This document shows positions 1 through 41,656 of a stretch of 41,656 nucleotides of DNA, in pieces. The DNA lies in the IMG/VR virus record IMGVR_UViG_3300035542_000178, positions 1-41,656 of that record; one strand, written 5' to 3'. The notes beneath the pieces are model-generated. The model worked only from the letters and a program-made list of their open reading frames with translations, was not told the origin of the DNA and searched no databases. Positions within the stretch are counted from its first letter, which is position 1. Each line of letters opens with the position of its first letter. Both the position numbers and the translations under genes were made by a program. Source of the DNA: a virus. Taxonomy: Duplodnaviria > Caudoviricetes.

Positions 1-45
1 CTATGGCAAAAAGTAATTACCAAAATTATTTTTTAATAGGAATAT

Positions 46-71
46 GAAAAGCCGCAACACGTGCGGCTTTC
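46..71 (-). terminator. Intrinsic terminator after terminase gene
   Basis: Hairpin aaagccgca-acacg-tgcggcttt with a short T run on the minus strand, about 18 bp after the terminase stop. Confidence 0.65.
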
Positions 72-89
72 AAATAATAAAAAAACAAT

Positions 90-1760
90 CTATTTAAAGC
101 GGACAGGAATAAAAGAGTTGCGTGTGCCGGCGTTCTTGTGGTCTACCCACAGCAGCTTATCGGCTGCATCGGTGCTGTGTGTGGCTTCTTCTACTGGTGT
201 AGAGCTGCGGTTATGTTCAGAGCTTTTATCCTTCTTGAACTTCCCATCACGCTCAACTACCTTGGTGTTTTGCATGGCTATAATAAGGAATTTACAGTTG
301 TTGCCATTAATTCGTACAACAGGAAACTTCTCATTATTCTCTTTAAACACATTAGACCACAACAAATACTTTTCGTGATGTGGTGGCTCCTTAGCTCTTT
401 CTTCTTTAAGGATAACATGCCAGCCATTATCTCTCAGCCTGTCGATGGCTTGCTGATTGTATGTTTTGGTTGAATTGGCTTGCCGCTCGTCGCCATACTT
501 ATCTTTATAGTAAATGACTGTCTTATCATTATGATAGCGATAATATTTACAGAACTGGTCAATAACATCGTCAATCATTACATGGCCGGTTTGTGGTTTG
601 GCATAGAACTCCTTAAGATAATTCTTGGTTAGCTTCTTATCAACATCAACAAGGGTGTTATCCTGGGCAGCAATAATCCACGAAATAGAAGCGCCCCAGT
701 CCTGTACCAATTTAAGCGGCTCGTTACTATCCACATCCTTATCGAAACGGCTATCGGGAGAGCCCAGCTGCTTAAAGTCATAATCCAGGCTATCGATGTA
801 CGTGTAGTTATACGAATCGTGGTAAACGTGCTTATCTACATCAATGTTGTAATAGCAGTCTTCTACCTTATCGATAATCATGTTCATAATCTCGATAAGG
901 AAAGTAAGGCGTGGTGTGGTTCGGTACTGCTCTTTAATGTATGATAACCCCACATTTTCGAGATTATCGAAAGCGTTGGACAGGGTAAACAGCATGCCAT
1001 CTTTACTAATACGCGGATACATTCTTTCGCGGCGTATGCGTTGTATCTCGTTATATTGTGCAGCAAACTCTTTGGGTTTATCCATCTCGAGTAAATCGAG
1101 CTGCATTTTAACCACCCGGTTCCATAGCTGCTTATAATCAATGCCTGCTTCATTCATATAGTAATCGCCGGCGTCGAGCAGCCACTTACCATCTTTACTG
1201 TACGGCATAGATGTGGAGTGGTGTGTACCATGATGCCAGGGCAAATGCCCAAAGTCGTGTAAGTTGCCGCGGTTGGTAGCGTGTATCTCTCGGTTGTATC
1301 GTTCAATATCGAGGGTAAGCGACTCGTCGGTTAGCTCAAAATCGGTGTTTAGTCCACGTCCGGAACCGGAGCGGTCCTGACTGGCTAAATGAAAGCCAAC
1401 AGCCCCTTTGTTTGTGCCAAACACGATATAATGGTCATATGACATAGGCGCCTGGTATGGCTCTTTCCATTTCCATGCTTTGGGTGGCTTTCGGCCAATA
1501 AAGAAGTCTTTATCCCTGACATAACCTAGTTTTTCGAAAAAAGCAATTACCGGAGGAATGGTACGGGTAAGAATTTGTGTGTATGTTTTACCGGTAATAA
1601 CAGAGCTTGAACGGGGCATACTTTCAATAATACGCTTCATTTTCCAGGTCTGCATGGTTGATTTACCGGTACCACGCCCCCATACTTGTATTTCATGTTT
1701 TGGATTTAGCAGTACCGACGAATATTGTGCTGCATTTAAACTAAGATTTTTATTTGCCAT
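90..1760 (-). CDS. terL: Terminase large subunit
   Basis: 556 aa; N-terminal Walker A GRGTGKST, Walker B-like ELTDES, C-terminal nuclease-type acidic motifs (QDWG, HSTDAAD); lies in the virion gene block. Confidence 0.85.
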   Translation of the reverse strand: MANKNLSLNAAQYSSVLLNPKHEIQVWGRGTGKSTMQTWKMKRIIESMPRSSSVITGKTYTQILTRTIPPVIAFFEKLGYVRDKDFFIGRKPPKAWKWKEPYQAPMSYDHYIVFGTNKGAVGFHLASQDRSGSGRGLNTDFELTDESLTLDIERYNREIHATNRGNLHDFGHLPWHHGTHHSTSMPYSKDGKWLLDAGDYYMNEAGIDYKQLWNRVVKMQLDLLEMDKPKEFAAQYNEIQRIRRERMYPRISKDGMLFTLSNAFDNLENVGLSYIKEQYRTTPRLTFLIEIMNMIIDKVEDCYYNIDVDKHVYHDSYNYTYIDSLDYDFKQLGSPDSRFDKDVDSNEPLKLVQDWGASISWIIAAQDNTLVDVDKKLTKNYLKEFYAKPQTGHVMIDDVIDQFCKYYRYHNDKTVIYYKDKYGDERQANSTKTYNQQAIDRLRDNGWHVILKEERAKEPPHHEKYLLWSNVFKENNEKFPVVRINGNNCKFLIIAMQNTKVVERDGKFKKDKSSEHNRSSTPVEEATHSTDAADKLLWVDHKNAGTRNSFIPVRFK

Positions 1761-2385
1761 CTTCCATTATTTCAATCGCTTGTACATCGTCAATGTCGCT
1801 ATACATGCTTTGGATAATGCCCTGCACTTTGCGTTTAGGAATTTTTTCCAGTCCTGTGCCGCTTAAATCGAGCTGTATCGATTCGTTTGGCATTTTAATA
1901 ATAGCATAATACACATGCTGCTGCATATCTTCTTCGGTAAAGGTTTCCGGGTCATCGTGTTCTATTGCACTTGCTTTAATCAGGTTGCGTGTGGCGGCAT
2001 TCATGCCGTCAATGTCTTTTTTGGCTAATGCCATTCGGAAAGTCATCCGGGCCCACTCAATGGCAATAATGCGCTCTGCATTTTTATCTACCGAATCGAT
2101 GCTGCCAAAAAGCTTTTTAGCGTTGGCAATATCGCGGTATACCGTGGCAAGGCCTTCTACGTTGTACAACCGTTTTAGCGAAGCATGTATGGCGCTGGTT
2201 GATTTGCCTATTTTTAGCAGGTTAAAAACGGTGTTCCACCGTTCGAGCAACTCCTGTTCGTGTTGGGTTAATCGGACATAGTGCTCGCCATAAACGAGAT
2301 GACCCTTAATTTTATCAAGGGTCGTGCCTTCGTTTTTAATTTTGGCAATCTTATTCTCGTCTATTTTCGAAAGGTAGCGTTTCAT
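1750..2385 (-). CDS. Putative terminase small subunit
   Basis: 211 aa helical protein overlapping the terL start; HTH-like segment (GLATVYRDIANAKKLFG); call is mainly positional. Confidence 0.5.
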   Translation of the reverse strand: MKRYLSKIDENKIAKIKNEGTTLDKIKGHLVYGEHYVRLTQHEQELLERWNTVFNLLKIGKSTSAIHASLKRLYNVEGLATVYRDIANAKKLFGSIDSVDKNAERIIAIEWARMTFRMALAKKDIDGMNAATRNLIKASAIEHDDPETFTEEDMQQHVYYAIIKMPNESIQLDLSGTGLEKIPKRKVQGIIQSMYSDIDDVQAIEIMEDGK

Positions 2386-3119
2386 TTAGGCAGTTTTTGT
2401 TCTATTTCTTCAATTTGCTGGTCAATTTCTTTAAGCTTTTCGCGGGCAGCTTCTTTTTTTGGCCCCTCCGGGATCTCTTTTTTGCCCGACAGCTTATTGC
2501 GGTACTTTGAGCGCTGTGATTTTAGGTTATTGTACTTTTTGGTAAGCTTAAGCATCTCCTGGGCTTCGTTTTTATTCTTTTTTTGCTCCGAAGACAATAT
2601 CCCATCCTTTTCGTACGCATCAATTTGGATATTGATCTCATTTTTTTTGCCCAGCAACTCCAAAATATCTTCGCTAAGGTCTTTGCGCTTTTTATTGTTT
2701 TCGGCGGTATTTTTCTCCGGAACAGCATTTCGCAACTCTGCCAGGTGGGTAATTTCCTGCTCAATGTCTACCCGCAGGTTAATTAAATTCCGAATTTCTT
2801 TGGGCAGGTCCTTATAAGGGATTTTCCCTTTCCACTGCGTTTCTGCCGTTGGTGGCTGCTTTTTGGGTGGCTGTGGATTGCCCGACTGGTTGGTTTGGTT
2901 TTGAACCTTTGTCAAAGATGCAGGACTGGCAGTAATGTATTTTTCCGGTAATTTGGCAAGTTTTACCAGCTTATACGCAAGCATTGATTTGCGTTGCCTG
3001 GTTGCTTTGCGGCTAAAATTTTTTAACAACGTTGCATTGTGCCCGTATTCGGCGAACAGCTGAACACCTTCTTCGTATGGTTGGCCATTAGCAAGCCAGT
3101 TTAATATTTTTTCTTTCAT
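2382..3119 (-). CDS. Hypothetical phage protein, Lys/Glu-rich coiled-coil C-terminus
   Basis: 245 aa ORF coupled to the next gene; its N-terminal ~55 aa resemble the C-terminal domain of ORF 3246-4202. Confidence 0.7.
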   Translation of the reverse strand: MKEKILNWLANGQPYEEGVQLFAEYGHNATLLKNFSRKATRQRKSMLAYKLVKLAKLPEKYITASPASLTKVQNQTNQSGNPQPPKKQPPTAETQWKGKIPYKDLPKEIRNLINLRVDIEQEITHLAELRNAVPEKNTAENNKKRKDLSEDILELLGKKNEINIQIDAYEKDGILSSEQKKNKNEAQEMLKLTKKYNNLKSQRSKYRNKLSGKKEIPEGPKKEAAREKLKEIDQQIEEIEQKLPK

Positions 3120-3143
3120 TGGAATTATGTTTTAATTTATTTT

Positions 3144-3180
3144 CAAAAGTGAAAAAACGGCAATTGCCAAAAAAGGACAG
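3144..3180 (-). promoter_or_regulatory. Putative late promoter (CTGTCCTTTT plus degenerate -7 box CACTTTTG)
   Basis: Same motif and spacing recur at 8942-8978, 33283-33319 and 41504-41540, each upstream of a virion-block gene. Confidence 0.6.
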
Positions 3181-3182
3181 TG

Positions 3183-3236
3183 CTTCGACATCCTTCTACA
3201 TCCCGATAACTATCGGGACAGGATGACGTTGCTCAG
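3183..3236. repeat. REP-like palindrome (TCCCGATA-AC-TATCGGGA) nested inside a CTTCGACAT/GCTCAG-type REP
   Basis: 3192-3227 matches 5651-5686 at 31/36 nt; the flanks rejoin to give cttcgacatgctcag as seen at 33348-33362. Confidence 0.7.
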
Positions 3237-3245
3237 GAGAACATG

Positions 3246-4202
3246 TTATAATATGCCTGCTTTTATTTCCAGCTTATACAATAATTTCTCCTGGGTGTGT
3301 TTATTGTTTCGGCGCTGAAAAAGCGATAACAGGTTGGCGTTACGTCCATATTTTCGAAACAACTCGATACCCTGCTTATACATTTGCGGCGATAGTGGCA
3401 GCGATGCCTTTTCGAGGTACTCGCGAATAATAACCGACGGCTCTTTTTCTTTATCGTACAGCTCGTATAGGCTTAACTCAGGAAAGCGGCTGTTTAAATA
3501 AAATTTCAGGTTGCCGTTTAAGCCGCCATCGTTGTAAGCGATATAATCTGACTGCTTAAATATTGCCTGCAGTTGTTCGGGTGTTTTGTGTTTAAATATT
3601 TTGGTTTTGCGATTACCAACAAACACCTTTTCGCTATCGGGCACCACCGGATTGGCATATATCGATTTCATGGTATAGCCGATATCCTTTTTAAAATCGA
3701 ATGCAAGCACCGTTTTTACAAACTGCTGCTTATTTATTAAAATCGGCACATGCAAATCGAAATGAAAGGTAGTGTGCCCGCGCTCCCTTAATATTTCGAA
3801 GGTGCGCCTTAGCCGCTGGCGGTGCAATCCGTTGTGCCAAAAATCATCGCTGAAGCTTGCAAAATCGCCTTTATGGAAAAAAGGCATTTCGGCAGCGTGC
3901 ATTTTACAGTTTATAATATGGTCATCATTAATAAACAGGAAATCATCTGAAACACGGTTATCGCTGCAAGCCTTTAGCACTTTTAATGCAATATTGCCAT
4001 CGGCATTAATACCACCCAACGGGTCGCCGGCCGGTATGTGTATTACCTTTGTTTTATTTATAAAATCGGGACACCGCCCAACAATAACAATATTGCGCAC
4101 GCCGCTAACATTTTGCTGTATGGCACGCAATGAGTAACGAATTTCGGCATCATTCCAAGCGCTGCCGGAGCCTAAAGGATAAACGATATCAATTTGTTTC
4201 AT
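3246..4202 (-). CDS. Stealth-family-like (sugar-phosphotransferase/glycosyltransferase) protein with extra C-terminal domain
   Basis: IDIVY start, EIRYSLRAI motif and FLFINDD resemble Stealth conserved regions. Confidence 0.6.
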   Translation of the reverse strand: MKQIDIVYPLGSGSAWNDAEIRYSLRAIQQNVSGVRNIVIVGRCPDFINKTKVIHIPAGDPLGGINADGNIALKVLKACSDNRVSDDFLFINDDHIINCKMHAAEMPFFHKGDFASFSDDFWHNGLHRQRLRRTFEILRERGHTTFHFDLHVPILINKQQFVKTVLAFDFKKDIGYTMKSIYANPVVPDSEKVFVGNRKTKIFKHKTPEQLQAIFKQSDYIAYNDGGLNGNLKFYLNSRFPELSLYELYDKEKEPSVIIREYLEKASLPLSPQMYKQGIELFRKYGRNANLLSLFQRRNNKHTQEKLLYKLEIKAGIL

Positions 4203-5080
4203 AATGACAGGTATTTTTGCACCTGCCGTTCGATATTAAGCTCCTGTAAAGCAAGAATGCGATACCAGTCGGACAGGGCAGGGTTATAGTTTGCTATAGC
4301 ATAATCAATCATTTGGTTGATGTTGGTATTTTTAAAAGCACGCCCCGAACAGTTGTGCTCTAATACCTTTGCGGCGTTGGTTTTAGTCAATAAGCCATCG
4401 CCCATTTTCTGCTGATACGGGCGTTTGTCTAAAATTAAAACAGGGCGGCCGCAGGCCAGTGCTTCGTAAGCGCCACGCCCTAATGAAATTACCATATCGG
4501 CACGGTTAATATAATTTTCGACCGCCCAAACAGGATTTTTAAACTTATTGAGCGTTATCACTTTTATTCCCTTAAGGGCAAAGATGCTTTTTAACAGGTT
4601 GTTTAGCTCGTCGGAGTGCGACAACGAAAGCACTGTTTTAATGGTTTTGTTGAGCGGCACGATGGGTCGAAAGCGGTTACAATCCACACCGTTTAAAATA
4701 ACGGTACTTTGAATGCCCATCCCGGAAAGGTATTGTTTTACTTCTTCCGAAATTGCCACATGCTTATCGGCGAAAGCCGACGGCTGCTCTAATTTAGGCG
4801 TAGTACCATGGCATGTTTGAATAATGGGTGCCTGGTGCGGGTAAACATCGTGCACACAGGTGTTATGATTTGCCAGGATTAAATCGTATTTGGGCCGTTT
4901 TGGGTATGATACTCTAAGAATATTAAAATCATTACATATCCGTTTAGCGACAATGCCCGGAACGCGGGTATATAGCTCTACCGTGTGCCCTTGTTTTACC
5001 AGCTCGCCGACAAGGGTATAAGTAAACGTTTCGCTGCCACCCAGCTTTTTAAGCCAGTGGTTAGTTATAAGGATTTTCAT
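4199..5080 (-). CDS. GT-B (GT4-like) glycosyltransferase
   Basis: MKILITN...GGSETFT, HVAISEEV, VILNGVD..RF, EALACGRPVL motifs. Confidence 0.85.
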   Translation of the reverse strand: MKILITNHWLKKLGGSETFTYTLVGELVKQGHTVELYTRVPGIVAKRICNDFNILRVSYPKRPKYDLILANHNTCVHDVYPHQAPIIQTCHGTTPKLEQPSAFADKHVAISEEVKQYLSGMGIQSTVILNGVDCNRFRPIVPLNKTIKTVLSLSHSDELNNLLKSIFALKGIKVITLNKFKNPVWAVENYINRADMVISLGRGAYEALACGRPVLILDKRPYQQKMGDGLLTKTNAAKVLEHNCSGRAFKNTNINQMIDYAIANYNPALSDWYRILALQELNIERQVQKYLSL

Positions 5081-5634
5081 TTTAAATGCGCTATGTAGTT
5101 GTATCCTTTATCAAATCGCAGATAATGAAAAAGATATACACCGCGCATTAAGCGGATTTTTTTACCGTGCCGCAGGATGGCATAACTAATTTGCGTATCA
5201 ACGCCCAATATTTTTTTTAATGATGTTGCCAGTTTAACTTCGGCGCATATAAGGTCCCATGTTGATTTTTTAATCATCATTAAATGCCCTGCAATGCGGC
5301 GTTCAAGTTCTTTTACCTGTAAATGCAACTCGTTGTGTGCCTTATCGGCCTGTAGTTTGTGGTATAAAATATTAGGATTTTCGGTATTGGTGCCGCGCCG
5401 TATTTGCGGCATATAATGGCACCGGCTGGCGTAAGATGTAAACATGCCGGTGTCGGGGTATTTATCGATATATGCTTGTAGTTGGAAACCAAAATCGTGG
5501 CGGAGCGGCATAGTGTCTAAATCCATTATACAACCCCACTGGTGGCTTTCGAGCCGCGCCATTTCTTCATCTATAGCGTTAAAAAAGTTCTTATCTAATG
5601 CGTATGGGTGTAATATTACAAAGGTCTTTTTCAT
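5077..5634 (-). CDS. GT-A (GT2-like) glycosyltransferase
   Basis: DxD motif (MDLDT), GHLMMIKKSTW, GVD and late HY motif; coupled to the GT4 gene. Confidence 0.6.
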   Translation of the reverse strand: MKKTFVILHPYALDKNFFNAIDEEMARLESHQWGCIMDLDTMPLRHDFGFQLQAYIDKYPDTGMFTSYASRCHYMPQIRRGTNTENPNILYHKLQADKAHNELHLQVKELERRIAGHLMMIKKSTWDLICAEVKLATSLKKILGVDTQISYAILRHGKKIRLMRGVYLFHYLRFDKGYNYIAHLK

Positions 5635-5650
5635 GTTGAGAGATTGTCGC

Positions 5651-5686
5651 CCTTCGTCATCCCGATAGCTATCGGGATAGGACGAC
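5651..5686. repeat. REP-like palindrome ATCCCGATAGCTATCGGGAT
   Basis: Perfect 20-bp palindrome at 5659-5678, intergenic; second copy at 3192-3227. Confidence 0.75.
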
Positions 5687-5690
5687 AGTA

Positions 5691-6089
5691 TTATTGTTCA
5701 GTATCGTTTAACTCTTCTATTTTCTTATCAAATGCTTTTTGTACGGTACTATATTTTTTGCCTAATCCGTAGTAATAGCGTGCTTCGTCTTCTGTTTCGG
5801 CGTTTTGAATATTTACAACCAGCTCTTTGGCTGTGAAATAGGATTGAGAATCAGATTGCTTCTCCCGATTGTTATCGGGATCGCTCGCAATGACTTCCTT
5901 GTTTTGATCGGGATAAAAATAGTCAATCCCTGCGTCGGTAATGTCTATGTACGGCAAATTAGCTTCGTACATTTCTTTTAGCATTTCGAGCTTTAGGTCG
6001 TTGCGCCTGAAATCTACCAGGTTAAAAGGCCGGGGATAGTGAACTACCCCCGGCTTAATCCCTTTTATTTTAAAATATTTTCTCCACAT
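5691..6089 (-). CDS. Hypothetical protein
   Basis: 132 aa ORF in the structural operon. Confidence 0.7.
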   Translation of the reverse strand: MWRKYFKIKGIKPGVVHYPRPFNLVDFRRNDLKLEMLKEMYEANLPYIDITDAGIDYFYPDQNKEVIASDPDNNREKQSDSQSYFTAKELVVNIQNAETEDEARYYYGLGKKYSTVQKAFDKKIEELNDTEQ

Positions 6090-6100
6090 AACTTAAGCGG

Positions 6101-6730
6101 TTAAGATGATGCTTCGGTTAGAGGAATTGTTCCCGGATAAAATTTAGGCGGGCTTTCTAGCGATGTAGAAAATACCATGGTATCTCCTTTTGCATCTTCG
6201 GCCGTTTTTCCCGTAGTTCCGGATCCGCTTTCGAGTTTAGCACTCATAAATTCGGAACCCACAACACGCCAATTACCGTCTCGATCCCTGGCTATAAATA
6301 CCATATTGGCATTTTTTACCATATCTAAAAAGCCAAGTGTTTTAGCGTCGGCGCTTGGTCGGAATATTTCAAACATGTGTTTAAAAGATTTACCATCAAA
6401 CGGACCCTGCGCTTCCCAACGAACTTCTCCGGTATCCTGAGAGCAATATCCTTTATAAAATTTTTTACCTGGTTTCATTATAAAGTTGCCTTCGTAGTTC
6501 ATTAACTCATCCTGATCGGCTGCCAATGCTTTTGACTTATAAGTAGGCCATGTAAGGATATCTTCTGCATAAGCAAAATAAAACGTCTGCGTCATTCCGC
6601 CCGTATTATCCTGTCCGGAAGCAAATTCTATATCATACAAATCAATACATTTTATAAGTCCAAAGCCAACCATAAACCTTTCAAGCATAAGGCCGAAAAG
6701 CATCCATAATGATATCATAAAATTTTTCAT
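6101..6730 (-). CDS. Putative major tail (tube) protein
   Basis: 209 aa directly after the capsid gene; NTGG..., VFIARDRDGNWRVVGS, GTTGK motifs shared with the N-domains of 9025 and 9972. Confidence 0.6.
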   Translation of the reverse strand: MKNFMISLWMLFGLMLERFMVGFGLIKCIDLYDIEFASGQDNTGGMTQTFYFAYAEDILTWPTYKSKALAADQDELMNYEGNFIMKPGKKFYKGYCSQDTGEVRWEAQGPFDGKSFKHMFEIFRPSADAKTLGFLDMVKNANMVFIARDRDGNWRVVGSEFMSAKLESGSGTTGKTAEDAKGDTMVFSTSLESPPKFYPGTIPLTEASS

Positions 6731-6755
6731 AACTGTTTAGATTTTTGAAAAGCCG

Positions 6756-6778
6756 CAGCCTAACCGTAGTTAAGCTGC
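6756..6778 (-). terminator. Possible hairpin terminator/attenuator after capsid gene
   Basis: gcagcctaac-cgta-gttaagctgc imperfect stem followed by a short T run on the minus strand. Confidence 0.4.
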
Positions 6779-6794
6779 AACCTGTTGGTTATTA

Positions 6795-7799
6795 CTATGA
6801 TGCAGAGCCGGAGCCTGTTTCGTCGTATCGTTTGGAAACGATAAACTCTTTCCAGTTGATGCTATAAAATTGCAAACCAAATACATACTTCATGGTTGCT
6901 GTAAATACATAAGGGTTACCCGAGTTAAAGGCTTTCATGTTCTTCATATCGGCAGGGCTGTCGGTTCCCCAAAGGATATTTTCTTTTTTGGTAAGGATAA
7001 CTCGCTGGTTATCGATATTAGAAAGACGAACAATTTTACATTTACCATTTGAGCCTTCGAGATAAAGCTGCCCGGCCTGGTCGACCATAGGTGGCTTATC
7101 ATGCTCTTCGCGATACCAGTCGTCGTACATATCCCCCATGTCAACAGACATATATAATGTAGCGCCACTGTCGCGCATTGAGCGGTGAGCCGATCGCCAC
7201 ATTTCTAACAGCTTATCACCAATGTTGGCAGAGGTGAAAGCCGCTGTGGCATCGTAAAGGTTTTTGTTATCAACCGAAATATTACCGTCGATAATTTCGT
7301 CGGCGATAATAGTTTCCAATCCATCAAAAGCATCGGTCAGCTTGGTACCGTCGGCATTATATTTCCCGTTCCAAATTGCATAAAACAACTCTTCACTGGC
7401 AACACTAACACCGTATTGTGCTAACCATTTTAAAAACTTGTGGTTTTTTGCAGCATCTATATCGGCGCGCACGCCTTCTTCGTAGATGTAATCGATAAAC
7501 GTTCGTCGGTAACGTTCCGGTTCGTCGCTCATCTCGGCAACGCATGGGTAAACCGATAATGTTCGTTGTTCGGGCGTACCAATTGTTTTATCGGCCGTAA
7601 AAGTACCGCTGTACTTTTTAGAGATTGCTCCTTTTTTCATTTTGGTGAGCACAATCGAGTTGGCTACGCCTGTTTTAGGAGTAAAATGCTGTAATGCGTC
7701 GCCGGCCTTTAACAAAGGAAGAGCTTTAATCTCTTTTTGGTAACGCTTTGCCACTTCGTTAAAAGCGGAAATGTCAATGGGTGTGGTTAAGTCTGCCAT
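6795..7799 (-). CDS. Major capsid protein
   Basis: 334 aa directly after the head protease; AIWNG and FDGL motifs. Confidence 0.75.
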   Translation of the reverse strand: MADLTTPIDISAFNEVAKRYQKEIKALPLLKAGDALQHFTPKTGVANSIVLTKMKKGAISKKYSGTFTADKTIGTPEQRTLSVYPCVAEMSDEPERYRRTFIDYIYEEGVRADIDAAKNHKFLKWLAQYGVSVASEELFYAIWNGKYNADGTKLTDAFDGLETIIADEIIDGNISVDNKNLYDATAAFTSANIGDKLLEMWRSAHRSMRDSGATLYMSVDMGDMYDDWYREEHDKPPMVDQAGQLYLEGSNGKCKIVRLSNIDNQRVILTKKENILWGTDSPADMKNMKAFNSGNPYVFTATMKYVFGLQFYSINWKEFIVSKRYDETGSGSAS

Positions 7800-7825
7800 A
7801 TCGTATTATTTTTTTTGCGTTTGGT

Positions 7826-8908
7826 TTATAATATGTTACTTACTTCTTTGTCGGCAGCGTCGTCAGGTATTTCATAATCGTCCGTTTGATTATCCCCTCC
7901 AGGTTTTTCAATAGCTGCAGGCGCACTGGCTGGTTTTTGTGCCAGCTTGGCGTTGAGTTCAGCCTTTTCGGCTTCGAGCTCTTCGGCTTTTGTTTTTTCC
8001 GTTTCTAAAGCGCTTTGCGCTTCGGTGAGCTGAGTTTTGGAAGTTTCAAGTTCGGATGTAAGACTCGCATTTGAGTCTTGCAACGCCTTTATGGCGTCGA
8101 GAATAGCTTTTTCGTCTGCTTTCTCGTCCAATTTCAAAGCGAGTGCAAATTTCTTCATGTTTTCGTTTGGTTTTTGTGTTGAATTAATATTGATAAATGA
8201 TTTGAACTTGTTAAAAATTGATTGCGATAGCTTTTCTGTAAGCTCGTCGTGCGTTTCCGGTGTTTCAACATGATTTTGATAGTATTTAAACAGCTCCGAT
8301 TTAGCCATATTGACAACATTTTCGGGCACCTTGCCCTTTTTGTCGCCTATTTTGTCAACCAGCTTAGCTTCCAGGCAGTCTTTTGCTGTAAGCCAGTGGT
8401 CGGCATAATCGAACCATTGCTCTTTTACTTCGTTTTCGGACAGCCCGGTTTTATCGGTAATGGCTGTCATTAACGACTCGGCAATTTTATCGAGCGTATC
8501 GGCTGTTTCTCTAAAATCCTTGGCATTGCCACAGGCGCAGCTAAGTGGCGAGTGTAACATCATCATGCCGTTAGGCGCAATCTCCACCTCGTTACTTGCC
8601 AGAGCTATAATAGATGCCATACTGGCTGCCAACCCGTCGATAAAAGTTTTAGTGTTTGCTTTACTTTGGTAGATGGCATTAAATATAGCGGCACCATCGA
8701 AAACATATCCGCCGGGTGAATTGATGCGGATGTGTATGTTTTTAAAATTATTTTCGAGGGCTTTAAATTCTGAAACAAAATTTTGTGCGGTAATGTCTTC
8801 TTTGCTTGTAAACCACATATCCCAATCGGAGTTTATGGGCTTATAAATAAGAATCTCGGCAGTATCGCTGCCTTGTGCTGCGTTAATTACATAAAACTTT
8901 TCAGGCAT
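7826..8908 (-). CDS. ClpP-type head maturation protease with C-terminal scaffold-like coiled coil
   Basis: IRINSPGG, DGLAASMASII, MMMLHSP, WLTAKDC motifs of S14 proteases. Confidence 0.92.
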   Translation of the reverse strand: MPEKFYVINAAQGSDTAEILIYKPINSDWDMWFTSKEDITAQNFVSEFKALENNFKNIHIRINSPGGYVFDGAAIFNAIYQSKANTKTFIDGLAASMASIIALASNEVEIAPNGMMMLHSPLSCACGNAKDFRETADTLDKIAESLMTAITDKTGLSENEVKEQWFDYADHWLTAKDCLEAKLVDKIGDKKGKVPENVVNMAKSELFKYYQNHVETPETHDELTEKLSQSIFNKFKSFININSTQKPNENMKKFALALKLDEKADEKAILDAIKALQDSNASLTSELETSKTQLTEAQSALETEKTKAEELEAEKAELNAKLAQKPASAPAAIEKPGGDNQTDDYEIPDDAADKEVSNIL

Positions 8909-8941
8909 TGTTTGCTTTTTAGATTATAATCTATTTGCAAA

Positions 8942-9004
8942 CAATATTATAAGGTGTGTGTGGCGTAAAAAAGGACAGATAAACATACACTTTATCTGTC
9001 CTTT
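8942..9004 (-). promoter_or_regulatory. Late-promoter motif overlapping a 14-bp perfect hairpin (probable terminator)
   Basis: aaaggacagataaa-catacac-tttatctgtccttt; CTGTCCTTTT plus TAATATTG at the same spacing as the other copies. Confidence 0.6.
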
Positions 9005-9024
9005 ATAAAAAATGAATTATTATC

Positions 9025-9975
9025 TTATAGTGTTGTAATAAGATCGTTGCAAAGTTTTGCGGCGCTGTCGGTGTGGCCTGCCTGGTTAATAATATCGAGC
9101 GTATTTTGTTTACCGGTGCCAATAGCTGTGCCGGTTCCTCCGATAGCCATTTCGGTTATATTACTCCATGCTTTGCTTGTGCTTTGGTCATATGGTGCTG
9201 CTTCGTAATACGTTGTGCCATCAATATAAAATATTAATCCACCAGCAGGGCCAACATCGCGTAAAGCATATGCGCCCGCATTGGCTGTAAATGAACGGCA
9301 AGCGCGGACATGATAAGTTCCATATTTAAAATTTAGATATGCCTCTCCAGTTCCCATATAAACCCCAAGAGATGCGTTAGGCGTACTTTCAGTAGAACTC
9401 CAATAGTAATAAGCATTATCCAAACCACCAACCCCTTCGGCATGCAAATTATCATACATAGCTTGCAACTCATCTATTGATGGCAAAAACCAGTCGGCAG
9501 CAGAACTATTTTGTGCTATTACAGCCGCTGTGATTGCTTTACCGGCAGCTTCAAAAACTATTTTGCGGCCGTTTGCATCGGCGGGAGTTTCGCCGGTGGT
9601 ATATTTATCGGTAAATCGTAGCGGGTTTTGTTGTGTGCCGGCTACCCAGGTGCGGTTTTGGCGGTCTTCGAACAGCAATACAAAGGTATTGCCATCCATT
9701 TGGGTAATATCTTGTATTTGTTCCAGGTCGTTGCCCGATAAAAACAACTCTATTTGGTTATTATAATAAGCTACTTTACTAATTTTAACCGCCGATTTTA
9801 CGTCTGCATTATCGCGGGTAAAAGGTATTTTAGTATAATCGGCACCCGATTTAAGGGTAATGCTTTGCAGCTCGCCGGCAATAATATCGCCAAAAGATAA
9901 TATATCGGTTGCTTTTACTATGTATATATTATACAGTCCGGCAAAAACTTCTTGTATGTGGGTTAGGTTGTTCAT
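9025..9975 (-). CDS. Tail-tube-like domain fused to DUF1566-like C-type lectin domain
   Basis: Likely start ATG 9975 overlapping the upstream TGA; DWFLPSIDEL, YWSSTE, VRACRSF, GPAGGLIFY motifs. Confidence 0.75.
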   Translation of the reverse strand: MNNLTHIQEVFAGLYNIYIVKATDILSFGDIIAGELQSITLKSGADYTKIPFTRDNADVKSAVKISKVAYYNNQIELFLSGNDLEQIQDITQMDGNTFVLLFEDRQNRTWVAGTQQNPLRFTDKYTTGETPADANGRKIVFEAAGKAITAAVIAQNSSAADWFLPSIDELQAMYDNLHAEGVGGLDNAYYYWSSTESTPNASLGVYMGTGEAYLNFKYGTYHVRACRSFTANAGAYALRDVGPAGGLIFYIDGTTYYEAAPYDQSTSKAWSNITEMAIGGTGTAIGTGKQNTLDIINQAGHTDSAAKLCNDLITTL

Positions 9976-10088
9976 AATACCTCTATTTCTAAATCGTTGC
10001 AAAGTTTTGCGGCGCTGTCTGTGTGGCCTGCCTGGTTAATAATATCGAGCGTATTTTGTTTTCCGGTGCCAATAGCGGTGCCAGTTCC
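9043..10088. repeat. 96-bp direct repeat shared by the 3' ends of two paralogues (9043-9138 and 9993-10088)
   Basis: Manual alignment gives 92/96 identical, offset 950 bp. Confidence 0.9.
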
Positions 10089-10946
10089 AACCAAAGAGCT
10101 TGTAATATTACTCCAAAAATATCCATAGCTAAGATAATCCGGTGAGTGTTCATAATATGTTGTACCATCGATATAAAATATTAATCCACCAGCAGGACCA
10201 ACATCACGTAAACTATAAGCTCCTTCCTCTGCTGTGAAGGTGCGACAAGCTCTAATTCTCATCCTATCATCAGATTTTTGACCACTAGTTCCAAAACCGC
10301 CAGTACTCATACTAAACATATAATATGCTTGATTAGCATTAACCTCTGATGATGTCCAATGGTATCCGCCTCCTAAATTACCCACTCCCTCTAAATATAA
10401 ATTAGTTCTCATTATACTTAATTCATCTTTACTCGGTAAAAACCAATCATTATATATAACAATTACTTTTATCTTTTCGCCACCGGCTGCAGAAAAAACG
10501 CGGGTAAGGCTGTCGGCATAAAACTGCATGTTTATGCCCTGGTTGTCGGCGCCGTTTTTGCCGGTACCTATATTGTAGGTAAAGTTTAGCGGGTTGTCTG
10601 CTGTTCCGGCAACTTTATACAGCCCGTTGTTGTCTTTGTAAGCAATTACAAACCGGGTGCCTTTCATTTCTTCGAGCTGCGAAAGTACATCAACAGATAA
10701 CCCGGGATAAAAAAGGCTAAAACTGCGCTCGAAAATAATACCGCCTTTGGTTTCTTTTTTATTTTCGGCAAATTGCTTGCTCGAAAAAACACCATACACA
10801 CTTAACCACGATTTGCCCGATTTTAACTCTAATCCCTGCAGCTCGCCCAGTATTATATCGCCAAAAGAAGCGATATCGTTAACCGGAATAAACCAAAACT
10901 GGTTAACTCCGCCCATGCTGTTTTGTGGTTTGGGAAAGTTTTTCAT
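9972..10946 (-). CDS. Tail-tube-like domain fused to DUF1566-like C-type lectin domain (paralogue of 9025-9975)
   Basis: NSMGG..., FVIAYKDNNGLYKVAGT; DWFLPSKDEL, HWTSSE, IRACRTF, GPAGGLIFY. Confidence 0.75.
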   Translation of the reverse strand: MKNFPKPQNSMGGVNQFWFIPVNDIASFGDIILGELQGLELKSGKSWLSVYGVFSSKQFAENKKETKGGIIFERSFSLFYPGLSVDVLSQLEEMKGTRFVIAYKDNNGLYKVAGTADNPLNFTYNIGTGKNGADNQGINMQFYADSLTRVFSAAGGEKIKVIVIYNDWFLPSKDELSIMRTNLYLEGVGNLGGGYHWTSSEVNANQAYYMFSMSTGGFGTSGQKSDDRMRIRACRTFTAEEGAYSLRDVGPAGGLIFYIDGTTYYEHSPDYLSYGYFWSNITSSLVGTGTAIGTGKQNTLDIINQAGHTDSAAKLCNDLEIEVL

Positions 10947-10949
10947 GGC

Positions 10950-11534
10950 TTAAACGGGTTTAGGGACACTTTGTCCAGAATAGGGGACAGATTGACCAAA
11001 TGTTTTTTCAAGATTTTCGAGAATTTCTTTGTGCCGCTGTAAATCTTTTTTAATAGAGTCGCTCGGGAAATCATCTTCCGAAAATCCAAACAAGTCCTGA
11101 AAATCTTTAATGGCATTTACCCAGGTTTGCCCAAAGCTGTTAGCCGTAAATATAAACAGGCGCGATTGTGCTTTAATATAATCTTCGAGCAACCGGTTAA
11201 AATCAACAACAGAAGTGGCGGTAAGGTCAAAACCATAGCGGTTAAAGGTATCGTCGTCGATTAATATTTTTAGCTCTTCGGCATAAATCATTTTGCCATA
11301 TTTTTTTAAATGAAACCGGCTATTGCGATGGCAAATTTTACGCTCGAGTATCATTTTAAGGTAATTAAAAAAGTACCTGTTTTTTCGTAAATCTGCAGGA
11401 TTGCCAAACTGGTTTATTAAAAACCTTTTAACATAGGGTTTGCAGGGTAATGTAAGAATATTACCCTGCCCGTTGGGTTGTTTGGTGTTGGTGTGTGGCA
11501 TGCGCTGGTGTGTTTGGTTAAGCAATAATAGCAA
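10950..11534 (-). CDS. Hypothetical phage protein, candidate late-gene regulator
   Basis: Last gene before the virion block; true start uncertain (possibly ATG at 11502); function is a positional inference. Confidence 0.6.
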   Translation of the reverse strand: MLLLLNQTHQRMPHTNTKQPNGQGNILTLPCKPYVKRFLINQFGNPADLRKNRYFFNYLKMILERKICHRNSRFHLKKYGKMIYAEELKILIDDDTFNRYGFDLTATSVVDFNRLLEDYIKAQSRLFIFTANSFGQTWVNAIKDFQDLFGFSEDDFPSDSIKKDLQRHKEILENLEKTFGQSVPYSGQSVPKPV

Positions 11535-11581
11535 AAACCTAATATTTAAACAAGTACAACGCGGGGAAGATATTAACAGTT

Positions 11582-11620
11582 AAAGTTTCAAATTTCAAGT
11601 TTCAAATTTCAAATTTCAAA
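11582..11620. repeat. 7-bp tandem repeat (AARTTTC) x5
   Basis: aagtttcaaatttcaagtttcaaatttcaaatttcaaa directly visible. Confidence 0.8.
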
Positions 11621-11801
11621 TTGTCTTATATTCAATTTTTACAATCTGCTCCATTATTCCTTCTCCATTACAAACGGGGCAGGGTTCTTCTTCCGGATAC
11701 CAGCCTTCGGTATGTCCCCTATAAACATTTACGGTTTTTACTTTTGTGCCTTTGCATGCCGGGCAAAGTACCCGGCGAACTATTATTTTGTTTAAAATCA
11801 T
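11616..11801 (-). CDS. Small zinc-finger protein (DnaJ-type CxxCxGxG repeats)
   Basis: CPACKGT and CPVCNGEG. Confidence 0.75.
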   Translation of the reverse strand: MILNKIIVRRVLCPACKGTKVKTVNVYRGHTEGWYPEEEPCPVCNGEGIMEQIVKIEYKTI

Positions 11802-11802
11802 G

Positions 11803-12198
11803 CTATTTTCTTTCGTTTATAAATTTGCGGATGAGTTGAGAAATATCTTTTATTATACTGCCAAATCTTTTGTCTGTGTCTATCAAATTTTGAACAGTAC
11901 GTTCGGAATGTAACACTGTTGCATGGTCAACTCCGCCAATCATTTTACCAATAGACGATAAACTTTCGCGGGTATATTTGCGCGAAAAGTAGTGCGCTAT
12001 TTGTCGCGGTTCTGCAATTTGTCGTTTGCGTGTTCGTAAATCCAGGTTAAAAAGAGGCAAATCATAGTAGTGTGCTACTATTTTTTTAATTTCCAATGCG
12101 GTAGGATTTGTCTTTCTTGCTCTTAGAACAGGTTCTGCAAGTCCTAATCCCGGAATCGCATAAATACTAACTCGTGTTTTTACTGTTTGTGTTTTCAT
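11803..12198 (-). CDS. DnaA C-terminal (domain IV) HTH protein
   Basis: RKRQIAEPRQIAHY...SLSSIGKMIGGVDHATVLHS matches the DnaA domain IV signature. Confidence 0.88.
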   Translation of the reverse strand: MKTQTVKTRVSIYAIPGLGLAEPVLRARKTNPTALEIKKIVAHYYDLPLFNLDLRTRKRQIAEPRQIAHYFSRKYTRESLSSIGKMIGGVDHATVLHSERTVQNLIDTDKRFGSIIKDISQLIRKFINERK

Positions 12199-12237
12199 AA
12201 AAAAAAAAAATTAAGGGGTCTGAAACCGTTTTTTTGC

Positions 12238-12430
12238 GTACAACATATACAACACGTACAACATTTCTTTGTAAAAAACTAATATATAAACAGTTAACCA
12301 TTTTACAACATGTTGATATTGTGTTGTATTTTCAAAAACAGAATACAACACTCTACAACAAACTACAACACCATACAACACTGTAAGTAACTGATTTTTA
12401 ACTTTGTTGTATATGTTGTATATGTTGTAC
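12238..12430. repeat. Iteron-like TACAACA array, putative replication origin
   Basis: 8 TACAACA and 4 TGTTGTA copies with 9-10 bp periodicity; the outer triplets form an inverted repeat. Confidence 0.7.
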
Positions 12431-12475
12431 GGTATTTTCATTGTTTTAGGGTGTTATATTTTTTTTATTTGTTAT

Positions 12476-13279
12476 TTAAACCGGCAGCGGAATTGTAGAA
12501 AGCAGGTTATTGCTTACGTGCGTGTAAATTTCGGTTGTTTTGCTCGATTTGTGGCCGGCTAATTTTTGTATAATTCGTAAATCCACACCTTTTTCTAACA
12601 AATGTGTAAAACAAGAATGCCTTAAAGTGTGAAAGTGAAAATTGCTGCCGATATATTTTTTCACCAGCTTATTACAGCTTTTGGCAGAGTATTGCAAACT
12701 ATCCTGTCCGTTAAAAAGGTACACCTTTGGTTTATAGGCTTTATAATATTGCCTTAAAAGTGTAAGCACCTTTTCGGATAAAGGCACTACGCGGTCTTTT
12801 CTGCCTTTAGCCTGGTAAATTGTAATTATCATCCGTTGACTGTCAATATCATTAATTTTAAGGTTAACAATTTCCGACACGCGCAACCCTACCGAGTAGG
12901 CTAATGATATAATACACTTATGTTTTAAGTTGTTTATTTTTTCGATGGCATGAATAATAACATCATAATCGATTACTTTAGGTATTCGTTTTTCTTTCCT
13001 TGGGCGGTCGAACGAAACCTTATCATATTTTTTATTCAGCGCATACCTGTATAAAAAGCGTATGGCATTAATAATTTGGTTTTGTTGACTAACCGACGAG
13101 AAAGAAAAGTTATCCAGGTAGTCCTGAAAATCTTTCGCCGAAAGATGCACTACCTGTTTGTGTTGGTTCTGCTCCAAAAATTTTTGGATGTAATGCAAAT
13201 ATATTTCCACTGTGCGCTCGGCATAGTTTAAATATATAAGCTTTTGTTTGCAAATCTTTATAATTTTTTCGTTTAACAT
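12476..13279 (-). CDS. Tyrosine recombinase, integron-integrase-like but lacking the IntI insertion
   Basis: 267 aa; SAM-like N-domain (NYAERTVEIY..., SQQNQIINAIRFLY); catalytic GLRVSE, KGRKDR, HTLRHS, AGH, IYTHV. Confidence 0.9.
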   Translation of the reverse strand: MLNEKIIKICKQKLIYLNYAERTVEIYLHYIQKFLEQNQHKQVVHLSAKDFQDYLDNFSFSSVSQQNQIINAIRFLYRYALNKKYDKVSFDRPRKEKRIPKVIDYDVIIHAIEKINNLKHKCIISLAYSVGLRVSEIVNLKINDIDSQRMIITIYQAKGRKDRVVPLSEKVLTLLRQYYKAYKPKVYLFNGQDSLQYSAKSCNKLVKKYIGSNFHFHTLRHSCFTHLLEKGVDLRIIQKLAGHKSSKTTEIYTHVSNNLLSTIPLPV

Positions 13280-13307
13280 GGTGTATATTAGTTTATTGAT
13301 TGTGTTG

Positions 13308-13330
13308 GTTTATATATAGTAGTTATATAC
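13308..13330 (+). other. Putative attI-like site (first GTT at 13322-13324)
   Basis: Only array GTT with no preceding hairpin and no C before it (TAGTAGTT); 43 bp upstream of the integrase start. Confidence 0.55.
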
Positions 13331-13425
13331 AAGTGGCTTGCTGTTTATAGTTTCGACCATTTTGCCGACGTCGGGAATATGGTTAATCACAATAAACGCT
13401 ATACCTCACAAGCCACCAGATATAT

Positions 13426-13707
13426 AACAATGTGTATAAATAATAAAATTACTCAACTACTTCCCTTTCAGAAACACCCCACGCACTCATACTATCAAAA
13501 GTCCAGTCAATATCATCCTCATCTTTGTAGAGTTCTTCAAACTCCTTACGTTTCTGCTCTTTGTGAAATTCCATTGCCATTTCTGCACCCTTGCGTGTTC
13601 TGTGCAAACTCATACAAGCAGCCGCACTTTCGTAAATGCAGTCGTTATACCAAAATTCATATACTTTTTCCATATCCGTAATTTTACTATTCATACACTC
13701 GTCCGTT
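13426..13707 (+). repeat. attC-like site 1 (gene inside loop)
   Basis: Arms gtgtataaataataaaattac / gtaattttactattcatacac. Confidence 0.8.
13449..13673 (-). CDS. Hypothetical cassette protein (74 aa)
   Basis: Probable ATG 13673 in context AAAATTACGGATATG; stop lies in the hairpin arm. Confidence 0.7.
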   Translation of the reverse strand: MEKVYEFWYNDCIYESAAACMSLHRTRKGAEMAMEFHKEQKRKEFEELYKDEDDIDWTFDSMSAWGVSEREVVE

Positions 13708-13717
13708 AGCAACAAGG

Positions 13718-13972
13718 CTAAAAGACATCGACCCAAACATTTCGATTTGGATATTTTATCTTCATTTCGTTGCATAACTTTTCAGCATCCGATTTACGTT
13801 TAAATGTTTTTGCGTTTTCTTTTACTAATGTTCTTCCAGGGTCACCATTCCAATCGGCAATCCAACAATCATGATTAGCTTGAACTTTAATACAATAAAG
13901 CCCAGTTGCTAACACAGTGTCAACCGCAATAGCGGATTCTGTGGTTTGCGAAGTATTCTGCTCTTTGTTCAT
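13718..13972 (-). CDS. Hypothetical cassette protein
   Basis: 84 aa; starts in the loop of site 2 and reads through the arm and core. Confidence 0.7.
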   Translation of the reverse strand: MNKEQNTSQTTESAIAVDTVLATGLYCIKVQANHDCWIADWNGDPGRTLVKENAKTFKRKSDAEKLCNEMKIKYPNRNVWVDVF

Positions 13973-14034
13973 ATTCGTTTATTTTGATAAGTTATTACTA
14001 TTTAATCCGCTACATGCGGTTACACTCAATCGTT
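13911..14034 (+). repeat. attC-like site 2
   Basis: Arms agtgt(c)aaccgcaatagcggatt / aatccgctacatgcggttacact. Confidence 0.85.
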
Positions 14035-14048
14035 AGGCACAATAAAAA

Positions 14049-14252
14049 TTACTTAGTGTCTGCCACTAATGAACTGTCGTGATATTCTGGGATAGTATTC
14101 CATTCCCATTTTTCACCAGTTAATATCTTTCCTTCTTTGGTATCTATTATCAATTTTATTACTCCTACACTATGTAATTGTAGGTAAGTTGTATTTAATC
14201 CAATTTGTTGAACTATTTGTCCGTTATTAAATAAAATAATGTATCGTTTCAT
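14049..14252 (-). CDS. Hypothetical cassette protein
   Basis: 67 aa; same AAAATTACGGATATG start context as 13673. Confidence 0.7.
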   Translation of the reverse strand: MKRYIILFNNGQIVQQIGLNTTYLQLHSVGVIKLIIDTKEGKILTGEKWEWNTIPEYHDSSLVADTK

Positions 14253-14275
14253 ATCCGTAATTTTTACAGATGCCT

Positions 14276-14389
14276 AACAGCAAATCATAAAACATGGCTG
14301 TCGTGCATCTAATTAATATTTATGTTAATTTCAAATTCATATCTTTGTTGTGGCTTTTCGTTTGCCACGTTTCATATTTGCGTACCGTT
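14276..14389 (+). repeat. attC-like site 3
   Basis: Arms gcaaat(c)ataaaacatggc / gccacgtttcatatttgc. Confidence 0.8.
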
Positions 14390-14475
14390 GTACGCAAGCG
14401 GGTGAAGTGCTTCGATTTTAGTTTTCTGCCAATTTGAAAGAAAAATAAAAAATGCCCCGCCCGCTTCTGTTTTTT

Positions 14476-15327
14476 TCAAAACAGTTTGAGTTGGCGTTTG
14501 TACATATCAAATCTTTGTAGTCCATTATCAAAGTATTCGTTATCAATTTCACAAATATCTAATTCAAATCCTTCCATATCACACGCTATTGCCAAACTCA
14601 TGCTGCCTCCATTTGTATCTATTATTTTCATGCCTTTGGTTGCATACTTCTGTAAAATGTATCTATAGAGCATAACAGGTTTTTGCGTTGGGTGAATCCG
14701 TTCCTCGTTAAGTTGTTTATTCCCTTGTTGTATAATTGCTTTCATTACATCTTTTCCGCAATAAACACCTTGTATCATTCCAGCCCAGCGAAAAAACACA
14801 TTTTCAACTCTTTCAAACATCGAACAATAAGCAATTTCACAATCAGAAAACGAAACGCCTTCTGGTACTAATTTATTCCATATCAACCTGCCACCTTTTA
14901 ACTGAAAATCCATATAATTTATGCCAAAAATTATTTGATGCTTACTTACTCTTTGGAGTTCGGTTAGCCATTCAATTCCTGCAGGTTCTTTATCCCAATC
15001 ACCATGTTTATATTTTTTCTTTTTAACATGAAGTGTGCTACCGTTTTTTTGTTTGCATGGTCTATTGTCTTCTTGCGTATAAGCCATTTTTGCAACATTA
15101 ATTCCATAAGGCGGGTCAACTATTGCAAGGTCGTAATACTTATCGGGTTTAGTTTTCATAAACTCAATATTATCACATAAATAAAAATTAATTTCCCCAC
15201 GCTTCGCATTTTTTATTTTTTGTGCTTCGTTGGTAGGTTCGTGCGAACAATCCGCCAGCGTACAACATGCAGTATATTCCATGCCTTGCTGTATCTGTTC
15301 TTGATGCTTATTTTCTCGTTCAATCAT
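14476..15327 (-). CDS. DNA N6-adenine/N4-cytosine methyltransferase (beta class), cassette-borne
   Basis: DLAIVDPPYG catalytic motif, HPTQKPV, SAM-binding IIDTNGGS. Confidence 0.9.
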   Translation of the reverse strand: MIERENKHQEQIQQGMEYTACCTLADCSHEPTNEAQKIKNAKRGEINFYLCDNIEFMKTKPDKYYDLAIVDPPYGINVAKMAYTQEDNRPCKQKNGSTLHVKKKKYKHGDWDKEPAGIEWLTELQRVSKHQIIFGINYMDFQLKGGRLIWNKLVPEGVSFSDCEIAYCSMFERVENVFFRWAGMIQGVYCGKDVMKAIIQQGNKQLNEERIHPTQKPVMLYRYILQKYATKGMKIIDTNGGSMSLAIACDMEGFELDICEIDNEYFDNGLQRFDMYKRQLKLF

Positions 15328-15386
15328 TATCGTAAATTTGAAAGTTAATCACTCGTATTTCGGCACGTAACATACTGCCGTTCGTT
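15264..15386 (+). repeat. attC-like site 4
   Basis: Arms gcagtatattccatgcc / ggcacgtaacatactgc. Confidence 0.8.
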
Positions 15387-15621
15387 AGGCAACATTTAAT
15401 CCAACCAACCAATTTGCCGAAAATCGGTATAGTATAGTTCCGTCGTCGCCTGTAATTACAAAGTTTTTCCCGCCATCAACTGCAAATATTTCAGTTTCGG
15501 CAAATGGCATATCGTTGTAAGTGCTTTTGTATTTTATAAATGCCCTGCTATTTTCAGTCCTTAGTTCTTTTAGCCAAAGTATATTGCCATTATTATCTAC
15601 TGGTATCATTGCTATTTTCAT
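15385..15621 (-). CDS. Hypothetical cassette protein
   Basis: ATG 15621 (track starts at TTG 15639); stop TAA supplied by the GTTA core. Confidence 0.65.
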   Translation of the reverse strand: MKIAMIPVDNNGNILWLKELRTENSRAFIKYKSTYNDMPFAETEIFAVDGGKNFVITGDDGTILYRFSANWLVGLNVA

Positions 15622-15634
15622 AAAAACGTTGCCT

Positions 15635-15749
15635 AACAAAGTGTATAAGCAATAGCTGTTAGGCGTTTAAACTATTGCAGTTGTTAATATTTAAGTTTCT
15701 ACTTCTAATCAAGTTTTGTGTTCGGCTACTGCTCATACACCCAACCGTT
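15635..15749 (+). repeat. attC-like site 5
   Basis: Arms gtgtataagcaatagctg / cggctactgctcatacac. Confidence 0.85.
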
Positions 15750-15858
15750 ACCATGCATTTTGCGCTTGATATTTTAAATCAATCCGAAAGGCACGTAAGC
15801 GCAAAACGTACCCTTCGGCATGGTAACAATTTGTAAATTGCATGGCTGTTTAGTGCAA

Positions 15859-16077
15859 TCAATCAACATCATCGGTTTGCGCCGTTTTGTTTTCCCCGCC
15901 CGCTTCGTCTGCTATCGCAGCCGTTTGGATTTCAGTTTGCCAATCTTCTATATGCCTAACAAGGCTGTTTATTTCAGCCTCATATTTTTGCGGAATCCTG
16001 TTTTTCCGTATATTCATTCGAGAACCGGAAAGGAGCCGTGAAAGCTCCCCCCAGTTAATTAAATCTTGTGCGCTCAT
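15859..16077 (-). CDS. Small putative DNA-binding protein
   Basis: 72 aa; LINWGELSRLLSG HTH-like start; coupled to the upstream ORF. Confidence 0.6.
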   Translation of the reverse strand: MSAQDLINWGELSRLLSGSRMNIRKNRIPQKYEAEINSLVRHIEDWQTEIQTAAIADEAGGENKTAQTDDVD

Positions 16078-16274
16078 TATTCTGCTACAATTATAAATCC
16101 ATACTCTTCTTCATAATCATGTGCGCCATGTTCGCCTGTGAAACATCTTTCACCTTCTCCAACTACTTCAATAGCTACATCGCCATTCATTCCACCTTTA
16201 TGAAAATCTAAATCTACGTCAACTACTTTTTCGTTGTAAAGCTCTTCGTTTGTAATTTTTACTGAGTAAGTCAT
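16077..16274 (-). CDS. Hypothetical acidic protein
   Basis: 65 aa downstream of a consensus promoter. Confidence 0.65.
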   Translation of the reverse strand: MTYSVKITNEELYNEKVVDVDLDFHKGGMNGDVAIEVVGEGERCFTGEHGAHDYEEEYGFIIVAE

Positions 16275-16316
16275 GATTTCTTTGTTTTAATTGTTATTAC
16301 TTAAATTTCTATACGT

Positions 16317-16378
16317 CAAATATACCACATTTGTGGTTAACGCACAAATGTTTTGTAAATTATTTTCCACATTTGTGG
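16317..16378 (-). promoter_or_regulatory. Bacteroidota promoter (TTTG-N20-TATATTTG) with two CCACA-TT-TGTGG operator-like palindromes
   Basis: -7 box 16317-16324, -33 box 16345-16348; palindromes at 16325-16336 and 16367-16378. Confidence 0.75.
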
Positions 16379-16554
16379 TTATTTGTATAGAATCTAAATA
16401 ATCCATCCCTCAAAAAACAAAACTATGATAGTACTATTAATCAACGACAGTGCGACTTTCACGCCACGACAACTTACAAGTTATCGTTATGCTTCATTGC
16501 GCCTGAAATTATACCACATTTAAAATACTTTCCGTCAGGCGCAACGAAAAGCAT

Positions 16555-17303
16555 AACATGTGGTATAATGCAAAGCTGGTCAGTATTTCAAATCAACGTT
16601 TCTGCGTGTGCGATGAAATAAAAAACCCCACCGCACTTCCAGTTTTTCAAACTGGTTTAGGTTCTGGCGTAGCTCACAAACTCGTCACCTCTATCGCATA
16701 ATTCTTTTATCATCGAACAAACTAATCCAAATGACATTCCGCTGTGTCCCTGCTCCTCAATTATTCCTTTGGCTTTGTCAAGCTCACAATCATTATTAAG
16801 CTCTTTAATTATATCAAGTGAAGCACCTAATTCAAATCCCTTGTATAAATCTCGTAGTCTTATTGGAACAATTTTATTCCATAATTCAAGGTATTTCTCA
16901 TCAAGGATGTTTTTACCTTTTGCAATCCATTCTTTGGTTAGTTCTGGAATTGCTTCTTCGTGCCTTTTGTTTTCAGCTTCGTATTCTTCCCGTCTTTTGC
17001 GTTCAGCTTCATCAAATTCAGCTTTTGTTTTGCCAGTAATTTTCTTAAATGCTGAATCCATATCATCAATATCGGAGTACAGCATTTTTCCATTAAAAGA
17101 GCCACAAACTAAGTCTTTATGTTCCTTCAATTCTTTTACAGCAGATTCAATACTTTGTCCTGCACTAAATTCAATTTCTCTATAATTCTTTTTCATAGTG
17201 TAAATATTTAAGTTTAAAAATTCCTTCCCTTCTGTTTTTTATTTTGTGCTTCGTATCAATGGCAGTGCGTATTTCACGCTTCGACATCATACCACTGTCC
17301 GTT
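16555..17303 (+). repeat. attC-like site 7 (gene inside loop)
   Basis: Arms gtggtataatgcaaagc / gcttcgacatcataccac. Confidence 0.75.
16657..17196 (-). CDS. Hypothetical cassette protein (QGHSGMSF motif)
   Basis: 179 aa ORF with typical composition. Confidence 0.8.
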   Translation of the reverse strand: MKKNYREIEFSAGQSIESAVKELKEHKDLVCGSFNGKMLYSDIDDMDSAFKKITGKTKAEFDEAERKRREEYEAENKRHEEAIPELTKEWIAKGKNILDEKYLELWNKIVPIRLRDLYKGFELGASLDIIKELNNDCELDKAKGIIEEQGHSGMSFGLVCSMIKELCDRGDEFVSYART

Positions 17304-17335
17304 GTGGTGCATTAAAACGTTCGCTTCGCCACCAC

Positions 17336-17421
17336 AACATTGTATATAGTTAATGCGCCAAGTTAGGTCGGTGCTTAATTCAATCATTTGTGGTAGGCGC
17401 ACTAACCATATACCTACCGTT
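17336..17421 (+). repeat. attC-like site 8
   Basis: Arms gtatatagttaatgcgcc / ggcgcactaaccatatac. Confidence 0.88.
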
Positions 17422-17629
17422 AGCGCACATTTTGACGAAGAGACCTCTGAACACTCAACTTCTCAATCCGATGAGTATCGTCCTCGTATTTCGTACGCTT
17501 CAACCTCGAAAAATGGTATTCAAGTTTCGAGTAGGTGAACCCTGTTAGCTCTTGCAAAACAGGAATACTCCCTGCTATTGCGGGAGTATCCGTTTGCTTG
17601 TTTAAGTACCAGTACATTGTTATTTGCAT
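17420..17629 (-). CDS. Small hypothetical, possibly DNA-binding protein
   Basis: 69 aa; SIPVLQELTGFTYSKLEYHF HTH-like; stop supplied by the GTTA core. Confidence 0.65.
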   Translation of the reverse strand: MQITMYWYLNKQTDTPAIAGSIPVLQELTGFTYSKLEYHFSRLKRTKYEDDTHRIEKLSVQRSLRQNVR

Positions 17630-17814
17630 ATTTCTGGGTACAACTCTTCAACAGGTGCTTGATGTGAATTTTGAACATTTAACATCTTTACATTTGATGC
17701 CTTTACATTTGAATCAAGTTGCTGGAATCTTGCTACTGCATTTGCTTTTTTGTAAGCTTTTACTTGAGTGAAAGTTCCGTTAACTTCTGCTGAGAAAACC
17801 TTTGCCTTTTTCAT
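17620..17814 (-). CDS. Small basic hypothetical protein
   Basis: 64 aa downstream of a consensus promoter. Confidence 0.65.
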   Translation of the reverse strand: MKKAKVFSAEVNGTFTQVKAYKKANAVARFQQLDSNVKASNVKMLNVQNSHQAPVEELYPEICK

Positions 17815-17857
17815 TGTCGTAGTGTATTAGTGAATGATTAATTAAATTTGTACACTA

Positions 17858-17889
17858 CAAATATAGTGTGTTATTTCGTATAATCCAAA
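17858..17889 (-). promoter_or_regulatory. Bacteroidota promoter TTTG-N20-TATATTTG
   Basis: -7 box 17858-17865, -33 box 17886-17889. Confidence 0.7.
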
Positions 17890-17963
17890 TATTTTTGCAA
17901 TTATTTTACGATTATTTTCATTTATTTCGTAATTTAAAGTAATTCTAAATAAAAACGTGCGCT

Positions 17964-18087
17964 AACACAGGGTTAAGCTCATTGCCTTTCTGCTCATTGG
18001 ATACATTCTCGGTACTCATAACTTTTTAATTTTATGGTTAATATTCAGTTTGTGGAGGTCGGCAACGAAGCCCAACCCCCAGCCGTT
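17964..18087 (+). repeat. attC-like site 9
   Basis: Arms gggttaagctcattgcc / ggcaacgaagcccaaccc. Confidence 0.8.
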
Positions 18088-18099
18088 AAGCTCAATAAT

Positions 18100-21000
18100 T
18101 TAAAACGGCGGTTCTTCCTTATTTCCATCGCCATCAGTTATTGCCGTATCAAATTGCGACAACCGCTCTAAGTGTAAATCCAGTTTTTCATAGTTAAAAA
18201 TGTAGCCGTTGGTTACATGATCTTCGAAACGTACGCCTTTTTTCATGCCAATAAACTCGTTACTTGTTTTTAGGTAAAATATAAGGGTCGACTTTGGCAG
18301 TGGATGCTGACCGGTGCGGCGCATCGTTTCGGCATATACTTCGTAGATACGCGAGAATTTAAGGTAAATAATTTTTATTGGTGTTTCAAATTTCGTCTCT
18401 TTACCTTCGATATTGATTTGGTAAACGGTGTCAATTTTATAATCCTGCCCGTCGGCAAGCATCCTGTTTTCAACGGCCGACTCAATGGTATCCCAAAAGT
18501 TGCGCTTTTCGGCAGAGTTGACAATAAACGAGCTTTGGTCTATTATATTTTGCCGGGCTATTTTTAGCAACTCCGGGTAGCTCATGTTTACATCAATCTT
18601 ATCTTCGAAATATTTAAACGCTGCCACCAGGATGGTTACATTCCTGAAAATGCGGTCTTCCATTTCAACGCCGGTTAGCTCTTTGCGCAAATCGCTGCTT
18701 ACCTTATCGTACACTTTAAAGTATGTTTTTTCAAAATCTTCGCGGTATTTCAGCATCTCTAAAGAAAAATGTGACAACCCGTCTTTTTCAATGTCTTTAA
18801 GCAGGTCGTAATTTTGTTGCTCTTTTTGTGAAAATTCGCTTTTAAAAAATTGCAGCAGTATTACCCGTTTTAGCAATGCCACATCGGCGGTGGGCATTTC
18901 CTGACCGGTAATTATGATGCCTGCATTTACGGTTGACACTTGTGTTTTTCTTCCTTTTTCAATGCCCCCTTTTTTACGTCCAATTAAATCGTAGGCCGAT
19001 TTAAGCATCTCTATTTTATCGTAATCCACCGCATTTTTATACTCGTCAATCCAAGCAAATGCATTGGAAAACTCCGATAAATGCTCTGCTAATCCAACTT
19101 TAGTGCCATTATGCAAATTATAAGGGTTTTGCGCTTCGCCAAACAGGTACATAAGCGACCAGGCCATTTGTGATTTTCCGGTGCCTGGGGGGCCAAATGC
19201 ATTCAGGATAGGAAAAAATTTAAACTGTGCCGAAATAAAGTCTTTGAACAATGTTGCCAGGTAAAAGCATATAGCAATGCGCCCGCTATCGCCAAACACT
19301 TTAATAAAAAGCGCCGACCAGTCTTTTAGTGTGATATCGCGTTTAATTAGTTTAAACCGGCGCTCTGGGAGAAACAGTGTTTTGTCGCTTTTGTAAATCT
19401 CCGAAAGGGCAGGAATAAAATAATACTTGTTTTTGTTTTCCACGATTCCGTTATTATCCGTGTCGGTCCATTTGCCGTTAAATATGCCATTGCTAAATGC
19501 AAAGAAACCTTCTTTTTGCCATCCCAGGTGTTCCACCAGCTCGCATGTTTTGGTCTGGTCGTACAGCTTACGCTTTAGTTTCATAAAATGTGTGTCGTTG
19601 CCTTCGAAAAGATAATTCCCGCGGCTTTCAACCACCTTACGAAACCCTTGTATGCTTACCATCGACTGGATATCGATTTCGATAATCTCCTTATCGTTAA
19701 AAACATTTATCATTTCGAACAAACGGCTGCTGTCGTTTACCAGTTTGATGTGGAATAAAGGTTTTAGCACAAAGTTGGAAATGGGGTAATAACCGCCTTC
19801 GCGGGTGCGGAAGTAGTATTTTTTCTTGTACTCGTAAAAACCGTACTTTTCAACCGACTCGGCATCCACATTATCGGGCAGTTTGTTGGTTTCTGCCTTT
19901 TCGGTATTGTCGGCACGCATCAAGGCCAGTTGCTGTTCCCATTGCTTTTTTGGTTTTATTACTTTAGACAGTTTATCGATGTATGCGTTTGCTTTTACAT
20001 CGCTCATATAAAGCAGGATGTTGCATGTTTTTTCCACTGCCTGGGCTTTTAATTCCGGGTCGTCGGGGTTTTGTTCTATAATTTTTGCGGCAAACCATTC
20101 GATATAACTTGTTTTTACATCTTTTTCGTATTCCTTAAACAGTTTTTTTGATGTAAAAAAGCTATCCGGGTCTTCCCCTTTTGGCATTTCAATAACATAT
20201 GCATTTAGTCCGCCGGTAATTAATAAAAAGCCAATCTTTTCGGCAGCCTTTTTCCCTGCAGGGTCGCCATCCGTAATAATAACCACGGTATCGGTAAAGC
20301 GTTTTAGCAGCTTAGCCTGGTCGGGAGTAAAAGCAGTGCCCAGCGGAGCTACGGTGTTTTCAATATCTATGCCGTGCATAGTGGTAACATCGTTATTACC
20401 TTCAACCAGGTAAGCACATCCGGCTTTTGTTATGGCTTTTTTTGCCTGGAACAGCCCGAAAAGCTCTTTCCCTTTGCTAAAAATTTCCGATTCCGGCGAG
20501 TTGATGTATTTCGCATCGGCATTACCGGTAATGTCACGCCCCGAAAACCCAACCAGCTTACCGCTAAAATTGTACACAGGAAACATCATACGTCCGCGAA
20601 AGCGGTCGTACACCTTGCCGTTTTTGTTGCCCAATAATCCCAGGTCAATGAGCAGACTTTCGTTGTATTTTTTTGTTTGTGCTGTTTTGCGCAGGTTGTC
20701 CCAGTCGTTAACGGCATATCCCACTTCAAATTTTTTAGCCATTTGCCCCGATATGCGATTTTTTATATACTCCGGCTGGTGGGTTTTCAGGTTATCAATA
20801 AAATGGTCTTTAGCAAACTCGTTAATAATGCGATATGCTTCAACTTTCTTTTGCTTGGCTTCAAATTCCTGCTGCTGCTTAGGGGTTGTTTTTTGCGGTA
20901 ACGGCAGGTTAAAGCGCTTGGCGATATCAGTAACCGCTTCCCAAAATGAAAGTTTTTCCTGCTCCATAACAAACGCAATGGCATCGCCACTTTTATCGCA

Positions 21001-21180
21001 ACCAAAACAACGGAAATACCCTTTGTTTGGGTTAACCATAAACGATGGTGTTTTTTCGTTATGAAACGGGCAGCAAGCTGTATAATTAACGCCTTTTTGT
21101 TTTAGCGAAATCCCGTAACTCTGTATGACATCAACAATATTAAGGTCGTGTATTTTTTCGGTAATGATATTTAAGGACAT
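18100..21180 (-). CDS. dnaG: DnaG-type primase fused to a C-terminal P-loop NTPase (helicase-like) domain
   Basis: CHC2 zinc finger (CCPFHNEKTPSF...CFGC), KYINSPES, TOPRIM VEG..D and DGD, Walker A GPPGTGKS; ATG 21180 preferred over the track start 21273. Confidence 0.92.
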   Translation of the reverse strand: MSLNIITEKIHDLNIVDVIQSYGISLKQKGVNYTACCPFHNEKTPSFMVNPNKGYFRCFGCDKSGDAIAFVMEQEKLSFWEAVTDIAKRFNLPLPQKTTPKQQQEFEAKQKKVEAYRIINEFAKDHFIDNLKTHQPEYIKNRISGQMAKKFEVGYAVNDWDNLRKTAQTKKYNESLLIDLGLLGNKNGKVYDRFRGRMMFPVYNFSGKLVGFSGRDITGNADAKYINSPESEIFSKGKELFGLFQAKKAITKAGCAYLVEGNNDVTTMHGIDIENTVAPLGTAFTPDQAKLLKRFTDTVVIITDGDPAGKKAAEKIGFLLITGGLNAYVIEMPKGEDPDSFFTSKKLFKEYEKDVKTSYIEWFAAKIIEQNPDDPELKAQAVEKTCNILLYMSDVKANAYIDKLSKVIKPKKQWEQQLALMRADNTEKAETNKLPDNVDAESVEKYGFYEYKKKYYFRTREGGYYPISNFVLKPLFHIKLVNDSSRLFEMINVFNDKEIIEIDIQSMVSIQGFRKVVESRGNYLFEGNDTHFMKLKRKLYDQTKTCELVEHLGWQKEGFFAFSNGIFNGKWTDTDNNGIVENKNKYYFIPALSEIYKSDKTLFLPERRFKLIKRDITLKDWSALFIKVFGDSGRIAICFYLATLFKDFISAQFKFFPILNAFGPPGTGKSQMAWSLMYLFGEAQNPYNLHNGTKVGLAEHLSEFSNAFAWIDEYKNAVDYDKIEMLKSAYDLIGRKKGGIEKGRKTQVSTVNAGIIITGQEMPTADVALLKRVILLQFFKSEFSQKEQQNYDLLKDIEKDGLSHFSLEMLKYREDFEKTYFKVYDKVSSDLRKELTGVEMEDRIFRNVTILVAAFKYFEDKIDVNMSYPELLKIARQNIIDQSSFIVNSAEKRNFWDTIESAVENRMLADGQDYKIDTVYQINIEGKETKFETPIKIIYLKFSRIYEVYAETMRRTGQHPLPKSTLIFYLKTSNEFIGMKKGVRFEDHVTNGYIFNYEKLDLHLERLSQFDTAITDGDGNKEEPPF

Positions 21181-21191
21181 AGGTATATAGA

Positions 21192-21368
21192 TTATTTTAA
21201 AAATTCGTTTTTCTTTCTGTTTTTCAGTGCAACAAACCGCCAGTCTTTTTGCAAGCATGGAAAAGAATCCCACACTTTGCGTGCCTGTTCAGTATCTTTA
21301 GCCTCAATCATTTTGCGGCATCCCCATTCAAGCACCCGGCGTTCGGTTGTTTTGCCGTCGCTACTCAT
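21192..21368 (-). CDS. Small hypothetical protein (58 aa, below track cutoff)
   Basis: Manual translation MSSDGKTTERRVLEWGCRKM...; ATG overlaps the stop of 21365-21697 and fills the gap to the primase. Confidence 0.55.
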   Translation of the reverse strand: MSSDGKTTERRVLEWGCRKMIEAKDTEQARKVWDSFPCLQKDWRFVALKNRKKNEFLK

Positions 21369-21697
21369 ACACCCACCATTTTATTTTCAGAATACACAAG
21401 AGCTTTGCGCCGCAACTCGTAAAATTTTTCGTAAAAATACAGATGCGATTTACTGCCCTGCCCCGGCAAAATACTTTCTATTTTATCGGAGTGCCGCAGA
21501 AAGAATCCTGCCATTTTACGAGGGCTGTTGTAATTGTTTGCCTGTAAGTGTTTTTCTAAAAAGGCAATTTCATGATGCATAAGCATTTTATTTTTCAGGC
21601 TTTTTTCTTGCCGTAATATTTGTTTCCGCACCTTAATGGCTTTTTTAATAAACTTAATTATTGTTTGGTGTAATTGGTATGGATTGTGTTTGGTCAT
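21365..21697 (-). CDS. Hypothetical protein
   Basis: 110 aa in the early operon. Confidence 0.65.
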   Translation of the reverse strand: MTKHNPYQLHQTIIKFIKKAIKVRKQILRQEKSLKNKMLMHHEIAFLEKHLQANNYNSPRKMAGFFLRHSDKIESILPGQGSKSHLYFYEKFYELRRKALVYSENKMVGV

Positions 21698-21701
21698 GGA
21701 G

Positions 21702-21923
21702 TTACGCTTTTAGTTCGTTTATTTCTCGCTCAATGGCCGAAATCTCTTTTTCTAAGCGGTTGTACTTTCTTATCCTGCGTGGTTTTAAACGACACGCTTT
21801 TTGTTCTATCATTTTCTGGCAATACAAAGCGATCAGCGCTTTCTTTTTCTTTTTTATTGCCGTACTGGTCGTACTTGTATGTGGTATCATAAGGCAGTGC
21901 GTTTTTGTATTGCTGTGCTGCAA
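21702..21923 (-). CDS. Hypothetical basic protein (start uncertain)
   Basis: Ends 4 bp before the next ORF; overlaps 21730-22083. Confidence 0.45.
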   Translation of the reverse strand: MQHSNTKTHCLMIPHTSTTSTAIKKKKKALIALYCQKMIEQKACRLKPRRIRKYNRLEKEISAIEREINELKA

Positions 21924-22083
21924 AATCGTAAGCCATTTCGGTGGCTTCTTCCAGCTTTACACGATGGTAGTTAATGGCCAATCCTGCAACAGTCATAATA
22001 ATTAGTAAGACAAACACGGCAACGATGATTATTTTATCAATTTTATTTTCCATGATGGTTTGATTTTTAGTTAAGTCCAACAA
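21730..22083 (-). CDS. Hypothetical membrane-anchored protein
   Basis: One hydrophobic helix IIIVAVFVLLIIMTVAGLAI; likely ATG 22053. Confidence 0.55.
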   Translation of the reverse strand: MLDLTKNQTIMENKIDKIIIVAVFVLLIIMTVAGLAINYHRVKLEEATEMAYDFAAQQYKNALPYDTTYKYDQYGNKKEKESADRFVLPENDRTKSVSFKTTQDKKVQPLRKRDFGH

Positions 22084-22498
22084 TCGGTTCCTGGTCTTTT
22101 ACCGATCGTAAAATCCACCGGTCGGTAACCACAGCTGTAAGTTTGTTTTTTATTGCGGAGTTGAATTTACAGCGTTTGCCTTGTTCGCCAGGGAGGTATA
22201 TCTCTATTCCGTAGGCGTTGGCAAAAGCAATTTCGATGTTGCAACCCTGTGATAATTCCCAATTGGGGAATAAAATCATTGCATCCGATTGGGCCAGGTA
22301 ATCTAAATCGGCCGCCTGTATTTCGGCCAATGTAGGAATACGTTCAAGGGCCTTGGTAAGCTCGTCGTAAATTTGGTGCGGGTTATTAACAATAAAGCCA
22401 CGGTTTTCGTAGTATTGTTGTGCTTTTTTAGCTAGCTCGCGGCTTGATTTTTCATGCCCTGTAATGGGCAAACATAGATAAATTGTTTTTTGTTCCAT
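22067..22498 (-). CDS. DUF4406 / nucleoside 2-deoxyribosyltransferase-like protein
   Basis: IYLCLPITG...NP...DLDYLAQSDAMILFPNWELSQGCNIE. Confidence 0.8.
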   Translation of the reverse strand: MEQKTIYLCLPITGHEKSSRELAKKAQQYYENRGFIVNNPHQIYDELTKALERIPTLAEIQAADLDYLAQSDAMILFPNWELSQGCNIEIAFANAYGIEIYLPGEQGKRCKFNSAIKNKLTAVVTDRWILRSVKDQEPIVGLN

Positions 22499-22518
22499 GG
22501 TGTTTGGTGTGGGGACGG

Positions 22519-23052
22519 TTAATTAAATAAGCTTAGCTGGCTGTCGACCAGTTGTTGGTCTATTACCTTAAGGTTTTTGCCGTGTTGCAAAATTTTACCT
22601 TCCAGTTCGCATAGTTTTTTGTAATCTTCGTTTTCTAATTTTAGCCGCTCGCGAATAGTTTCTGCCTGGCGTTGTGCCCAGGTTTTTTCCGAAAGCTCGT
22701 TAGTTCGCTTTGTAACAGCACCTTGAAAGTGTTCGTACAATAAATCGTAACACTTTTTCTTGTATTGTTGCAACGCGTCTGAGCCAGAGTTTACGCTGAA
22801 TAGCCACCCATAAACATACTTTTCCGGAAGTGCGACCATGTTCTGAAGCCTGTTTTTGGTGTCACGCATGGGCTGATTAGCCACTACGTCTTTTAGAATT
22901 AAATCGGATTTTAGGTTTTTGTAAATTCGATTTGTGTTAAGTCCTAGAGCATCACAGATTGGTTTAATAGCAACCCAAAAAGTTCCATCAATAGAAACAA
23001 ATAGAAGGTTCTTACCATTAAATTTTAAAAAATTCTTTACTTTTTTTTCCAT
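22519..23052 (-). CDS. Phage antirepressor (P22 Ant N-terminal-like domain)
   Basis: WVAIKPICDALGL...LPEKYVYGWLFSVN...YKKKCYDLLYEHF. Confidence 0.85.
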   Translation of the reverse strand: MEKKVKNFLKFNGKNLLFVSIDGTFWVAIKPICDALGLNTNRIYKNLKSDLILKDVVANQPMRDTKNRLQNMVALPEKYVYGWLFSVNSGSDALQQYKKKCYDLLYEHFQGAVTKRTNELSEKTWAQRQAETIRERLKLENEDYKKLCELEGKILQHGKNLKVIDQQLVDSQLSLFN

Positions 23053-23054
23053 AA

Positions 23055-23324
23055 CTAAGCAGATTTTGAAATTTTCTCCGTTTGTTCTAACATTTTTTGA
23101 AATTTTTGCTCAATATCTTCGGCCCATTCAATGGCTGTAGTAATAATGTCATGATAGTCGTTTTTGTGCCCCATAATAACGGCCTGCACAAGCGCTATGC
23201 TAACAGGCTTTTCGCCTTTTTCTTGTAGTTTTTCGTTAACCCTTTCGGTTAATTCTTCCACATATCGGTGCGGAAGTTTTTCTCTTATGCTTTTTAAGTG
23301 GTGTTTGGTGATTTTGCCTCTCAT
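23055..23324 (-). CDS. Putative Cro-like regulator
   Basis: 89 aa, first gene divergent from the repressor. Confidence 0.5.
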   Translation of the reverse strand: MRGKITKHHLKSIREKLPHRYVEELTERVNEKLQEKGEKPVSIALVQAVIMGHKNDYHDIITTAIEWAEDIEQKFQKMLEQTEKISKSA

Positions 23325-23359
23325 TAGTTTTAAGTATTGATTAAGTAATATTATTATAA

Positions 23360-23367
23360 TATATTTG
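23360..23367 (+). promoter_or_regulatory. Bacteroidota -7 box TATATTTG for the repressor gene
   Basis: Consensus match about 80 bp upstream of the repressor ATG. Confidence 0.5.
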
Positions 23368-23449
23368 TAAAGGGTTTATGAAAACAAAGTAAAGTAAACT
23401 TTTCAAAAAAAGCAAATATTTTGGCGATATTTTTAAATATTTTTTTATA

Positions 23450-23815
23450 ATGTCGATAAATACTAGGGTTTCAAAAACAAGAAAAATATTAAAATTAACT
23501 CAGCAAGAGTTTGCAGATGTAATGAATATATCAAGGCAGTCTGTAAACAATATTGAGAATAATCGACATGTTCCTGGTTCTGATTTAATCGCTAAAATAC
23601 TTGACAAATTTCCACAAATAAACGCTCGATGGTTGTTAACCGGTGAAGGAGATATGTTAACTAACACAAACACGGATAACGATATGAGAAAAAATTACAA
23701 TGAAGATTACAAAGACCGCTTAATTCAGTTGCTTGAAGAGAAAGTTGAATATTTAACCGAAGAAAATAAAAGACTAAAAGGTGGTGATGATAAACAAAAA
23801 GCAATGGCCGGTTAA
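23450..23815 (+). CDS. XRE-family HTH repressor (CI-like)
   Basis: LTQQEFADVMNISRQSVNNIENN, INARWLLTGEGDM; divergent from the early operon. Confidence 0.9.
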   Translation: MSINTRVSKTRKILKLTQQEFADVMNISRQSVNNIENNRHVPGSDLIAKILDKFPQINARWLLTGEGDMLTNTNTDNDMRKNYNEDYKDRLIQLLEEKVEYLTEENKRLKGGDDKQKAMAG

Positions 23816-23886
23816 AGATTGCATATAGTAAGCCAATGAACATTAAATTTAAGAACGATTATAAACAAAACAAACATGTTATATAA

Positions 23887-24243
23887 CAGTATTTAAAATA
23901 TCCACGTGTACATTGGTGTGTGCCGCTAACTAAACCGGCATTGCGTTTAATTAAAGATGCCAACCCGCTGCGCTCGCATGGGGTTATTTTTAGTTGTTAC
24001 TGCGACCAGGTTACCAACCGACTGCTAAAAAAAATTACCGATAGTGTAAGCATTTATAAAAAGGTAACTACGCATAGTGCACGACATACTTTTGCTACGC
24101 TGTTTTTAAGCAAAACAAAAAATCTGGCTGCGCTGCAAAAGCTGCTGGGGCATACAAATATAAGCGAGACCATGACTTATGCACATATCCTTACCGAAGA
24201 TATTAAAGACGAGATGGATGTTTTTAATGGGTTTGAAATATAA
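23887..24243 (+). pseudogene. C-terminal fragment of a tyrosine integrase
   Basis: THSARHTFAT, LLGH, TMTYAH present; first catalytic Arg/Lys and N-domains absent; in-frame TAA at 23884-23886. Confidence 0.8.
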
Positions 24244-24247
24244 TAAA

Positions 24248-24274
24248 AAACCCTGACGCTGACGGTCAGGGTTT
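24248..24274. terminator. Bidirectional intrinsic terminator
   Basis: aaaccctgac-gctgacg-gtcagggttt between convergent genes. Confidence 0.8.
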
Positions 24275-24280
24275 AATAAT

Positions 24281-24901
24281 TTAGCTTTCCGGTTGTGGGT
24301 CCGGCTCTACAAACTCAATTTTTAACTGGCGGTTATTAGCCAGCCACTCTTCGAATGGGTAGTTAATGGCATCGCCAAATTGTTTTTCGGCATCTTTAAG
24401 CAGGTTTTTGGCTGTGTTAAAGTTCTTTTTAATTTCCTTTAAATGCTCTTCTGCTTCTACAACTAACTTTTGCTTTTGCTCTAAAAAGTTGGTATGGTCG
24501 GTAAAGTGCCGGTACAATGCATCGTAACATTCCAGTTTGTACTTAATAACTGTTTCTCTTGCCTCGGGACTTACATTTTTGGGGTTAATTCCAAATAACC
24601 AACCAAAGATAAATTTTAATGGCAAAGAGGTCATTTCATACTGTTTTTTATCGTTTCCAGTTGCGGTGCTCAGCACCGTAACTGAACTTAAAATTTCATC
24701 ATTTTGGATTTTCTTTCTCTGGCTTTCTAAATCTACTCCCAAAGCTTCGCAAATTGGCTTAATAGGCACTAATCTGTCGCCGTTTTCAATCATAAGGATT
24801 GATGTTTTGTTTACTCTTGCAATTGTTTTTGTTGTTTTCATAATAATTTGATTTTGATTTATAATAAAGCGTGGTTGTGTTTGGTATTTTCGTTTTGCCA
24901 T
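24281..24901 (-). CDS. Second phage antirepressor (P22 Ant N-terminal-like domain)
   Basis: LVPIKPICEALGVD...LPLKFIFGWLFGINP...YKLECYDALYRHF; start may be ATG 24841. Confidence 0.85.
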   Translation of the reverse strand: MAKRKYQTQPRFIINQNQIIMKTTKTIARVNKTSILMIENGDRLVPIKPICEALGVDLESQRKKIQNDEILSSVTVLSTATGNDKKQYEMTSLPLKFIFGWLFGINPKNVSPEARETVIKYKLECYDALYRHFTDHTNFLEQKQKLVVEAEEHLKEIKKNFNTAKNLLKDAEKQFGDAINYPFEEWLANNRQLKIEFVEPDPQPES

Positions 24902-24926
24902 ACATGGCCGGTCGATTGGTTATCCC

Positions 24927-25172
24927 TTAGATTTGGTCTTCATCTTCAAGCATATCTTTCATTTCGTACAGCATTTCTATAAGCTCGTACTGAAAGTAAA
25001 GCGCTGTGATATCGTAATTCTGCTGTTCTTTTTGTGAAAAAAAACAGGCAGTTTCGAAAACACGCTTTAAGCATTGAATTAAATCGGGGATTTCTTTAGA
25101 TTCGAAAAACTCTAAAAGTTTCTCCTGCGCAGGCGTTACCTGCACTTCTTCTTTTACTGTTTGTTTCTGCAT
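24927..25172 (-). CDS. Hypothetical protein upstream of antirepressor
   Basis: 81 aa; start region is complementary to its own leader. Confidence 0.7.
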   Translation of the reverse strand: MQKQTVKEEVQVTPAQEKLLEFFESKEIPDLIQCLKRVFETACFFSQKEQQNYDITALYFQYELIEMLYEMKDMLEDEDQI

Positions 25173-25292
25173 AACAAAACATTTTTAAAAAGTGAATAAA
25201 AGAGCCGGCAGCTGCAGAAACAAACAAACAAACTTGACTGAGTCAAGAAATGAAGTCTCCGGTTCGCGGGGTTACCCAACCGACCTGCCGGC
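25158..25292 (-). promoter_or_regulatory. Structured 5' leader that could sequester a start codon
   Basis: Perfect 14-bp inverted repeat 25158-25171/25213-25226, plus gccggcag/ctgccggc and cttgac/gtcaag stems. Confidence 0.55.
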
Positions 25293-25403
25293 CTATAAAT
25301 TTTATTACTTACTCCCAAACACCACGTTTGAAGCATGTAATTGATTTGAAACTTTTGATTGTTCTCAGTCATAAGAATAATCGTTTATTTATTTCTGCGA
25401 CTA

Positions 25404-25436
25404 CAAATATAAGGATAATTTTTAATACAAAGCAAA
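25404..25436 (-). promoter_or_regulatory. Bacteroidota promoter TTTG-N21-TATATTTG for the antirepressor operon
   Basis: -7 box 25404-25411, -33 box 25433-25436. Confidence 0.65.
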
Positions 25437-25467
25437 AAAAAGCCCTGCAAAAATTGCAGGACTTTTT
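25435..25467 (-). terminator. Intrinsic terminator
   Basis: cctgcaa-aaa-ttgcagg stem with a long T run on the minus strand after the DUF4468 gene. Confidence 0.65.
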
Positions 25468-25487
25468 ATTGTAAGGTTGTGTAAGGC

Positions 25488-26033
25488 TTACCAATTGTCT
25501 TGTAAGTTGGCTTTTGATATCCCTTTTTTTAATGATTTGATTAACAGTTGGGCGTTAATTTCACATTCTTTTTTCATCTTATCCCAATTTTTTTGGCAAA
25601 CGCCTTTGGGATTTCCGGATACATTTACCGGGCATTTATTTTCCGTAGTAATTAACCCAAAATCAGCCGCTTTATAATAATTTGTATTAGTTCCTGAATG
25701 GATAAAGTCTGTTATAACATATTTATAACGGCCCTCTTTCACAAAAATTTTAATTAAAAAGCTAATATAACCATTTACGCTTGTTGTTGTCATCATTCCT
25801 GCTTTTTTATATTGAAAAACTCCACGGCCAATAAGCATTTTTGATTCGTTATCTTGTAACTGTAAAACATTTTCTGCACTTACAAAAGTTTCTGCAAACC
25901 ACATTTGTGCTAAATCATAAATTTCTTTTGCCGAAACGTCGGGAATAGAAACAACTTCTTCAAATTTTAACGGGTTTGCCTGTAATTGTGTAAAAACACT
26001 AATTAAAAATAAAATTACAATTAATTTTTTCAT
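25488..26033 (-). CDS. Exported DUF4468-like protein (moron)
   Basis: Signal peptide MKKLIVILFLISVFTQLQA; FEEVV...EIYDLAQMWFAETF..VLQLQD..LIGRG, VKEGRYKY. Confidence 0.75.
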   Translation of the reverse strand: MKKLIVILFLISVFTQLQANPLKFEEVVSIPDVSAKEIYDLAQMWFAETFVSAENVLQLQDNESKMLIGRGVFQYKKAGMMTTTSVNGYISFLIKIFVKEGRYKYVITDFIHSGTNTNYYKAADFGLITTENKCPVNVSGNPKGVCQKNWDKMKKECEINAQLLIKSLKKGISKANLQDNW

Positions 26034-26065
26034 ATCTTTTTTATTTTAAAGATACTAAAAATTTT

Positions 26066-26087
26066 TCATGCCGAGCCTGTCGAAGCA
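26066..26087. repeat. REP-like element (TGTCGAAG family)
   Basis: tcatgccgagcctgtcgaagca resembles copies at 33378-33401 and 34630-34653. Confidence 0.65.
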
Positions 26088-28973
26088 CTAAAATTTATTG
26101 TAACGGTTCAATAATTCCATTTCTTCGTCGCTTTCTTTTTGTTTGTCGTAGTTTATATAGGCCTGTCGGTTTTTTGGGTCGCTTAAAAACTGATTCATCC
26201 GGCGTTGTTCGTCGAGTAGCTCGCGCATGGTATTACTATCTTCGGCACTTGTATTTGTTACATAGGTATTATTAACCACGGGTTGCGAAAACTGGCCGCC
26301 GGTGCGCTTAAAGTTGTTATAATCCATGGCTGTTGATACGGCTCCGGCATCGGGCATCTCGGTGGCGGTGGTTGGCATAACCGGCCGTTTGCCGTCCTGT
26401 ACATCTAACAAATAATTTGCCATGGGTCCGTAATTGGGGTCGGTAAGCATCCGGTTGCTTAAAATTCCTTCTTCTTTATCGCCTTCGCCGGCATAAATTA
26501 AGCCTTCTTTTTTTATGCGGCCGCCCTGCTCGTATGTAGGTACAGTCTCTGCACTAATGGCGGCAATTTGCAAGGCGCCGGTAACCGCAGCCAAAGCCGA
26601 AAGCGCAACGCCCGGCCACCCGCCCGGGTCTTCCATAAATCCAATAATAGCGGCTGCAGTAGAAACTATGGCATTAAAGTAAGCAGCATCTTTTTCGCGC
26701 TCGCTTTGCTCTTTCATAAGTTTTGCCTTTTCGCGGTCGAGCTGTTGGTCTATCTGTTCCGATTTTTGTGCATACTCTTCCTGCGAAATAATGCCTCGCT
26801 CGAGTTGTTTTTCCAACCGCGTTTTTTTGGCATCCATATTTTTCTCGAACCGTTGCATTTCGGCTTCGTCCTGGTTTCTTTTTAGTTGGTTGTAAGCATC
26901 CCATGCGTTCATTGCTTGGCGTGCATACAATACAATTTCGCCAAATCGCTCTTCGAGTTTTTCCCAGCCTTCGTCATCTAATCCTAAAGCTTTTGCAAGC
27001 AGGTTATTTGAGCCGCCTTCGGTTGCATAGTCTTCATCAATTTTTGCCAGCTCTTCGTTCATTTTGTCGAAAAGCTCGGCGCTTTTAAAGTTGTATTTTT
27101 TTGCTAACTCTAAAAGTTCTTCATATTTTTCTTTGATTAACTGCTTTTCTTTTTCCTTTCCACTAAGCAGCATCTTTTCGATTTTCTGCTCTACTTCTGT
27201 TCTCTTTTCTTTTTCTTTTTCGGCATAGTTCGCGTTAATAGTTAAAACTTCCTGTCCGCGCAATCTATATAATTCGGCAATTTTGTCATCGTAACCTTCT
27301 GCTTCTTCAATAAGCTTGTCGTACTTGTATTTTACTTGCTGTATTTCTTTGGCTTGTTCGGTTAATGTATCGAGATGCAGTTGTTGCCGTATTTTGGCAA
27401 TCGTATCGGCAAGCTTTTGCTCTGTTTTTATGGCTTCTTCTTTTGCTTTTTCTCTTTGTTTCTTTTCTTTTTCTTTTTGTTCCTTTTCTTCATCTGTTAA
27501 AAAAATAAGTGTATCTAATTCATCATTGGTGATTTCTTCGTTTGTGTCTTTTAATTCTTGTAGCGCCTTTATTCTTTCGTCTATTGTTTCGTTAAAATCT
27601 TCATTTTTTCCTTTTAATTTTCCTAACGATTCTGAAACCAAGTCAATCGCTCTTTCCCACGCTTTTGATTCATCTTTATAAACGTCGGTTAATTTTTTAG
27701 CTAATGCTTCGACTTCTTTTTTATCTTCGTCTATATTAAATTGTAAATTTTCGTCTCTTGCCCTTTCCTTAGCTTCTTTTTTTATCTGTTTTAATGATTT
27801 ATTAACCATTTGTAACCGGTTAACTACATTAGTAAGCCATTGCACTAAACCACGAAAAACATTTGTTATAACTCCCTCGCCGCTGTTTAGGCTTAACACA
27901 AACCCTTCCCAAGCGCTCGAAAGTTTATTGGTATCGCCAATAAGGTTATCTTCCATGGTTTCGGCCATTTCTTTTGCCGAACCGTTGGCATTATTGTATG
28001 ATTCTTCGAGTTTTTCGGCTTTTTCTGTGTTGTCGGCTAAAACTAACGCGGCAGTAGCTCCGCGTTTACCAAATAAATCAAGTGCGGTAACATTTTTATT
28101 GGTAGAATTGTTGATGGCTTCTAATCCTTCTTCCCAGGTTAACCCTTGCTTGTTTAATTCTAAAAACATATTACGCAGCGATGTTCCTGCGGTTGATGCA
28201 TCAATGCCGGCATCGGTAAGTACTGATAATTGTGCTGTGGTAAATTCAACGCTTTTGCCACTAGCATTAGCCACAGGAGCAACAGCGGCCATTGCAGTTT
28301 CGAATTTTTCAAGGTCGAGGGCAGAGCTCGAAAATGATTTAGCCATTACGTCAACTATGCGCTGAGTTTCGTCAGCAGTTAATCCAAATCCTTTTATCGT
28401 ACTGGCTGCCACTTTAGCCGATTGTGCAAGATCTGACCCTGCAGCAATAGATAATTGAATTGTTGCTTCGGTGGCATCAAGGATTTCGTCAGTAGAAAAA
28501 CCAAGCTTTGCAAACTCAAGTTGCAATCCTGCTACTTCAGTTGATGTTTTTGATGTGGTGGAACCTAAGTTCTGCGCACTTTTTTTTAATTGATCAAACT
28601 CGTCTTTAGTAGCGCCGGTAACCGCCTTTACTTTGTCCATTTCTTTTTCAAAAGTGCTCATGGTTCTGAGTGCGTTTTTTAATACAGAAAAAACCTTCGC
28701 GCCTACAAAAGCACCTAAAGCAAGCCTAATAGCTCCGGTAACTCGTTGCCACGATTTCTGCATAAACCCAAGCTGTTTATTATGATCGTTTAAAACGCCT
28801 TTCAGTTTTTTTACTTCTTTTAGTTTTTTATTATATTCGTCGCTCCCGATGGTAAGCTTTGCCAGTTCGTTTTTTGCTTTTTTATATTCGCCCGCAATGG
28901 TTTTAATATTATTGCGCACTTCTTTGCCGTTAACAATAATGTTTACATTGCGTATTTCTTTTTTCGTAGCCAT
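26088..28973 (-). CDS. Tape measure protein (TP901-family core)
   Basis: 961 aa; FEKEMDKVKAVTGAT..., AGIDASTAGTSLRNMF, MEDNLIGD..KLSSAWEG; long coiled coils. Confidence 0.92.
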   Translation of the reverse strand: MATKKEIRNVNIIVNGKEVRNNIKTIAGEYKKAKNELAKLTIGSDEYNKKLKEVKKLKGVLNDHNKQLGFMQKSWQRVTGAIRLALGAFVGAKVFSVLKNALRTMSTFEKEMDKVKAVTGATKDEFDQLKKSAQNLGSTTSKTSTEVAGLQLEFAKLGFSTDEILDATEATIQLSIAAGSDLAQSAKVAASTIKGFGLTADETQRIVDVMAKSFSSSALDLEKFETAMAAVAPVANASGKSVEFTTAQLSVLTDAGIDASTAGTSLRNMFLELNKQGLTWEEGLEAINNSTNKNVTALDLFGKRGATAALVLADNTEKAEKLEESYNNANGSAKEMAETMEDNLIGDTNKLSSAWEGFVLSLNSGEGVITNVFRGLVQWLTNVVNRLQMVNKSLKQIKKEAKERARDENLQFNIDEDKKEVEALAKKLTDVYKDESKAWERAIDLVSESLGKLKGKNEDFNETIDERIKALQELKDTNEEITNDELDTLIFLTDEEKEQKEKEKKQREKAKEEAIKTEQKLADTIAKIRQQLHLDTLTEQAKEIQQVKYKYDKLIEEAEGYDDKIAELYRLRGQEVLTINANYAEKEKEKRTEVEQKIEKMLLSGKEKEKQLIKEKYEELLELAKKYNFKSAELFDKMNEELAKIDEDYATEGGSNNLLAKALGLDDEGWEKLEERFGEIVLYARQAMNAWDAYNQLKRNQDEAEMQRFEKNMDAKKTRLEKQLERGIISQEEYAQKSEQIDQQLDREKAKLMKEQSEREKDAAYFNAIVSTAAAIIGFMEDPGGWPGVALSALAAVTGALQIAAISAETVPTYEQGGRIKKEGLIYAGEGDKEEGILSNRMLTDPNYGPMANYLLDVQDGKRPVMPTTATEMPDAGAVSTAMDYNNFKRTGGQFSQPVVNNTYVTNTSAEDSNTMRELLDEQRRMNQFLSDPKNRQAYINYDKQKESDEEMELLNRYNKF

Positions 28974-29001
28974 GGTATATTGTGTTTGGTGTTTATATTC
29001 C

Positions 29002-29421
29002 TTATTTTGGTATTCCTTGTGCCACTAACCGGTCGGCCCAGTATTCGCCCATAATATCGGCAAGCTTTGGCACCTGCTGATGGAATACGGCATTCATCCA
29101 GTCGTGTGGTTGCCGCACAAAAGCTTTATCGATAAAATAAAGAGTGCTTCCACGCATTACAGCACGTACCACACGCCCGTCGACAATAGTATATCCTTTC
29201 CCAACGCCTTTAAACCAGAATATACCGTGGCGCGGGAATTTCCATATTGCCTGCCAGGCATCGCCTGCCTGGTTAAAGTTTACATATCCTTTTAGCTGGC
29301 TTAACAGTTCGCCTTTTCCTTTGCTGCTCATCCCGGCAATTTGCCCTTTTAGCATATTGGTGGTGGTCGATTTCCACTGTATAAGCTGCTGGTTATATCG
29401 TGTTGGCTTGTATGGTTGCAT
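29002..29421 (-). CDS. Putative tail/neck completion protein
   Basis: 139 aa basic protein just upstream of the TMP; function positional. Confidence 0.55.
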   Translation of the reverse strand: MQPYKPTRYNQQLIQWKSTTTNMLKGQIAGMSSKGKGELLSQLKGYVNFNQAGDAWQAIWKFPRHGIFWFKGVGKGYTIVDGRVVRAVMRGSTLYFIDKAFVRQPHDWMNAVFHQQVPKLADIMGEYWADRLVAQGIPK

Positions 29422-31604
29422 TAGTGTGCTTGTTTTATGGCTTTAATTTCTACCGATTCTAAACCCTGCATGGTAATTTCGGCGGTAACTTGTTTGGGCA
29501 GGTATTTGATATTTTCTATAAACATCCATCGTTTTTGGTTTTCGGTAGCAACCCCTTTTTGTGGTTTTATCAGCTCTAATAATTTTAACAGTGTTCTCAC
29601 ACCAAAGTTTGCTCCCGATTTAAAATTATAAGTCTCAGTATTTTTTAAAAAATTAAACCAGGGTTCGTGATAGTCTTTTCCGATACTGCCGGTTCCTTTT
29701 AAAAACAACGAGAAGTCGCCTGCACTGTCGCCTTTTGAATCAACATTGTGCGATGTTGCAAAAGGATAATAATCGTCGTTTTCATCATTTTTTTCGAATG
29801 CCGAAGATCCAATCCAGTTCATTAATTTAAGCACAGGGTCTTCGTCGTTTTCGGAGTTAAACATCTTAGATTTACCCTTTTTATTTACTAACGGTATTGC
29901 AAAAAGAAACTGCGACTCGGTACGGGTGCTTGAAAAAATGTAACCTGTCATAAAAACAGGATGCATGCCTAATTCAATATTTTCAACTTCGTCGGCATCG
30001 CCATAAGTGTTTCTCTGGTCGATATCCGAAAAGCGTTTCCATATATTTTGAAAGTCGATATAAAAAACCTTATAAATGGCATTTGCCGGATTCATTTTTG
30101 CTATGTCCGCAATATCTCTCGATGCTGGCAGGTTTTTGTATTTATCGTAAGATCCCCGGTCATTATAAATTGATGTATCTAAAAAGTTATCATCTTTATC
30201 CCAATTAAAATCAACCTGAATGGTTTTCTTATCAATGCTAATAAGCTCGTCGCCGTTTTTTAATTTATTTGTAAAATCAACAGTATCGCAGCTAAAAAGG
30301 TCTTTTAAAAAAAGGAATTGCGCCTGCCCACTGTATGTGTCGAAAATAATAGCCATTTGCCACATTTTGCGCAGGTTGTTTAAAAATGTGTTTATTTCTA
30401 CAGGCGGTATGTGGTTTGCTATAGAAAGGGATTTAGCATATCGGTTTAAATTGGTTTGCGAAAGGTTAACCACGTCCAGTTCGGCATTAACAATGGTCCA
30501 ATCGGAGGAACAGGAACACCAAACATCTTTGCCAACAAATGCGGGCTCAGCGTAAAAAGTGTGTATGTTTTCAATAATTTCGCTATTAAGCGCTTCGGCT
30601 GCAGAAATTTCAACATCATTATACCAACCTTCGTATGCTTCCAGATGTATACGAACATAAAGATCGGTAACCGGATCGGCTTTTTGGAGCCATACTTTTA
30701 GTTTTATCTGGTGCCAACCTACGTGCTGAATCCTAAAGCCATTAGGTAGCGGAGAATTATAGCTTTGTTGTGTTCCCCAGGTGAAATCGCCACCACTCCA
30801 GTTTATTAACGTGGGCGTGTAAGGATCTCGAGATCCATTTACTGCCTTTAACCAGTATTCATCAACATTATCGTCTAAGCAAAAAGCATTAAACAATAAC
30901 AGCTGTTGGTATTTTGTTTCGGTAATAAACTCGCCAAAATGATTATATCCAATTTCGCTAAAAAATGTATCGAGTATATATTGTAAAAAAAACTGCGGCA
31001 CCAGCGGGTATTTATTAATAATGCCATCGGGTGCTTCTTCGTCTGCATTGGGCGTATCAAGATAGTTTTGTAAGTAGGTGTCGTTTTCAAAATCATAATT
31101 ATTCATATAATTTAGATAGGCAGGATTTTCGTTGCCGTAAAGATCTATGTTTTTTATCATCGGGAAAACATATTTGCTCGTAGGATAAGAAGCATACACC
31201 TTGCCATTTGCATGGTTTATAACATCCTGCGTTGTGATTCCCAAAGAAATATCTCTGTCAAAGGTTAATTCGTTTAGTTTTTTATCTTTATAATTCTGCA
31301 GGTTATTGGTTGTAAAAGCGCATTTGAATTTATCTTTATAGGTGCTTACAATAAGTTTGCCCTTTAAAATAATACACCTTAGCAAGATTAAAGTAGAATC
31401 GATTGTTCGGGCTTTGCCGCTAATTGCCGGAAAGTTTGCGTGGTTAAGCTCTTTTATATTTGTTGGGCAAAAAGGGACATCGAACCAATAAACAATATCG
31501 CCATCGATCACTTCTTTGGCAAATATTGCCGAATTCCACTCCACCCTTATTTTAGTATCTGGATTTAATTCCAGAGCCGTATCGTTAACTATTAATTCTA
31601 TCAT
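29421..31604 (-). CDS. Putative tail tip/hub protein
   Basis: 727 aa in the tail block; MIELIVNDTALELNPDTKI start typical of siphovirus tail proteins. Confidence 0.65.
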   Translation of the reverse strand: MIELIVNDTALELNPDTKIRVEWNSAIFAKEVIDGDIVYWFDVPFCPTNIKELNHANFPAISGKARTIDSTLILLRCIILKGKLIVSTYKDKFKCAFTTNNLQNYKDKKLNELTFDRDISLGITTQDVINHANGKVYASYPTSKYVFPMIKNIDLYGNENPAYLNYMNNYDFENDTYLQNYLDTPNADEEAPDGIINKYPLVPQFFLQYILDTFFSEIGYNHFGEFITETKYQQLLLFNAFCLDDNVDEYWLKAVNGSRDPYTPTLINWSGGDFTWGTQQSYNSPLPNGFRIQHVGWHQIKLKVWLQKADPVTDLYVRIHLEAYEGWYNDVEISAAEALNSEIIENIHTFYAEPAFVGKDVWCSCSSDWTIVNAELDVVNLSQTNLNRYAKSLSIANHIPPVEINTFLNNLRKMWQMAIIFDTYSGQAQFLFLKDLFSCDTVDFTNKLKNGDELISIDKKTIQVDFNWDKDDNFLDTSIYNDRGSYDKYKNLPASRDIADIAKMNPANAIYKVFYIDFQNIWKRFSDIDQRNTYGDADEVENIELGMHPVFMTGYIFSSTRTESQFLFAIPLVNKKGKSKMFNSENDEDPVLKLMNWIGSSAFEKNDENDDYYPFATSHNVDSKGDSAGDFSLFLKGTGSIGKDYHEPWFNFLKNTETYNFKSGANFGVRTLLKLLELIKPQKGVATENQKRWMFIENIKYLPKQVTAEITMQGLESVEIKAIKQAH

Positions 31605-32752
31605 ATATCAAAAGCGTATTGGTAGTGTAGTTCTATTACTTGTAAATCTTCGTTTTCGGAGTATGGCTTTATCGATTTGTTTAAAATAATACAAGGGATA
31701 AAATCGGTATCGCCAATTTTAAAGAGTTTATCGTTAAGCATCTCTTCCAGGTGTTCGGCTTCGGTTTGTGTAAACGGCCCCAGGCTACACTTAAATTCTT
31801 TCTTGCGCGATTTTATGCGTTGTACATATTCAAAATCGCGGCTTGCATAATCGTACTGCGTGCGTTTTTTGCTGGTTTCTATTTCGGCCGTTACCTCGCT
31901 TTCTTCTTTGCCTTCGGCAATAATGGTTTCGAGTGCGCCAAAGTTGTTTCGGAACACAAACTGCTTACCCCACCAGGGTTTTTCAATTAAATGAAAGGTA
32001 ATCGTGCGGCTGATTAATGTATTATCATCTAATTGAAGGGTAATTTCATATTTATAAACGGTCTTGGCAGGGTCTAATCCCCCAATATTAAGTTGGTCGT
32101 ATCCGGCAGCGATTATTAATACATCATATTGTTCGGCATTTGCATATGCGTATAGAGTTAATAAGAACGATTCGCTTGTTTTATCGGTAAAATAAGCTGT
32201 TACTTTTATATTAATATTATTGGTTCCGCTTACATGATTCATAAAATATAAATAATGTTTAGCGCTTTTCCATGTCCGAATATTTTCTCCTATATTATTT
32301 AAAAAATTAAGGTTGGTTGCCAGGTCGCCCACAAAATCGTGGTCTGGCCATTCCTGGTATGATAGTCGCCCGTATAACATATACAGAGTGTCTGAAGTTA
32401 TATGTTCGTCGGTAATGCCGTCGTTATTATTATCTATCCCCCAAAATTCAACACCGTAGCGTTTTAATATAGATGTATCTTGAACGGCTCCTGCTAATCC
32501 AAAAATATCTGTTTTGATTGTATCGAAATAATTTTTTAAAATCTCGCCAACATGTAATATTACAGATCCGTTGGCATCAACATCCAGATACATATATGGA
32601 AGACCTTCGTAATCTCCGGATCCGTAAACATCTTCAACAAATATGCGAATTTTTATTTTTACGGTATCTACATGAGTGCTGGTTACTTTAAATGCCGGTT
32701 TATTAAAGCAGAAATCTATTGTTTTGGGTGCCGAATCGATTGTTGTTGCCAT
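31601..32752 (-). CDS. Putative distal tail protein
   Basis: 383 aa beta-rich; FVFRNNFGALETI motif; coupled to the next tail gene. Confidence 0.6.
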   Translation of the reverse strand: MATTIDSAPKTIDFCFNKPAFKVTSTHVDTVKIKIRIFVEDVYGSGDYEGLPYMYLDVDANGSVILHVGEILKNYFDTIKTDIFGLAGAVQDTSILKRYGVEFWGIDNNNDGITDEHITSDTLYMLYGRLSYQEWPDHDFVGDLATNLNFLNNIGENIRTWKSAKHYLYFMNHVSGTNNINIKVTAYFTDKTSESFLLTLYAYANAEQYDVLIIAAGYDQLNIGGLDPAKTVYKYEITLQLDDNTLISRTITFHLIEKPWWGKQFVFRNNFGALETIIAEGKEESEVTAEIETSKKRTQYDYASRDFEYVQRIKSRKKEFKCSLGPFTQTEAEHLEEMLNDKLFKIGDTDFIPCIILNKSIKPYSENEDLQVIELHYQYAFDI

Positions 32753-32758
32753 ATTATT

Positions 32759-33265
32759 TTAATTTAAATCTTTCCATTTGGTGTTATCCACTTGTTTCTC
32801 GTAGCGGCTTTGAAGGGTTAGTGTTACCCTTACGCCGCAGTATAGCTCTACCGGATGTATAGGCAGGTGCTGCAGGGCTATTGTTCCTGGTTGCAAATCG
32901 CGCAACAGCGCTTTATGTTCCAGATTTTCTACATCACTGATAATGCGGTTAATGACATCTTCGGCTACCTGCTCGGTTTCGGTATAAATTTCGTTTACAC
33001 GATTATAATCGCCGTTAGGAAATTTGTTCACTACCATAAACGATATGGTGCGGTTTTTAGAGATATTGTCGTTATTCTGCGCCGACAAATTAAACTCAGC
33101 ACGCTCTAATGAAAGAAAAGGGTATTTTACCGAATCGATTTTGGTAAGATACTCTTCCACATCAATACGGTAAAAATGTTTTTCGGTATCGGAATGATTA
33201 ATGTACACATGATTTTTCGCCAGCCCGGCGAAATAATCTTCTATCTGTTTGTAATCTACATCCAT
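32759..33265 (-). CDS. Putative tail terminator/completion protein
   Basis: 168 aa; YPFLSLE motif, first gene after a late-promoter motif. Confidence 0.5.
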   Translation of the reverse strand: MDVDYKQIEDYFAGLAKNHVYINHSDTEKHFYRIDVEEYLTKIDSVKYPFLSLERAEFNLSAQNNDNISKNRTISFMVVNKFPNGDYNRVNEIYTETEQVAEDVINRIISDVENLEHKALLRDLQPGTIALQHLPIHPVELYCGVRVTLTLQSRYEKQVDNTKWKDLN

Positions 33266-33282
33266 GGTATTGGGTTTTATTA

Positions 33283-33319
33283 CAAAAGAAATGGGTAGGG
33301 GGATGGTAAAAAAGGACAG
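33283..33319 (-). promoter_or_regulatory. Putative late promoter (CTGTCCTTTT plus TTCTTTTG)
   Basis: Shared motif and spacing. Confidence 0.6.
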
Positions 33320-33321
33320 TG

Positions 33322-33411
33322 CTGACAGCGAAGCTCGTCAGTACACCCTTCGACATGCTCAGGGTGACAAAGCGCGTGTCATGCTGAGCTTGTCGAAGCA
33401 TGTCGAAGCAT
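33322..33411. repeat. Cluster of REP-like palindromes
   Basis: ctgacagcgaagctcgtcag; cccttcgacatgctcagggtgac inverted with gtcatgctgagcttgtcgaagcat. Confidence 0.75.
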
Positions 33412-33485
33412 AATTGTTTAAAATAGTCTGCGGGTGCCGGAATTTAACCGGCTATCTTATTACAGATAACGCCCTGTGCCCGCAG

Positions 33486-34175
33486 CTATTTTTTTCGGCG
33501 GCTTTCGTAAATTAGTGTGTCAATTTTTTTAAGGATGTTACGCACCAGGGAGTTGGCTACTTTGTCGAAATCGGCATCGGTATTGCCGTCGGACAGTTTC
33601 CACATCCACTCGTCCCATTTAGGAATTTGTATATCCTGTGCTTTCAGCTCTTTTTTTTCTGTTTCGCGTGGTGGCGGAAACAAGTTTTTTAATTTAAGTG
33701 TCATATCTTTTCGCACAGCGCCGTAGTTAAACAGGATGGCTTGTGCGGTTTCAAATATTACATTCTCAAACAGTTGAGCGCGTGTATCTATATCCTTTTC
33801 GGTAAATTTTTTGCCTTTTTCTAAAAACAGGGCTGCTAAAAACTTGTGTAAAAAGCGGCTGTCGTTATCGCGTAAAAAAGCGTAATAAAATGTTTCGGCA
33901 AAAAGAAACTGCCCCATGGTTATATTGCGGAAACCATCTTCGGGGCCGTACAATGTTTTGGTTAATCCCGGTATTTTTTCCGGCACTTCAAGCGTGTCGA
34001 TTAAAAATCGTGGCGAACACTGATTATCATACAGCCATTTGTGTAATTCTAACCGCCCCACCGGACCGTACCACGATGCGTTAATACGGCGGAACAACTC
34101 AATAAACTCATCAGCCGAAAGCTCGTCCCAATGGTTAGCGGTAATGGTTTTGTTTTTGTATTGGAGTTGTAGCAT
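33486..34175 (-). CDS. Hypothetical protein (possible tail assembly chaperone)
   Basis: 229 aa between the holin and tail genes; ANHWDELS start. Confidence 0.6.
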   Translation of the reverse strand: MLQLQYKNKTITANHWDELSADEFIELFRRINASWYGPVGRLELHKWLYDNQCSPRFLIDTLEVPEKIPGLTKTLYGPEDGFRNITMGQFLFAETFYYAFLRDNDSRFLHKFLAALFLEKGKKFTEKDIDTRAQLFENVIFETAQAILFNYGAVRKDMTLKLKNLFPPPRETEKKELKAQDIQIPKWDEWMWKLSDGNTDADFDKVANSLVRNILKKIDTLIYESRRKK

Positions 34176-34591
34176 TATTTCTTTAGTGTATCAGCAACTT
34201 TATGGCTTACCTTTTCGGCAGACCGTCCAATTACGTAACCGCCTAAACCAATTTTCAACAATCCCCAGAAATCGGCCGGCAGCGTTTCGCTTATGTTTAC
34301 TGCATTGGGGAAAAAAGCCGGTTGTATAAAAAACGAATATACAACAATAAAAGCAAAGGCAAGCATTACCAATGGCCGCCAGCTGCGTTGTAACTTGTTT
34401 CCGGTTGTTTCGCTAAGCAGTATTTCTTTTTGCGCATCCAGTACTTTTGTAACCAGCTTGTTTGCTTCGGCCAGCAGTTCGTTTTTTGCCTGCAGCTTTT
34501 CTTCTTTATTGGTAAAATTCTTATCAAAAGCATCGCCAATTTTATCAACTAACGTGCTTGCTGCTTCTACTAATTTAGTTCCTATTTTCAT
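34175..34591 (-). CDS. Holin (3TM/GTA-type)
   Basis: FTNKEEKLQAK, QRSWRPLVML, LLKIGLGGYVIGRSAEK; adjacent to the endolysin. Confidence 0.85.
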   Translation of the reverse strand: MKIGTKLVEAASTLVDKIGDAFDKNFTNKEEKLQAKNELLAEANKLVTKVLDAQKEILLSETTGNKLQRSWRPLVMLAFAFIVVYSFFIQPAFFPNAVNISETLPADFWGLLKIGLGGYVIGRSAEKVSHKVADTLKK

Positions 34592-34610
34592 GATGTTTTG
34601 TTTTTGCCTG

Positions 34611-34662
34611 CTTCGTCACCCTGAGCAATGTCACCCTGAGCCTGTCGAAGGGTGTCGAAGCA
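34611..34662. repeat. Nested REP-like elements
   Basis: gtcaccctgagc x2 and tgtcgaag x2. Confidence 0.7.
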
Positions 34663-34664
34663 TA

Positions 34665-35147
34665 TTATGCTGCGTTATTATATAATTTATACATTGTTCT
34701 GCCATTATGTTTATAAGCAACCAGTATTTGCTTACGGTTGTTGCCGTTTCGCTTAAGCGATACGTGCACCCAGTTGGGTTCTTCGTCGGTGCCGAACTCC
34801 CAAATTAACTGGTCGAAATCCAGGTTGTCTTTAATAAAATTGAATATCATGCGGTTGGTAATGCCGTTGTTGTATATGTCGGCATCCAGGTCTACAGCTT
34901 CGCCTTCGCAATGTTGCGATGTTTCGGATCCACCAATAATTTTGTTTAGCAGAACAGCCCGAAAAAACGAAGCAATACCAATAGGTAACCCACCCAACGC
35001 AGCGCGTAACGGCTCAAAAATATGGTTTGCCAGGTGCCGCATGTTTAATAATTGCAGTGCGTTTGGTTTATTTTCGATGCCTTTTTTTGTGGCTGTCCAC
35101 GATTTGGTGGCTTCTTTGTACGAAATATGGGGACTGATGTTTTTCAT
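34665..35147 (-). CDS. Endolysin, peptidase M15 family
   Basis: SFFRAVLLNKIIGGSETSQHCEGEAVDL, FDQLIWE, WVHVS. Confidence 0.9.
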   Translation of the reverse strand: MKNISPHISYKEATKSWTATKKGIENKPNALQLLNMRHLANHIFEPLRAALGGLPIGIASFFRAVLLNKIIGGSETSQHCEGEAVDLDADIYNNGITNRMIFNFIKDNLDFDQLIWEFGTDEEPNWVHVSLKRNGNNRKQILVAYKHNGRTMYKLYNNAA

Positions 35148-35150
35148 GGC

Positions 35151-35426
35151 TTATATTAATTTTAGCAAATCGGTTAAATCAATAATGGAAGTAAGGAAAA
35201 CGATGCCTAAAATGATGATGATTAAAAGCAGTGGCTTATCATACATAATCTCGATAAGTTTTAGTTTACTCATCTTGTCTTCGAGTTTGTTAACCCTGCT
35301 GTTTGTTAGTGATGTTTGTTTGTATATTTGCTCGAGCTTTTCGTTTATCAGGTTAAAATTACTTTCCTGGTGCAGGTAAACGCCTTTAAATTTTTCTTGT
35401 ATTAATTCTCTTTCTTCTTTTTGCAT
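35151..35426 (-). CDS. Small membrane protein (coiled coil plus C-terminal TM), lysis-associated
   Basis: 91 aa with C-terminal hydrophobic helix, just upstream of the endolysin. Confidence 0.6.
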   Translation of the reverse strand: MQKEERELIQEKFKGVYLHQESNFNLINEKLEQIYKQTSLTNSRVNKLEDKMSKLKLIEIMYDKPLLLIIIILGIVFLTSIIDLTDLLKLI

Positions 35427-35441
35427 AATATGAGCGTATAA

Positions 35442-35759
35442 TTAGTTTTTAAACTGATTAACAATTTCCGATACTTTTGCCCGGGTTTCTTCGGTTGGAT
35501 TGTAATTTTTTTCTATATTAATAGGATCCTGCCCATTTACCTGAATGCCAAATGCCACTTTTTGTTCCAACTCTGGGTCGCAGAAATGGCGGGTTAATGC
35601 TCTTTCCATATCGTCCATCGATTTTAAGATGGTCATTTCAGCTTCGTAAACAATGCCTTCGTCGGTTGTTTCTTCGCTTTGATTAAAGTAAATAATAAGC
35701 TGGCCTTTTTTCCAGCTTTCTGGAACTGCAGGAAACGGAGTTGTGCTTTGTACTTTCAT
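35442..35759 (-). CDS. Hypothetical protein
   Basis: 105 aa coupled to the upstream ORF. Confidence 0.65.
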   Translation of the reverse strand: MKVQSTTPFPAVPESWKKGQLIIYFNQSEETTDEGIVYEAEMTILKSMDDMERALTRHFCDPELEQKVAFGIQVNGQDPINIEKNYNPTEETRAKVSEIVNQFKN

Positions 35760-36061
35760 GAGAATGTAAATTTTTTATCGTTTTTCTTAATAACTGTTTC
35801 AAACGGAAATTTATCTTCCGGCACTTTTTTAATAATCTCCATTAAATTATCGGATCCGGTAAAAGCAATCCTGTTTTCATTATTATAAACTATAGCTAAT
35901 GTAAGCCTGTTGTTGCTTTTGTTTTTTCCTGTATATTTACTTTTTTCAATTTTATATGCCTTTACGATAATCGGTATATTAAAAAGGTCTGAGAAATTAA
36001 TTTTTTTCCCGTCGAAAATGTCGGACCCGGTATCAATATTAAAATCAGAAAACCTGTTCAT
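35756..36061 (-). CDS. Small protein coupled to DGR RT (candidate accessory factor)
   Basis: ATG 36061 overlaps the RT stop (ATGA); 101 aa, beta-rich, FTGS and FPFETVI motifs. Confidence 0.7.
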   Translation of the reverse strand: MNRFSDFNIDTGSDIFDGKKINFSDLFNIPIIVKAYKIEKSKYTGKNKSNNRLTLAIVYNNENRIAFTGSDNLMEIIKKVPEDKFPFETVIKKNDKKFTFS

Positions 36062-37041
36062 GCGCTTATCTTTTTTAAAAGGTTGTTGCTGTTTACAAAA
36101 TCGTGAATTATCCACCCTGTATATGCTGCCATTTGCATTTTATATGTTTTATTATCGGCATTGCGTTTTCTCAGGCGGCTGCTTTTTCGCATCATATTTT
36201 TCTTTATGTTTTTGCGCACAAGGGTGTGGGTGTGATAAAACTTATATCCCACAAAATCGACACCGCGTTTACTTACAGGAAATACCTGGTAATTGCTTTT
36301 TACTTCGAGCTGCAAATTATCGTTTAAATATTGCCGTATGTCGTTTAGTAAACTGTGTAAATAGGGTTTGTTTGGAGCAAATATTACCATGTCATCGCAA
36401 TAGCGAAAATAATGTTTAACGCCTTTAGCTTCTTTTATCCAGTGGTCGAAATAAGTTAAGTAAAGATTGGCGGCATATTGCGAAATATAGTTACCAATAG
36501 GAACGCCGCTTTTAACCGAATAAACAATATCATTTAATAATGCGAGTGTTTTTTTACACTTTATTTTGCGCTCGATGATTTGCATTAAGATATCCTGGCT
36601 AATAGACGGGTAAAACTTTTTAATATCGAGCTTTAAGCAATATTGCGTATCCTGCTTATTTTGTAGAGCTTTTACCACTTTTCGGGCGGCGCCATGTATC
36701 CCGCGGTTTTTTATACAAGAGTAAGAATCGGCTGTAAAAACATTCATCCATATGCTTTCTAACTGAAGCATTACAGCCCAGTGAACAATTCTGTCGGGAT
36801 AATAAGGCAGGCAATATATTTCGCGCTCTTTGGGTTTAAATATTTTAAACACTTTATACCGGCTTGTTTTGTAGTTTCCTGATTTTAAAAGCTCATGTAA
36901 ACGGATAATATTCGATTCGCGATTTTTATCGTGCAGCCTTACGCCGTAAGTGTTTTTTTTGCCCTTACGCGCCATCTCATCGGCAATCATTAAATTGTCG
37001 ATTGATATTATTTTTTCGAATATGTTGTTTACTCTTTTCAT
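36058..37041 (-). CDS. DGR reverse transcriptase
   Basis: 327 aa; PYYPDRIVH, LKLDIKKFYPSI, GVPIGNYISQ (DGR-type SQ), YFRYCDDMV, GVDFVGY. Confidence 0.95.
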   Translation of the reverse strand: MKRVNNIFEKIISIDNLMIADEMARKGKKNTYGVRLHDKNRESNIIRLHELLKSGNYKTSRYKVFKIFKPKEREIYCLPYYPDRIVHWAVMLQLESIWMNVFTADSYSCIKNRGIHGAARKVVKALQNKQDTQYCLKLDIKKFYPSISQDILMQIIERKIKCKKTLALLNDIVYSVKSGVPIGNYISQYAANLYLTYFDHWIKEAKGVKHYFRYCDDMVIFAPNKPYLHSLLNDIRQYLNDNLQLEVKSNYQVFPVSKRGVDFVGYKFYHTHTLVRKNIKKNMMRKSSRLRKRNADNKTYKMQMAAYTGWIIHDFVNSNNLLKKISA

Positions 37042-37110
37042 TCTATCTGCAATTTCAAAGCAAAGCGTTCATTTTACAATTACTAACATCGCCTGTTTAA
37101 TTGTTATTTT

Positions 37111-37124
37111 TTGCCCAGTGGCAA
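37111..37124 (-). other. Hairpin in TR-RT spacer
   Basis: TTGCC-ACTG-GGCAA on the minus strand just 3' of the TR. Confidence 0.55.
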
Positions 37125-37135
37125 GGCCTATGAGT

Positions 37136-37195
37136 TTTAATTTTGCTTAGCTGCGCCCCGATATTCGCATTACCACCGCGAAGAACGGCACGCTA
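37136..37195 (-). repeat. DGR template repeat (60 bp, internally deleted)
   Basis: Aligns to both ends of the VR; every mismatch is at a TR adenine. Confidence 0.9.
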
Positions 37196-37245
37196 ACTCA
37201 TACAACCTATATTTTAAAGAACATTTTTTCCGGCCCGATCTCGAT

Positions 37246-38562
37246 TTACGGAATATAGCAGAGCCGCGCCCCGACAATCGCAGACGTATTCGACGCCGAG
37301 AAATACGAGTACAGGCAAGCGAACCCCGCATACGAGCTATGATACGCAGAACCACCGCGAAGAACGGCACGCCAGCCAGAGCCTAAGCCTGGTGTATAAA
37401 AATAGTCGCAGAAATATGTTACACTATTACCGGCAGCTACTTTAGGTGTTATAATTCCATAGTTATCGTGATGAGCATATTGCAAATAACCGTTGCTTGT
37501 TGGCAGTTCGCTTCGTTTAGTGTAATTATTTTCCGTTCCGTCATCAAAATTAGCAGGTGTTTCGCAGGTGTAAAAGTCAGATGTTTCTGCTCCATGATTA
37601 ACAGAAGCACCATCGCACCATTCCCAAATGTCGCCAAATGGATTTTCAACACCTCGGTACCTGTTTACTTTTACTACTTCGTCAACTCCTGCACCGCCAA
37701 AATTGTTAATTGTATAATCCGTTTCGCCACTATTGTTTCCTAAATTGTTCGATGAACCACAAGGAACAAGCGGATAATAACTATTAAAGTTACTCCAATC
37801 GGCACTGGCAACGGTTGTTGTTCCGTTACCCAAACCACCTTGTTTATACCCTTCGGCTGTAAGTTCTGCAACAACTGCCTTTTGAGAGTTAAGCGTTGCA
37901 AATTCAATAAAAAACAACTCATATAATAACATCGAGTGTTTCCATGTTATTACATTCCAGTTGTATTCGCCGCTTACTATATTTCGTGCAAAACTTCTAA
38001 AATCAATTAACGAAGTGCTTGTTGCGGGCTTGCCTAATTGCGTTGCATCTGTTCCATCCAGCGTATCGTCGTTATTGCCGCCGCGGTATTCGGCATCGGT
38101 ATTTTGTACACTCCATAATTTTGTGGTACCGGTGCGGTTTACTGCTGCTTTAAAAGCGCCTACATAAAATTTGTTAATTCTTTGATATCCTGCTAAAGGA
38201 TAAGCAGAGATTTTGTGCTTATAAACTCCGGCAGAAGGATTTTCAACCCTACGGTAATAGGTAGGAATTTCAATCATTACGTTGCCGTCGGCACCGGTTA
38301 GGTTACTGGCAGTGCCATCGGCTTTTTTTGTCCAGTCGTCGGGGCTTAAATAATAATTAACCGAACCGTTAGGCAGTAATAAGCACGCTTTTATTTTTTC
38401 GTGAACCGGCAAGCTGGCGTGCAATGTCATATCGCTTGCAATTCTTTCCATATCTGGAGAAGAGTTACTTTCGTCGATAGTAACGCCGTACCAGGAGTTG
38501 GGGAGAGCGGAGAACATCCCCGGCGCTAAAGGTTTCAATCTGCGATTAAACTGGTTGCGCAT
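37246..38562 (-). CDS. DGR target protein with C-terminal C-type lectin fold (putative receptor-binding fibre)
   Basis: YRGVENPFGDIWEWCDG and VLRGGS...GARLC; carries the VR at its 3' end. Confidence 0.88.
   Translation of the reverse strand: MRNQFNRRLKPLAPGMFSALPNSWYGVTIDESNSSPDMERIASDMTLHASLPVHEKIKACLLLPNGSVNYYLSPDDWTKKADGTASNLTGADGNVMIEIPTYYRRVENPSAGVYKHKISAYPLAGYQRINKFYVGAFKAAVNRTGTTKLWSVQNTDAEYRGGNNDDTLDGTDATQLGKPATSTSLIDFRSFARNIVSGEYNWNVITWKHSMLLYELFFIEFATLNSQKAVVAELTAEGYKQGGLGNGTTTVASADWSNFNSYYPLVPCGSSNNLGNNSGETDYTINNFGGAGVDEVVKVNRYRGVENPFGDIWEWCDGASVNHGAETSDFYTCETPANFDDGTENNYTKRSELPTSNGYLQYAHHDNYGIITPKVAAGNSVTYFCDYFYTPGLGSGWRAVLRGGSAYHSSYAGFACLYSYFSASNTSAIVGARLCYIP
37249..37374 (-). 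repeat. DGR variable repeat (126 bp)
   Basis: Last 42 codons of the target gene; homologous to the TR. Confidence 0.9.
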
Positions 38563-38573
38563 AGCGGTTTAAT

Positions 38574-38819
38574 TTAAAATGGGTTTACAACTGTTGTTGC
38601 AGGAGCAACAGGGTCTTGTATAAACTCTTTGCGAATAGCTGTAAAATATTCGCGGGTGTCAATGTCATTCCACAAAACATATAGGCGGAAATAAACTTTG
38701 CCGTCATAGTCTAACAATTCCTGTACTTCCCAGGTATTGTCGCCAACAACCTTTGTTGTTGAATTTATTCCACCAGGAGCTTTCCCGTGGTAAAATGTTG
38801 CGTCTGTAACTTTTGCCAT
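38574..38819 (-). CDS. Hypothetical protein
   Basis: 81 aa between the connector-like gene and the DGR target. Confidence 0.65.
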   Translation of the reverse strand: MAKVTDATFYHGKAPGGINSTTKVVGDNTWEVQELLDYDGKVYFRLYVLWNDIDTREYFTAIRKEFIQDPVAPATTVVNPF

Positions 38820-38835
38820 AATTGTTATTTTTTAG

Positions 38836-38861
38836 GTCCCGACGGGCTTCGCTGTCAGGAT
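38836..38861. repeat. REP-like palindrome
   Basis: cgacgggcttcgctgtcag is the near reverse complement of 33322-33341. Confidence 0.55.
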
Positions 38862-38865
38862 AATT

Positions 38866-39861
38866 TTACATTCGTATTATTTTTTTATCTGTATTATCAA
38901 ATGCCGGATCGTATGTTGTGTCATCGTCGCCAATAAACTCGGCATACTCCGGCAGCTTATCTTTGTTGTCTGTTAAATACCCGGTTAATTTTTCGGCATA
39001 CCTTCGGGCATCTGCCTGCGCACTGTTTACCAATGCCATGGTGCGGCCTGGGTCGCCTGTTTCGCGCTTAAGATTTTTGTCGGTATTTTCGTACGTGGCA
39101 AAAAACAACCCTTTGTCCGTAAAATTGGCGCCCAAATTGCTTACTGTGCGCACAATAGTAAAGTATGCCAAAGGCTTTTGTACTTTGGGTAAAAGCTTTT
39201 TATACTCCACAAACTCCGGTTTGTCAATATCTTTATCCAGCACCAAATCTTTAAGCATCTCAAAAAGGCTGTCGCCGAGTATGGGCTGTATGTCAAAATC
39301 TTCGGCCGCCTGCAAATCCGAAAGCATGTTAAGAAATACTAAACGGCTGTTTTTTAGCGGCCGGTAAATGGCTGTAAAATCTTTGGCTGTATTAATTAAG
39401 TGTTTGCGCTGCTCCTGGTAAGCGTCGGATTCTGCCCACGTGGTAAAATCGTCCAGGTTGCTTTCCATATATTCCAGGATATCTTCGAGCGTATTATATC
39501 CTGTTTTGGAAAAAAACTCGCGCAGATTTTTCTCCTGGTAATTAAACAACGATTTGTTGTCGTTGTCTTCCACCCGGAAAAAGCCGGTATCTTTCATGCT
39601 TACATTTAGCACAGAAAAACCTTCGTGAAAAGCCAGGTAGGTAACTGCCCGCTGGGCATATTTTAAAACTGCATCCATTTTGGCGTCCGTTTCAACAGAA
39701 CCGTTGGCGTAGTTGTTAAGCTCGGTTAAAAAATCGAGCCCTAAAATTTCTTTCAGGTATTTATTTTCGGCTACATCAATAAAAGGCAACAGCCTTTCGA
39801 GCGATATACTTACCGAAGTTGGGAGAAACTCTTGTATTTTATTTACAGTGGTTACTAACAT
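38866..39861 (-). CDS. DUF6712-like protein, putative head-tail connector
   Basis: 331 aa with two internal repeats (AENKYLKEILG / AEDFDIQPILG); directly after the portal. Confidence 0.65.
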   Translation of the reverse strand: MLVTTVNKIQEFLPTSVSISLERLLPFIDVAENKYLKEILGLDFLTELNNYANGSVETDAKMDAVLKYAQRAVTYLAFHEGFSVLNVSMKDTGFFRVEDNDNKSLFNYQEKNLREFFSKTGYNTLEDILEYMESNLDDFTTWAESDAYQEQRKHLINTAKDFTAIYRPLKNSRLVFLNMLSDLQAAEDFDIQPILGDSLFEMLKDLVLDKDIDKPEFVEYKKLLPKVQKPLAYFTIVRTVSNLGANFTDKGLFFATYENTDKNLKRETGDPGRTMALVNSAQADARRYAEKLTGYLTDNKDKLPEYAEFIGDDDTTYDPAFDNTDKKIIRM

Positions 39862-41210
39862 CAGCTTATTATTTTTTCAGTTCCTGCTCCCGTGTCAAGC
39901 GTTGTAAGCAGTAAACCACGGGTGCGTATAACAATATCGTCGCCTAATTTAAAGTTAATACGGGCGGCCATTTCAACAGGGTCAATAATTTCCTGTCGTT
40001 CTATCCATGCCAGGGCATTGGCAATAAGAAAAGCCTCGCGTATATCGGAACCACCGCCGCTGTTTGCGTAAGGCCCGGAGCTTAACGAAAGCCCCATAAT
40101 AGCAGGGTGTATTCCTAAAGAGGTAAGTATTTCGGCATTGCTGGCCGCTGCCTGTGGCAAATACTGGTCGGTAGTAAACTTATCGTCAATAACATCAATT
40201 TCCCACTTTTCAACATCCTTACCCGCCTGGTTGGTTTCATAATGCGATGTAATGGTTTTCTTTGCATTCTCGGTGGTAGTCATGTTATTTTCAATAGCGT
40301 CCAACTCTTTGGCTATTGCCGCTTTGCGCTCTTCAAGCGCTTTAGGTCCTTTGTAATTACTTTCCGGGTATTTCTTTTCCCAGTAGCTGTAAGGTATTTT
40401 AATATGATACTTAATGCTCATCTGGTTGTCGAACATATACATTAAGTACTCTGCTATTTTAATAGATATATCCAAATGTCCGCCTGCGCGAGCAGAATCC
40501 CACGGCGCAAGCTGGTAATAAATATTACCTGTTGTGTTTAAGGATATCGGATAAATAAAATTCTTTAGCAATTTTGCGCGGACATATACTTCGTCTTCTG
40601 TACCTTCAAGGTCTAAAACATTTAGCAGCTCATAATCGCCTTCGGTAACTTCCGGCCATTTACCCGATACTAGGCAATATTTTATAACACCCTGCTCTTT
40701 TTTGGTAAACCGGCAAAAAGGCGAGTCAATGTTTTTTAAAAACGAAACATAATTACCAGCTTCATTCATTATCATTTGCGGAAATGCGTTGCCATACTCA
40801 TACACATTTTGAAAAGCCTGATACATATATTGTCTTATCATCCGCGAGTTTAAAAAGCGGTATAACTTAGGATCGAAATAAGGCTCAAGAATCTCCTGGT
40901 CGTTTTCATCTATCCCTTTTATTTTATACGAGGCAAGCCCCTGCCCAACACCTAGCTTTATTTTATGATTAATACCGGAAATCAACGAAGAAGATTTACG
41001 CAAATAATTTTGTGCGGTAACATTCGGAAAGTCGTTATTTAAATTAAACCACGGTGCAATTTTGCGGCCATCAATAAGAATCTCGTCTTCGTCGTCTTCT
41101 TTAATTTCTACCGGTTTTTTTGGTTTAGCTTTCGAAGTAGTAAAAGCAGTGCCGCTACCAAAAGCAGCAACAGGATATTTATTATCATTACTCCAAATTA
41201 TTTTCGACAT
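39861..41210 (-). CDS. Portal protein
   Basis: 449 aa; VYEYGNAF, YYQLAPW, ILTSLGIHPAIMG, GSDIREAF. Confidence 0.75.
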   Translation of the reverse strand: MSKIIWSNDNKYPVAAFGSGTAFTTSKAKPKKPVEIKEDDEDEILIDGRKIAPWFNLNNDFPNVTAQNYLRKSSSLISGINHKIKLGVGQGLASYKIKGIDENDQEILEPYFDPKLYRFLNSRMIRQYMYQAFQNVYEYGNAFPQMIMNEAGNYVSFLKNIDSPFCRFTKKEQGVIKYCLVSGKWPEVTEGDYELLNVLDLEGTEDEVYVRAKLLKNFIYPISLNTTGNIYYQLAPWDSARAGGHLDISIKIAEYLMYMFDNQMSIKYHIKIPYSYWEKKYPESNYKGPKALEERKAAIAKELDAIENNMTTTENAKKTITSHYETNQAGKDVEKWEIDVIDDKFTTDQYLPQAAASNAEILTSLGIHPAIMGLSLSSGPYANSGGGSDIREAFLIANALAWIERQEIIDPVEMAARINFKLGDDIVIRTRGLLLTTLDTGAGTEKIIS

Positions 41211-41488
41211 TATAAAAGTATTGTTTTACCGTTAAATTCTTTTAATCTAAAAACACTAAAAGGAGTGGAATGGCTGTTTTGTAATTTTTTACCTTCACCA
41301 TCAACAGGTATGCAAGCACGCATTTGGTTATCTTTTAAACTAAAAGGCGTACCCGATTTTACGGCACGGTTAAAATATCTCAACTCTCCATCCTTTGTAA
41401 TAAATTTAATTGAAAATGCCTGGTCGGGATTTCCTTTTTCAATTTCGTCCCAGTCTTTTAAAAAATCTATCAGGCGCATTTTTTTCAT
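41210..41488 (-). CDS. Hypothetical protein
   Basis: 92 aa coupled to the portal; FSIKFITKDGE...FNG. Confidence 0.7.
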   Translation of the reverse strand: MKKMRLIDFLKDWDEIEKGNPDQAFSIKFITKDGELRYFNRAVKSGTPFSLKDNQMRACIPVDGEGKKLQNSHSTPFSVFRLKEFNGKTILL

Positions 41489-41503
41489 TATTTAAATTTT
41501 AAT

Positions 41504-41540
41504 CAAATATGAATTGTAAAAGGGCTTAAAAAAAGGACAG
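41504..41540 (-). promoter_or_regulatory. Putative late promoter (CTGTCCTTTT plus CATATTTG)
   Basis: Shared motif and spacing. Confidence 0.6.
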
Positions 41541-41656
41541 GAATATAAAATCCGCATTAACAGCGTTTTTTATCAAAAAACAGTCGTTAATCATTTTTTA
41601 ATCAAAATAAAAAACTAAAAAACAGTGGTCTCTATATCAAAAATGAAAAAACTTGC

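Follow-up and report, generated by a model that had tools for sequence, protein, structure and literature searches.

We consider it probable that the stretch of viral DNA analysed here (the window, 41,656 nucleotides) holds nine mobile gene cassettes, a docking site at which they enter and an intact recombinase related to the integron integrase IntI, and that this enzyme excises and inserts the cassettes at a GTT core by way of their folded bottom strand.

The recombinase and its cassette array

The gene at 12476..13279 (minus strand) encodes a tyrosine recombinase of 267 aa with R133, K158, H217, R220, H243 and Y252 intact, the catalytic residues being invariant across 104 homologs. Its fold, predicted with an alignment (pLDDT 89.7), has its best match in IntI (VchIntIA, PDB 2A3V), without the I2-bearing insertion: residues 179-214 of the query cover residues 181-264 of 2A3V, and the spacing from the catalytic lysine to the HxxRH motif is 58-60 aa in the family versus 106-107 in IntI. 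The curated cut-offs for IntI were missed both by TIGR02249 (161 bits against 265) and by PRK15417 (96 against 435), and so were those for XerA (175/220), XerD (152/330) and XerC (141/335). In a tree built by a quick method, with a long-branch warning and with archaeal XerA left out, the recombinase groups with IntI, which forms a clade of its own (support 99), and falls outside the XerC/D clade. Judged by its sequence, the protein is likely an IntI-related enzyme and would be the catalyst of cassette exchange.

Beside it lies a conserved attI-like docking site (13310..13324, plus strand) made of a TATATA box, 5 nt and a GTT, and the first cassette unit starts at that GTT (13322). The ten GTT coordinates and nine unit lengths of the preliminary description were all exact on recheck, and each of the nine sites does open with AACA and close with CGTT. 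Scanned blind on both strands, the whole window yielded the nine array sites and two isolated matches elsewhere, against a chance expectation of AAC…GTT paired-arm sites with a mean of 0.06 and a maximum of 1 (100 dinucleotide shuffles of the array). The reciprocal cores described earlier were also found: the opening core of a unit equals the reverse complement of that unit's AAC core over 8-10 nt, compared with 3-6 nt for the cores of other units, the exception being units 3 and 5, which have an 8-nt core in common though they are not neighbours. As to the cassette model itself, the cassettes stand, but the cargo runs antisense to the sites and is co-oriented with the recombinase; the minus-strand orientation of all cargo ORFs had been overlooked, as had the absence of a gene from unit 8 (118 bp) and the long interiors of three sites (276, 658 and 743 nt), which contain whole genes.

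All units are given on the plus strand and all their genes lie on the minus strand. Unit 1 (13322..13704) consists of a reusable 107-bp body, A1 (13322-13428), and site B1 (13426-13707), which occurs elsewhere behind body A8 and whose hairpin loop holds a gene of 74-81 aa ending at 13449; an Atlas search for this gene gave only matches under 0.9. In unit 2 (13705..14031; body 13705-13913, site 13911-14034) an 84-aa ORF (13718-13972) starts within the site and reads through the AAC core, while the 67-aa ORF (14049-14252) of unit 3 (14032..14386; body 14032-14278, site 14276-14389) lies within the body. Unit 4 (14387..15383; site 15264-15386) encodes an orphan N6/N4 DNA methyltransferase (14476-15327), and unit 5 (15384..15746; site 15635-15749) an ORF of at most 84 aa (15385-15639). 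Unit 6 (15747..16485) has an 81-bp body and a site (15825-16488) whose loop contains two genes (15859-16077 and 16077-16274) and a match to a Bacteroidota-type promoter (16317-16348); unit 7 (16486..17300) likewise has a short body (72 bp) and a 179-aa gene (16657-17196) in the loop of its site (16555-17303). Unit 8 (17301..17418) is an empty cassette that joins a near-invariant 38-bp carrier body, A8 (17301-17338), to an 80-nt standard site (17336-17421), and unit 9 (17419..18084; site 17964-18087) has two genes (17420-17629 and 17620-17814) and a promoter match (17858-17889). The array ends with a last GTT (18085..18099, plus strand), 15 bp from the stop of the primase gene (18100), which likely represents the other half of the original docking site.

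Either end of a cassette can hold a gene, three units of the window loading it in the hairpin loop. A known function could be assigned to the cargo of only one of the nine units, the methyltransferase, which was also the only cargo product named in a PADLOC search. Scans for sigma-70 promoters and terminators stayed at chance level, and the Bacteroidota promoter motif gave a weak signal, with 4 window matches (2 within the array) against 3.5 expected.

Cassette movement and its link to the recombinase

Cassette shuffling, as proposed in the preliminary description, is borne out by other phages, in which whole GTT-bounded units have moved and changed order. Units 2 and 5 recur in the phage locus L167 at 98.6% and 99.5% identity, and unit 4 in L212 and L213 at 99.8%; all three have other neighbours there and their borders at the GTT core, and L053 and L057 carry the same cassettes in different order. 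The unit of movement is a body with the site that follows it, as all 10 pairs with a common body (100 nt or longer, identity 95% or higher) have the next site in common too, which rules out the reverse registration of a site with its following body. Joints in other samples, taken from contigs of 8 runs and not from reads, join the docking site directly to unit 5 (13321 to 15384, run X2) and skip unit 8 at the GTT core (17298 to 17417, X2 and X3). Unit 3 is found whole on contigs ending at GTT cores (X5, X7), and its body is followed by a different site arm in X11; whole-unit contigs of unit 5 occur in X2, X4 and X6. Among the ten joint rows, three lie inside units and one has only one side at a core, and the X3 joint 14029-15382 has 10 shared letters. 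The proposed exchange at G^TT holds in that the crossover falls within the (C)GTT core, but it is not placed to the base and parts also re-pair at AAC, where invariant carrier bodies and standard sites join many partners. No free cassette circle was seen in the contigs of the 8 runs, and a primase search found no close relatives of the phage. The join of A8 to B1 in X1 fits a circle, a tandem copy or another phage alike, between which contigs cannot discriminate. An origin of the window from a 3,910-bp circle entering an A1+B8 cassette is not required: A1 is itself a carrier that is used repeatedly (L217, L218), the site B8 is of the standard kind, and A1 was nowhere seen joined to B8.

The expected link of homologous recombinases to such arrays was found in 60 of the 61 viral loci with at least 1 kb upstream, which bear sites on the expected strand. 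Over 80 viral loci, 338 sites in array orientation lie upstream of the recombinase (400 kb) versus 7 on the other strand, and 11 lie downstream (551 kb). Phages L007, L008 and L010 have an identical docking site with differing first cassettes, as would an attI-type site where cassettes enter first, in line with the X2 joint, and L018 carries an identical 388-bp cassette at the first position and again internally.

The enzyme can be absent, as the Polaribacter phage P12002L has arrays and no such recombinase; family members are common in hosts (encoded by 108 of the 301 Bacteroidota genomes in the sample), and the cores have 4-10 letters in common. These observations would fit cassettes moved by another enzyme, be it XerC/D, IntI or the family member of the host, or by recombination across short homologies, with the adjacent recombinase as a passenger. 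We regard this as quite improbable, given that the enzyme is intact, that docking site and array keep a fixed place beside its gene in 60 of 61 loci, and that IntI1 gave no recombination of P12002L attC1, a family site (PMC9892861, section 3.4). The label "phage-borne" of the preliminary description is correct as far as presence in phages goes, but the 108 of 301 Bacteroidota genomes make the family not phage-only. The chromosomal layout is opposite to that of phages, with the recombinase upstream and co-oriented.

Site geometry and a model for recombination of folded cassettes

The sites differ in shape from known integron hairpins. The canonical attC geometry (AAC-5-L'' with a bulge … L'-6-GTT), which 8 control attC sites beside true IntI pass, was found in no site of the window array and in none in 270 kb of family arrays. 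With site finders that were modelled on this window and are biased towards stems without bulges, a left-arm bulge is present in 3 of 89 family sites, and the GTT side has 2-4 extra bases. Standard integron models probably miss the system on account of this geometry and of the IntI scores below cut-off; an Rfam search gave one weak match below the gathering score and none at gathering level.

A T·G wobble on the bottom strand, 15 nt from AAC (position-15 A·C), occurs in 166 of 177 phage sites and 37 of 43 chromosomal sites, and in the ungapped register in 5 of the 8 displayed window sites. Pairing extends to positions that the finder does not score, namely position 4 (167 of 177 sites, with four pair types) and position 20 (142 of 177), and G·T pairs on the bottom versus the top strand number 294 versus 12 in phages and 69 versus 8 in chromosomes. 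These counts demonstrate, at the level of sequence, that the sites keep their arm pairing while their letters change. The folds of isolated sites are weak: among 10 folds computed for 6 sites, only site 2 had the end-to-end arm hairpin as its minimum-energy fold with z < -2, and sites 3, 4 and 5 had a different fold at minimum energy.

An ordinary reaction with two exchanges, in which this enzyme would act on cores in double-stranded form (box, 5 nt, GTT) and the arm pairing is a by-product of cassette making, would suit an enzyme without the I2 insertion acting on sites without bulges. The AAC junction has, on the other strand, the geometry of the docking site (box-5 nt-GTT), re-pairing on the AAC side does occur, and IntI retains double-stranded activity on attI x attI (PMC4792948). 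We nevertheless hold this reaction unlikely: pairing is kept over 40-900 nt with changing letters, the wobble is strand-specific in both layouts, the arrays are strictly one-directional (338 versus 7 sites) and a cassette present twice, once at the docking site, is in keeping with replicative resolution.

The cargo of phages is antisense in 274 units versus 3, and genes inside the hairpin loop occur in 22 of 356 units; in chromosomal members the mRNA corresponds to the top strand (65 versus 1), so that the integron-type cargo orientation is found there and not in phages. The better-folding strand in phages is also the mRNA strand, as would be expected of hairpins acting in RNA as terminators or processing signals within a mosaic produced by ordinary phage recombination at intergenic repeats. 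This can hardly be the case, since the chromosomal wobble bias stays on the bottom strand though the mRNA is the top strand, the reciprocal cores are left unexplained and Rfam lacks a match at gathering level.

Under the favoured recombination of folded bottom strands, an excised unit would be a circle with its bottom strand folded into a dumbbell of body arms, AAC/GTT core, lopsided internal loop and site arms, and such a fold would allow either loop to carry a gene. The enzyme would swap one strand between the dumbbell stem and the docking site, which is double-stranded. In choosing the strand and preventing a second exchange, I2 and extrahelical bases may be replaced by the lopsided loop (about 3 versus 6 unpaired bases) and the T·G wobble, and replication would resolve the junction. 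Bodies and sites would acquire new partners by a less frequent exchange at the AAC core. Antisense cargo could be read from the leftward transcript of the phage's replication genes or from internal promoters, and on that transcript new cassettes would land at the far end.

Occurrence, significance and comparison with known systems

No description of the family was found in the literature searched, a body of work with most subscription journals outside its coverage. Pieces of one such array were treated by Qi 2023 (PMC9892861) as CALIN: the arrays of P12002L consist of family sites with methyltransferase cassettes, the attC1 of that paper is a 43-nt-type family site read in reverse, its attC2 runs up to the array's first GTT, and HattCI is reported there to have called one family site, in reverse. 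On plasmids, tet(X3) and tet(X5) are immediately preceded by a truncated family recombinase and a docking-site-like sequence, which makes the system a possible source of resistance genes.

Taken together, these observations permit a wider reading that we advance tentatively. A sister lineage of integrons, common to Bacteroidota and their phages across the phylum, may recombine folded single-stranded cassettes without I2 or extrahelical bases, by means of the lopsided loop and the fixed T·G wobble; its two-ended dumbbell, which could take a gene into either loop and whose halves could change partners at the AAC core, would be a route to new cassettes. The lineage would retain the condition of integron ancestors before I2, with the tet(X3) unit of Acinetobacter plasmids as one of its fragments, taken up by capture. 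The I2 insertion has been described as essential for integron function (PMC8138268), and Escudero 2016 (PMC4792948) speculated that integrons derive from an I2-less, possibly viral ancestor; an I2-less enzyme grouping with IntI, together with hundreds of natural substrates, opens this idea to bench test. How integron cassettes are made has been called unknown (PMC4889954), a question on which carrier bodies and standard sites joined to many partners at AAC bear. About a third of the sampled Bacteroidota genomes have the enzyme; within this phylum, Elizabethkingia was surveyed with IntegronFinder and no integrons were reported (PMC11523902). In phages the system would give fast trade of accessory genes such as methyltransferases.

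With integrons the system has in common a recombinase beside a docking site, GTT-bounded cassettes that have reciprocal cores of their own and move as units, AAC…GTT paired arms with a bottom-strand bias, first-position insertion and duplication, the best fold match and the grouping with IntI against XerC/D. It differs from them in an enzyme without the I2-bearing insertion, in sites that lack the left-arm bulge (all but 3 of 89) and have 2-4 extra nt on the GTT side and the position-15 wobble, in the antisense cargo of phages (274 versus 3) and genes in the hairpin loop (22 of 356 units), and in the upstream, co-oriented recombinase of chromosomes. The CALINs of Qi 2023 include the same P12002L arrays with their methyltransferase cassettes, but are treated as ordinary attC sites without an integrase, and the parts of that paper considered here do not describe the family recombinase, the docking site or the site geometry. 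Integration of CTXphi by XerC/D likewise uses a folded single-stranded site without extrahelical bases and an I2-less enzyme (PMC4792948), but there host XerC/D are borrowed to bring a whole phage into dif, whereas the family has a dedicated enzyme and many small cassettes. XerA, XerC and XerD resemble the family enzyme in size, in their SAM-like and catalytic domains and in the short catalytic loop; the family enzyme, in contrast, scores below all curated cut-offs, lies outside the XerC/XerD clade (in a tree without archaeal XerA) and is tied to cassette arrays rather than to dif.

Array architecture and site shape

The array (12476..18087) lies between a primase gene on one side and a DnaA-type helix-turn-helix gene on the other, in a virus record that is covered in full (41,656 bp) and estimated to be 95% complete. 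The positions of the array's ten GTT cores and the lengths of its nine units proved exact, and scanning both strands across the entire window recovered the nine AAC…GTT sites with paired arms, with two isolated matches elsewhere; chance expectation was a mean of 0.06 sites in 100 shuffles of the array. Each unit comprises a body A (GTT…AAC) and then a site B (AAC…GTT). As the preliminary description had claimed, the opening core is matched to the AAC core of its own unit, being complementary over 8-10 nt, against 3-6 nt for the cores of other units, except that units 3 and 5 have 8 nt in common. Genes are held in the interiors of sites B1 (276 nt), B6 (658 nt) and B7 (743 nt), unit 8 has no cargo, and the cargo ORFs are all on the minus strand. 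The product of unit 4 is a DNA methyltransferase, and no named function was found for the other nine cargo ORFs. The gene-free body A1 contains a strong internal palindrome (13355-13381), with near-identical copies in loci L217 and L218. A 10-nt loop motif (17310-17319, and in related loci) is present in 14 of the 15 minimal bodies and in 42 of the 51 minimal sites, and may be relevant to how cassettes arise.

The stem of the 177 core-confirmed phage sites has no bulge, and its GTT side is longer by 2-4 bases; a finder permitting a bulge gave 89 sites, of which 3 had one. Counting on from AAC, position 15 is a top-strand A·C, equivalent to a bottom-strand T·G, in 166 of these 177 sites, and A·C in 37 of 43 chromosomal sites, and pairing with several pair types also extends to positions outside the finder's scoring. 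The wobble bias toward the bottom strand holds in both phage and chromosomal layouts, which favours folded DNA over RNA; that the hairpins are RNA signals is highly improbable. Three points count against the folded-site reading, namely the weak folding of isolated sites, a position-15 wobble in register in only five of the eight window sites displayed, and the bias of the site finders toward unbulged stems. A double-stranded recombination route is unlikely.

Cassette movement and re-pairing

The proposed comparison of related phages revealed reordering, loci L053 and L057 having the same cassettes in different order. Loci L007, L008 and L010 have a common docking site and different first cassettes, and L018 holds two copies of one 388-bp cassette, in the first and an internal position. 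Window units 2 and 5 are contained in another phage, L167 (recombinase fragment 68% identical), and unit 4 in L212 and L213, and these shared units end at GTT cores, in agreement with the G^TT borders first suggested. Where bodies of at least 100 nt are common to two loci, the following site is kept in 10 of 10 pairs; the mobile unit is therefore the body plus the site after it.

Eight of 24 listed sequencing runs, all as contigs, were compared with the window. In X2, where the recombinase is covered and shows no differences, 13321 is joined to 15384. X3 joins 14029 to 15382 (10 letters common to both sides), X2 and X3 both join 17298 to 17417, and X7 joins 13703 to 15383. Among ten joint rows, six are at cores, another reaches a core on one side only and three fall inside units, the latter with common arms and different interiors. 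In X6, X7 and X11 the recombinase is uncovered, yet contigs of single units end at cores, so these units are present in other genomes. The crossover appears to fall within the (C)GTT core, the comparisons resolving it to the core and not to the exact base.

Several bodies and sites have changing partners, so joining between them takes place at AAC too, either as cassettes are created or by a rarer crossover. The 276-nt B1 stands behind A1 in the window and, 100% identical, behind A8 in L167; it is also behind A8 in seven of the eight runs (joints in X4, X5, X6 and X11; loose ends in X1, X2 and X7). X11 has a different site arm after body A3, the 38-bp A8 is near-invariant and followed by many different sites among 46 loci compared, A1 recurs with other sites in two of four loci, and many bodies are followed by B8, a standard site. 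Of 356 units, 193 have their gene entirely within the body and 22 entirely within the loop; in 130 it begins in the site and runs across AAC.

The recombinase, its linkage to the sites and its likely host

Linkage was assessed in the best 80 of 200 viral and the best 80 of 552 chromosomal homolog loci. In the viral set, a TATATA-rich box and then GTT (13310..13324 in the window) lie directly upstream of the recombinase gene, and the sequence past them varies. Upstream in array orientation there are 338 sites (400 kb), compared with seven on the opposite strand and 11 downstream (551 kb). The anticipated linkage of recombinase and array is borne out by a site in 60 of the 61 viral loci that extend 1 kb or more upstream, some being near-duplicates, and it is quite unlikely that another enzyme moves the cassettes. 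Chromosomal sites lie downstream on the same strand as the gene (120 in 281 kb vs 9, 7 and 5 in other slots), and cargo is antisense to the sites in phages (274 vs 3) and sense in chromosomes (65 vs 1). The family recombinase (E up to 1e-80) occurs in 108 of 301 sampled Bacteroidota genomes, a count of the enzyme gene, not of arrays. In L163 (3115-3885), body A8 is the first cassette beside a more distant recombinase (35% identical), so divergent enzymes would draw on one cassette pool.

The recombinase (12476..13279, minus strand) has SAM-like and catalytic domains, and reaches none of the curated cut-offs of IntI, XerA, XerC and XerD. Of the IntI insertion, about 48 residues are missing from it, while its catalytic residues show no variation among 104 homologs. 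Its structure model (pLDDT 89.7) best matches VchIntIA, then XerA. In a quick tree built from 79 rows (22 IntI, 17 XerC/D and 20 each from phages and chromosomes, archaeal XerA left out), which came with a long-branch warning, the family grouped with IntI apart from XerC/D (support 100), and IntI formed a separate clade (support 99). From tree, fold match and missing insertion, an IntI-related enzyme without I2, a helix within that insertion, therefore fits better than a Xer-type one.

Units, borders, linkage to the enzyme, site shape and the missing insertion are observed directly. By analogy with integron and CTXphi biology in the accessible text of PMC4792948 and PMC8946536, the folded bottom strand is probably recombined by the linked recombinase in one exchange with replicative resolution. 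The double-stranded docking site would be the partner in this single strand exchange, replication would resolve the junction, and the lopsided loop and position-15 wobble would stand in for I2 and extrahelical bases.

We infer a Bacteroidota host from three features: the gene order of Cellulophaga phage Ingeline, the nearest cultured match (primase, small genes, recombinase, with a site), a body A8 in Nonlabens phage P12024L identical to that of the window, and chromosomal recombinase homologs that are mostly from Bacteroidota. The runs matching the window best are oil-field metagenomes. Elsewhere the window holds a likely diversity-generating retroelement (35756-38562; reverse transcriptase 36058-37041, with a small gene adjoining), whose template-like repeats (about 37139-37193) match the end of a tail gene; a second tyrosine recombinase, a remnant with an internal stop (23821-24192), adjoining a CI-like repressor gene; and two tandem paralogous genes (9025-10946) with a common C-terminal part, one weakly matching Lcl-type.

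Comparison with integrons and earlier work

No description of the recombinase-site family was found in the literature covered, which excludes most subscription papers. In the accessible part of PMC9892861, the P12002L CALIN, an array without integrase, corresponds to an array of this family's sites; its attC1 is a family site in reverse reading, which IntI1 failed to recombine, and attC2, which was recombined, has an end coinciding with the first GTT of the P12002L array. This Polaribacter phage (L170 29190-32800, 37215-41000) has two arrays, each behind a copy of one start sequence; several of the cassettes encode methyltransferases, and the recombinase is absent. The insertion is described as 'not fully conserved' in the integron-like subgroup of PMC8138268, as far as its accessible text goes, and family enzymes may therefore already be grouped there. 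Plasmids pHH1107 and p29FS20-1 (L214 3956-6100; L215 3956-5977) carry an N-terminally short family recombinase (tpnF/xerD) before tet(X3) or tet(X5), with a palindrome-plus-GTT like the chromosomal docking site directly ahead of the resistance gene; in L214, a site-like left arm without partner arm follows tet(X).

The window newly provides population-level joints within the same phage and a gene-bearing site directly seen re-paired at AAC, and it singles out the position-15 wobble as a determinant that can be tested. A test for canonical attC geometry, passed by eight attC sites beside true IntI genes, returned no sites in the window array or in 270 kb of family arrays. By their sequence organization, the array and recombinase would work like an integron, while differing from integrons in the defining IntI cut-off, I2 and attC geometry and, in phage members, also in cargo orientation.
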